Shown: one piece after another, positions 1 through 64,000 of the stretch
Position numbering within the stretch: the stretch's first letter is position 1
How the letters are laid out: each line of letters starts with the position of its first letter
Assembly: GCF_964355755.1 (NCBI RefSeq)
Contig: NC_092673.1
Location: 24,239,648 to 24,303,647 of the forward strand
DNA length: 64,000 nucleotides
Direction: 5' to 3'
Origin: Antedon mediterranea
Lineage: Eukaryota > Animalia > Echinodermata
Translations under genes and position numbers: made by a program
Notes under the pieces: generated by a model
What the model was told of the DNA's origin: nothing
Databases searched by the model: none
What the model saw: only the letters and a program-made list of their open reading frames with translations

Positions 1-92
1 CGTTAGTACGAAACGGTAATATAAATTGCATAATCATATAGATATACGGTTGATATTTATTAATGTTACTACTTATATCATATATTTTGCAG

Positions 93-200
93 GCATGGGT
101 TGAGTTGGAAGCCATCACAGTCCACAACAAGATGTCTCGTGCGTCACTGGATCATTTCATTTGGATCTTGGTCTTATGTACGTGGTCGATTTATACATAA
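93..200 (+). CDS. Probable terminal coding exon of a gene starting left of the window; hydrophobic C-terminus (GPI-signal-like)
   Basis: Acceptor tatattttgcag ends at 92. The frame AWVELEAITVHNKMSRASLDHFIWILVLCTWSIYT* ends at TAA 198-200, followed by AT-rich UTR-like sequence. Phase cannot be checked without upstream exons. Confidence 0.4.
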   Translation, partial: AWVELEAITVHNKMSRASLDHFIWILVLCTWSIYT

Positions 201-2413
201 GATTGATGTGGACAAAGTGTACCTTAATTAGATCTATTTTAATACCTATAAAACTATTTTAAAAACTGCCCAAATCTACCTCTATCATAGTTTCTAACTA
301 ATTAGTATTTAGAGTTTGTAGAAGTAAGTACAAACAGACTAGGGCAAGTTGTATTGCTGTAATTTCATCCGATGCAACAATTCAAAACAGACTTCAAACA
401 ATGAGAAAACTTATTACCAATTTTAATAATTGGTATATTATTATATTGTGGGTTATTAACATTTGATACAAATGAAAAATAACCCAAAATATAATTAAAT
501 AGGCCTATAGAAATTATAATAAGTAAATGAAAGCTAAGGTTTCTGTTTTCTTGTTAATGTCGTCGTGAGGTGGTTTCCCGAATGATCGTAAAATCAAAAC
601 GGTACTGGGTATGACCAACTAGCGTTATTGTCACCGGCTAGTCATCCATTCATAGAAGTACTAATGTAGTAGCCTACCTGTACGGTGACCATAGAATGTG
701 ACCCGAGGCATGACTTTCTTTTCCTCCCCTTAGAAATATCGTATACTTTATTCTTCTTTCTTGATTATCTCCAAATTGCTTTTACAACTGAAATAGGCTA
801 GCTTATATTTATTATTGTTATTATATTTCTTACCAACATTGAATATGTATAATAGTGTTTTAAGAGGAGTTTGTTCAATATTTAGAAGAGCCTTATAAGA
901 AGTATTCCTGAAAAAATGTCTTTCTGTAAAAATTTAAAATGTACTGAAATGTATTTATAATACTCATAGTGTACAATTTAAAACGAAATATATTTATTTA
1001 TAGTCTTGCATACAAAATAATTTTGATAATAGCACAATAAATAAATATATATTGACTGTATTCATGCTGTTCAGTTGTGTGTTTTCGTCAATCTCCTTTT
1101 TTTAACCGCATTATTATAGTAATATTATAAAAAGGACACATTTAATAAATTCATCAAAAATATAAACAATTTTATTCATAATCATAGACAATTCTTTAAA
1201 AGAGACATTGGCTTTCATGATGATGGTGCAGATTTATCGGATTTATAGTGAAACCTAGTACTGGTGCAAAATTTGCATACATTTAAATATCTGCCATTTG
1301 TACAAGTTCCATTTCCATTGGCATTCTTATTCAATTTGTTGAATGTTCCACCAATAGAAAGAATCGGGAATTATAATAATAATAGATTAGCTGAATTTGT
1401 GTCGATTTTGAAAAACTGGTCTCTTAAAACAAGGTACCGTTTCTTTCAGATTTTTTTTTACAGATAATTGTACAGTTTTGAATACGAACGTACATAACTA
1501 GGCCTTAGTTTCATGATAGTAGAAATTCGTCACTACTAAAATCTATCGTAATCATCTAAATTGAGTAACGTTAACTCCCATTTTTTATAATACAATTTAA
1601 TTTCATGCGAATGGGTAGTGAACTGTGTAATGGCTTACGTTACTGTGGATCACTTGGCAATTTTAGAACACTTTTACAAAGTATTCAATACTCTGAATGT
1701 TATCAATACAAATAGGCCTACCGTAATATTTATTGGTACTATTACTGTTTTCTGAATGTAGACCTGTTCTTGAAGAAATGTATACTTTAGACTAACCAGT
1801 TAACCGATAGCTCGCATGTATAATAGGCCTTTATAGTAACTGCAAATAGCTATATTTATGATTATTTGTTAGACTGTTATCTGCCTATTTAGGGGCATTA
1901 TTGACGAAATGAACAGTTGCGGTGTACAATAATTAATCCACTGAAGACCACTTACAACCAAGTCAATGTACAGTCAGAGATAGCCTATAGCCTAAGATAA
2001 GCCTTTGTCCCTAGAGTGTTAAGCTATTTTAGCTATTAGGCCTCTATGTAATAAAAATAATGCTTTTCTATTAACTTAACATTTTCACATCCCTGTTTGA
2101 ATAGAATTTTATATTATTTTGCACCTCTAATAATGCAATATATGCCTTAATAACTAATAGGCTATTTAAACATTATCGTGACGGTATGTCTTTGTGTATG
2201 TTTTGCTTTCCAGAATATTTCGTTCACCTTCAAAGATAGTTCTGTTCACACAATTAGTTGCTTTTTTCAGATATACTGTAATGCTATAACAGTATTGTAA
2301 TACTTAAGCCTTTTTACTGTACGCTTTCAAAGTTTGTTTAGTACCAATAATTATCCGTTTATCATAAAGCATTGATAATTCAGTCTATTGTCTTTGTTTT
2401 AATACATTTTTGT

Positions 2414-3078
2414 TTATGGAATGGCCTTGAATTTGTTTGCATCATTCACAGAGTAAAATGGATATGTGTACTTTTTTCGGCACCCTCGGCGTATCATATT
2501 GTATATATTGCATCTGTTACGGTACTGCTCTGGCCAGTCATCCTCTTCGCTGCTATCACCATTTGCTCTATAAACTATTGCTGGCCCATATTTTTTCCAT
2601 CCGGTATTTTTTCTTCCAGCTTTTCCTCCTCCTCCTCCTCCTCCTACTACTTCTCCTCCTCCTCCTCCTCCATTGACTACCGCATTCCCATTTATTCTTT
2701 GTCCATTATTTACAGTCTGTTTTTTATTTGTCTGTGTTTCAGTTTTAACTATTGACGTACTACCTCCAGCGTTACTACTGATGACAATGCTATTGTCAGT
2801 TGCCTCTTCGGCTGTTATCTGGACTTGAGGTTCTTCAATTTCTGTGACAACTTCTACGTTTGTCTTGTCATTTTGCGTAATGACTTCAATGACGCCTGTT
2901 GGCAGCTTAGGTAGAATTTCTGGTGTTGTGATCTCTTCTCGTATCAGCTCAAAGTCTACTACGGTTGCCATATTGCCCAGTACAGTGATTGCTTCGCTTA
3001 ATGGTCTAAAGCCATGTGCATCAACAGTGATAGTGTATGCACCGGGAGTGAGAAGCCTCCAATAGTCACCGTCAATAG
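2414..3078 (-). CDS. Carboxypeptidase exon 7: end of transthyretin-like domain plus long low-complexity tail
   Basis: Acceptor ttttctag, phase 1. Reads (A)IDGDYWRLLTPGAYTITVDAHGFRP... to TAA at 2416-2414. GDYWRLL-PG is the M14B C-terminal domain signature. Confidence 0.9.
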
Positions 3079-3903
3079 CTAGAAAACATAAACAAAAAAT
3101 ATAATAAGTGAGACTCAGTTTTCGTTATCTATTTTTATTTCAGTGTTTTTCATATTGCGTAATTAACTTTTTAAAAGTGTGTCTGTTATAACGTCATTAT
3201 ATCAAGGAACGTTACATAACCGTAGGCTACTATTACATATATTTTAAAGTACAATATCGGCTGGTGGGGCTAACAGTAATCATCCACACCCTCTAAAAGA
3301 GACAAATTGTCCGACATATTTCGTTTGACGGCCTGTACTTAGAAACACTCGAGAAACTAAAATTGTATGTCAATTGGCCCCACGGTGGATAGCCCTTAGG
3401 AAGTCCTTATGTCTTTATAGTCACTCAACATTTAATCATTATTAAAAGAAATAAAGGCATGTTTTCTAAAGTACCGTTTTGAGACAAACATGTTGTTGTA
3501 GGACCGCCGTTATACCATCAATCCTAGGCCTAATAAAGAGTCAGTCGTTGAACTCGAATAAGGACAATATCAGCAACAGACGACTAGAAACCAATCTAAA
3601 ACATTCATTTTTAAAGACAACAAATTGTTCCGTATCCGGACGTATGAAGAGGTGTTGATGGAAAAGCTGCGCTAGTCAAGTTCTTACTTTCGTCAAATTC
3701 TTTCGTTATTAAATTAAATCCACAAGAAATAAATTTATCATAAATCATAAAATGATAAAACATGTATTATGCCGCAGGTGAATTCACACGCATTTTACAC
3801 TTTGAAGCTACATGCCTAACCTAAATTTTATATTCGCGTTCCAAACATTTCTCAAAAAGTTTTCATTAACTTTCATTACTTTTTATATTGTGTTTTCACA
3901 TAC

Positions 3904-4009
3904 CTGTTGTTATATCATGTTGATACCTAGGACCTGTGATCTTGACAACAGCATTGGCAATCGGATTGCCTTGCAGATCTGTGACTACTCCTTTCACGCC
4001 CATGTGAAT
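3904..4009 (-). CDS. Carboxypeptidase exon 6
   Basis: cccttag|IHMGVKGVVTDLQGNPIANAVVKITGPRYQHDITT|gtatgt; phase 0 to 1, matching both neighbours. Confidence 0.93.
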
Positions 4010-4619
4010 CTAAGGGGGAGAAATAATACTAAAATAAATAGTTTTGTTTGTAACATATACTACGCTAACTAATATTAGGCTTCATAATTTAGAAAAAGAA
4101 ATGAGGACAATTTAGAGAAATTAGGACCGTCAATTAGGTCATCATTTTTTAGACAGATCAATAAGGGCTCAATGTCCTCTGTGATTGGTCGACGTATTTT
4201 TGTCTCAGTCATTGAAGAATCTCATCATTGAAGTGTAAGTTAGATATGAAAGATGTTAAGATAAGAGATGTTTCAAGAGGAATTAGCTAATGTGAACAGG
4301 AGTGAGTAGCAGGCTTGCTTCATTCAACTTAATAATTATACTACTTATGAAACTCTTATATTTGTATCAAGAGATTTCCTAAAAGGTATTAGATTCCCAA
4401 TACATTACTTCTATTCGAAACAACTATTTTCATTTTTTCCAGATAGAATAGATGAAATGTTAAAGTGTTATTTGTATGGAAAATGTCAAATTATAAGATA
4501 GTTTAAAGATCCTAATTTAAAAGAAGTAGCCTAATAAAGCATGCATGCATCGGGTTACCATAAGGTGTACTTTGTATCGCAGTAGCACTATTTCCACAAA
4601 TAAATTATCATCACTTTAA

Positions 4620-4859
4620 AGCTTTGTCTACACTATCAAATGTGATGTGAAAATATATGGACATGATGTCATATCACTACTATATTTAAGCATATTGGTA
4701 ACATGATTGTTTTTGTTACTGTGTATATTTTTTCTTTGTTAAATTTTTATGAATAGTTATGTCAACTTAATCATTGTTTACAATAAAGGAATCACACTGC
4801 CATATTTGGGCAAATCGCACTTTTTTTTATCAAACTAGTTTGATAGTGTAGTCAGAGCT
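4620..4859. mobile_element. PIF/Harbinger-type (Tourist-like) MITE, family A
   Basis: TIR AGCTTTGTCTACACTATCAAA ... TTTGATAGTGTAGTCAGAGCT with TAA/TTA flanks. Related copies at 29344, 54165 and 60451. Confidence 0.75.
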
Positions 4860-4885
4860 TTAGCACAAACAAATGTTATACTCAC

Positions 4886-5025
4886 AGCTTCTATATAAGA
4901 TAACAATGCTTCTTTGTTAGCGTACCATTTATTTTCAAGATCTTCTTCATTCGGAAATTTTTTACATCCAAGTTCCAGGGTGATTTCAAATGCATTTGAT
5001 GCTAAGTAGTTATAATCTTGCATAC
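4886..5025 (-). CDS. Carboxypeptidase exon 5 (catalytic Glu in ITLELGC)
   Basis: tttaag|(G)[46 protein letters not shown]|gtgagt. Confidence 0.95.
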
Positions 5026-5525
5026 CTTAAATTGAATTTCAATAAAGAAAATGTATTTAGTGTTTTAATCGACTTCACCTTTTAAATTACCTTGGACGAT
5101 TTACAACACGATTTTATAGGCATGTATTTTATCAAAGTATTATTATAAATATGGATTTGAGTTTAAAGAGTAGTTCCAGGTTTAACATTTCTATGTTTAT
5201 TATAAATATAAACTTCATGATGCTTCTTCTGCTTCACCGCTATCGAAAAATAAGTGGAGTTATTTAATGTTGTTGAAATGTTTCAGAGCATGTTGAACTT
5301 TGAGCTATACCATATAAGTAAAGTAGGCCTGCCTATGCCGACTGAGGCTACTTGTGTTATCTTCACTTTTCCTTGTCATATGTTTATTACCCTGCACAAC
5401 TATTTGTAGGCCTGTAATAGTATCCCTCTCTCAACCGGGTTGTTCTAATTCGACATCAGAAATGCTCAAAGGTTCATGAGGAATACATGGTGAAATAAAT
5501 GATTTTGTTTTGGTTACATACGTAC

Positions 5526-5820
5526 CTCCTTCTACACTGTACCACGACGCGCCGTTAGTGATTCCGTCTGGAAAGCCTTCTCCATAGCCAAAACATGATT
5601 TAGGCCTAGTGCTTAAAGTTTCATGATTTTTTGAATATATCAAAGAAAGATGGCGGAAAACAGCGTCGTCTGGAGACATACTGTAGAAGTAGCGACCCAT
5701 TGGATCACGTGATTTATCATACGGGTAGTTGACAACCATTTGGCCATCGTGCATGTTCGCTGAGAGCACAAATGGGTGCCTCTGTATCCATCTCATTATT
5801 GCTTTTGTCTCTGGTTGAAG
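5526..5820 (-). CDS. Carboxypeptidase exon 4 (third Zn ligand His)
   Basis: ctgcacag|LQPETKAIMRWIQRHPFVLSANMHDGQMVVNYPYD...GITNGASWYSVEG|gtacgt. Confidence 0.95.
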
Positions 5821-6448
5821 CTGTGCAGAAAAACATTAGTAATCATAAATTGAAATGCTTTATCATATGCCTAATATACAATGCTTAATATACAGACACA
5901 CACATATTAAGCCCATTAAGTGGATACTTCCCTGTAAAAACGAGGGACAATACCGTATATTTTAGCATTCAGGGAACATCACTATAAAGGTTTTATTTTG
6001 TTGGGTCCCCAGTGTTTCCCTTTAATAGCTAGGCGTTCTATTGTACTCTTGTAGAACTTAAACGAAATTGAAATGTTCACTTTATGATTTATAGATCATC
6101 TTTCTGATATTATTTTCCAGGGACAACATGGATAGTTTTAGGCCCCACACATACCTGGAACCAAAGACAAGTTTAGGAGTAGGGGTGAAATACTGGTCAT
6201 GCAATGAGACACTTTGGCGTTTGTTTAAGAGTATCGCAAAAAACATAGGGCTTAATTCGCATTGACAGAAATGCGTTTTCATTGAACTTGCAAACTCAAC
6301 TGAACTGTCTTAGTTCATTTTAATAGTGAGCTTAGATATATAACCAACTGCCTGTCGCGTTACATCCATTGACAGCTGTCTAATTGCAGTTTTATTTGAA
6401 AAGAAATCAGCAATAAATCTTTAATTAGAGTTTTAGTTTACTCAGTCC

Positions 6449-6860
6449 CTGTCCAAAGACTAGAGTGGTAACATTTTAGCAGTACTGAATAGAAATAATA
6501 ACTCGTTCACATTTTAGCTATATGGTAATGTTTTGCAGAATATCATTGTAAAGACACTAGTGCGATTAAAGTTATCCTAAATGTTCTGTCCAAAGACTAG
6601 AGTGGTAACATTTTAGCAGTACTGAATAGAAATAATAACTCGTTCACATTTTAGCTATCTGGTATGTTTTGCAGAGTATCATTGTAAAAACACTAGTGCG
6701 ATTAAAGTTATCCAAAATTGTCTGTCCAAAGACTAGGGTGGTAACATTTTAGCAGTACTGAATAGAAATAATAACTCGTTCACATTTTAGCTATCTGGTA
6801 TGTTTTGCAGAGTATCATTGTGAAGACACTAGTGCGATTAAAGTTATCCTAAATTTCCTG
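6449..6860. repeat. Tandem repeat, about 137-bp unit x3 (intron 3 of the peptidase)
   Basis: ctgtccaaagactag recurs at 6449, 6586 and 6722 with near-identical units. Confidence 0.95.
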
Positions 6861-7191
6861 TTATTAATTTCAATATTTTCGTTCAGTCAAAAATATTAAT
6901 ATTTTAATAATATCATAATAACAATTAGCATTTGATTATTAAAATACTTCAACTTGCGCAAAAAAATGTAAAAATACACATTTTAGAAATTATATATATT
7001 AATTATTTATTGCATAATATAATTTTTTATTTAAATCCGTAAACAATCTAAAAGGGATTTATTATTTCTTTTTAAGATTCTCATCAAAAAATTCGTGTAA
7101 CAGTTAAAAAGTGATATTTTTATCTGCAAAAATTTCGTATAGGCCTATTATTAGGAATTGATTCCTTACAAATGACTATTCGTTAACTTAC

Positions 7192-7341
7192 TTCATCTAC
7201 AGGCATTGTATTTGGTTTTAGATGGTGGTTCGGTCCTCCATTTCGTTCATTTTCGTACATTACAGCATTTAAATCCGGGAAATTACGATTCAGATTTATG
7301 TCATTAGCATTACTTCTTCCGAATAATGATGGAACTTTACC
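7192..7341 (-). CDS. Carboxypeptidase exon 3
   Basis: atttttcag|[50 protein letters not shown]|gtaagt; 150 nt, phase 0-0. Confidence 0.95.
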
Positions 7342-8082
7342 CTGAAAAATACAATTATAAAAATTAGTTTGCACCATATAATGATTATACGGGTCTATTA
7401 AACACTACAGTTATATATTATCACGAGTTTTTTTCCAGTTAGAGGGCCGCAATCTGGACACAGTGTGGAAACTCGTTGAGACTTTTTTGACTGGCAAGAA
7501 ATGTTACATTTAACATTTTATTCATATGTTACAATACATTTAACAATTATTAACTGATCATAATTTTACTGAAGAAAGGTTTTACACTAAAGTTAAAATC
7601 TATTGCTCACAGGTTTATTTATGGTTATACTTTTATCCAGCTAAAAATAAGATTTTAGTTTAGATAAGCTGTTAATTTTGCCTTATCTTTCTTACTCAGC
7701 AAACATAAATACACTTAAGCAATTGCTGTGTATAAAGAGTTGAATTATGTTAGGTCAGTCATTACTAACTTACATTGAGTTATGACTTATTATGAGTCAA
7801 CTAACACATGTTCATAATACATAAGGTGTCTTTATGTTATTCCAATATAATTACTGTATTAATCATAATAATAATAATAACAATCACCTGGCCCAACCGT
7901 TCCCCCCTAACATTTCAATGCAAAAGACGGGTCATAGCACTTCATTTTACAATAATCTAGGCCCTCGAGCCTCAATTTCAAAATCGACATTAACGCAGGT
8001 GAACTGAGTATTGCAGCACCTTGGATGCCCTTTCTCCCCTCCTCATCAACTCATTTCAATTATTAACGAGCTACCAACATAC

Positions 8083-8291
8083 CGTTTCATTGTATACATT
8101 CCAGGCCTTTTCAAATCCATCTGGATTCATTGATGGTAGTAAATGTATTCTAATGCTGTTGATCATTGTTATTACTCTTTCATCCCTTGCCAAATATTGG
8201 TCGCATAAATACTCTGCAAGATTTAGAAGTAACTCACGTCCCGAGGGTTCGTTCCCGTGCATGTTGGCTACATATTTAAATTCTGGTTCCC
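8083..8291 (-). CDS. Carboxypeptidase exon 2 (HxxE Zn motif)
   Basis: ttttttcag|(G)[22 protein letters not shown]...[22 protein letters not shown]|gtatgt. The phase-1 start completes the Gly codon begun in exon 1. Confidence 0.96.
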
Positions 8292-11200
8292 CTGAAAAAA
8301 TAAACAGAAAGTTATATACACATTTCTTTCAACGATTTCATCGATTGATTCAGAGTTAGATTATTCACTTATTTGTTATGTTATCTCCCGGATCTTGATC
8401 GACTTTTAAAACTAGGCTTATGTTCAACTCGCTATTTTCACTCAATCAATGTGTATTTAAACCTGTTTTCAACTAGGCGAATTCATTCGTACGTATCAAG
8501 GTGTCATTGGTTGCGCATTTTCCCGTCACAGAAGTGTCCTACTAAATAAGTATAATAATAATATTATATAAAATCGGATACGCATATAAATAAACGCTTT
8601 CGATTGTGAATACGCTTTTAACACGATCGACGGGATATTCCAATAATCTTCCACTGCGTAAACTTTGTAGATTTGAACTCGTCACATGGTCGAGTTGGCG
8701 AAGAGTTACACTATGTTTAGGAGAGTTACTCATGTTTGGGAGTCTACCTAATACTGCTGCTGTATTTCTAGATTAATAATTCAATACTGTCAATCATAAG
8801 TAGAAATAAACAAATTAAAATAATGACAAATACAAAGCGTAATCTAATTATATTACAACCGCATAACGTGTGTTTTTATAATTGTTGTTTTATATTTGAT
8901 AAAATGCAGGTTTCAAATACTGCATCTTTTCTCATTTTTCAGTTTGCTAAGAGACCATTAACATTTACTTTGAACAAAAAGACCGCTCAGAGTTACCGCC
9001 GATAACAGATTTACTAATTTAAAAACGTTTCAAACGCAACTAACACGTCAGACCCACCCTCCAATCGTTTATCGAGTCAGATTATTATATCATACGCATA
9101 ACAGAACTTGAAGATTCAAGATTTAAGGTTAAGATCCCTGAAGCATGAGTTCTGTCAAACAGCGCCATGCAATTAGTCAGCTTCGCCAGGTTTACCCTTA
9201 AATATTCTCTTGGTAATATCCTAAATATATCGTGTCAAACCGAAACTTAAATTGTTTGTAATGTTTAGGAAAATCATGTTATTTTCAAGAGGACTGGTTG
9301 CTATTGCTTAGATAAAGCGTACAAAAAACAAATTTTTTTGGTTAAGATTGTTGTATGTTCCAAAAATAAATTTATAGTTACGGGCCTCGTTAGAAGCCCA
9401 GAAACGGAACCATACCCAGTTACACAGAGGAGATTTAAATATACTTCAGCACAAAACCTATAATTTTTGTTATGAAGACCAGATTCAACTATATATAGCG
9501 CTTTTTTACCACTTGTAGGCCCACACTTGATGCAAAAATAATTAAAATAATAACTAATGTCCTAGTGATGTTTGACGTGTCAGCGAACTTTGAGCACAAC
9601 TATTTCATACGTGATGTTCAAGAATATCCCAGAATGCATTTGGCGAATGTGGAAAGTCGTGACACTTTATTAATGTTGTTTGATCAGTGCTTGTAGGCTA
9701 CGTTAAGTTGTTTGATAGACTTTAGGCCTACTCATAATGGCCACGAGTAGGCCTACGATATGTCAACTTGAACTTTATTAATAAAAAGAACAGTTGTCAT
9801 GAAGCTTGTTGTACTTTGTTTCTTCGGGAATTAGTAGACTTTATTACCGTCTGATTAGCTGAGTCATATTTGAAAAAATGTAACTGTATTTGAAACTGTC
9901 AAGTTCCGACCTAAGGCCATCGTTACCTAGGTTACTAAGTCTTAAGATTTAGGGAATTCAGAGATATCGATGATTGAAATAATGCTCCTGAAAAAGACTA
10001 TTTGTATTTCTAGATTTCTAGTGAAATTGTAAATTGTTATTAACATGGCTGCTGTGTCTTCATACGTTTGATTACTCATGTATTTTTAACCTGTAGTGAA
10101 CTGTCTAGATATGAATAAGTATTGTCATTGGGTCCCACGTGTGATGAGTGTCACAATTTGAGAGTGGTCCAATCAATCAAATAAATTTATTTTATTTCCG
10201 CGTAATTATAAATACATTTTAAAAAAACTAAAAAATATGATTAAATTAAATTTGTAAAACATTGTCTGGGTCTTTAAAAAATATAATACTTCATTTTAAG
10301 AAAGAAGCAGATGTTTTGTTCCTCCTGCCTAAACAAAAACATCCTCAATAAGAGGGTCTGTTATTGGAAGGCTTCTTATAAGAATTTCTCTGAAGACTGA
10401 ATGATAACAAAAACAATACTCCTTCACCCATCCACACCAGGCCGTTTTAAAATGTACTTTAAGGTACAAACTCTCGATAAATCTACCCCACTATTCATCA
10501 CCAAAACTCCTGCAATCGCTTTTTGTACAGCATGCATGTGTGTGTGTGAGTAGGACACATTTGTCTGTGTTTCTATCGTATAACATAGGCCTATGGTTGA
10601 TAATGAAGTAAGGTCTTTAATTGGAATGCGTCTAAATTGTCCATAAAGCACATTGACCGAAGAATATTTGATCAAAGTTCTTTATTACGTATTATTAAAC
10701 AACAATCAATTGTTATATTATTTCCATAGCGAAATACTTATTCTCTATAGTTGTTATACGATAATCGGCCCGCTCTATTGTTTTATCGAATGACATGTTT
10801 AGGAGGTGCATTTGGGATAGTGTACGTAATTGACGAATTATGGCTCAGGGGTTACGAATAACTATTTGTCATTATAGAAACATTGTTATGTTCTCTAAAT
10901 AGATCTATGTATCAGTGTAATGAGTGATACGTAGATTATTTAAGAACTACCTAGGGAGAACATAATGTTCTTTATACGTCATATTTTTTTATCATTAATC
11001 AAATTGGTCGTGTTCATCTACTCTCTCACTCTTGCAAGTCGCGTGCCAAATTCTTTGCTACATAATAAATGTATATAATATAATTGAATAACTAAATTAG
11101 TACAAATAGGTTTACTCCTTAAATAGATGAGATGTTTTATCTATACGTCTGGTTTATGTCTTTGTAACTTAAATAACGTATTTTGAATTAATACTGTTGG

Positions 11201-11378
11201 CCAATCGTTTGTATGTTTCAGTAATAAAGATATTTTACACATATATTTATTTATAGAAACACAAATACATTATATAATTGTTTTTAGTATTTGATAAAGA
11301 TACGTTTTGGAAAATAATTATAATGATTCAGGTTCTATGAATATGGGAACTTAGAAAACAAAATCAGGGTGGAGTTTA

Positions 11379-11567
11379 GGCACGTCCATTTAAAGTACGG
11401 AACGTCCATTTAAAGTATGGCACGTCTATTTAAAGTATAGCACGTCTATTTAAAGTATGGAACGTCCATTTAAAGTACGGCACGTCCATTTAAAGTACGG
11501 CACGTCCATTTAAAGTATGGAACGTCCATTTAAAGTACGGCGCGTCCATTTAAAGTATGGCACGTCT
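11379..11567. repeat. Minisatellite, 20-bp unit x about 9.3
   Basis: Unit (c/a)acgtccatttaaagta(c/t)gg repeats every 20 bp from 11381 to 11561. Confidence 0.95.
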
Positions 11568-12131
11568 TCTATTTAAACCACACAGCGTCGCATGAATCAT
11601 CTCGATGTACTTTTCAGTATGGACAGTATCATAGATCCTGAGTAGTCTAATAAACCAGACTTACTGCTGTAGATCCACATTTATGTTGACTAATACTTAA
11701 AATTCAGAATATTAGCTAATACAATTAATATTTAACTCGATTTCGTGTAACATGTCAGCACAAGGCACTTGCTATGCTATACTGGGATGTCCGAGAGAAA
11801 TCATACAGATCATGCTAGATATTGTTAAATAGCTAAAAGGGTGATTAATTATTGGCCTATAGGCATGATTCATTATAACGTGGTTATGCCTATTTGCCAC
11901 GAGCAAACGGGCAATCCCAAGAGTCGTAGTTTAATTTTAGTCCTGTCGTAATAACATGATACTATTTCAGTTATAATTAGGAATATTAAACTATTACTAG
12001 GCCTATTTTACGTTGTTTTCATTCATATCATAAAATGAATTACAATATTTACACACATTTAAAAGTTTATTTAAATTATTAATTGTAATATTAACTATGT
12101 TATTCTTCTATTTTATTGTTTACTTATAAAG

Positions 12132-12269
12132 GACATGGGACGAAGAATGATTGGAAATGGAGAGTGATAGGCTATGATGAGGAACGGAAAGTCTTACGTC
12201 CAGACGACCAGATGCATCAGACGATCAGAGGGCACACAACTGGCGGGCACACCTATTCCCTTAAATAAG
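12132..12269 (+). other. Putative isolated exon of an unidentified nested + strand transcript
   Basis: GC-richer 138-nt block between a pyrimidine-rich acceptor (...tttacttataaag) and a consensus donor AAG|GTAAGT. One frame stays open for 44 codons to a TAA one base before the donor. Confidence 0.35.
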
Positions 12270-12315
12270 GTAAGTTAAGAATGTGTTTTCTATTTGTAAA
12301 GCACTATCACTATTA

Positions 12316-13150
12316 AGCCCCTTTCTCACAGATGTGTCTGCAATATACCGGTACAATGCTGGCGTCGTGCCGGTATCGTTACCGGCATATACCCATTCTC
12401 ATCGGACTATCGTGCCGGAAATATAACCGGTATATACCGGCTTTCTGTGAGAAAGGAGTCGGGCATATTCGGCCGATAAAAAGTCTCTGACAAAATAATT
12501 ATTGAGGGCGTCCTTTATTGTTATTATTTTTGTCTAGGGATATATGGCGGCGAATGTTAGGTTACAGATTATTATCTTCCTTTATAGCATATTTATGCAA
12601 TACATGCTATGTACAGTATATTGTGCATATATTATACAGGTACAGCAATTAATTAGCCGTCATCGGCAATCTGTAAAACACCTTAGAAGGCTGTACAATT
12701 TACAAGGCGACGAAGGGTCAGGCTAGTTAGGCACCAACAAAAACAAAGAGCTAGGCCTAGGCATATATGGCCTAGAGGCCTGCTATAGATTATGCTACAA
12801 ATTTCTTCTTGTCCCCTTATTTTAAGCAGCTCTCTTATCTCATTATCCCTCCAGTTCGACATTATTATTGTTAATTGAATTGGCGCCAAAGTGATACACT
12901 TGACCGCGCAAGGTGTCTGAAGCCTCGACAGGGAACCCCGGAATATAACGGCGTTACGTTCTCACAGAATGCCCGTCTGGCATTGCGGGGAATATCCCTA
13001 GAATATTACTAGGTCTAAAGCAGGTCATGTCGATGCCGGCATGGTGCCGGCATGATGCCAAGACGACCCGTTCTCACAGAAAACCATACCGGCATGGTAA
13101 TGGTATATTCCCGCAATATTCCAGGCACTCAGCTCTGTGAGAAAGGGGCT
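12316..13150 (-). mobile_element. Non-autonomous Harbinger transposon (internal-deletion derivative) retaining the start of the Myb/SANT-like ORF
   Basis: TIR AGCCCCTTTCTCACAGA / TCTGTGAGAAAGGGGCT with TTA on both sides. Subterminal ttctcacaga repeats. Minus-strand MSNWRDNEIRELLKIRGQEEI resembles the first helix of Myb/SANT-like DNA-binding domains. Confidence 0.85.
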
Positions 13151-15689
13151 TTATTGTGCCGCTAAAAAAAACCCCCTCAGTCCCATGCATGCCCAGACCT
13201 ATGTGTCTAAATGTTGTCGACTTCATTATAAACCATAATGCATGTGAGGAAATGTCTGTGTTTATTACACTCAATCGTGTTTCGACCTAATTATGTGTAG
13301 TCGTTTGACCTGTGTTTTCCAATTTCCTAATAAAATAGTTCACACTATGTACAAAGTGACTTGTTTAAAACAAAAATAAATTCAAATATTGTTTCATCGA
13401 ATATTAAGACCGACAGACAGCAAGGTTGTCTGGAAAATTCGCAGAAAAAGTGTAAAATGGTTATACTAGGCCTGGTTTATGGTTTATTCTTGATATTATC
13501 ATGCTTAACACAATTTGTGGTTTTATTATAATACTGTATTAGTAATTTTTCCTATTTATGTTGTGATGGAAGGAATATCGGGCTAGCATATGGAATGTAT
13601 GGATTATTAGAGATGGTTAGATAAAGAACTTGTTACACAATCAGCAAGTCGATTGTGGCTAAGTGAATGCTTGGGACCCAACCAGAATGTTCTGTTTCTA
13701 ATTAAAGATGTATTGGCCTCTAACCCCCCCCCCCCCCCTCCCCCACCCCAAAAAACAACATAGCAAATGAAGATGAATAAAATCTGACTTATTGCAGTTT
13801 TAATAAAGTTATTCAATTCTGTAAAAAAATAATTAATTAGTTAATTTTAACCAAAAACAATATTTTTTTTTTGCGGTTATTACATCTTTTTAGGTAAATC
13901 ATTTTTGTTTTAGATCCAGTTTTTTGTCAAAGTGAAAAACTATTACGCGATATTAAAAAGGCATATTCAAAAAAAAAATATCTTTAAAGGATGATTGGTA
14001 ACACAATTTATAAACACATAATTTACACACATACACAAAGCATCTAAATATATTTGCAAAATAAAAAAACACTTTATTTAAATGCTTCTAATTTAAACTA
14101 TTAGCATTTTCATTATTTTTGTTTATGTATTTGATAAATGTACAAACTACTGTATTCAAGAAAAAATACTGAACTACGTGGTTAAAAGTTCGTTAAACAA
14201 CAAAAACAACCGGACTTTATATATCGTCGTATATAGCCGAATGAATTACCTCCGGAGGCCATATTAGAGTGGATAATATTGAAAGGAAACATGAACTTGT
14301 GAACTATAATTATGTGTCGATAGTTAAATATTACAATCCAAAATATGTATGTAGACATAAACACTGCTTCATTGCGAATGTCGTCATAAACAAATCTTAA
14401 ACGGTGCAAAACTTGTTAAGACTTTAATTTTTAAAATGGGGTTATGTTATGGCGCTATACCTATAACCTAAATAATGTGGTAGAGTAGGTCTATATAATA
14501 AATATGAACAAAATAGCTAGACCAACGCCCTAGGCAAGACGACACCATTAAATCAGATGATAGTCTGATAATAAGGAAGTTATCAGGTTCCCGCCAATTG
14601 GGGCGGGATGTTTAGCAACGCTTCCTCTAATCGATGTCAAATTGAGGACTATATTGGTATATTTTAGTAACGTAGTATATTTCAGGATTTTGAAACAGGC
14701 AGATATGGGGCGGGGGTGGGCCAAAACATTGTTTAAGTGAACATCCTTTTTTTTTAACTTTAATTTTTGGGAATTTGGGGACGACTTCACCTTCCATTGG
14801 ATCAGCCTACATGATGACCGAGGTTATAAAATACTTTTGACTGGAGAAAGTAAACCGAAGATGTTTCTAATTGAAGGATCGGAAGACTTAATTTATCCCC
14901 ATATAAAAACATAACTATGGCCTCTAAAACAAAAAAATGCCTGCTGTTATATTACTGGCTATTATCATTATCAAGATGAAGATGTAATACCTAATAAATG
15001 TTTTTGTAATTATGTGTATGGTATTATTAGAGCCATAAAATGAAGGAATCTTTCTCCTGTGGATATTATCTTCTCAAGATATACTTCTTGTTTTGGCACT
15101 TTGAAGCGGTGTTAATCATGCATATCGGCCAAATCTGTGGTTGATTGCATGTGTAAAAAGGTTATAAGTTGACATCAACAATACATGAATAGTGTATGCA
15201 GAGCAATATGCAGGATTTGATTAGGATGGGTGCGAAATTCTATAATTTATATTGGGCCCAATTTCGTACTTTGGGAGGGAACTGAGTAACCTGGGATATG
15301 GGGTGGGAGTGGGTTGTTCATGGAGCAATATACATAATAATTAATTCGATTGATTTTCATGAAGCATGTATTTATTGTGTATTTTTTGGATGTTATCCGT
15401 AAAAATCTGATGATTGACTCGTGATTATATTACTTATTATTATTAGAAGGCTGGGATGGTCCTTTTTGAAAATTGAAATGTGGTGCGGGGCCAGTGGTGG
15501 AGGTGCGTGAGTGAGGGAGGGAACGCGCGATACGTATGTGTATTTCAACAAAACCTTGACAATGCGCATCGCGTGATGAAGCGCAGTACGTCATGAATGT
15601 ATCTTAGTAACCGCATAGTAACATTACAACAACTGATCTTAACATTTGAGATTGAACTTTATCTGACAAACTCTTCGTAAAAACCGGCA

Positions 15690-15712
15690 ATGGAATCGAA
15701 AAAAATTAAACG
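15690..15712 (+). CDS. Orphan basic protein copy A, exon 1 (MESKKIK-R)
   Basis: gcaATGG start and CG|gtaagt donor; identical in copy B. Confidence 0.75.
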
Positions 15713-16134
15713 GTAAGTCAATTATTACAGGATGATTTGTTACGAATAAACTATTTAGTGTGTTGTACAAGTTTTAAATCAAAATCTTGAAAGTTATAAT
15801 TATCGGAAACCAATGAGTTGGTAGAGAGATAGATTAGGCCTAAGGCCTAGGCTAACCTCCTACTACTCGCTAACTGCGGTACAAGTATTCTACAATATTA
15901 TTAAGAATCTTGTTCCATATTTCATTAAACTTGTTTTTTTTTTTATTAACTGTTATAGGAATAAATGTTTTCATTTATTTGTTTTAAATGTATATTTTTA
16001 TTCAGGTATTTACTTAGTTTGAATTACATTGTAGGCCTATATATGCGCGTTGCTGACAGTCAGTGTATTATAAACATTTTTTTAGATTAAATATTTACCA
16101 TAACATTATTATTATTATTGAATTTACATTACAG

Positions 16135-16214
16135 TTCTTCAAGAATCCGTGGTGATTATAGGAGAGAACGAATGGCATCACGCCCTCGAACTGGTTCTGA
16201 TTATTCTCTACCAG
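16135..16214 (+). CDS. Orphan basic protein copy A, exon 2
   Basis: ttacag|...CCAG|gtaggc; 80 nt, phase 2 to 1; reads SSRIRGDYRRERMASRPRTGSDYSLP. Confidence 0.75.
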
Positions 16215-16366
16215 GTAGGCATGGCGTCTTTTTTTCAACCATCAAATAATTATTATCATTCACTTTATGTTCAGATTATTATGTTGTTCATTCGCATTGG
16301 TTGGGTTTAATACAAAAATAAATTATAGCCTATATATTTATGACTTTGTAATTTCTTATTTTAAAG

Positions 16367-17031
16367 AGAGAAAGGAGTCATCTGGTGACAGGACAATCCC
16401 TCAAGTTGACAACAACAAAAAGAAAACCCAGAGGAAGCCCAAAAATCGACAGGGAGAAAGGAGTCTTCTGGAAATAGCCAATCCATCCGGGCAGACTAGC
16501 CTTCTCCAACAATTACGTACCTCTAGTCTGTCTGGAAGGAATTTGATTACTGCTGCCCAGGAGGAGCAAGGCCATGAATCTAATAAAAGATCAAGTTTTC
16601 TTCCAAATATTCAACAAGGCAGGACGTCGTTGATCAATCAACCCACTACGAGTGACATCCAATGTATTTTGGAAAATAACATTAACCAACGAAATTCAAA
16701 GAAAAGGGAAAAGAGGTCTAAGAAGAAGGAACAGAAGGCATCAAAGAAAAAACCAGAAGATTTTGAAAGTGTTGAAAGACCAGTTTGTTTCGAAGACACT
16801 GACATCGTACTACAGCTCTCCATACCTGCACCACGGCGTGATGCGTATCTTACCAAGACCGAAATAGACCAATGGGGACAACGATCGAGTGACTTGGAAC
16901 CACTCGAGGTGGTCCCAAAACAACCCGGCAAACTAAAACAAAACGTTTGCTTCAGGCAGAAACCAGGAAGGCAAGAAGCTGTAGAAGACTACTACATGCT
17001 CCATTACCTCAATCACAAAATTTCCCCCTGA
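16367..17031 (+). CDS. Orphan Lys/Arg/Gln-rich protein copy A, exon 3 (total 255 aa)
   Basis: Acceptor tttcttattttaaag, phase 1, joins the long ORF at ERKESSGDR. The three exons sum to 768 nt. No recognisable domain. Confidence 0.8.
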
Positions 17032-17574
17032 GTCAACATATTTTATTCCGGCCAGAAAAATACTTTTTAAATCATGTTCTAGTCGATTGGATGAAGTTGT
17101 CATGTGCGTTGCACTTATTACTGAAGTTTTGAATTTTTGTTTTACATTAATATCTTGGTTTCTAGTTCAACTCTGCAGTAGTGAACATGAAATGAGCAAC
17201 ACCTACGTATGAAGCGCCAAGGAGAAATTGATTTTGCGCCACGTAATAAAAATAACAATGAACAATTGTATTTACTTTACTTTCTGTGTTACGAATTTTA
17301 AAAGATTTTAATAAAGAAAGATATTGAAACTATGTTAACTCTCCGGTTGTTTTTATTTTGAATGCAAAAACTTAATTAATATAGATTTCAACTTAAACTG
17401 AACGCTTTCAACGGTTCGTGATCATAGAAGTAATTTAAGAATACATTTTTGGATAAATGCCTATATGAACACAAATCAGCTGATATAATGTATTTTAAAA
17501 TTGAGGTAGACCTAATTAAATTATGAAATGTAAAAGTTTTCTATTTTTAATTGTTATTATATCAAGTTCAAAAA

Positions 17575-18065
17575 ACATTTATTTATTCAACAATGGCATT
17601 ATACAGTATAGTATAATTATAGGTGTGTACATAAATAAAAACATAGTAATAAGCCATCATTTGGGGTCTTCTCTAGAAGAAAACAAGTTTCTTGTCTCGA
17701 GAAAGACCCCAGAAACAATACACATACATTTAAACTAATACAATTTACTACATAAAATAATAAATAAAAACAAAAACGATGAAATAAAAATAGTTACTTT
17801 CAGTGTACTACAATCATAATAATATTAAAATTAGTATAAAGAAATAAGATATTTTTTTAAATTTTTACGAAAAGTATAAAGAGATTTAAAATGCTTTAGT
17901 TTATCATCAAGATCATTTCAGATTCGCGGTCCTGAAACAGAAACAAAATATTCGGAAATTTTCAGTCTAAAAGGAGGTACATCAAGATGCTGAAATTTAT
18001 TGTCGATACGTAAATAATGTATTAAATTCATGCTTTGCCTGACTGCTTTGAAGAAATAGAGATGT
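17575..18065 (-). mobile_element. 3' fragment of an L2/CR1-clade LINE between the two orphan gene copies
   Basis: Minus strand reads ...QHLDVPPFRLKISEYFVSVSGPRI*NDLDDKLKHFKSLYTFRKNLKKYLISLY*, the typical GP.IWN.L...F...LK.YL end of ORF2. It is followed by an AT-rich UTR and a gaataaataaa tail. Confidence 0.7.
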
Positions 18066-18853
18066 GTTAGGCCTTACAGTACAGTAAAACCGAATAAGGT
18101 TTCTGATTTTATTTGTTTTAAATATCAATGAATTGCAGCGTAATTAGGCTATACATTCTAAATGAAATTTTTCATTCTAAATGACATCTTGCTCCTTAAC
18201 TAATGTTATTCCTAAATGTTAAACTCCAATGACATAACATAGAGTATAAAGAGAAATTTATATGGCGGATATTTATAAGGGACGTCAGCTTTTGTTTTTG
18301 ATTCTATCCTAAACAATACTGTTCGTATCAAACGCCAGCAGAGAAGTAGCTTTAATGGTAGTTCAGCCGTGGCTGAGTTGTTCCTCCTCCTTTGGGTTAA
18401 TATCAAAAAGTGTGGTTCCTGTTTTTGCTATGACGTAATTCAGAGAGTCTATGACACTTTCAAACAATGGATCATTATTTAACATTAAAAATATCGTGTG
18501 TCGTTGACTGCCAATTTGTTTCCTCCTCGTCCGTGAGATGTATTATTGGTGAAAATGTAACCTATACACAAAACTACGATGAAGTATTTTCAAAAACCAC
18601 CATCCAAACGTTCGGGGGAGAGAGAGAGGGGGTGGTGGGGGAGAGGAGAGGGGGGGGGGAGTGGAGAGAGAGAAGGGTGGGGGCGCGCGATACGTATGTG
18701 TGTATTTGAACGAAATTTCGAAAATGCGCATCGCGCGATGAAGCACAGTACGTCAGTGTATCTTAGTAACCGCATAGTAACAGTACAACAAAATTAATGA
18801 TATTAACGTTTGAGATTGAACTTTATCTGAAAAACTCTTCGCAAAAACCAGCA

Positions 18854-18876
18854 ATGGAATCGAAAAAAATTAAACG
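18854..18876 (+). CDS. Orphan basic protein copy B, exon 1
   Basis: Same ATGGAATCGAAAAAAATTAAACG|gtaagt as copy A. Confidence 0.75.
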
Positions 18877-19302
18877 GTAAGTCAATTATCATAGCACTAT
18901 TTGTTAAGAATAAACTATTTAGTGTGTTGTAAAAATTACAGAAGTTTTAAACCAAAGTCTTGGAAGTTATAACTATCGGAAACCAATGAGTTGGTAGAGA
19001 GATAGATTAGGCCTAAGGCCTAGGCTAGCCTCCTACTAACTGAGGCATACTGTTATACAAGTATTGTACAATATTATAAGACTGTTGTTTCATATTTTAT
19101 TAGGCTTAGTTTTATTTATTTGTTTTAAATATATATTTTTATTCAGGTATTTGGTTTGAATTACATCGTAGGCCTATATACACGCGTTGCTGACAGTCAG
19201 TGTATTATAAACATTTTAGATTAAATATTTACCAATAACATTATTATTATTATTATTAGTAGTGGTGTTATAATTATTATTATTATTTAATTTACATTAC
19301 AG

Positions 19303-19382
19303 TTCTTCAAGAATCCGTGGTGATTCTAGGAGAGAACGAATGGCATCACGCTCTCCAGCTAATTTTGATTACTCTCTACCAG
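19303..19382 (+). CDS. Orphan basic protein copy B, exon 2
   Basis: 80 nt with the same splice sites as copy A; reads SSRIRGDSRRERMASRSPANFDYSLP. Confidence 0.75.
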
Positions 19383-19551
19383 GTAGGCACGACGTCATTT
19401 TTTCAACCATCAAATATTATCCTTAACATCAGTCCTAAATATAATTCACTTTTTGTTCAGATTATTATGTTGTTCATTCGCATTGGTTGGGTTAAAATAA
19501 AAACAAATTATAGCCTATATATTTATGACTTTGTAATTTCTTATTTTAAAG

Positions 19552-20210
19552 AGAGGAAGGAGTCATCTGGTGACCGGACAATCCCTCAAGTTGACAACAA
19601 CAGAAAGAAAACCAAGAGGAAGCCCAAAAAGCGACAGGGAGAAAGGAGTCTTCTGGAAATAGCCAATCCATCCGGGCAGACTAGCCTTCTCCAAAAATTA
19701 CGTACCTCTAGTCTGTCTGAAAGGAATTTGATTACTGCTGCCCAGGAGGAGCAAGGCCATGAATCTAATAAAGGATCAAGTTTTCTTCCAAATCTTCAAC
19801 AAGGCAGGACGTTGTTGATAAATCAACCCATGATGAGGGACATCCAATGTGTTTTGGAAAATAACAATAACCAACGAAATACAAAGAAAAGGGAAAAGAG
19901 GTCTAAGAAGAAGGAACAGAAGGAATCAACAAAAGAACCAGAAGATTTTGAAAGTTTTGAAAGACCAGTTTGTTTCGATGACATCGTACCACAACTCGCC
20001 ATACCTGCACCACGGTGTGATGCATATCTTACAATGACCGAAATAGACCAATGGGGACAACGATCGAGTGACTTGGAACCACTCGAAGTGGTACCAAAAC
20101 TGCCCGGCAAACCAAAACAAAACGTTTGCTTCAGGCAGAAACCAGCAAGACAAGAAGCTGTAGAAGATTACTACATGATTCATTATGTTAACCACAAAAT
20201 GTCCCCTTAA
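19552..20210 (+). CDS. Orphan Lys/Arg/Gln-rich protein copy B, exon 3 (total 253 aa)
   Basis: Paralogous to copy A with an in-frame 6-nt indel; the stop codon is at the homologous position. Confidence 0.8.
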
Positions 20211-21265
20211 ACTACCCCTCAGACTATACTAAAACAAACTTTTTTAAATTATGGTTCAGTCGTGAACGTGTTTTGGAGTAATAAGTGCAATGCAAATAAC
20301 TGAAGCTGAAGGATAGAATTATCTTGGTTATCTAGATCAACTCTGCAGAGGACTATGAAATAAGTGACACGTACACCTGAGTATACGTAAAAGAGCCCCA
20401 AGAAGAAAGTGATCATAAAGAAAATTTGTTGTTATACATTTATAATAATCAGGCTTTAATGAAGTTGCTTTACTAAACAAGATCGTTTCAAGATCAATCC
20501 CGATAGAATATAGCTTAAAATGGACACTGCTATTTGGTAGAATTATAGACCTAATAGAGATCAAGAAGAAAAATGTTATTAACTTTGTGTGTAGTACAGC
20601 TTGAGTATATACCGGATGGCGTTTCATATCATGACGCCAATGGCGTTCCATAACTATTTTAAAAATAAAGTATATTCTTGCTTTTCAACTAACAAGTACA
20701 GTCTGGAGGTCACAGTTTGTTGAGAATAATTGTACAAAGATATTTAAAAAATACAAGATATTGAAATTGATTTTATTGATTGTTTTTATTCTAAATTTAG
20801 AAATTTAATTGAGATAGATTTCTACTAAACTAAACGCTTTCTAAAGGATTTATGTCAAGCAAGTATTTATTTTATTTAAGAATACTTGTTTGCAAAATGT
20901 CTATTGTGCGTGGCAGAGCACATATCAGCTGATTTATTCAAAGAATGTATTGTATTACTTAAATCAATATTGTCAACTATGAATAAGGGATCTTCGGCAG
21001 TCAAGCGAAGCTTCGACGCCTGTTAATGTAACTAATAATACGAATAACAATGGCGTCATAAAGAATGAAACAATAACCACAATTCTAGGGTTTAGTAGTT
21101 GCATACAAGTTCTCTTTTACACAACTCATCCTGGCTTCTTGAGACCCCATTTAATTATTTAATTTTAACATTTTTGTGATGATGAATAAACGTACTCGGA
21201 TTAAATTGACAATTTTAATGGTTGAGTAAACAGTACCATTGTGATTAAAATCATTTCTCATCTCA

Positions 21266-21294
21266 TCACGTGACTTGCTTTTCTGGAATTTCCC
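21266..21294 (+). promoter_or_regulatory. Candidate immune-responsive promoter module: E-box, GAS-like site and kB site
   Basis: TCACGTGAC at 21266-21274, TTTCTGGAA (TTNCNNNAA) at 21280-21288 and GGAATTTCCC at 21285-21294 (reverse complement GGGAAATTCC). It lies about 90 bp upstream of a putative donor aaa|gtaaga (21384) whose intron would end at the acceptor at 21865. Confidence 0.5.
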
Positions 21295-21885
21295 ATGTCA
21301 CACCTTTAATTTTGATGCTTGTCTTCGTTTGCGCTTTTAATCTCTCAACATATCCTGATTAGAAAGCGGCCGATTTTTATAAAGTAAGATCATTTAAGAT
21401 AGTCGAGTTAATAATAATGTAGGCTTACACTGTAACCGTCGTATTGTTGACTGGCTTGCCTCCTCACCAGCGTGTAGGTTGCTGTTAATAATGTTGTACA
21501 CTATTTGTCCGTATGTATCAGAGTAAGCTATACTATACGTACGGAGCATGCCTAAATAGCGCAACTTAAGGATGTCTGACGTGCGCTGCACGTAATTTTA
21601 CTAATCACTAGAAACCTTTTACCAAAGGCCAAGTCGTTTCGCCCCAATAAAATTAATCAAATTTATTTATTTTGATTTAAGGACATAGTAGAAAAAAATG
21701 GTATTCTTACATGATGTTAAATTATGTTATAAAGTGTTTTCACTCCTATTAGGTTATTGCTTGGAACTTTTTCTTGTAGGCCTACTTTTTCTTGATATTC
21801 TAGCCAATCAATATAAGGCTATAAGATCAGCCTAATATACATTCAAATACACTTATTTTTCTTAGAAAAACACCACTGATATAGT

Positions 21886-23676
21886 ATGACGTCGTTACTA
21901 GACTTACAAAATCAACTTCGTGACTTCCCTTGTCATTTTATGTGGGAACTTGAAAAGAAGTCCATCAAACAATTCGGATCCCCTATAAAGCTTATTGACG
22001 AGCATATCAGCGATTCTCCTGCTATGGTAATTGAGGGATTGTTGTTCAAAAGCTACCTTTTCTTTTCGGAGTTCAGAGGAAATGCGGAAAAGAAGAAAAC
22101 CGAATCAATGAAATGTATCAAAGATGTCCGCGATAGAATTCTAAAACAAGATGCATCAAGACAACCTCATATCAACGGTTATTTACTGATTGCTATTGCC
22201 CTTGAAGCCTGGTTTGACAGTCGCGACCAGACCAAACTGGAGGGTAACATTTTGGAGCTTCGAAGGCCGCTTGAATCACTTTATGTGAAGGGATCGCCAG
22301 AGCATAATATGTTTAAAGGAAGTATCCAAGCAACAAAGGGATTTGCCTTGTCTCGTGTCGGCATGCATCGATATACAGAGAGCATTACAGAGTTTGAAAC
22401 AGCATTAGAATTGTGTCCAGTAGAAAATAATTGGCGCTTTTCAATTGGCCTTCTGAGATGGAGGTTAGCTAAAGACTCGGCTAAAAACAGAAATCAAGTT
22501 TGTGATGGTATGAAAGACGTGCTGAGCATTTTCTCTAAGGTTTTAAAAATGAATCCTAATCACAGCTATGCATTAGTTCTTATTGCAGAAATAAGACGTA
22601 GACAGCAGCGTTATGATGAAGCAAAATCCTTTGTAAATTCAGCTCTGGAAAAAATTCCAGTAAATAGAAAGATATTGGGTGAAGCAATAGGAGTTTACAG
22701 AAGGATGGCATATTTTCAAGATGCCATAAGAGTTGTAAATTTCGCTGAAAAATTGAAAGAGCCGCCCAGTTCTTTCATTTATCACCAAGCTTATCTTGTA
22801 TACCGGGATATCTCGACTCCAAAATATCGTGGTGATCCTTCTCTAAAACTAGATTATCTCACAAAAGCAACCGAGGCGAATCCATCGAATCTTTACGCAA
22901 GATGTGACTACGCGGAGGAACTTATTGCCGCAGGGAAATACGATGAAGCTACCGATTGTTTCAACCAGCTCCTGGAAAATTTTAAAGACGACTTTGAGTC
23001 TGTGATTCGCATCAATCTTAACTTTGCTTGGTTTCTCAAAAAACAAAAGAAATGGAGAGAAGCTAATGCTAAATTTCAGAAGGCTGTTGATGTGGCATTA
23101 GATGAATGTAAACAAGATGGTGGTCCACCCATCATTTTCTTTAAAGAGGTTGATGAGAGGGTTAAACAATCAATTCAACAGATCGAGAAGTTCCACGAAG
23201 GAGTGCTCAGAAGAGATCCCAGAAATGTTACATCAAGATTACAGCTAGCAGAATTAAAAGACAAACTTGGCAATAAAAATCGTGCGTGTTGGCACTTTCA
23301 AAAAGTGCTTGACTTGAAGTTAAACATTGACAAAGAACGCGAATGGGAAATTCTCCAATATTTAGCTAAAGTCAAGACGAAGAATGGTATGCTTGGTGAC
23401 GTTGATAGCATAATTGAAAATATGACAAAACTGAATATTTCGCATCCTAAGTCTGATGTTATTAATGAAAGCAAGGCAACACTAGCCGTGCAGAAAGGCA
23501 AGGTTGCTCTACGTGAGAATAAGAGAGAAGATGCTATTAAGCTGATTTTAGAATCGGTTACACTTGGTAGCCTTACAGGAGCAAAACTTCTGCTCGAAGA
23601 GGTGAAACAGATGAAAAGAAACGATAGAAACTTCTACATATATTGTGCCCACATCGATATTTGTAATTGGAAGTAG
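21886..23676 (+). CDS. IFIT-like tetratricopeptide-repeat protein (596-aa ORF, intronless CDS), nested antisense in peptidase intron 1
   Basis: N-terminal LRDFPCHFMWEL matches the IFIT CHFTW motif. GFALSRVG..RY..SI..FE.ALE..P, RWRL, P..SYALVLIA, VYRR and SSFIYHQ occur in IFIT order, followed by extra TPRs. Acceptor ttttcttag lies 20 nt before the ATG. Confidence 0.85.
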   Translation: MTSLLDLQNQLRDFPCHFMWELEKKSIKQFGSPIKLIDEHISDSPAMVIEGLLFKSYLFFSEFRGNAEKKKTESMKCIKDVRDRILKQDASRQPHINGYLLIAIALEAWFDSRDQTKLEGNILELRRPLESLYVKGSPEHNMFKGSIQATKGFALSRVGMHRYTESITEFETALELCPVENNWRFSIGLLRWRLAKDSAKNRNQVCDGMKDVLSIFSKVLKMNPNHSYALVLIAEIRRRQQRYDEAKSFVNSALEKIPVNRKILGEAIGVYRRMAYFQDAIRVVNFAEKLKEPPSSFIYHQAYLVYRDISTPKYRGDPSLKLDYLTKATEANPSNLYARCDYAEELIAAGKYDEATDCFNQLLENFKDDFESVIRINLNFAWFLKKQKKWREANAKFQKAVDVALDECKQDGGPPIIFFKEVDERVKQSIQQIEKFHEGVLRRDPRNVTSRLQLAELKDKLGNKNRACWHFQKVLDLKLNIDKEREWEILQYLAKVKTKNGMLGDVDSIIENMTKLNISHPKSDVINESKATLAVQKGKVALRENKREDAIKLILESVTLGSLTGAKLLLEEVKQMKRNDRNFYIYCAHIDICNWK

Positions 23677-24184
23677 TCTCGAGAAAAACCAAAAGTTATT
23701 ACATGAATTAAAAGAGGATGTCACACAATTACTTTCTGCCAATTCTGTATGTGTCGTTTTACAAGATCTGAGAAAGAAACAATTTGAAATGGAGCGCAGC
23801 GTACTAAAAAATAGCGCAAATCTCTTGACAACACAACTTGAGGTAGTTCACAAATGCCGAAAAATCCTCAACCAGACAATGGCTAAATTTAGAGATCGTC
23901 ATTATGGAAACGTGGACCAATGTGACTATTTCAAAATTTCAAAATGTTCCTCTGAAAACATTGAAGAGGAAGTCAGGAAGAAACTCGAGAAGGGGTATAA
24001 GTGGAAAAAAACAAAGCCTACTTTTAAAAAGCGAGTACCTTTTACTGTAAATCGTTAACATTTCAATGTTTACGTAGAAGATTGCCGATTATTGTTAACG
24101 ATAGCATCGAATAACGTCGACAGGAAAACAGGCTTTAATGAATTGAAAGTAAATAAGATACAATATACTTTTGTGTCTGTTTGA
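23660..24184 (+). pseudogene. Frameshifted and stop-interrupted C-terminal continuation of the IFIT-like ORF
   Basis: A +1 frame overlapping the ORF end is open to TAA 24056-24058 with coding-like helical sequence. The same frame is open for 41 more codons to TGA 24182-24184. Confidence 0.6.
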
Positions 24185-25106
24185 CGTTTTCCAATCTTAA
24201 TTCCTGATGATGCTGATTTTCATTTCTAATTTCCTATAAAAATGTATAGGCCTACAGTAGGCCTAGTAAACTTTTGTGTTGTATTTACTTAATCCACTGT
24301 CCGTTTTTTACATACATTACTCTACTAGGGACATATCTTTACTTCAACTGTGGAAGGATCTGTTCCCCTTTGTTAAATTATAAAAGGTCTCCGGTTCTTC
24401 TACAGCTCTTTATGTTGGTCGGTTGGTTGGTCGGTTGGTCGGTAAACATTAACTTGAGCACGCGACTGCAGCCATGTATATGGCCTTATCCGATGTAATC
24501 TGCAATTTTACTTACAAGGGACCAATGTTTAGTGATTCGTGGACTGCGCGGTTTTTCTTTTTCGTACGTTAGGTGTATTATTGGTTAAACTTAATGTAGC
24601 CTAACAATGTTATGGATCTCACTAGTTCATTAGTCCCGTTCAGCTATTCGAATTACCATAGCGCTACAGTATTTCAATACCGCATATTAATTGGAAAAGG
24701 AAAAAACACATTGCGTATCAGCTACCGTTCATTCGGGTGGATTGGGTAGTCGTTATGTTTTTTTTTTTTGGTGTAATATAAGGGTAACATGTATAGGCCT
24801 ATAATCAAATAAATACCCACTAGATAGAAACATATTTAATATCAAGAAGTGATACAATACAGTAAAAAATATCACTTGGCAATTTCTATTATCACAAATT
24901 ACCGGTACAGTACTGTTATAGAACTATACTGGATTGGAATGATTATGATTCGAAAGCGGACACTATACAAAGTTCAACTCTATAAACCAGTCGACTGATG
25001 ATGTGAGGAGGAAGCGGAAACGCCCATAATAAGTTAAAACGTTCTAATACGTTTGATGAGATGGGTTATAAACCAATTAAACATAGCCGGGTGAAGCAAT
25101 ACTGAA

Positions 25107-25497
25107 GTTACTGTAGGCCTACATTAGTAGAGTTACTCGTTACTTTAGGCCTAGCATACGGTATTAATGATTACGTTACTGTAGGCCTACATTAGTAGAG
25201 TTACTCGTTACTTTAAGTCTAGCATACGGTATTAATGATTACGTTACTGTAGGCCTACATTAGTAGAGTTACTCGTTACTTTAGGCCTAGCATACGGTAT
25301 TAATGATTACGTTACTGTAGGCCTACATTAGTAGAGTTACTCGTTACTTTAGGTCTAGCATACGGTATTAATGATTACGCTACTGTAGGCCTACATTAGT
25401 AGAGTTACTCGTTACTTTAGGTCTAGCATACGGTATTAATGATTACGTTACTGTAGGCCTACATTAGTAGAGTTACTCGTTACTTTAGGTCTAGCAT
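25107..25497. repeat. Minisatellite, 68-bp unit x about 5.75
   Basis: Unit gttactgtaggcctacattagtagagttactcgttactttagg(c/t)ctagcatacggtattaatgattac at 25107, 25175, 25243, 25311, 25379 and 25447. Confidence 0.96.
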
Positions 25498-26619
25498 ATA
25501 GCCTACAGTATTTCAGTAGTGTTATTTTGTTTTACTGTAGGCCTATAGTACGAATAAGTACGACAAAATAAAGAATAAAATACGAAAGAAATTCAAGTAC
25601 AAGATACAAGTCTACTTTATTTACTTTAATAATATAAATAAACCATATGAATATGATGGGAGCTAAAACATTAAACCGTTTCTTTAATTATATTTCACTT
25701 TAAGTATATATTTGGAAATAAACCATTTTTCAGTTTGTTATCTGAAGATTATTAATACACGAGCCTGTTAGTTACTAGTCTAGTTTTCTGCTTGAGTCGA
25801 CTGATGAAATAAGACGGGCAAGGAAAAATATAAAAAAATGCTACATTGAATTATTCTAAAATAGCTAAACAGGATATTTAAAACGTATGTATTCCAACCC
25901 CTCCAACATAACTTGGGTTTTTTAAACCTTAATTCCGGAATGTCTGCTGCATAGTCTAAAGACAAAATTATAAATCCGGTTTGTTAGATGCCAACTTAAC
26001 AACTTTTTGGTTCAGTAGCGTCAACTACCATTATATCTTTATCTTTACAGTCACGTAGGCATATTTAGGTTATATTAATCCCATAAGTTATAATCTTCCC
26101 TACGCTTCCCTGTCCGGGGCTGCAGTTGCTGCCTCTGCCTTCACGCCATGTAACCTAACATGTTAATAAATATGCTTAAGATAACCTATTCCTTTTACAT
26201 CACTCCTTTATGGATAATCAGAGATAATATTTGTAAATGATTTTATATTAGATTTTATATATTTTAATATTTGGCAAAACTATTGTTTTGTCTGTCAGAA
26301 AATAATATATATATATATATAGATAGAATAAAGATATGTTTTTGACCGAAATATAGTTCTTTGTGAGTCGATTGATTTCCCAGTGGAATGTTTTCTTTGT
26401 AGTAGGATACTTGTGTTGTCTCTTGAATATTAGATCTTTGTCTACTGTATGAAATTTAATTTTAAGATGCTGTAATCTATGAGAACATCTTAAGGAGATA
26501 TGACCTTGATCGTGACTTTACACTAGTATCAATAGGCTTAAAATGAGGATGGGGTTGGTTGTAATCATATGATGCCCAATTTTCTTCCGATGTCCGTGCT
26601 GGCTTATATAGGTATTTGA

Positions 26620-27063
26620 CACTGTATCACAGAATTTCTTAAACATCTATTTTGGACCCACTTTTTCCACACATTTAGCTTTTAAACACGTAGTTACATG
26701 TTTAGCGTGTTTAAAACCTAAACGTGTTTATAGGTACATGTTGTTTTTCTTCACTCGTTTAGCAGTCAACATGTCACTTATGTTCAGTCTACATGTTTAG
26801 GTACGTGTTTGGTGTTGCGTGGATATGATTTTACTGTGACCGAAAAAAAATCTCCACACATGAACTCCACACATGGAAAATTAAACACGTTTAAAACATA
26901 AACGCGTCCTTATATTGCTCCACACGTCAATGATGTGTTGATTTGGATACAGAGATGCACGTTTAGAATATATTTAAAACCTAAACATGTTCATATATAA
27001 ACATGTTGAAAGCTAAATGTGTGGAAAATAGATGTTTAAGATCTAAACACTATTTTCACAGTG
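26620..27063. mobile_element. MITE with long imperfect TIRs and CACTG termini (CMC/EnSpm-like)
   Basis: CACTGT...ACAGTG ends. ttaaacatctatttt..ccacacatttagcttt is mirrored by aaagctaaatgtgtggaaaatagatgtttaa. Internal taaacatg/taaacgtg repeats. TSD not clean. Confidence 0.6.
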
Positions 27064-29343
27064 CATGATACTGTCTGATCATAGATACAGTACCGACCAT
27101 ATTTCATTTCGCAGTCTTTTACATCGTCACTCATTACAATTGAACTCCGTTTTATTACCTTCATAGATCCGTCGATGTTTTCTTCTTAAAATATTAAATA
27201 TGGAATTATGTACATTTTCCCACAAAAGCTGAAATAGTGTTTAGCGGTTCGGCCGAATTTTAGTAGAAAAAATCGGATCGGTTTGACTAATTTTTATCAA
27301 ATCTTTCAACCAATCGGTATGTCAGTCAGTAATCCTATGATGTTTAAGCTTTGGACATCCTTGGTTAAATCATGGAGGTATAATACCTCAATGGTTAAAT
27401 CATACCCATTCATTAGTTTTATTATAAATACGGTACATTTACATTTAATCTCCGCTTACAATAACTTTGTTTTATATTTTGTTAACGCATTGCAATGGTT
27501 TCACGTTTTATCCTTGTAAAGGGATTTAACGGTCGGAAATATTTTCATTGGAAATAAACGTATTGCGGAAAACTATATTATATTGCTAATCATTAGACTA
27601 TTTGACATAATAATATTTTTGCAACAAAAATTAATATATTAATTTATTTATCATATACATAATGATAATTAATAGGAAACGCTGGAAAAGTCAAGACCTC
27701 TTTCCATTTAAACATATTAGGTCTAAGACTATATTGAAACAAGCTATTGAGCTTATGGATTTAGTGTTATGTTTTAGTATTTATAAGGACAAAAAAGGTA
27801 TATATAGCATTACTAATGTCATTCCTAGGGGCAACATCAGTGTGGATTTTTGATAGAGGCCCTATGCCTCCTCAAGAGTTCGTGTCAGTATCACCGACGA
27901 AATGACAAAAATGAGCCCACAGAACTTTCAATACATAAACAAAAACGAAAGTTTTGTGTCTGGGACTAGTCTATACATCAACAGCTACTAACTAGGTTGA
28001 AGTTGATTTGATTTAATTAAACTATATCACGTATGGCATTAATAGCTGTTACTTTTTTGTGAATGTATTTAGGCTTGGGGCTAACCACCTCATTTGGTTT
28101 TAATTGTGCAATTATCGATAACCACAAGATCAAGGACTGAACTTCAAATAACACACCTGAAGAGCTTATGACAATTAAAATATCTATCATAACATCGAAG
28201 TTTGACCTTATTTGACATGAGTTAAGTATAAAGTAATTATGGTGTTCATATAAAATATCTATCGAAAATGATGTTTCTGAAGCTGTAGGCCTATTGGTTG
28301 ACATGTGATTTGTTCTGCCTTTAAATATGAAATGATTGATAGTCTATCTATTCAAGTAGTTAACGTGAAAATGGAAGTTTGAACCCTGTAATGATAACCA
28401 CATGGTCACAAATATTGGATGAAAATCGTGATTTATACCATTAAAAGTAGTAGATATACAGTCTTGGGGCAACCCTATTCTGGGCAACACCAATGTTAAG
28501 GGGACACACCCATTGTAATGGGACAGACCACATCAACGACGATCTTCCCTCACTTTATTACAATTCAAAGCTAATTCTCATCATGTTTATCCATACTTTG
28601 TTAGGATATCCTTATTCACATAAGACCCCATAACAAGGAGACCTTTTACGTAAAAAGAATGAGATGAGAGTCCGTCTTATTGTATTTAGTCACTAACTCA
28701 TATTTTTTTTTTAATGTACACGTAATTATGTTTTTTTCGTTGAATTTTGTTGCTATGTAATTTTATTGTATTAACCTTTTAACTTTGAGCAATTGTATGT
28801 CACATGAATTTCCGTATGGACAAATAAAATGAACTATGGACTATGACAAGAGATTCTGAAATTATATATGTAATTGCATTATTTTGTTTTACCACACCAC
28901 TATCAAGGGGACACCTTGATTGTTGGGTCCCTTAAGGAGATCTGTATATTCATTGTCGTAACGTCTCATTCAGAGGACGTACATTATAATAAATAATAAA
29001 AACGCTATAAAATAAAAAAATTGAACAAAATAATATTCTTTGACATACTATGGCGAATAGCCAATTCAAGCATTTAGAATCTTAAAATGCCTTCAAATCA
29101 ATCAAAATCTAATTCCATGATAACTTTATCAACTTATGTTGTACTTTGATATGAGTAAAGTATTTATTATTTTTAATGTATCAGTATTTTTGCTTATAAT
29201 GAGTGACGATGCATGTTTAAATCACGTTTATTTTGCAGTATTTGTAATTTAAATGTATTAAATCTAAGACGCTATAAGTTGCATACGTCTGAGTGTCAAT
29301 GAGTACTAAATTATAGTTTTCTTTGACGTACTAATGTGTATAA

Positions 29344-29526
29344 AACTCTATCTACACTATCAAACTTTATGTGACAAAAAAAATGTGATGTGTGCATATA
29401 TGGTCATGATGATGTCATATCACTACCGTATGTGGGCATATCACTACCATATTTGGGCACATCACTACCATATTTGGGCACATCACATTTTGTTTGTCAA
29501 ACTACTTTGATAGTGTAGACAGAGCT
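29344..29526. mobile_element. Tourist-like MITE family A copy with internal roughly 23-bp repeats
   Basis: TAA-AACTCTATCTACACTATCAAA...TTTGATAGTGTAGACAGAGCT-TAA; internal (cactaccatatttgggcacat)n. Confidence 0.8.
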
Positions 29527-30289
29527 TAAGAATATAATAAACATATGATTATTATTGCTGTTGAATTTCAGTAGACATACTTATTCGCCTCATTAAACAT
29601 ATGCTTTATAAAAAAAATAAATAATACATATGACACCGTGGATTTACGAGGGTCATATATCTTTTAATACTATTTTAGCCAACCCTATTAAGAGGACACG
29701 TTGCTGTGTCCCTGGGGTATCCCCTTAATAGGGGTCCTCTTGTATATATTAAATTAGGTTTGATAGATAATAAAGGATTCATTGAAATACAATTTACATT
29801 AACTGCAGCTGTCTTAAACGAGTGCTACTAGTGAATTAGATCAAATTAGATTGTGAAGAGACACAATTGTGGTGATGAGTTTGCGTCTCAAAGCAGAGGA
29901 GTAATAATTTGTAGAACAGCAACTTGTATTGTAAGAAATGACAAATGTTTCATCTGATTGATTTGTCTGTGACGCCGGAAATTAAATATGAAATTGAGTT
30001 GTTGATTTCAAAGTACAACAATCTTCGAATTATTTGGAGACATGTTCTAGTGCATCGTAAATTGGATAGGCCTATATTCGAAAATCAAATCAAATTCTAA
30101 ATGCTTGATATTGGCAAATTGTGCTATTTTAGGATTCTACTCATGCCACGTGTTTAACTGGAGGGGAAGAGGAGCGTTGTTGTGTGAGGGCGGTGATAGT
30201 CGAATGATTTGACCATGTTGTGTGTGTATGAGAATGAATTGGTGCAGCACATTGGTGCAACACATTGTATGATATTATGTTGTTCCCTA

Positions 30290-30510
30290 ATTGATGGGAC
30301 ACTTCGGAACTCAACAAAGTGCCCTTAAGTGTGTCTCCTGAAAAGGGTTTGACAGTAGTGTATACACTCATTTGTTGGGAAAGGGTGTTCAAGGTCTGTT
30401 GGGTGTCCCCAGAATATAGGTTTCCTCTTAATAAGGGTGTGCCCCAGAATAAGGGTGTCCCCTTAATAAGAATGTCCTCAAAATAAGAATGTCGCAAAGG
30501 ATCTACTGTA
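30290..30510. mobile_element. Degenerate dispersed repeat (ggggacac/gtgtcccc motif family, probable Tc1/pogo-type MITE)
   Basis: Repeated aagggtgtcccc motifs ending ...ctactgta. Similar decayed pieces near 5940-6046, 28460-28945, 29680-29745, 35745-35855 and 36780-36860. Confidence 0.45.
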
Positions 30511-30719
30511 TTCATTTTACAGATAATCATCTTTCTAATTCAATGACTTAAACCTTTCCTCTCACTGTAATCTAAATTATCCAGAGTAATTTTAGCAGAA
30601 ATTTGCATAACGCCTGCAACCCTGGGCATAATCTTAAAACGAATCAACTATAAGAGCATAAAAACATGCAGATATTAGTGTTAAGGTGAGCTTTTATATA
30701 CAAAAAAAATTGATTTAGC

Positions 30720-30993
30720 AAGGGTTTGAGCCTCACTTGCTCCATGGTTCTGGTGGTAGAACGAGTCTTCTCGGATAAGGACTATAAACCGTAGGTCCAG
30801 TGTACACATCTGGCTCATGTGCACTTTAAAGAACCAATACATCTTTAGTAGAAGGTAGGAGGTTACCCCGGTGTATGGTACTAGTATAAACACAGCCAAT
30901 GTCACAGAATGTCTGTGTCAGGCCCCTTGATTGTCAATATATTCTGTTTAGGGTCACCCTCTATAAATAAGGTTGAATAAAATAAAATAAAAA
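30720..30993 (+). mobile_element. 5'-truncated tRNA-derived SINE with Deu-domain-like core (DeuSINE)
   Basis: B-box-like gggtttgagcc, then ggataaggactataaaccgtaggtcc...cactttaaagaacc...agtagaaggtaggaggttaccccggtg (Deu-core pattern as recalled), ending in an (aataa)n tail. Confidence 0.65.
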
Positions 30994-32782
30994 ACCGTTA
31001 GTTATAAACGTTACTAAAAGTTTTAAAATATCAGGAACACAAAATATTGGGTTTTTTTGTGTTAATTAAAATCACAAGGCTCAACTCTCAAGTGGGACTA
31101 ATTTATTTTACTTTTCTATCAGATTAAAATCATATTACTTTCTACTAGGTGTTAAAACGGAATACACATCATTTTAATCATTTGAATCCGTTACAACAAG
31201 GTCAGAATATCCAGCCATCAGTTAACCAAACGGGGGAAGCTCTCAATTTGCTAAACTTTGCCCGGCTATAAATAATAATGCTTGTTAAGGTCAAAGAAAA
31301 AATCCTATTTGAAATACATTACTATAAAAATTTGAATGAAAGAACCGTTTTGTCTATTTATAAAATCAAATAGAATAGGATAGACATGTATTAAGGAAGC
31401 TAATATATAGAATTGAACAAAAAGTTTATACACAATATCCGAAATAGACTTTTGCACAAACTTTCATTTTCCATGCTATTTCATTTGAAATATTTTGACC
31501 CTAAACAAACTATAGACTTAACCTTAAAGGTATATATTTATTAATTTACAATAGATGATTGTAGAATTGAAGTTTTAGGTGATTAATAATAATAATCATC
31601 TACATATATGTATTCATGCTTAAACAGCAGCCATTTTGAAAAAAATATGTAAATGTATCTTTAACTGTTTATTGTTATCGTCAAAATCAAACTAAACTTT
31701 GCAAACACATATCAAGAATAAAAATCATATTACAGTGCTAGTTAATGCTATGCAGGAGTATATCTATGATTGATAGAACTCCGTACGGAGTTGCATCTTA
31801 AGTCCCTGTAGAGTACGTTACGATATGTTAATAATGGATAGGCTAGACATGCTGAGCAACGCGCGTGTACACATAACTTGTGTCCAATCAGAGCTTGTTT
31901 ACGTTGCCATGTTGCAATCTATAATCGGTTAAGATATTATGCAGCCCGTGGGGACTGAGCACGCAGATGACTTAGTGCCAAATCCATTTACCCTCGAGTA
32001 CTCTAAACTGATCTTAGATTGTACGTACGGAGAAAAATTATTAACATCTGAAAAACTGTATTATTTGTCAATTGTTCAGCACGGACACACGTTTCTATAC
32101 TGTAGTGTGAATCAGAAGTAAGTTATTTTGTATTGATTGATTTGGTGAGTTTATGTTCGCTATACATGGAGATGGCGTCATTACGATATGCTTAAACTAA
32201 AGTTTGTTGTCGTGTGAATCCGATCTTGAAAAGGTTTTCGTATTACATTTAAAAACCAGTCCATTAAGAATGTTTATTTGAATGTTCATCGGATGATTTG
32301 CTGGTCGGTACCTGGATATGACGTCATACCAGACGCCGTTTCTGGAGGACAATTATATTACAGACTTAGATTCCAAATTAAATTGTTGTAATTGTTAAAA
32401 CGATGCACAGATCCTACTTATCATTGAGAGGTAAAATACACTGACAAGTGGTATCATTTTTTTTATTGCAATGAGAGCGAGCTGGCTTTCCAAGGTTAAA
32501 TAACAAACAAATTATGTTATAAAAAAAATTATTAGATTTAATAATTAATCTTATTATGAATATTGGAACCATTTTGATGCATTTGATGGCCAAGTGTAGA
32601 CATTGCGTGTTGTGTATTTTGCGATGTAAAAATGTTGTCAAGAGGTCTCTTTATGATAGTGCTGCTGTTCTATAGTTTGGAAAAGAGTACTTTGAACCCA
32701 ACACCCCACCCACCCACTGGCTACAACTTCTAACGTCTACTTTAACCTACGGACGTTTTTATGGTAGGCGCAAACGCCCTAA

Positions 32783-32980
32783 AGCTTGTTTCCCACTAAC
32801 GACGCAACGTAACGCATCCTGCGCGATGTAAGAAAATGCCCTTCCAATAATTGTGTTTCCCCCGCCTGCGGGAAATCATAGCACTGTTGCGTGGTCGGTT
32901 CCCATTTGTGATTACGCAATACAGCACGTCACCATGTCGCTGCGTTGTGTTGATTTGGGTCACTAGTGGGAACGAAGCAT
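32783..32980. mobile_element. Tourist-like MITE family B
   Basis: AGCTTGTTTCCCACTA...TAGTGGGAACGAAGCAT with TAA/TA flanks and acgcaacg subterminal motifs. Confidence 0.7.
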
Positions 32981-33145
32981 TAGAGCTCAATACATGCGTT
33001 TCTGCAAAGTTTGTGTAAAGTGTTATTTTTGTTGCATGTTTCGGGAATTCATTTTGCACCAAACGTATGCGACACAAGTATAGCTAGTTAAGCTGGTTCA
33101 TACTAGAGTTTGGATTGGTCTGCAGACATACTATTATAGGTGTAA

Positions 33146-33450
33146 AGCGTGGTTCCCACTAAAACGCAACATAAGTAAAGCCTGGTTCCCACTAGCGACG
33201 CAACGCAAGGACGTAACGCAACGCAAGTGAATTGACCAATCACAAGCGATGGCTTATTCGCTTGTAATTGCTAACTGTCTATAACTTCGCTTGTCATTGG
33301 TTAAAACGCTTGCATTGCGTTTACGTCCTTGCGTTACGTTCAAGTGGGAACCAAGCTTTATTTGACAAATCACGACGCGATGAACGCGATGATCCACCGC
33401 GTCGTGATTGGTAAAATTATTTTGCGTTGCGTCCTAGAGTGAGAACCAAC
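33146..33450. mobile_element. Family B MITE interrupted by a second family B MITE (inner element 33179-33357)
   Basis: Outer left TIR AGCGTGGTTCCCACT at 33146. Inner TAA-AGCCTGGTTCCCACT...AGTGGGAACCAAGCT-TTA. Decayed outer right end agtgagaaccaac near 33450. Confidence 0.75.
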
Positions 33451-33870
33451 AGCACAAACGTATTATATAACAATTAGTGATTCTCTAGACACCAGTTATT
33501 GGTTGTTGCGTGCACGTCGAGACAGGACGCGTCCGGACTATTACACCAGAAACAAACTTTGAAAATTAACTTTTATACTTGATTAGTTTGTGTAATTCCA
33601 TTATGTTTAGTTATTAAAGCGGGAAATTAAGGAAATCTATGTTTTCAACAAGTGTGAAACCCAAGTTGTCGAACTCAATTTGAAATGACGTTGCCCTTTG
33701 TATACCGCGCCAAAACTCAGACACACTGTCATTCCAATTGGTTAAGTTTAACATATAAGGCCCGGGCCTAAACGTTTAGCTTGTGAGAAATTATTTATTT
33801 ATTTAACATCTTTATACAGGTTTACACAATCGGGTAAAGAAAACCTGTTTTGCTTTGTGGTCCTATCTTA

Positions 33871-34044
33871 AGCGTGGTTCCCACTTGAACGCAACGTAAC
33901 GCAACCGACGTAACGTGAGAAAATGCCCTTCCAATTAATTGTGTTTGTTGTTTGCAGCATTTCGTCGTCAGTTCCCTGTACTCGTGATTACGCAATACAG
34001 CACTACTTTGCGTCAATACGTCGTAGCGTAGTGGGAACCACGCT
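33871..34044. mobile_element. Tourist-like MITE family B, intact ends
   Basis: Perfect 15-bp TIR AGCGTGGTTCCCACT and an exact TTA target-site duplication. Confidence 0.88.
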
Positions 34045-37000
34045 TTAAATACAAAATTTGCGTTAAACAAAGCCATACATAAGTACATGTTGGACTTCTT
34101 GAAATGAAGGCGTGACTATAGGAGCTGTGGCAATGGATTGGCGCCAAGCATCCCTCACTTGACACAAACAGAACTATGATATAATTTGAATCAACCGTTA
34201 TAACGTGCGGTGCCCTACGCATATGCGTATTGTCGCAGGGACCAACCGAAACTCCCTCCCGTATCATGAATTATTATTATCAACATTATCATTTTGGCGG
34301 TCAAATGAACTACAAAACAAACAATCTAGTACGCGAGATATCTATAAATTTTATTGGCACAATAATACGTGCTAACAAGTGCAATAACATTATCGTTATT
34401 GTTCTGAGAATTCGGCTGTCAAATTTAGTTATCACTAGTTAGAGGACATGCGTTTTGTTTTCATTACGACCCATATTACAGAGAGGGGGAATACGTCACA
34501 GAGACGCCGTCACGTCACAGAGATGCTGACACGTCACAGAGACGCCGACGAGTCACAGAGACGCCGACTCTCGTTATCTCGTACGTTATTTTTGCATTAC
34601 GAAGTCCGTATACAGAGGATTTGCTACATTTATTTTTGCGCTACAAACATTATTTCTGCATTGCGAATTCCGTATTAAGAAGAGTAGGGAGATACGCCAA
34701 TCTCTCGCGCAAGCACGTTTCTCACACCCTATTACTTACCCTATAGCCATATAAACATATTTCTGTCGGTTTGGTACGTTTCACTTAATTTCAACAGTAG
34801 GAAATTAGGCGTTTTAAAGGAAATCTGTACCAATTACCGCAACTTGAATCGGAAAGAATCTTTACCCGACATGTTTCAACTATCAGGTTTAGCCGGACTT
34901 CACATGTTTTAGCTATGGCGTTCTTCCTGTGTAAACATAACTGACCCATGTTCTGAGTTTAGTTTAAGCCTAATGCGTCAAATACAGGCACGTCTTAAAG
35001 ATATAGTATCCATACAATAATTGTTAAAAATCAATCAACATAAACTTAATGGTATAATGTCCTATTTTGGATGATGGACCTTTAAATGCTAAACATATTA
35101 GGAAATGTTAAGTTCCAATTGTTGAGCATTTATTATGGCGCGCCAAGATGTTTAAAACTAAAATATCTTTATTTCCAAATAAATGACAGCTTGGCGCGCC
35201 ATAACGCAACGCAAACGAGGGAACCAATGACAGTTCGAACAATAATGACATCGCTTTTGATTGGCCAAATCACTTACGTTGCGTAAGCAAGCATAACAAA
35301 AATGCGTCTCTAGTTGGAACCAAATTTAATATATTGCCATTTGTTGGTAGAATTGTTTTCGGTATACAGTAAAATTACTCAAGGCTTTATTACTTATTGT
35401 TTTTCTATTCCAGCTCAACATTAATATGATTTAATACTATTGTAACCTGTTATAATAATTTAGACAATGTCAATTTACATAAATATTAATAAAACAATAA
35501 TGTAGTATGAATTATAATATTCATATCATGGGTACTTTGATAATTCCGTTATTAGTAATACGACAGACTGTTATACCATTTTAAACGATTTATTTCGCCA
35601 CTTGGGAGTCAAAGAATACAAAATGTATGTCAGTTAAAACAATTAAAAACTTTACAGTTTCCCCACCAATTTCTTCCGATACATGAGTCATGGATTATAG
35701 GTATTGGCACCTGCCATTTATATTGGTATATTGTATAGTAATGGCCACTGGCCACAAGGAACACTCCATTCCAGGGAACACTCCTATTAAGGGGACACTT
35801 CGTTTAGACCCGAAAATGTCCCTTTAATTGGGGACCTTCTTCGTCCCCCTATATACAGACTATTGCATTTGCTTAATACACTTCTCCAATTTCAAAATTT
35901 GTTTCATTGTTAGCTTAATTCCCGACCGTATAGTGTATGTTTTTTTAGGAGTTTTGAAACACAAATATTTTGGAAAATATATATTAACGGTAAGTTTCGT
36001 TTTACAAGAAGGATAACCTATGGACGAGGAAATATGCGTGGGTTAAACAATTTAATAAAATTAGTAAAATAGCAATAATGAAAAACACACTCTAAAAACT
36101 AAAGAAATATTCATATAACGTGATAGTGCGATAAGTGACTTTCTTCGTTTTTAAAGTGTTTCTGTCTGGTCTTCGAACTATTTTAGTCGCTAGAGTATTA
36201 GATGGCTTTTCCTCGTCAGTTCAGTATAGGGCCTACTAGTGATTATTGAATGATAGTAAATGCATGCATTGGCTATTGATCGCATATTGATATTTTAAGA
36301 TATAAAATAATATATAATAATAATAATTTATTGGAAACTTCACTTTACAACAGTGGCAAGCTTTGATGATAAAGGTGCGTCCAAGCAATAACTTAAAACG
36401 AGTGACAAAATAAATTTGGTGTGAAATACAGCATACAAGAATAAATTAAAAAAACAAAACAAACAAAACTAAAGAAAAACAAAACAAAAAACAAACTTAA
36501 AATGAATAAAAATAAATAAAAATGTTTAGATACACACATAATGAATATTTACAATTAAATTTATGGTATGAATCAAAATAAAGATTATACTGGAAAACTT
36601 GGGAACGTTTTGACATAACAATCGTTTGGAAAAACTAACTGTGCCCTTAACAAATTACCATGCCCACACAAAGTAATTTAATTTTAATTCAGACAGGGAG
36701 AGATGTGAGCAGATACCGTATCCTTGGTAAACCTACGCACACGCTATATTTTAATTTCTTTTTAAATAGTATAATTTGGGGCCTCTATCGAGGACATAAC
36801 AAAGAGGGAAAATACATTTTTAACATTATTTAAGAACATCCATATTAAGGGGACACTTTGTTGGATTGTAATCATATTGGATTTTTTTTTAATGTTTTAT
36901 TTATTTATTTATTTAATTTTTGTTTGCGTCAGTTTACCAAAGGACGCATCTAACAAAAATATACTATGCCTGAATGTACAAGTTATGGAACGTTTTCTTT

Positions 37001-37830
37001 TGGTTTATATGCAGTCGTTGTGAAAGTCAAACGACACTTCCTGTCATAACTAATAATCGTAATAATAAAATGATTGGAATGTATCTTATTCAAAACTTAT
37101 TTGACATTTCAATAATGTTGAAAGTAAATCAAAAATGTTTATATATGCTTTTCCGATTAAGCCCCGAAAATATGTTTTACCCTTCTGTTGAAATGTTTCA
37201 GACTTCTCTTCTCGTGAAAAAATAAAAATCTGGAAAATGTTCTTTCGTAATGTGACCGCATCACCTGTTTTTTTTTATACGCGCAATTTTGTTTAATGTA
37301 TTTTCAGAAGTTGATCACTTATTTTTCTTTATCTCTTTCTTTCTTTATTTATATCCATAAATATAAATTATAAACATTGTAGCGTACAAATAATAATAAT
37401 TATATCAAGGGAAGGGCTAAAAAATAGTTACAATTAATCAAGTTCAGCCTCTAAACATTGAAATATAAATAGTTATATAAATAAATTACGGCTACCTTTC
37501 TAAAAAGTTTTTTTAAACACACTTTCTCTCAAATATACAGTATAATTCTCTCATGAAATAAAATAAATATCCTAAACAAACAAGTAGTATGTTTTCATTT
37601 CGTTTTTAAATTTGCTTTTTGTTAGAACCTTAATTCATCTGGGATTTCATTCCAGAGCTTTGCATCAGAATACCTGATGGAATGTTGTCTTATATATATA
37701 TGTATTTATCAGATATAGCTATGATATAAGTTATACGTGTAATTATGGTATACTTACTGTCCTCTTGATCGTATGATTGTATTCACAATCATTAAAATAA
37801 TGAATTTAAAAGTCGTAACTTGTGACTTAC

Positions 37831-38059
37831 CTATTTCGTGTACCCCTGGATTGTCCGTAATTTCAAAGACATACAGCGTTCTTCCTTCAACACTTCTTCC
37901 AATGTCATAAATGCGCGTAATGTCTGGACACTTCTGGTTTATTTTCTCCAGTAGTCGAATCATCTCTTTATAAGGATGATAAACAAATTCTATTCCATTA
38001 CTCGAGAACATTAAAGACGAGGATGTCACTAAAAGTACAGCAATGTGGTGTAATTCCAT
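37831..38059 (-). CDS. Carboxypeptidase exon 1 (signal peptide plus N-terminus of catalytic domain)
   Basis: MELHHIAVLLVTSSSLMFSSNG-IEFVYHPYKEM...[34 protein letters not shown]|gtaagt; phase 1 matches exon 2. Confidence 0.95.
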
Positions 38060-38091
38060 GGTTTATGGTCTTCTTAGCTCTTACTTAAAAG

Positions 38092-38188
38092 TAAGTTCGT
38101 CAGGCAGTAGCTAAGGCCTCTTATCGAGTTATTACCTAAATAAGTTTGCCAGGCAGTGGATAAGGCCTCTTATCGAGTTATTACCTAA
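38092..38188. repeat. 49-bp tandem duplication in the peptidase 5' UTR
   Basis: taagtt..caggcagt...taaggcctcttatcgagttattacctaa at 38092 and 38141. Confidence 0.9.
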
Positions 38189-38336
38189 GAGGTTCGCTCT
38201 TCTCCTGTGGGCTGAGTCATTTAGGATGAAGAGTTCAGACCAGACAGACTACTGTAAGTGGGAAAACTGGAACATTCCATTTCGTTTGATAATAATTATT
38301 TCGTTAAAAATAATATGCAAGTGCTGTATCGTAGCC

Positions 38337-38457
38337 TTATATAGAGGGCAGCAGTTTATGCAAATTATATCAAATATAAAGTTGAAAATCGAATGGTTCT
38401 TAAAATGTCTTAAATTATCTTCTTGATGTTTCGTTATTTTTTCTACTGAATGAGTCA
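38337..38457 (-). promoter_or_regulatory. Putative core promoter of the peptidase: TATA box, octamer and AP-1 sites
   Basis: Minus-strand cTATATAAgg at 38343-38337, ATGCAAAT at 38358-38365, TGAGTCA at 38451-38457 (another at 38213-38219). About 280 bp upstream of the ATG. Confidence 0.5.
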
Positions 38458-39112
38458 GATCTGCCGAAACGTAATAATACTCTTAAAATTAATTGAGTAG
38501 GCCTATCTATGTGGTTTTTCATCCATACCTATGTTTATGTTATTCTGTGTTTATAGATCAATACATACGTCCAACCGCCAATGGGTCATGCGTGTATGTT
38601 TCATTTTTTTGTAAAATAAAATATATTTCAATTAAATAATGATTAATTCATTTATTTCATAATTTACCGTACATTTCCTTTAAAAAGGCACTTTTTTTTT
38701 CAATAAAAAGCACACCCGTAACCAAGAGTGGATTCAGACCTGTCTTTTTGTGAAGCCCCTCAGAAAAACCCCTGTTAGTCTTGATCAGGGACTTTTATAG
38801 CCTGCGGACTCATCTTGCTATAATCGTTACAAATTGGAGTGATAACATTAGCTCAACAACCCAAATCAATTTGTCTAACCCATCATTGCAAAGTCCCTTA
38901 AGTCTGGTGTTTCCGGAATGGGAGACAGTATTAATGCGGAAATTATGTCAAGTGTTGAAACTTTGGGCTTCAATTGCTACATATTATAAGCGTGCAAGTT
39001 ATGGCCAATAAGTCAACCCTGGCAAGTATACTGAACTTTACAACAAATTAATAATTACCCATCTCCTACCCTGGAACGTAGATGGAATACTACGTCATGA
39101 TAAAGAAGTTAA

Positions 39113-39340
39113 ATCACACCCCCTCTCCGATCTTGTTGAGTGGATCGAGTAGGCCTACATGGTCCAGCAAAATCAAATTACTTGCCCTCTCAGACTGTGG
39201 AGTACGTGGGGTATAAAATGACCAAGGATCACCCCTCTCCGATCTTGTTGAGTAGATAAGTAGATCGAGTAGGCCTACATTGTCCAGCAAAATCAAATTA
39301 CTTTCCCGCTAGTCTCAGAATGTGTAGTACGTGGGGTATA
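39113..39340. repeat. About 115-bp tandem duplication; a third unit start is displaced to about 39703 by an AT-rich insertion
   Basis: cccctctccgatcttgttgagt...gtacgtggggtata occurs twice; tgaccaaggatcaccc recurs at about 39219 and 39704. Confidence 0.8.
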
Positions 39341-40059
39341 GATTTTTTACTAACTTTATTCTTTATTTCAAGCCAACAGTGTAAAACACCAATAACAGGT
39401 TGAAAATAAATAACTAAACAATAAAATATGAGCCAATATAATATATACAAAATGAAAAAAGATTATTTAAATAATTTCATTAATAATACATTTAAATTGA
39501 GAAAAATTACAGTTAAAAATATCTAAAGAATTATTTTTTAAAAGACAAGAATTGTACAATGACGAGAGTCTACAGAAAATACAATTTTTACAAACATTTA
39601 TTGACACGAGAATATTTAACATGAAGAAAGGGTTTACTACGAAGATTACGAACAGGAACATTAAAATAAAACAACGAAACAAGATCACAATCAAACTTAG
39701 AAGTGACCAAGGATCACCCTCACATCAACATGTGTGCCTTTTATTCCAGAAATAAACGAAATTGTAACAATCAATGTATGGTTGTGTTTCATAATAGACT
39801 TCCTTATTATAAATTTGATTTGGAAAAAGTGTGTCTGGTTCCGTTCATGTTTTTTTTTATTTTATACTCCTTTACATTGGGCAAGATGCATCCAGAGACC
39901 ATAATTAATATAGATCAGTTTATAACACATAAACCGTGCTCTCGAGTGTGAATTAGTGTACTTATTTTTGTATCATGTGACCTACAAGCGTCCAATCAAA
40001 TGATACGAATCTTGATATAAGTTCAACATAATAAATATAATCATAGCTCAACCGTCACC

Positions 40060-40658
40060 TTTTTTCACGCTGCTGCTCTAGCCCGCTACGTCCCATTAGG
40101 ACTTATACTCAATCAGAAGCTAAAGCAAGCAGCAGTTATAGTTCTAAGGACAGACAGTTTTGTGAAAATGGAAACTCCACTATGATTTATTGATTCACAG
40201 TAGACCCCAAAAACGTCTGGGAAAGAGTCTATTAGGACATGTCATGCTAAAATTACAAATCCCTAAGCATTTCTGGTATATTCACTGTCAGATATTCATT
40301 GAATTATTATCGAAACAGTCCATTAAAGTTTGTGTTTGTAATAGGATACTTCACAATTGAAATATCTAGGGTGATGAAGTGACCCCCAGATTTGACCTTA
40401 GCAATAAAATTAACTAAAGTGATAGAAATTGAGTATTCACTTCTGTAACAAAATATAATATTTATTCACATATAAAAAAAGAAAAGAAACCCAAAAACCA
40501 TTGTCTGACAGACAATTTAAGTATTTGTTGCTTTAAATTACATTTTTTTCAGGTAAAATAACTATTATGTGACAATAAAATGACACATTAAAAAACATTT
40601 GAAATAAAAAATATTTTTCAATAAGCGAGCAGCGTTTTTTGTAAGAAATATTTCTTGT
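40060..40658 (+). mobile_element. Helentron-associated (HINE/DINE-1-like) non-autonomous rolling-circle element, copy 1
   Basis: T-run then 5' subTIR ACGCTGCTGC, 3' subTIR GCGAGCAGCGT, palindrome AAGAAATATTTCTT and a CTTGT end. No TSD. Highly similar copy at 58395-58954. Confidence 0.72.
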
Positions 40659-41914
40659 CGCATTCTGTTTTTGGTTAAAAATTAAACTGGCTAGCGGCCT
40701 CTATAGTTAGCTTTTTACAAAAACTTTTTTAAACCAAAGTGGGCATAGCTTTTTGTACGCTTATACAATTAGGCAATGTTCTTATTCGTGTTGAAATAAA
40801 GTAATATTTATTGAATTGTATCAAGGAAAACTTGAATATACAGTCATAGAAATAATGAAGTTAGTAGGCTCTAGGCCTAGATAGATAAATTGACATTGTT
40901 AGTTTCAACAAGGTTTTAAAAGTAGTTAAGTTAGTCACTGCCTTTATAATTGTTTTGAATTTGATACTTGGATGCAAAGCAGATGATATTTACATAAAAA
41001 TAGCTACCTTTGTTTAAATGACATCCGAAGAATCGATATTAGTATTTTCACACGCACAAAACGTATTAAACGAATTGAATAACCAACCTGATACAAAGTA
41101 TTTTCTATTTAGCGCCCTCTATAGTTTATTTTTTAATAAAACTTTATTAAAAGCGCGGTCCTAAATGTAGTTGTAGGATTTTCTGACTTCACAAGTTAAC
41201 AAATCCTTTTTTACCTAGTAACATTTAAATGATTAGAGTTTGTATTTGTTACGTTTGATATTATAGCACTCCTTTAATTAAACTTAATATGAAGTACCAT
41301 TTATGAGAGCACGGAGACACTTCGATACGGTTGAAGCTCTAATTAGCGTTGATCTAGACATCAATAAATCCTATTTGCTATTCTATTTATAGAGCCCAAT
41401 AGCATAATTTTTAAATTAAACTAATATTGTACGAAAGACTAAACAAATCGCACTAAACAACCTCCAAAGAAAATTTTGGGAATATTACCTGATCGTGGGT
41501 ATATAATATTAAACGGATGCTGGAAATATTATAATAAAATAACAATAAAAACAAGAAAACAGAGGGCCTACTGAAGACTGAAGAAAGATGAAATACGTAA
41601 TACAATTTTACTCTTTAGACCGCTGTAGATTTTAAACTAAAGTTATTATATTAGTGTTGAGGAACATATTTATTTTTTTCCTCTGACACTTATCCGTCAC
41701 AAACACAAGCAGCTAGTGTACATATTTCACGCATCAGTAATTTCTAGTAAGCTGAGTATTCAAGCAAATAACAATTCCCCAGCGTAGACTTGCAGCAACA
41801 GTGAGCTGAAACAAGATGTCCATTACGAATTTTAATATCATTCTGCAAGAATTCGAACAATACACGGGAAGATTGCTTTCATTTGGTTTACTTTAAGACT
41901 TTATTTACATCAAA

Positions 41915-42012
41915 ATGGCTGAGTCAAGCTTCGGAGGTGTGCCTCCTCTTCCGCCTAGGTATCGTTTTCGGGACCTGGTTTTAGGCGATCATTTCTCCGA
42001 GGCTGAAGACAG
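41915..42012 (+). CDS. KCNT: Exon 1 of a Slo2 / KCNT1-2 family sodium-activated potassium channel
   Basis: caaaATGG start; [33 protein letters not shown]|gtaaga matches the KCNT2/Slack-A N-terminus ([17 protein letters not shown]...DDR) with a phase-2 donor. Confidence 0.9.
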
Positions 42013-45000
42013 GTAAGAACCCTGCTTTGGTAGTGTTATATGGTGTGGTGTTAATTCTTATTTCAAACGTGCTTACTGACTCGGAAAAGATTATCACAAC
42101 ACTGATTTATTGCTGTTAAAAGCTGTACCTAATGCATGTCTGTCCCCATGACTTTAATTATATATTTTTTAGATATAAATGGCATTACTGTGTTTTGTCA
42201 TTCAGGTTATTTCAGGTATTTTTGCCGTTTCTGTATGTCTTCGCGAATGGAGGAAAGAATCGTAGAATGTTCCTCCATATGGCCTAGACCCGATCTGTCA
42301 CAAAGATCACAAGCCTAAGGTCTTTTACATGTCCATCCACTTCCTATGTTTGTTATGCTTAGTGATGATAAAATAATAATAATACATTTGATTTGAATTA
42401 ACATTAATAATATGCAATATTTTGTAATATTTTTCTGATGACATGTGATCATCGCTTATTTCAAATTAGTTTGTAAATAATAGTAATTGTCTTTTAAATG
42501 GATAAATTTATTTGAATGTTTATATTATTAACTGTTAAATATTGAACAGACTATCAGTGTAACTTTATGATGTCAAAGTAATGTACTGTTTTATATTTTT
42601 AGTTTTATATTGCCTAAAGGTGACACTTTAAAGGGAGTCATAACTCCCTCTCAAAAGGTCAAATAGTCTACTTACAGATAACATATGTAGGAAATTATTC
42701 ATTAATTGCCATATTACTCTACTTAAGATGTCCATTTTTTTTAAAAATCACTAAAAAGTAGAAAAGTCAATAAAGATTAACTATAATTATTTTAATATTT
42801 TTACTTTTTTATTTTCTAGGAATACTCATTATTGGTAATACATTTTTTTAAAGATAGATTAGGAGAGAATTTTATTATCATGTATTAAACCATAACAAAG
42901 TTTAATGACATATTTATTTTCGTGTCCATTTATCACCCACTTGTTTAAATCAATGCTACAGTATCTGTTCCACATTTTTGTAACTAAATCTTCAATATGG
43001 TTGACACAATTTTTCTTTTGTTTCTTTCCTATCGTTTGAACAACTCTTGTGAAACAATCACCCACTCTGAAGCCTATTTTCCAACTAAGCAAATTCATGT
43101 GAATCGAACGCACCAGCTTTATACGCATAGATATTCATGTTACCATCTTCCAGATTCCTCTCTACACATTCGTATATAAGCTTTCGATTCATGCAAACAA
43201 ATTCACCTAGTGGAAAATCAGCTTAATTCTTTTAAAATGAATTAAAAAACTTATCTGCAAAATTCAGGATAGATGTGTTGTTAAATGATTAATTAAAAAT
43301 GTAAATGAGAGTAAATTACATTACAAAATCACATTTTTATAAAAACAATGAAAAAAAATTGTTAAATTCATCTAAGACTGGTAAAAAGAGTCTGTATTAT
43401 GCAAAAAAACACATACTGAATACACTGTATTGTTTAAAAATACGCTGATTCAAGATAAACTTGTAATTACAATGCCTTAGAGAGTAAATGTGTTAGAATG
43501 ACATTAGTTGCAGTGAATGCTAATGATAATAAAATACTTTCTTTGACTTTAAGCCTTTTTAGTGTTCTACCGAAGCAGGTTGTTCCAGCAGGATTTGCTG
43601 GACTAAATTGGCTCCAATCGGTATTAAAAATTAAAAAAAATCTAAGAAAACTAACACTTAATCTAGTAGTGGTCGGTTAGGCCATAGCCATTACAAAATT
43701 AGACCAAGACCAATCAAAGGCTATATTTTTTTAATTGGATAAACAAAGTACGATATTATTTAGATTTGTTACATCTTATAGTACTGTATATCATGCTAGA
43801 ATTAATTTGTATAGAGAACACTGCTGTTGTAATATTCATTTGAATTGTTTGAATTAAAAATACTAATTCACTCATTCTATACTTACAAAAAAAAAATGTT
43901 TCCCCTTGCTTAGCTTACCTGGATAAACCGAGAAGAGAGCATGCTTAACGTTATAGTGTCTATTGCATGTTACTTCCACTAATATGTTTAATTAAACAAA
44001 CTCTAACATTGAGGCAAGCCATCAGTTACACACTATGTATTTTCTGTTGTTTCAAATTCTATATTGTATTTTATTTGTGTTATGGGAAACAACAGATTCA
44101 TTATTCATAAGGTAGTAATTGTTATCCTTGAGTTTAACTGGAAAACAGCTAAGTTTTACACCTTTTACCAATCCAGCAGTAAGGCGGCTTCCAGATCAGC
44201 ACGCCAGGAGACGATCACCTCTTTTTCCAATAGTGTACCAAGTTCTTTAACTTGCACGTTATGTATATAGAACCAATGAGAAGAAAGGATCCCGCCTAAG
44301 GATTTAATCAGTATGATACAGATGAGCTTGAACCCATTGCAATTATAGTCTGATTATATCCTATATTCCTGGTCTATGCAGCACCCAACACAGTATTCCT
44401 AGATGGTCGTTGATTAAATTCGGTGATCTGACTGGTGTTTCAATGCAGTATAGCCGTATATGAAAATATCATCAATATGATAATCCTAGGCAAATTACTG
44501 AAAAATATGATAATGCTGTCCGTATTAGTCTCTGGATCTTTATTGGCGATACTAATAAAATAAGCTTAATAAAAACGATAGTAGTAAAGTATGAAGATTT
44601 TGAAAAACATGCATTCACCTGGGCTAATGAGAGAACTTGGAAAGGATATAATGTGATAAAAAGAGAGAAAAACTAAAAAGTTTCTACTGTTTCGATGGGA
44701 TTAAAAAAAGTCAATTCAAGCCCTCAAATAAATGTATTTTGGTAGACATGAGTTTTACACTTGCTAAAGATCTTTCATGAAATATTCCTTTAGAAGAGCA
44801 CCAGGCTACCTTTAGTTTTACAAAACAATTTAAATATCATTTAAATGAGGAGAAATATTAAAAATTAAAAAAAATAAAAATTAAAAATATTAAAATGTCA
44901 TGTCCATTATTTTGCTGTTCCATCTACGATGCATACACTTTTTAAAATAGTGTTTTTTGTGCAATGCTGTACATCTTTTTATACTTTTATAATTAACATT

Positions 45001-45141
45001 AACATACTGTATGTGTTCATTACCCATGTTTATTATCACAAACTTGTGGAAGAACACTTATTTCATGGTAACGAGTTTTATATTTTGTACTTTTGTATTT
45101 TATAATTTCGTGAATAAATAAAGATTTTGATTGATTCATTC

Positions 45142-45528
45142 TTTTCTATTTCTAAAATATGGCTATGTTAATTAAAGTTATATTCTCAAAAATATCCTGT
45201 CCTTAAAAAAAAAATACTTTGAAATGGCCCTATTAAAACTACTGTATTTGCAGTAATATAATTTGATTTGATACAGATCATTTAATTGAGTAAATTTTAT
45301 TTATCATCGCGAGTCTCTTTTAAAAGGTTACCAGTAAACTGCGATGTCATTTTCTATTTCTAAGATATGGCTACTGTATGTTAATGTTATATTCTAAAAA
45401 ATATCCTGTCCTTAAAAAAAAATACTGTGAAATTACTACTGTATTTACAGTAATATAATTTGATTTGATAGAGATCATTTTATTTAGTCAATTTTATTCA
45501 TCATCACGAGTCATTTTTAAAAGGTTAC
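45142..45528. repeat. About 208-bp tandem duplication (diverged)
   Basis: ttttctatttctaa.atatggcta...atatcctgtccttaaaaaaa...aaaaggttac at 45142 and 45350. Confidence 0.85.
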
Positions 45529-45848
45529 GGTGTACTGTGATGCGATAATTGATCTACACAGTATAATTTTCAACTCTGCTGATTGTGATTATCAGCATGT
45601 GTCTGTACAGTGTAAATTAATGGTTAGCATTACAATACAAGGTCACATGGTCTTCAATTAATTGTTGATGTTTCATACAGTATTTCTGCAGTGAAAAAAT
45701 AACCAGTTATTACAGGGCCGTAGCAACCAGTACGGTTGGTAAAGTTTCAACCTGACCACTTTTTCACAGAGGTCTTTCACAACCAAATAGCTTGAACAGA
45801 GATTGTTCCTTTTCTTGCGAAACTTCTTCTTGGCAGCAAAAATGGGAA

Positions 45849-45888
45849 AAATTGTCAATAAACGCTTTTAAGCGTTTATTGACAATTT
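45849..45888. repeat. Perfect 19-bp inverted repeat with a 2-nt spacer
   Basis: aaattgtcaataaacgctt-tt-aagcgtttattgacaattt. Confidence 0.95.
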
Positions 45889-48800
45889 AAATTAATTTAA
45901 AATGGCAGCCTTAAAATTATGATTAATAAAACACATAAAATATGTACATTATTTCTTTAATTTGTTGTACAAATTTTTCATTGGACTTCCACATCACTTT
46001 GTCATTCTATTTCTATCACATTTGTCTTGTGATTTCTGTGACTCACAATTCTAGATATTGTCGTCATAAATCTGTCTTGTACGCATAATTGACTACTATT
46101 CTACCAATGGGATTAATGTTGATGAATAATTAATTCACAATAGAATTCTGTTAAGAAGAGCCTTAACATTTTTTTAACCTTTCCTAGAAATTAATTTAGC
46201 TTTAGAGTAGAAAATGTGTAAAAAGTTTTTTAGGTAAAAACTTTATTATAAACAATACCAATACCTATTTTTTTTTTGTGAACATCTAAAAGGGTCAGTG
46301 TTCCTCCTTAGCGAAAGTCTGTTTCAGGTTCAATTATGTTGGAATGGAATACTCCGTGTAGGCTGTATTTGTTGTCTTTTTATGTTAGTCCACTAGTTGA
46401 CGTTTCGACTTTTGTCTGAAAATACAGACTTGTGATACACTTAGAAATCGATTTGCAGACCGCAAACGTCCGATAAGAATGACGTAGGTTATCATATGAG
46501 GGGGCTTATGTAAATATGGATTTTTGAATCAACCAATGATCAAGCGGACATCATTTATTATTATAAAATTAAATGAAATGCCATTTGTGCCAAAATATTG
46601 ATCTTTTTACTAAGTCAAAACTCTATTTGTAGGCATTTGTGTCTTTGCTTTGAGTTTCAGTTTCAGTGTTAATGTTTTACTATACTTGTTTGTCATTTGA
46701 ATTGTTAAAAGCCATAGGCATAAAGTTTTTTCTTTATTTACACTTCCTTCTACACATACAATGTTTATTTTATAATGTGTGAAGAACTTTCAATAAACGA
46801 AAGGAAACGAATAAATGAAGTGTACCTGAATATTTATTGATGATTATTCTAGTTTTTAAATGTTTTCGGATCATCAACCTCTTTCGCCAAAGTTACATTA
46901 CCATGATCTGTGATAGATACGTGATAATTGATGTGTGCCTTGTTGATCCGTAGGGAATACTCTTGACTCTCCCGTAATTACCAACACATGTTCACACTTG
47001 TATAACCTAATGGTAGCTTATTATCCGGACGGTAAAATGTCACAGTTCTCTTTATTAATTATCATTCGCATGTTCTATTTGTCATAAATAAATATTTAGA
47101 AGAATACATGTGACCTTTAATATCATCCATGCGTTCTATTAAACAAATTATTTTGTTTATTAATGCAGAAAAATACAATAAAAAAGTAGTATTTGAATTG
47201 TTATTAAACTTAATTCACAACCATTATTGGATAAACTCCTTTCTTTTTCTTTTATTCAATATTTCACACTTGAAAAATAATACAAGTTGTGTGAAACAAT
47301 GATAACAGGTATCATAGTAATAAACAATAAGGCAATGAAACTACTGTAATTAAGAAAAATATATATAGAGTGTGAAAGGAGGTCAAATAAGTATGATACT
47401 TTAAGCTTGACCCCTAAAAAGACTGCAGGACTGTGATTGTAGCAGATTTTCGGTATTGTACTGTGTCTATAATATTAAGGCAATTCTACAAATTCTGATA
47501 CAGTGACACATATGTACCACATGTGACGTCTGTATCATAGTACCAGTCATAAATCATTGAAGCATCAAGAAGTAGTGCTGCCACTGATATTGGTAGTGTT
47601 TGCTGGTCAGCATGAAAATCATGTCCAATGATTTGATCAGTAATTTAAAATCACTGATCTCATCAAATTCATGTTTATCGTGGCTCCGCAGATGTTATGC
47701 TGTGAGGCGTAACAACTCTGTAACCGCCAATCTACTGTATGGTCTATTTAGTTCAAACAAAAACCTGAAAGCCATTCGTCAGAACAAACCGTTTTAAGAC
47801 TGAAATTTAAATTCATAAATTAAAATGCATCTTTATTTGTTTTTGTCACATCATTACATTTGTATCTGCTGTTGTTTTTGGTTTTAGAAATAAATACCTA
47901 AAAATTACTTTATTAAATATCAGTTTTAATTTTCCAGAATCCAAAATCAAATAAAAATTTTAGATTGACATAAAAATATTTATAATGCATCCGTGTATGT
48001 CATCAAATTATATGGAAACAAGGACTTCAATCTTGGCCATGTCACTGTCAATGAATATCAATGCAATCACTTTTACATTGTTATCGTTGCCATGGTGACA
48101 AGGGAATCAAATGATGTACCTCTGCAGTGTATATCATCTTTCATAATTATGCAGTAGAAAGTGAAAATCCTATTTTTAATTTATCTTAAATTTTTATGAC
48201 GATTTTGGTTATTAAACATTTTAATGATGGGTAATAAATAAATGTTTAGCAATAGAAGTTGTTAACCGGTAGATGTAATCGCTTCGTAGTTTAGTAAAGG
48301 ACTCAGGGATGGTTACGGGCTTGAAACTAGCTTTTCTGTAGTAATTAATTAAATTTAGTAATTGAAATATCTCCAACACTGAAAACAATTAAGAAACATT
48401 TATAAAAATCGATCAAAATATAACAAAAAAGAACAGACAGATTTATAATAAAGACATGTAAGGACAAGAAATCAAGTTATCTAAATCTATAAATAAAAAC
48501 AAATGTGAATAAAATTATAAATCTCTCAATGAATGAATATCATTTATTTATTTGTTCTTTATACTGGGTGACCTTTCTAGAAAAATTCTCCCAGAGGGCC
48601 CAGTACACAAAACACAGAAACAGTATAATCTTGGGACTGTTGCAGGGTTGCGATATTATGCACATGTACAATTTGCATAATAGAAAAATCGTATCCTCCG
48701 TCAATGCGCACAAAACATGCACATTTGCTTTCAAACGCATAAATGTTATTGCATGGAAAGACCTAGTAGCTCAGCTACAGTGATTAAGTTCACTTAGGTT

Positions 48801-49308
48801 GATCATGGCCTCCCCAATTTAATTTTTTTTTGTTATGTATATACTGAAATAGACCGAATAAATAATGAAATGAAATATAATATTACTAGTGTCTCAATTC
48901 CCTGACATGTTGATTATTGTTGATAATATGTCAAATATAATTTAAAAATATGACATTGGTTCCTACAGACTGCAGCTCAGAATTTAATATCATATTGTAT
49001 GGTACGGGTACAGTAGATTTGACCATATTCGACTCCTTTTGTTAAGTTGTCACTTATGTTTCATTATTAATTATTTTTCTGTAATCTATATTTTATTTTT
49101 AATATTTGTACTTTTTTTGTGACTGTCAATCAATATTTCTAATTTTAGAATAAAGATAGTTCTAATGTTGCTATTCTGCTTTATGCGCAGTCATGCACTC
49201 CTCAGCAAAATGAAATTGATCACTGATTGTAATCTAGTAATGTAGGTATACACAATATAATCTTTCAAATAGCAAACTCATACAAAAAAAATAATTTAGG
49301 AAAACATT

Positions 49309-49840
49309 AGTCATAGTCATAGTCATAGTCATATATACTTTATTGTCCATTTAAAAAACAGAAATGTGATTTGAAAACTGGCAAAATAATAAAAACACAC
49401 ACAAAAAGTTAAGAGGCTAAAAATTGTTAAAATTAGATAAAAATTATTATTATTTAATTATATTATATGATTTATTATTATATTGCACTAACGATGATTT
49501 AAAGTTTATATAAAAGAATTAAAAAAACTTGCGTGAGCTATAAAAATAAACAAAAGCGGTTACATTTTATCTTTGTACACTGGAGTTATATAAGTGTATA
49601 CATGTAGCATTAGGTACAAACGAGCACCTAAACCGTTTTGTTTTGGTATTAAGTGCACGTAGTCTTATGCCAGAATTCATGAGAGCAAATTGTTTGTGAA
49701 GAGGATGTGTTTCATCATCAATGATACTTTTTACTTTTTTTAACACATTTTCTTTATACAAGGATTCAACATCAGGTAAGTGCTCTCCTACTAGTCTAAT
49801 TGCTCTATTTCCTATTCGATTAAGTTTAATTTTACAAATT
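49309..49840 (-). mobile_element. 5'-truncated Rex1/Babar-like LINE 3' end
   Basis: ...IIDDETHPLHKQFALMNSGIRLRALNTKTKRFRCSFVP..., then UTR, atggacaataaa and an (atgact)4 tail on the minus strand. Confidence 0.8.
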
Positions 49841-50388
49841 AGTAGTGGCTTATGCATTTTTTTTTTAGAACAGGACTGAGGTCTTGATTAAATACATTAT
49901 TTGATTAAATTTATTCATAATCGTATTAATTTAGTAAATTCTCCACGATGTAATTAATTTCATCTACTACGATGTTTAATTCATTTTTAAAAATTAATAC
50001 AGATTATTGTTCTTGTTTATACATATTAATATAAATATTCATGCAAAGTTATGTTATAATTTCTCAATATCTAATTTAATCAATGTGAACATTAATGCAC
50101 CATAGTTTTTATACGATTTATTAAACTGTTGCTTGATATTTATTATTTATGTTGATCCATGTTTACAATTATTCTGTTTATATCACCATTATTAATGATT
50201 GTGTGAGTTAATTGAAAGAGCTTGTTTATTAATCGTTCTGTCTTAAAGAACACAAGTTGTGGAATATATTGAAGTTAAAAGAAACTATGTGCATCGATAA
50301 AATTGTCTGTCAATTGCGGTAGACAACACTAGTCATGATCATTCATACCTGCAAGTTGCTTAGCTAAAGAGAAGAGGCGACAGAGTCC

Positions 50389-50904
50389 TGAGAATTGCAG
50401 AGGTTCAACTAGTGGTCTTAGAATTGCCTAGACTCAACTGGTAGTCTGAGAATTGCAGAGGCTCAACTTGTAGTCTTAGAATTGCCTAGACTCAACTGGT
50501 AGTCTGAGAATTGCAGAGGCTCAACTTGTAGTCTTAGAATTGCCAAGACTTAACTGGTGGTCTGAGAATTGCAGAGGCTCAACTTGTAGTCTTAGAATTG
50601 CCTAGACTCAACTGGTGGTCTTAGAATTGCCGAGATTCAACTGGTGGTCTGAGAATTGCCAAGACTCAACTGGTGGTCTGTGAATTGCCGAGAATCAAAT
50701 GGTGGTCTGAGAATTGCCGAGAATCAACTGGTCTGAGAATTTCCAAGACTCAAATAGTGGTCTGAGAATTGCCGAGACTCAAATAGTGGTCTGAGAATTT
50801 CCGAGAGTCAACTGGTTGTCTGAGAATTGCCGAAACTCAACTGGTGGTATGAGAATTGCCGAAGCTCAATTGGTGGTCTGAGAATTGCTAAGGCTCAACT
50901 GGTG
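50389..50904. repeat. Minisatellite, 29-bp unit x about 17.5, alternating A/B dimer at the left end
   Basis: Unit tgagaattgccgagactcaactggtggtc. Early units alternate gcagaggctcaacttgta and gcctagactcaactggt. Confidence 0.95.
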
Positions 50905-53900
50905 CTATAAACCACAGTTCAAACCCTGTCTAGTCTAACTCTATATCCTCATACTTTGATTTGGTTGCTGGGAACTGTCACTCTCAATTTCCCCCCTTTT
51001 TACAGTACTTGTTGTCGTAGTTTGTCCAGACTTTTTTCTTTTGCGTTATATTAATTGATAACTGGAAACCTTGAATCGCATTGCATGGGTAACCATGACC
51101 GGTAGGACCAGTTCAATGTTGTAGATTGTAGAGCTATTACATTCCTTTCAGCTTTGAATTGTGTTGGGCGTATTAAGCACTATGTCGAACCACAACTAGT
51201 TTTGATCATTGGTTTTAGCTTCATTCCATTCAGTGGTTCACATCAAATATTATGTTTTTAAATAACAAATACTTTTTCACAATTGATTGCTGATGCTACA
51301 AGGCAGAATGATTTAGATAATTTATAGTGTAATTAGTTAATAATATAAAGTAGATTGTTTCCGGCTGTAAGAATTTAAACACCTGCATTTTCTAAATCGG
51401 TTTATGTATACGTAACTTGGTTAAAAGTTTTTATGTTAAATATAAATGTTTAAAAAATTGTATAACTTTATTTACTGTAGTACTATATTAAAATTAGAAT
51501 ATAGATGTTTTGAGTTAAAAAGAGAATATTTTTCATGAGTTAGAATATTTTTCATGAGTTGAAATATTCACTGCCCTTCGACGATGTTGAGTTAGGCTTT
51601 TAAGGAATGAAATTATTATAATCCAATTTTTGTAAACCTATTGTTCGAAAATTTACTTTTATTCAATTCATCCGCTGCTTTCATTTTAGCGCAATTTGTG
51701 ACAAATTAAGAGGTTGGTATTCGAACGTGCACCCATTTTCTACCTTATTTATACATCACGCATTTGTTGCATGCCATACTAATTTTTGTTTGTTCATGTG
51801 ATCATGCTTTTGTGAGAAAGGTACACTTTTTATACTGTACAAAAAAGGTTTAAAATGTATTGAAAAATTACCATAGAATGTAAGTAAAAACCACTTTGTT
51901 TATCTGACTAAATCCAAACATTTTCCCTTTCATTCAGTAAAATTAAATAGATCTAGAGTTTGAGCTACAGTACCATTTAATAGTAATTCTTTAAATTCAT
52001 AAAAGCATTTTTCTGGAAGTATCTTTTGCCTAATTTAATTAATTTTAAATTAAACCAACGTTAATATTTGATTATAAATATTACCGCGTTGTCATGGCAC
52101 TGTGAAGATTTATTTGTAGTGCAACGCTTGGGTAGATATTGTAAAATCAAAACGTCCATTATTGATCCACATTCACCAATAGGAAATGCTTCCTGTTGCT
52201 TGGCAACTGGTCAATTTGCAATCACCATTTACAGCTAAATATATAAAGTGTCTGAAAAAACACATTAACGATTTACGAGTAATTAAACCTTATCATTTAA
52301 TTATGACAAACCATTTTTGTTTAATCCCCTTTTCTTGCATTATTATTAGAGTGCAGTACACCACATACGTAGTGAGGACGATTGGGTCTAGTCTACCATA
52401 TTTAAGCATATCACTACCATATTTGTAGACAGATCTTAATACTGAGACCGCAATTGCTTTTTCAAAACTGACTATTTCACGAGTCTATATTTACGTGTAG
52501 ATAATATATCAAGAAAAAAATTTACATTTTTTCATGGATATATACTTTTATAATCTGGTAAAATTGAGATGATAAAATTAAAATTTAGTTTTTATATTAA
52601 TTGATATGGCATGAAATTGCTTTGTGATCTTCAGCGACATATATTTTGTAATATAATACACATTTAGTGGAAATTACTTAACAGTTGCTTAATACGCTAA
52701 GCGTATTAGCGATTGTCTACATAGATTTTCCATTAATTAATATTGTGATAGACTCATTGCATTGTTGTATAGTAGGCCTAGCTACTTTTTAATATAACAA
52801 TGATTCATGAACCTTTATTTTGATGGATTTTCATCTAACTTTATAGTTCAGATTAATTGAGGGCCAGATGTTGACAATAATAGGATGAAACCATATTTGA
52901 ACATCCTCTCCATGGTTTTTTATCTGCATTTTTTTTTAGATGACACATCTATCACTTTTTATTAGTGTCTGATGTACTTATACATGCACAGACAGCAATA
53001 ATGATATCCTCAATAGACGCCCTCATTTTCAAAGTTTAAGTTCACCTCTGATCAACAATATATTAAATTAAAACTGTCTGTTGTACTATTTCGTTTATCG
53101 CTTATATTCCAATTGCATATTATTATGCACATGAAAACACTGTATTGTTATGATAAATACCCGTTCTCTTGTTAAAATCCAGTACTGTACATACATTATC
53201 CCTACAATATTATTTACTGTACTTTATTTGTATCAAATATTGGTACTGAAAACTACAGTCAGTAGAGTATTTTTAAATATGGATATGTCTACAAATTGTA
53301 TACCATTTAGGTAAGTTTAAGTTTTAAACATAATTATAATTTATTAAACAGAATAGTGTCAACAGTGTCATAAGTATATAGAACAATAATGTAGTTTGAG
53401 GTCATAGGACAAATGAAGAAGATTGGTTTTATGAATGTCAACATTGTAGATCTGATACCTGACCATGTACCAGACTGCTAGAAAATAGTTCCCATTAAAA
53501 AAAAAAAACAGAAAGACTGAGAGTTAAAATAAAAGAACTGAAATAATCATACAATTGAAGTAACTTAGTTGTAGACATTCATTGTTTCTATTTTGGCTTG
53601 GTCAAAGTGACCATATATCTATAGATTATCCTCATATCGCTCACTTCTATCAATCCATTTAAACTATCATCTCAATCCCCATGTATCATAGCACAGCAGG
53701 GAGCAAACTGGCTACCAGCTTCTACAACGGCTATTCAATTAGCTGACTTGATCTATACCACATATTAACATAATTCTAACCATTTATGACACTAAAACTA
53801 ATCAAAAGATATCATATTGCCCCAAAATCAATATGTCATTGTGGTTTACTGAACCGTTCAACACTGTGTTGGAGTGAATGCTTCTGATTTCTAGTCCAAT

Positions 53901-54164
53901 AATATAATATTATTTATGGAATGCTTATCTAAGATAACAATAGGCAGTTTGTTAACAGAAATTTAGTACATTCATAGTTGTTTGATTGATTGTTTATTTA
54001 TACTGTTAAATGGATTACATGGTGAATAAACAAATAAGTATAAGGTTTGTGTGTATACCATGTTTTTATTAAATGATGATCTATGCGTTTATTCAAAGCA
54101 GAGTTTATATTCCAATAATTATGATATATACTTTCTTCCTTAACCTGATATGTTATAGTACTAA

Positions 54165-54250
54165 AGCTCTGTCAACACATCAAACTAGTTTGAAAAAAAA
54201 AACCTGTGATGTGCCCAAATATGGTAGTGATATGCCAAAATATGGTAGTT
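54165..54250. mobile_element. Partial Tourist-like MITE family A
   Basis: TAA-AGCTCTGTCAACACATCAAACTAGTTTGA...gtgcccaaatatggtagtgatatg; right end missing. Confidence 0.6.
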
Positions 54251-57200
54251 TTTTTTGTGCTTTAAGTTCATGTATCAAATAAGAATTTCTGATTTTTGTT
54301 GGACAAAATTAATGCTGTGAGAAGAATCTATTATTACTGTATGCAGCACTTTGCTACAAAATAATAAGATATGGTTATTTACAGTTAAAGCTACCTCAGA
54401 TAATCCATCTGGTAATTATATTTTTACGTCAACAAAAGGGACATTAATGATGGAATTTAGACAGCTGAAACATGAAAGTCGATAAAATATTGTCAGGATG
54501 GTACATTAACAAAGTATTGTTATTCATTTTCTTCATATAGTTTATTCGTCATTATCATGTTGCAAAATAAATGTATAAAAGTAATAATTTATTAAATCTA
54601 TTTATCACAGAAAATGGAAAGAAACATCTCAGCAAGTGAGTGTTGAAGCTGCATAGTACGTCCATAATCATTTTTACTTCTTTTTTTCCCTTCTAAAACA
54701 AGGGGCTGATACTAAATGCCCTTTTTATTGCTGGGTTATCATCTAATTTCTTTTAGTTTCCACAAAACATTTCTCCATCCCCATTTCCAAATATTTATTA
54801 AAAATAGTAATTATACAGTATATGTATAATAAGTGACAGGTTCAAACCGAGAAAATAATCATATTTTTAATTTTAGAATATGTGAATGTAATGGAATTTT
54901 ATCATATATAGTTATATATATGTGTTCCGTAAGTACACTGAAAAATTGTTTTTCTTTGACATAGAATATTTTTTTTAAACGAACATTTTGGCACGTTTAC
55001 CAGGTAAAAACAAAGTATGTTGATTGAAATATGTCTTGGTAAATCTAAAAAGATTATTTCTTCCTAATGATGTTTCTTGTGCTTTGAAATGAATCCAAGA
55101 TGGATCAAAATCCAACTAATAGTATAACATATAAATCCTCTCGCAATGTGTAGAAATATGAATTGATAGATTGATCTGTTTCTAGGTCTGAAGACATTAC
55201 AAAAATAAGAACAGGATAAAAAATATAAAAAATAGATATTTTAGATATAGGCCAATGTTTTAAAGATTATCACTTATATCATGGCATTTATTGCTTAGCG
55301 ATTGGTTGAAACAACATCACATGATTGAGGGAAGATTCTCATAGCTCAGAACGTTAGCACGTCGAACGTTGGAACGTCGGTCAAAAGAGTGAATACTACA
55401 CTAGTAGTAGTGTTTTACTATCAATGAAAATGCTTAGTTTTTTAAATCTTTGTAAGTAGGCCTTTTTTTTTCTTAAACTTTTATTTTATTTACTCTGGAC
55501 GCACCTTCATTCAAACAGTGTGCCACTGTTTCAAAAGTGTAGCTTCCAAATAAATTATTATTATTACAAAAATTAAAAACATAAATATGTAGACAACAAC
55601 ATAGTGTTTTAGGAGGTCCTTTAATTATAATTTGGAATTACATTATTTCCTAAATGCCAAAGAATTTTCTATGAAAGACTCGTAAATTACAAACGCACAC
55701 ATGTCGATGAGAGTGTGTGTTGCAACTACGTAACTCAACCAGGATTGAAAACGATTGCAAACATACAACAAAATACGTCAATATATTCTGAAACCATTTC
55801 AGGATGTATTTGATTATTCAAATATACAGTTGACAAAAACCTCGCGAATCAAGAAACTCTTTCTTGTATGCAGGAAGAGTAATTATTAGGCTACATAGTG
55901 ATTTTTATTAAAATAATGAATGTTTATGAGTTAAATGGGAGAATGTTTTGTTGAATGGTGTTCTATTCAATGAGGCAAAACCAAGGTGAAGAGGACAGTC
56001 GGGTGTACAAATCGTGAACACATGATACAAAATCAACATAGAGTCCAGCTAGGCCCAGCTGCCCCCTACATTTTTTAATCATAATACAAAAGATAGGATT
56101 AAGTTATGTTCAGCACATTTTAGGCCATGCTCCTTTCCCCAAATACTATTTCAAAGTCCTATAAAAGAAGTCATGATTAATGATTTGATTTGAATTTATT
56201 AGGAAAATCATCATAAAAAATACATATAAAGTGATAACATAAATTACTGACATTTACAAATAAGTACATTTATAAAAGATATTTCAGGATAGCCCAAAAA
56301 GCTACTTAGCTTATTTGCATTAGGATCCTTAATTATTAATTAAACTCGTTATTTTTACCTATCCTTTAGCTATCATTTCAAATAAGCAGTTGTTTCGTGT
56401 TTAATTAAGTTATTGCAAAAAAATAAATAAGAAGACTTTGAAATAATTTAATTTGAAAACCCATGAATTGTTATGGACAATTAAATTGCATTCAGAACCT
56501 ATTAATTCTATGCATAATAAAGGGAACATCTGCACATTCTTATAAACTAATCAGGCATTTTGATACGCTCTATTGTTTTGTAAATTTGAATCAGGCCACA
56601 CAATCAAGAAGTCTTTAGTTGAACGTCTGTAATAATAGAACAAATGTTTTTTATGCCCATTTAGGTCATAGATCTCATTTAAAACTCTTTTATGAAATCA
56701 AAATAGTTGATCATAATTTCCATTCCATTTTGCTAAATGACTTTGTATCAAATAGAATTGTTTATATTGTTCCATTTGTCGGTAAAATGAGATATTCAAT
56801 GTTTCCATTAAATGGTCAGCATGTTATCAAACGATACATTGTCCTATAAATAAATAACAACAATTTAAATCTTTGATAATTGGATTTGGTTTTAGTTTTA
56901 AAAAAACATCTTCAAAAAAATAACCATTGATTGAAAATTAAGTCAGTTAGAACAAATATTCAGCTATTTTGAGATTTTTTAATATCGAAAATATAGAATC
57001 GGCTTTATGTGAGTTAGGTGGGGACTTCATTGCCTTATAATGAAAACATTTAGAATATATATAATCATGTATAATCATTAGGAAACACATTATGTAAATT
57101 ATCTACAGTAGCCCTATGAGATTGCAATTTAGATCAATCATACAGTAGTTAGTAACAACTTTAAACCAAAGTAAATTAATGTCTGCAGTTCCAAATAGAT

Positions 57201-57399
57201 GTAAACTTAATTTTGATTGCAATTTCAGCTTTTTTAACACAATGTCAACCCATTTTCAACATGCCATTTTTGTTTACAATTTGTCTCATGGGAGACCATG
57301 TTGATAATATATAAATCTTTTCTAATACAGTAGGTTCAGAAACGAATGGAGGAGAAGTACACCAGGCCAACCCTATTCAGGAGACACTTTTTTGAGTTT

Positions 57400-59120
57400 C
57401 TTGTTAATAAGGATTCTACTGCATATTGTATAGTTTTAAAAGTAGAATCCCTATTTGGTAGCACTATTCTTAGCACATTTTCTGAGAAACCAACATAGTC
57501 TTGGCCAACCTCTGTTAAGGGGACAGTTACACTGTTGGGTCCTGAAGAGGACAGTGTTTCTCTTCTCTGTATGCATATACGGTCAAATTCGTAATACCAG
57601 ACACCTTTGGGCTGGCTAAATATGTCTGGTTTTCTAGAAAGTAAAGATTGCAATATTGTAAAATACGCTGACGATACTGTAATAAAATAATTGGTTTTCT
57701 TTGCGATAGTAAGCATAATGTAAATGAATTTGTTAATGAAGTTGGAAGATTTGTTAATTGGTGTGAGGGTATGAACTTAATACTTAATATTACTAAAACC
57801 AAAGAGATGATAATAGATTTTCGTAAAACCACAGTTGAACATAATGTAATAACTGTTAAAGAAACCGAGGTGGAAAGAGTAACCCAATACAAATACTTAG
57901 GTACTATAATTGACAATAGATTAAAATGGGAGTCGAACTCTCTCATGATTTCCAAGAAGGCATCTCAAAGGCTTGACTTTCTCAGAAAACTCAAGCAAAT
58001 TAGAGTTGATAACACTATTTTAATTCTATTTTATCAAAGTATTATTCAAAGTATTTTATCTTTTAGCATTGGATGTTTTTATGGTAACTATACTGATAAT
58101 GATAAGAAAAATATTGAGAGACCACGTAAAATTGCACAACGTATTATTAAAACTGAACGCCTTGTTCATTTATCTATGAAAAGAGTGATTTTAAAAAAAG
58201 TAAACAATATTATGAAAGACCCCACTCATCCGTTACATTACTGTTATAACTTAAAAAATCAGGTATTAGGCTACGACCTCCAAGAGCAAATCTTTGTAGA
58301 ACTAGAAAATCCTTCGTTGTAAATAGCATTCTTTTTTTTTAATTCTAATGTAAGACGATAATGCAATTTTTAAATAGTTTTACATTTTTAACAGTTTTTC
58401 ACGCTGCTGCTCTAGCCCGCTATGTCCCATTAGGACTACTCAATCAGAAGCTAAAGCAAGCAGCATTTATAGTTCTAAGGACGACAGTTTTGCGAAAATG
58501 GAAACTCCACTATAATTTATTGATCCCAGCTGCTACAGTAGACCCAAAAAACATCTGGGAAAAGAGTCTATTAGGACATGTCATGCTAAAATTACAAATC
58601 CCAAAGCATTTCTGGTATATTCACTGTCAGATATTCATTGAATTACTGTATTATCGAAAGAGTCCATTAAAGTTTGTGTTTGTAACTTGACCTTAGCAAT
58701 AAAATTAACTAAAGTGACAGAAATTGAGTATTCACTTCTGTAACAAAAACATAATATTTATTCACATATAAAAAGAGAAAAGAAACCCAAAAACCATTGT
58801 CTGACAGACAATTTAAGTATTTGTTGCTTTAAATTACATTTTTTTCAGGTAAAATAACTATTATGTGACAATAAAATGACACATTCAAAAACATTTGAAA
58901 TAAAAAATATTTTTTAATAAGCGAGCAGCGTTTTTTGTAAGAAATATTTCTTGTTTATTTTTAACTTTTTATCTTGTATTTTAATCTGTTATAATACTGC
59001 ACGTTTTAAATTGTTGCAACATTTTTTATGTTTGTTTTTTATTGTTGTTTTAATCTACCAAGCAAAGTGAATTTCCATTTTTATGGACAAATAAAATTTC
59101 TTGAATCTTGAATCTTGAAT
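57400..59120 (+). mobile_element. Degraded Rex1/Babar-like LINE: reverse transcriptase C-terminal half, 3' UTR (with inserted HINE) and tail
   Basis: KYADDTV at 57661; LNITKTKEMIIDFRK, VERVTQYKYLGTIIDNRLKW, KKASQRLDFLRKL, DPTHPLH; frameshifts; ends atggacaaataaa-(cttgaat)3. Left boundary approximate. Confidence 0.88.
58395..58954 (+). mobile_element. Helentron-associated (HINE-like) element, copy 2, inserted in the LINE 3' UTR
   Basis: Same termini and body as 40060-40658, lacking about 50 bp internally; T-rich flanks. Confidence 0.75.
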
Positions 59121-60450
59121 TCGGAATGTGTTTTTAATGGTAAAAATGAATTTGGGATCTTTTGAAGCTCAAGAAAAGTCTTATTGTATTGGGAGAGTTT
59201 CTGGTATACAGAGAGTTCGGTATTGGATGAGTTGACGGTATTCTTAAGTGTATTGAAGGTTACTACATTGCTACTTTTTTTGTGTCCATCAGTAAGACCA
59301 TGCATCACTGTAACTGAATCCAGAATGTTCTTTGCTTAATTGTGCAAATAAGAATCTAATCGATAATATGCAATTGAATGTTAAGATTCGGTAAACGTTG
59401 TTGTAAAAATAATTTACGATTTTCTAACTTGGCTGAATTGTGCACACGGGTGAATCCAGCCATTTCCCCCCTCCTCCTTTCCTTAACGCTATTTGTTTAA
59501 AAATTAATGACATTATGAGTAATGTAATTTTCAAATTCTTAATTCATGTATCTCTTTGCGTATTAAGAATAGGGTGACAATGACATCAATGTTGATGATG
59601 GTGATAATGATGTACTTTGTCACTGTGATGTGTAGGTGTTATTCAGAGCAATTATGCGAGTTTACTCGGAGTAATAATTTAAACATTGTTATTCTCTAGA
59701 ATGACAAAACCATTTTCTAATAAAATCTTGTTTGATATCTGCAAATCTTGTAATCAGTTGTCCTTTGCCATAATTAAGTAAAAATAAAGCAAAGCTGCAA
59801 TATATTTGCTTACAGCTGGTACACTTTGAACTCGCTGTCATTTCCAAAGCCTTTGATCTGAAGCCTCTCTGGGTTAAAAACTTTTATTAGTTTAAAACTT
59901 GTACACTTTTTGCATACCCTTAGTCAGGAAGAGATTTTGTTCAGCAGTGAAGCAGAACAAGTTCCTTTTTAAAAAAAAGGGACCTATTTTTACAGGAGGA
60001 TATGTCTTCATGGTTCACTTCTGTTGTTTATGATAGAACAATTTTTACTGATACTAATTATAGATCTAATTGTACTCGTTTCTGAAAATTCCAGCTCAGT
60101 TTTTTTTTTTAAGAATTAATCTAGTGAATTTTCATTGTACTTTTAGTCAAGAAGCAAAAATAATGGCTGCATCAATTGTCAGAGAAATACAAAAACAAGT
60201 ATAGTACTTGCTTTGTTTGTTAGTACAATAGCTCCTACAATTTAGTTATCATTTTGAATATTCCATTGTAAATAGGTATACTTACAGAATATGCCTATTA
60301 AAATTTAAAAAAATATGTAAATTAAAAACTTCACAAACAGAAAAAAAAGGAAAATGTGTTTTCTTTAAACCTGGCCGAAATATCAACATGCACGTCCCTC
60401 TCTAGCAATATTTGTGAGTGCTTTCATTATATAGTTGAAGATTAAGCCTA

Positions 60451-60606
60451 AGCTCTGTCTACACTATCAAATTTATGTGACAAAAAATGTGATGCGCCCA
60501 ATGGACAGGATGATGTCATACCACTACCATATTTGGGTATATAACTACCATATTTCGGCACATCAAACTTTTTTTGCTGAACTAGTTTGATAGTGTACAC
60601 ATAGCT
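60451..60606. mobile_element. Tourist-like MITE family A copy
   Basis: AGCTCTGTCTACACTATCAAA...TTTGATAGTGTACACATAGCT-TAA. Confidence 0.78.
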
Positions 60607-61646
60607 TAATAAAAATCTTAAGATTCTCTGTTTTAGTCAAGTCTGATACAAAACACATACAACTAATATTTTGAAGATCACATATTTTGCCACTTAATAA
60701 ACAGCTATTAGTCTTTTGCAATACTCTCGGCTCTGATAGATATTTGATTATATGTAGTTATACAGTTTTAAGTATTTATATTAAAGAGTATAGATTCGTA
60801 TATAATTCATCTAATGTTCCTCCTAGCAATATGTATGTTCTCAAGTGTTAATCAGTCTTTAATGATCTTATTTATGACTCCTTTACCTTATTACCTTTAA
60901 TAACCAGTATACCTATAGTATATACAAAATTCTAAATAGAGGATATTAATAATTATATTTGAATTTGAATTTGATAAATGTTGATATATGTATTCGCTTT
61001 ATCTACATCTTTTTTTCATCGCATACTGTAGCTCGGATATGATGCATTTGTTATTAAATCATAGCTATACAATCTCTGCACTTTTGCAGACAAACTTCAA
61101 ACATGAATGATTGTTATAGGATGATTTATAACGGAGAATGTCACAGGTTACATTAACGTTTCAATATCGGATATTTTTACCTACAACGAAAAGGTCAATA
61201 CTCTTATTGGAAACTGTATACTATAAATAAAATCATTATTATATTCCATAATTCATGATGTTCATTTAATTATTAACTTTTCATTAAGAATCGTCTGTTT
61301 TGTGTCATAGCATTTATAGATTTTTTTTTCTTAAACCAATTATTCATTGTGAGGGAAGAGAGAATAATCTATATTTTGTAATAGTGCATGCTATCTTTAA
61401 TCATGAGTATCAGTATTTTTATTGATCTTTCTAATGTACTTAGTATTAAACAAAAAAAATTACCAGAAATTTTAAATAGTAATAGCATTCATTTCATTTT
61501 CTTGTTTAGAAATAACATTTATGCAATTGTACAGTGTAGTGGTCATTAGAAATCATTTCATTAAGAAATTAAGTCCACCAATTTAATGAAGATGAGCTAT
61601 TATCACACAGCATGTACAAAATCAGGGCTATTAGTGCATAACAAAT

Positions 61647-62208
61647 TCCCCAACACATGCCCCAGTAAATGTACCAGCACATGCCCTAGTACATACCCCA
61701 GCACATGCCTTAGTACATGCCCCAGCACATGCCCTAGTACATGCCCCAACACATGCCCTAGTACATGCCCCAACACATGCCCTAGTACATGCCCCAGCAC
61801 ATGCCCTAGTACATGGCCCAGCACATGCCCTAGTACATGGCCCAGCACATGCCCTAGTACATGGCCCAGCACATGCCCTAGTACATGCCCCAACACATGC
61901 CCTAGTACATGCCCCAACACATGCCCTAGTACATGCCCCAACACATGCCCTAGTACATGCCCCAGCACATGCCCTAGTACATGCCCCAGCACATGCCCTA
62001 GTACATGCCCCAGCACATGCCCTAGTACATGCCCCAACACATGCCCTAGTACATGCCCTAATACATGCCCAACACATGCCCTAGTACATGCCCCAACACA
62101 TGCCCCAACACATGCCCTAGTACATGCCCTAGTACATGCCCCAACACATGCCCCAGCACATGCCCCAACGCATGCCCCAGCACATGCCCCAACGCATGCC
62201 CCAGCACA
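61647..62208. repeat. Minisatellite, 12-bp unit x about 46 (acatgccc-tagt/cagc/caac), mostly as 24-bp dimers
   Basis: Directly visible array; it generates the TCPS, HVLG and ACTR repeat ORFs in the ORF track. Confidence 0.97.
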
Positions 62209-64000
62209 GTACTGTATGTCCCATCTGTTTTTCCATATTAGTATAGGAGAAGTAGGGTATAGTGTATATGTACAGTATATACTTATTTAGGTCCGCCATA
62301 TACATTACAAACTAGCCTTGTTTTAAATTTAGTTTAATTAAGTGACTATGATGTTTATTTAATAGGGACTCCCAAATACAGTAGTAAGTTTTAATATTAA
62401 ATTTCAAATCTTAATTTTTTATATTAATACCCAATTCTAGCTGTTTCATGCTGTTATAAATATTTAAATGATTTTTTGGTGGATCTGACTATCGATTTAA
62501 AAATTCAAAACATTCAACACTTGGAAAGGATAACTTGTTTACAGTCATGAATATTTCATTTATCAGCTATATAGTTTTCATTGTTAAAAAATAATAGATG
62601 TAAAAATTGTCTTATTTAACTATAAATTTATAGCCTTCTCATTAATAATAAAATGATCGTCATAAACGTGCGTAGATGACCAGAGCTGACTCTAAATTTC
62701 ACGCCTTCATATTGGAACAGAATCTTTATCACCAAAAAGCAAAAGGTTAATTAAGAAAAAGTAGAAAAAAGACCGATTATCTGAATTTGAACTCAAATGT
62801 AAAATAATCTTGTGTAACCTACATACTGAAATAAAATTTTGAATTTTATAAATCTATTTTGTCTAGATTGTCTTTAACTTTAGTAAAAAATTATTTTAAT
62901 TTGTATTGATTATTAATAGGATAGCTTGGAATAAACATTTCCTGTAAATCGCTGAATGAGGGGAAAATTAAACAGTTTTAATTAACAGTGTCCTGTTAAT
63001 CTTTAGGTTCTATTGTTCTCATGTTGTTCAGTATGTCATGATAGGCTATTGTTTTTTCTGTCAAAATGTATTTAACACAGTTTGTCATATTAAAGTGATA
63101 AATAGCACAAAGGCAATCTAACAACAGAACAGTTCGTAGATAGGAACTTTTAACAGTGCTTTGATCTTATGTCTTGCTGCAACAAATACCAACAGTACTG
63201 TCATACGGTGTCTGTTAAGGAGCATGGAATTGATCATGCCCCTTTGATCTCCGGAGCTCAGAATGTCTTGATATAACCAGGACTCCCTGATATAACCTAG
63301 TATAAATTTTCTATGTGATTTAATAGTAAATTTGAAGCATCATACATCATGTGAAATACTATGTTATGTCATCATTACATGATAATTAATCATGTTTAAT
63401 ATCGTATATTACAACATACCACATGTCACTGTCGACTCTCGAGTGAACGGTTGGCCTGCGAAGCGGTTCCTGTTTTTTGGTGAACCACGACAAGCTGTCC
63501 TCGATAGACCTCGTTCTCAATCCATTTTACGAGTTGCTTTCAATTCATGCGAGTATGCTACTTACAAGCTATCAAGCTAGGACACAAATATTTTTTGTCT
63601 TCACACAATCACATCAAGAGCAGCTCACGATAGAGGACACATGTGAACAACAAGCATAACAACCTATATTGTAACCTATACATTCTCAACTTTATTTCTA
63701 AAAGAGCTTATTTTCCATTCAAACATTACACCAATATTGAACAAGAATGAGGTACTGACTTGGAGAGTATAATGCCTGACTTAAAATTGAGTTATATTTA
63801 TGTAACATGAGCCCAAACAGAAAACTGCTCTTATATTAATCCATGTCGGATAAGGACATGCATATTAAATTAATTATTTTTTGGATTGATTTTTACTTTT
63901 ATGGTCATAATAGTCATTAGCACCAACAATATGGCATCTATGAGCTGGTCAATATGAAAAGCACTTAGCGGAGTAGAAAGTTCAAAATATGTTGCAAAAT

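Follow-up and report, generated by a model that had tools for sequence, protein, structure and literature searches.

IFITs are described as a family of jawed vertebrates that arose with interferon and is non-catalytic. To our knowledge, no interferon has been reported in echinoderms. In RNase L, in Ire1 (KEN domain) and in animal NLR-type proteins, a sensor is fused to an RNase or a caspase; these proteins show lineage-specific expansion and a swappable effector. According to the accessible part of PMC3688568, IFITs originated in jawed vertebrates, and its candidates from acorn worm, lancelet and cyclostomes are rejected. Interferon homologues are reported in jawless fish and lancelet, not in other invertebrates, in the accessible part of a 2026 preprint (10.64898/2026.05.30.728932). 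The top literature listings contained no paper that deals with IFITs of echinoderms or hemichordates or with a fusion of IFIT and HEPN (most subscription journals and supplements lie outside their scope), and neither subject appears in the accessible parts of PMC9334734, PMC8195603, PMC4887208 and PMC12543323.

The window is a stretch of 64,000 nucleotides of the feather star Antedon mediterranea (contig NC_092673.1). Few genes surround its IFIT-like ORF and its GC content is roughly 33%. The ORF (21886-23676, + strand) is a single open frame of 596 aa in the ORF list. A pyrimidine tract ending in AG (21853..21865, + strand), located 20 nt 5′ of the ATG, is likely the splice acceptor of one large coding exon; the family probably has a further last exon. 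No second IFIT copy was found in the window by tblastn. The nearest GAAANNGAAA upstream of the gene in an ISRE scan is at 17934, 4 kb off, which is uninformative about induction by interferon or virus.

This gene had been proposed to be an IFIT relative in an invertebrate genome, which sequence, profile and fold all back. Human IFIT5 is the best PDB match of the protein (phmmer, E 4.4e-13, query 11-378, one colinear stretch) and IFIT1 is also matched (E 2e-8). Profile comparison with IFIT gives E 1.6e-59 over profile positions 4-487, colinear over the full length and including the CHFxW subdomain. The CHFMW motif and the colinear IFIT-like blocks noticed by eye are thus genuine, the motif being found at residues 16-20. 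The predicted fold is the IFIT superhelical clamp (the alignment behind it contained vertebrate IFITs); residues about 1-500 form this TPR part. It is hardly credible that the protein is a generic TPR or TTC22-like scaffold resembling IFITs by chance. In favour of this alternative, Pfam yields generic TPR families alone, the quick tree has no outgroup, and a 2013 study, in its accessible part, judged acorn-worm, lancelet and cyclostome candidates to be non-IFIT. Placement among generic TPR proteins, part of the outcome that the earlier note had named as refuting, is rejected, and the alternative as a whole is largely refuted, on comparisons that covered IFITs and generic TPR families.

Like human IFIT5 and IFIT1 (PDB 4HOT, 4HOQ, 5W5H), the protein has the whole fold over about 450 residues, a CHFxW start, the K150/R186/R260/H287/Q288/R294 positions and, likely, one large coding exon. 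It differs from them by an identity of only about 20%, by K-x-x-G-E in place of Y-x-x-R-Y, by about 100 additional residues of TPR helices and, at the level of the family, by a C-terminal effector domain.

The closest proteins are from crinoids: A. mediterranea (69%, 55% and 43% identity; P0002 at 69%, also P0003 and P0005) and Anneissia japonica (P0004, 46%). Those named among the 28 distinct further matches are from crinoids, a brittle star, sea cucumbers, acorn worms and hagfish; several carry automatic IFIT-like names and the rest are ENA records. The NCBI-predicted 'IFIT5-like', 'IFIT1B-like' and 'uncharacterized' proteins of Antedon, Anneissia, Amphiura, Apostichopus, Holothuria, Ptychodera, Glandiceps and Saccoglossus (automatic names) belong to the same family; the tail domain has no Pfam match. 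The window allele differs from them in being frameshifted. A quick unrooted tree, built with no outgroup and omitting P0035 and P0159, shows five lineage clades and groups the window protein with Antedon P0002 and P0003 (SH-aLRT 99). A profile search with the family alignment A4 retrieved five crinoid proteins and generic TPRs, which does not give the range of the family. Two hagfish proteins (Eptatretus burgeri P0094 and P0157) start with CHFTW and group with vertebrate-type IFITs in the same tree, which runs against the view of jawless fish without IFITs. The window gene genuinely encodes an IFIT fold, as automatic annotation had already hinted.

The RNA pocket was mapped onto the mammalian IFIT5-like protein P0133, in agreement with the phmmer alignment to IFIT5; the alignment is uncertain at IFIT5 T37 and F337. 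The equivalences previously drawn by eye hold (K150=R157, R186=R193, R260=R272, H287/Q288=H300/Q301), as does the replacement of the Y250/R253/Y254 helix by KILGE (K262/G265/E266). In addition, R294 is matched by R307 and K257 is replaced by G269. Among the ten IFIT5 positions rated as high-impact in pull-downs in the accessible table of PMC9677429, three are identical and one is conservative in the window protein. Six crinoid paralogues have K/R at position 250 and E at 254, and five of these six have G at 253. Over the 36 invertebrate rows, position 186 is basic in 35 and position 150 in 27, Q288 is kept in 31, and Y254 occurs in none. On these counts the deep half of the channel is conserved and the 250-257 helix lineage-variable. 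None of the invertebrate rows has this helix as in IFIT5, so the change characterises the family and is not private to the window copy. Hemichordates (P0022, P0015, P0043, P0044, P0058) have Trp at the K150 position in six of seven rows, a separate remodelling of the pocket.

These replacements make an altered RNA-end preference possible. They could also mean that the channel of this IFIT-fold protein now binds a protein, a peptide or a small nucleotide instead of an RNA end: Gly occupies the R253 and K257 positions and Glu the Y254 position in this subfamily, and K150M and R253M strongly weaken IFIT5 binding according to the accessible part of PMC9677429. Such a ligand is quite improbable, as basic residues are retained at 157, 193, 196, 262, 272, 273 and 307 and RNA is the predicted target of the fused effector. 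Lys262, at the Y250 position, is separated by a single helix turn from the lost R253, for which it may substitute.

The earlier note overlooked the two main points: the C-terminal HEPN-like domain fused to the clamp in this family, and the fact that the window allele is cut before it. The extra domain is present in crinoid, hemichordate and brittle-star-group relatives and absent from sea cucumbers and vertebrates. Its predicted fold resembles that of RNA-cutting HEPN domains, and intact members of the family therefore likely both sense foreign RNA and act on it. This architecture with a predicted HEPN effector appears to be undescribed. Like HEPN RNases (HepT toxins, Las1, Csm6), the tail is predicted to be a helical bundle with a His motif ending a late helix; unlike them, it has N-x-x-K-H, mostly without Arg. 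Like TPR-HEPN fusions (DZIP3/hRUL138, C6orf70 and LA2681 families), it lies C-terminal to TPR repeats, its partner here being an IFIT-type clamp. The tail has no match in Pfam and no sequence-profile match to the listed HEPN families. Foldseek gives weak Hsp70 rows only, dimer prediction gives a score of 0.00 (alignment not used), which speaks neither for nor against pairing, and a search with the tail sequence among longer proteins retrieves three Anneissia proteins only. One paralogue, P0014 (A. mediterranea XP_071956018.1), has an IFIT-like N-terminal part and a caspase domain (700-931, QACQG) replacing the HEPN-like tail; this may be a gene-model fusion of neighbours. P0152 (1688 aa) appears as two tandem IFIT-plus-tail units, each with a degenerate tail.

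The reading that we favour, with a probability of about 0.58, is that the intact protein clamps the 5′ end of non-self RNA and thereby activates a fused HEPN-type RNase (a caspase in one paralogue), the window allele having lost its effector by a one-base frameshift. By analogy with the known IFIT and HEPN families, intact members would clamp the 5′ end of foreign single-stranded RNA in the TPR channel, presumably through R157, R193, K262, R272, Q301 and R307. The signal would pass to the C-terminal effector, activated by RNA-driven closing or pairing, and the N-x-x-K-H site of the putative HEPN fold would cut RNA. The family would share the sensor-effector fusion, lineage-specific expansion and swappable effector of RNase L, Ire1 KEN and NLR-type proteins; it differs in having no kinase, ankyrin or NACHT part, and its sensor would read RNA directly.

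The TPR part could bind RNA in the IFIT manner next to a HEPN-like bundle that lacks catalytic activity and serves to pair, to hold RNA or to bind partners, sequestration alone blocking translation. The motif N-x-x-K-H is found in 13 of 16 tails and lost in three, the canonical Arg is missing from 10 of the 13 motif-bearing tails (R-x6-H in the other three), the accessible literature describes loss of the motif in many HEPN families, and sea cucumbers and vertebrates do without any tail. However, N, K and H are retained from crinoids to hemichordates at an overall identity of 22-38%, which fits an active site, and the caspase that takes this slot in one paralogue suggests that effectors are placed there. 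A dead tail is considered unlikely.

The ORF is not the entire gene: homology extends in another frame to about 24010-24050. After residue ~500 the frame encodes more TPR helices as far as C593; three residues read out of frame follow before the stop. An extra base at 23665 (+ strand) shifts the frame at codon 594. The out-of-frame continuation (23666..24010, + strand; tblastn) encodes a linker and the first half of the HEPN-like domain, with 56% identity to P0008, 43% to P0004 and 46% to P0156 (591-696, E 1e-30). A high-copy, MITE-like repeat with 12-nt inverted ends (24013..24136; arms 24013-24024 and 24125-24136; left boundary uncertain, 24013-24027) lies at the end of this homology, and contig depth increases by a factor of about 2000 over 24046-24179, where opposite-strand joints also occur. 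The His-motif half of the tail was not found within the window, either by tblastn or with an HMM of 14 tails over six frames (best E 0.56); it may be located beyond the window or have decayed too far. With the frameshift and the undetected motif-bearing part, the window allele has no complete in-frame domain with the His motif.

An assembly error at 23665 was considered and rejected. Contigs of X1 and X2, from one sample, cover 23238-24026 with no gap at the frameshift and carry the frame of the window; as the best-covering runs, they are possibly its source and so not independent. Contigs of X5 (a different sample under the same species label) and of X6 and X7 (under a different label) have one base fewer and the frame stays open; X10 has no coverage of this position. 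As these three other runs differ by exactly this base, the shift is a real, polymorphic change. X1 and X5 contigs also have an in-frame three-base insertion at 23595 relative to the window. Contigs of X5, X6 and X7 at 23551-23663 and 23838-23905 reveal two or more additional paralogues located elsewhere in those genomes.

The 596-aa product, if it is made, would be a sensor or sequestering protein only, like vertebrate IFITs, or would be heading to a pseudogene. That the window copy is already a decaying allele of a birth-and-death family, its product having no role, is a serious possibility, short of even odds and compatible with our reading of the family. The frameshift, the repeat and the undetected last part of the domain fit decay; several Antedon database models (P0003, P0005, P0008) likewise end early, and the four tail changes shared by X5 and X6 against the window all change an amino acid. 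Set against this, 1.79 kb of frame stays open with an intact IFIT core, and the truncation coincides with the boundary that precedes the tail, leaving a vertebrate-like protein. Among the differences listed, synonymous changes make up 3 of the 18 altered tail codons and 6 of the 18 altered ORF codons (about 1/5 by chance), weak counts that are too small to be told from neutrality.

More tentatively, and rather doubtfully at present, IFITs may predate interferon: an RNA-end clamp of the deuterostome ancestor would have been fused to a HEPN RNase (or a swapped caspase), vertebrate IFITs being the sensor left after an effector loss that was repeated in sea cucumbers and that still segregates in this feather star through a one-base allele. 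An IFIT-fold family across echinoderms and hemichordates would shift the origin of IFITs earlier. With a predicted HEPN domain in many members and a caspase in one, IFIT would become the sensing part of an antiviral switch contained in a single protein, with parallels in RNase L and in the TPR-HEPN defences of bacteria. These implications are limited by the fact that invertebrate IFIT-like genes were already auto-annotated and that the window copy is a truncated allele.

Elsewhere in the window, exons of an M14 zinc carboxypeptidase gene are found at 2414-5835 (- strand; Pfam). A tandem 1.5-kb duplication (15514-17027 and 18674-20206, 85% identical), perhaps of a last exon, carries in each copy an open frame of 270-315 aa that is rich in lysine and lacks a convincing match in Pfam. 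A frame at 57672-58322 resembles, by eye, a fragment from the end of a LINE-type reverse transcriptase and has a Pfam ALKBH8_N match. Another repeat of very high copy number and several tandem arrays occur at 24414-24487, 25107-25498, 50388-50904 and 61640-62208.

Follow-up and report, generated by a model that had tools for sequence, protein, structure and literature searches.

Typical IFITs are all-TPR proteins of about 470-480 amino acids without an enzyme domain, and they are described as interferon-era RNA binders of jawed vertebrates, devoid of catalytic activity. HEPN RNases form dimers with a composite active site and have a metal-independent endoRNase activity. In passages of Liu et al. 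2013 (PMC3688568) the IFIT family is restricted to jawed vertebrates, and TPR proteins of acorn worms and lancelets, from species other than those considered here, are excluded from it. Fusions of HEPN domains with TPR, NACHT, dsRBD and ankyrin modules are given in Table 1 and section 16 of PMC3710099, but an IFIT scaffold was not found among the HEPN fusions in the main-text sections of that paper. The portions of PMC8195603, bioRxiv 2025.07.21.665930 and PMC9334734 that deal with animal HEPN fusions contain only other ones.

We analyzed a window of 64,000 nucleotides from Antedon mediterranea, which carries a broken copy of an IFIT-like gene. The broken window copy is ordinary decay; the actual finding is the family to which it belongs. 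Our main reading, to which we give a probability of about 0.55, is that this family joins an IFIT-like TPR scaffold to a domain, predicted to be HEPN-like, that has prokaryotic homologues and is likely an RNase switched on by foreign RNA.

The IFIT-like scaffold and its putative RNA channel

The window ORF encodes 596 amino acids, from an ATG at 21886 to a TAG at 23674-23676, the last three codons (NWK) being added after the end of the scaffold at 23664 (Table 1). The earlier note had judged it about 120 amino acids longer than vertebrate IFITs, and the excess over IFIT5 (482 amino acids) is indeed 114. Its best PDB sequence match is IFIT5 (E 4.4e-13) and its closest relatives are four crinoid IFIT-like proteins, at 43-69% identity. 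When the profile of the family was compared with PDB, IFIT5 (E 3.5e-49) was preceded only by an engineered consensus TPR and was accompanied by IFIT1 (E 9.3e-47), the best natural non-IFIT TPR match being OGT (4e-31). The alignments with IFIT5 and IFIT1 form a single stretch from position 3-4 to about 460-469, i.e. from the first helix on. With a full-length model (pLDDT 91.2), Foldseek gave IFIT1 or IFIT5 at all listed ranks down to 14, with a TM to 4hoq of 0.76 by target. At the N-terminus, H19 and W22 are conserved in 12/12 rows. Judged from these alignments, the N-terminal part is IFIT-like, beyond a generic TPR similarity.

A phmmer search with the tail of P0004 (XP_033107391.1), an intact Anneissia protein of 780 amino acids, retrieved 22 proteins at E<=0.001 from 1.84 billion representatives, while word-index searches with the window tail and with the domain alignment gave no match. 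The 21 proteins to which a name could be assigned (P0023 is the exception) belong to Anneissia, Antedon, Amphiura, Ptychodera and Glandiceps, and several are annotated as IFIT-like. Crinoids and acorn worms, and also a brittle star, have intact relatives, which are 768-870 amino acids long where full-length. As the earlier note expected, homologues run past the first stop of the window copy, and the extra region does not consist of more TPRs: intact members end in a separate helical domain of about 190 amino acids. In a midpoint-rooted tree of 22 rows (P0006, P0018, P0019, P0023 and P0027 left out) hemichordates split from echinoderms and ophiuroids from crinoids, and the window copy groups with Antedon P0002, P0003 and P0008. 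The fusion would then date back to the ambulacrarian ancestor or further, and would have been followed by expansions in the individual lineages.

IFIT5 residues were placed by hand on the window protein from a HMMER alignment. The window protein retains K150 (as Arg), Y156, R186, R260, H287, Q288 and R294 (IFIT5 numbering), and is changed at E33, T37, Q41, Y250, R253, Y254 and K257. Table 5 of PMC9677429, the part of that paper used here, attributes a "high" binding effect to nine IFIT5 residues: four are kept in the window protein (R186, R260, Q288, and K150 as Arg) and five differ (T37, Q41, Y250, R253 and Y254). Across the family R or K occupies position 186 in 16/16 rows, and Q288 is found in 17/19. 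A basic RNA channel in the TPR part is plausible on this pattern. Since no more than four of the nine strong binding residues are kept, sensing of RNA 5' ends is an inference.

The same residues bear on another reading, in which the nuclease is active but the TPR part senses something other than a ppp-RNA end (an RNA with another cap, a signalling partner or a protein of viral origin), or does no more than chaperone or inhibit the nuclease. The five changed strong residues, including R253, Q41 and T37, are what would be expected under it, as is a scaffold about 110 residues longer; yet the window protein retains basic and polar residues that line the channel (K150 as Arg, R186, R260, H287, Q288 and R294) and positions 186 and 288 are conserved across the family, and we consider this reading unlikely.

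Predicted fold, motif and prokaryotic kin of the C-terminal domain

The AF2 model of the P0007 domain (pLDDT 94.1, pTM 0.88) comprises a linker helix, four helices in an up-down core (22-43, 46-75, 138-151 and 178-197), an insert of about 60 residues (76-137) between helices 2 and 3, and a hairpin before the last helix. His151 closes helix 3. The end of helix 3 is the place of the HEPN motif according to section 7 of PMC3710099, and this domain shows a feature by which HEPN is recognized, namely a His that ends helix 3 and is preceded, four positions upstream, by a polar residue (N/D/H). Among the 20 rows covering the animal domain, 18 have KH and 17 have NxxKH, so that intact copies do carry the conserved His motif for which the earlier note had called; QP and W are near-invariant. 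Two Glandiceps/Ptychodera members are without the motif.

Compared by VIA-align with 48,161 chains, the domain has HEPN proteins in nine of its top ten matches (best Z 7.6, rmsd 3.5 over 122 residues), counting 5yep, which we take to be HEPN. The HEPN status of eight others comes from their titles or from Table 1 and passages of PMC3710099. In a second structural look the top four matches were HEPN or Csm6. The VIA guidance warns that a Z under 8 may mean merely a common helical arrangement, and the non-HEPN bundle 1z23 comes close behind (Z 6.2). Because the Z of 7.6 is within this generic-bundle range, the fold call rests on the enrichment in HEPN proteins and on the position of the motif. 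Foldseek of the domain against PDB and BFVD gave no match at E<=0.001.

Neither Pfam nor PADLOC has a family for the domain, and NCBIfam gave none for the few members compared with it; in one member DUF4145 was matched at E 0.1. A PDB sequence search with the animal and prokaryotic profiles returned nothing meaningful, and ESM feature matches to HEPN families were of 0.78-0.84, values under 0.9 that serve as leads only. Membership in HEPN_Cthe2314 (PF18730) was tried against ten members and rejected, hhalign giving 0.2% for the animal domain and 0.4% for its prokaryotic kin; these ten Cthe_2314 proteins have invariant R, N and H (RNxxxH).

In the animal domain the canonical Arg of Rx4-6H directly before the Asn is present in 0/20 rows, and any R 4-6 residues upstream of the His is seen in 2/20 animal and 2/30 prokaryotic rows, where the spacing is due to chance. 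Helix 2 is devoid of Ex3[KR], a motif that is common in HEPN but not universal, and shows ExR in 7/20 rows. Since PMC3710099, in the sections used here, accepts some families that have the H and lack the R (Parep1/8, c2405), the missing Arg lowers canonical membership, not resemblance. A HEPN-related fold appears probable. The domain is HEPN-like, not a proven HEPN member: the proposal of the earlier note stands insofar as the best fold matches are HEPN, and is weakened by the count of 0/20 for the Arg and by a Z of 7.6, too low to rule out a generic four-helix bundle.

The domain profile also matched prokaryotic proteins. In 351 genomes of one phylum it gave matches in three genomes, two of them real: a stand-alone protein of 231 amino acids (L120, genome G187; E 5.7e-13 per genome) and a weaker stand-alone match (L121). 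L122 was judged a coiled-coil chance match and discarded. Two other phyla yielded 0/351 and 0/291 genomes, and a fourth two weak matches among 291 genomes. With L120 as query 29 metagenome loci were found, whose proteins carry [LI]RS.LD, YFPI, QP, W, and N..KH or.SEKH; among the prokaryotic rows, from which L165 (a broken frame of 37 amino acids) is left out, His is present in 30/30 and KH in 28/30. The reverse profile, built on the prokaryotic proteins, scores 40 bits at best in the C-terminal domain of the animal proteins, and comparing the two alignments by hhalign yields 98.4% (E 8.4e-15, 181 columns). By these profile comparisons the animal domain is homologous to the prokaryotic stand-alone family. 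The pattern LRS.LD...YFP...N..KH, which the earlier note had quoted, is that of a real stand-alone family. In plasmids, tblastn with two of the animal domains produced nothing but noise (E 3-9), and the bacterial protein matched neither plasmids nor phages.

We scanned the neighbours of 17 of the 29 loci, picked by length and divergence. A DNA methylase or restriction-type nuclease gene is present in 13/17, often directly upstream, a proportion that overstates independence because many loci are close relatives. The neighbours include genes of the DpnI, DpnII, ThaI, TdeIII, NgoPII, GmrSD, HsdR, PabI and MutH types. The L120 gene follows HNH and T5orf172/MUG113 genes, and that of L121 an integrase fragment. 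Restriction-modification is among the commonest HEPN contexts listed in section 10 of PMC3710099.

These data also bear on whether the domain cuts. It could be HEPN-derived but non-catalytic, a module for RNA binding or dimerisation by which the IFIT clamp is extended and translation blocked, the RNA being left uncut. Such a role would agree with the absent canonical Arg, with the loss of the motif in 2/20 members, and with section 6 of PMC3710099, where motif-less HEPN domains can bind RNA. But N, K, H, R and Q are strongly conserved in hemichordates, echinoderms and prokaryotes, which is unusual for a passive binder, families with H and without R are listed in the same paper, and the prokaryotic stand-alone form sits in restriction-modification regions, so that we hold a non-catalytic module to be improbable. 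An active RNase in intact copies is, in our view, slightly more likely than not. Since the domain is predicted to cut RNA, an RNA sensor and a nuclease are likely combined in one chain.

Two lesions in the window copy

Table 1. Positions, in the window, of the scaffold, the remnant of the C-terminal domain and the two lesions
Feature	Position	Strand	Evidence
IFIT-like TPR scaffold, 593 codons, single open frame	21886..23664	+	many Pfam TPR matches
One extra A (AA vs A in intact copies), +1 frameshift	23665..23666	+	contig comparison
Out-of-frame remnant of C-terminal HEPN-like domain	23666..24026	+	tblastn P0004, profile match, alignment
Helix-2 motif VHKCRKILNQTMAKF, family R-x-x-L-[D/N]	23846..23890	+	R 18/20, L 21/21, D/N 20/21
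High-copy interspersed repeat replacing the 3' end of the gene	24027..24137	.	contig depth, loose ends
41-codon open stretch, outside the domain	24059..24184	+	0.0 bits vs domain profile; overlaps repeat

With P0004 as query, tblastn gave two HSPs, one in frame 1 that ends at 23664 and one in frame 2 (23639-24052, 43% identity, E 4.6e-26). As the alignment switches from frame 1 to frame 2, the frameshift is real as a sequence feature; it falls where the last TPR helix gives way to the C-terminal domain. Contigs were compared from another sample with the same organism label (X5), from a related organism (X7 and X9) and from one sample, possibly the source of the window, represented by X1 and X2. 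Those of X5, X7 and X9 are each exactly one base shorter at 23665, while those of X1 and X2 have the extra base (792 = 789+3 letters; 789 letters without gaps). The +1 frameshift suspected near 23660-23676 is therefore borne out both by the P0004 alignment and by the X5, X7 and X9 contigs. An intron at this site was ruled out: homologues align straight across it, and the other samples differ by a single base.

Downstream of the shift, the remnant covers the linker helix, helices 1-2 and most of the insert (positions 2-121 of 191 of a profile that includes the window row itself). The earlier note had announced about 130 hidden residues. The peptides that it quoted are present and 120 codons (23666-24025) belong to the family, but the last ten codons before the TAA are repeat.

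This repeat, from about 24030 to 24137, has a summed contig depth of 564,855 against 221 in the flank (X1), i.e. about 2,500x, and contigs show heterogeneous loose ends at 24135/24137 and opposite-strand joints. Neither an Rfam scan, which gave no match, nor a tandem-repeat scan explained it. It holds a TAA (24056-24058) and the first 79 bases (24059-24137) of the 41 codons that follow this stop; what lies beyond 24137 is flank. The peptide of these codons scores 0.0 bits against the domain profile and would come out of order. Both the TAA and the 41 codons reported earlier exist, then, but the latter do not represent protein. The "F..R.P" and "final amphipathic helix", previously offered as HEPN features, fall with them: because the codons ending in RVPFTVNR and the 41-codon stretch are repeat or flank DNA, the resemblance is due to chance. 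Nor is a short catalytic segment missing near 24045, as had been supposed; the domain has lost its final ~88 residues (helix 3 and its His motif, the hairpin and helix 4), to which no significant match was found within the 64-kb window.

The X5, X7 and X9 contigs depart from the window at 24026-24028 and continue in frame with family-like coding letters, and the unique contigs of X1 and X2 both stop exactly at 24026. This would indicate a fork at this position, perhaps with an intact second allele in the X1/X2 sample. Because X5 is intact at both sites on one contig, the window copy is a segregating allele or a close paralogue. We are highly confident that the lesions are real; the window holds a doubly broken allele, with a frameshift and a repeat-replaced tail. 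The loss of the effector with an open TPR part, as read in the earlier note, is upheld, the frame of 593 codons being uninterrupted, the domain frameshifted and its tail replaced. At most, the product of this allele could be a sensor of 596 amino acids without effector.

Such a product might be a working sensor-only or decoy IFIT, with a recurrent and selected loss of the effector. The whole TPR frame is open and the shift lies exactly at the domain border; moreover, the annotated products of all four Antedon proteins of the same clade (P0002, which is partial, P0003, P0005 and P0008) end before the His motif, an annotation that hints at recurrent effector loss in the nearest Antedon relatives. 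However, these truncations are known from annotation alone, in the other sample of the same label a single contig has both sites intact, and two independent lesions cluster in the tail. We therefore regard a selected sensor-only product as quite improbable. That the breaks are assembly errors is very improbable: other samples are intact, the unique X1/X2 contigs stop at 24026 and none among the contigs listed bridges the left junction of the repeat, but contigs would stop there as well if an intact allele parted from a broken one, the extra base is present in the contigs of X1 as well as X2, at a site that is no homopolymer run, and these contigs link the right end of the repeat to the window flank (24112/24116-24427).

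Proposed mechanism and comparison with known systems

In the mechanism that we propose for intact members, the TPR channel would bind a feature of foreign RNA, and ligand binding would release the HEPN-like domain or bring two of them together. The paired domains would then cut RNA, either viral RNA or host RNA with translation arrest, as with RNase L. The His of the motif would be catalytic, and the missing Arg may be replaced by the conserved Lys before the His or by the Arg of helix 2. A trigger by RNA 5' ends is somewhat less likely than not, and more tentative than the cutting itself.

No fusion of IFIT and HEPN was found in the open-access literature searched. Animal HEPN fusions to other sensors are already known; what is new here is the IFIT scaffold together with the unnamed NxxKH motif. 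A broader and rather unlikely scenario is that IFITs began as one-chain "sense and cut" receptors, with a NxxKH HEPN RNase drawn from a bacterial restriction context, and that vertebrate IFITs, like the window allele, are the effector-less remnant. In that scenario the IFIT clamp would have gained its effector in an ambulacrarian, perhaps an older, lineage. The fusion family of echinoderms and acorn worms, with its defence-associated prokaryotic kin, would in itself move the origins of IFITs back and link them to bacterial immunity, and NxxKH would be a new catalytic variant of the HEPN fold.

The first term of comparison is vertebrate IFIT5 and IFIT1 (PDB 3zgq, 4hor, 5w5h). The TPR scaffold is homologous from the first helix, the N-terminal motif H-F-x-W is common to both, and the coding region is in one frame. 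The echinoderm and hemichordate family differs by about 110 additional TPR residues, by the enzyme-like C-terminal domain of about 190 amino acids in intact copies, and by its hosts, which are not the jawed vertebrates to which the passages of PMC3688568 limit IFITs.

The second is the HEPN RNases (HEPN-MNT toxins 8xdj and 7ae2, Csm6, Las1; Anantharaman et al. 2013, PMC3710099, main-text sections). The predicted four-helix core with an insert, the His that ends helix 3 with an Asn four residues before, and the restriction-modification neighbourhood of the prokaryotic form are alike. In contrast, the domain has NxxKH where HEPN has RNxxxH, and a conserved Arg in helix 2 in place of Ex3R; it matches none of the Pfam HEPN families by sequence or by profile. 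With the prokaryotic LRS.LD-YFPI-QP-N..KH family (L120, L121, L138-L166) the domain is the same over its whole length, but there it forms stand-alone genes of about 220-230 amino acids, with a longer beta insert and mostly in restriction-modification regions; no TPR fusion was seen among these proteins.

Finally, RNase L and Ire1 (KEN) and the DZIP3-type and CXorf38-type HEPN proteins resemble the present family in their plan, by which a sensor or regulatory module is linked, in an immune setting, to an effector of HEPN type. The window family would follow this plan with another HEPN-like family and another sensor.

Further paralogues and loss of the His motif

Additional, more divergent contigs of X5 (another sample under the same organism label) and of X7 and X9 (a related organism) match window positions 23551–23663 and 23838–23905. 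They show at least one or two additional paralogues of the IFIT-like/HEPN-like gene in the related samples. Among the animal proteins of the family, the His motif (NxxKH) is substituted, or the protein ends ahead of it, in the hemichordate P0025 and P0026 and in the Antedon P0002, P0003, P0005 and P0008, the ends of these four being those of the annotated products. Such substitution or truncation in several members suggests that the family may have been disarmed repeatedly.

Other features of the window

The repeat of GTTGGTCG units has a higher copy number than the gene-tail repeat, with a summed contig depth of 1.4 million in X1, whose sample is possibly the window's source. Both minisatellites give rise to long ORFs that are spurious. 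Each tandem copy holds an open frame of 270–315 codons encoding a charged, low-complexity protein, and neither gave a convincing family match against Pfam. The ALKBH8_N match presumably marks what is left of a reading frame of the non-LTR retroelement type.

Features of the window outside the IFIT-like gene
Feature	Position	Details
M14 zinc carboxypeptidase gene	2414–5835	minus strand; exons; includes carboxypeptidase regulatory-like domain
Tandem duplication	15514–17027 and 18674–20206	unit ~1.5 kb; copies 85% identical
Second repeat	24414–24487	GTTGGTCG units; shortly 3' of the gene-tail repeat
Minisatellite	50388–50904	29 bp unit, 18 copies
Pfam ALKBH8_N match	57672–58322	
Minisatellite	61648–62208	24 bp unit, 23 copies

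Stand-alone prokaryotic homologues

The prokaryotic homologues of the C-terminal domain (L120, L121 and L138–L166) form an unnamed stand-alone family that conserves the KH motif and is situated mostly in restriction-modification regions. The members scanned had no Pfam, NCBIfam or PADLOC model. Taken apart from the animal fusion, this family is itself a candidate defence RNase.
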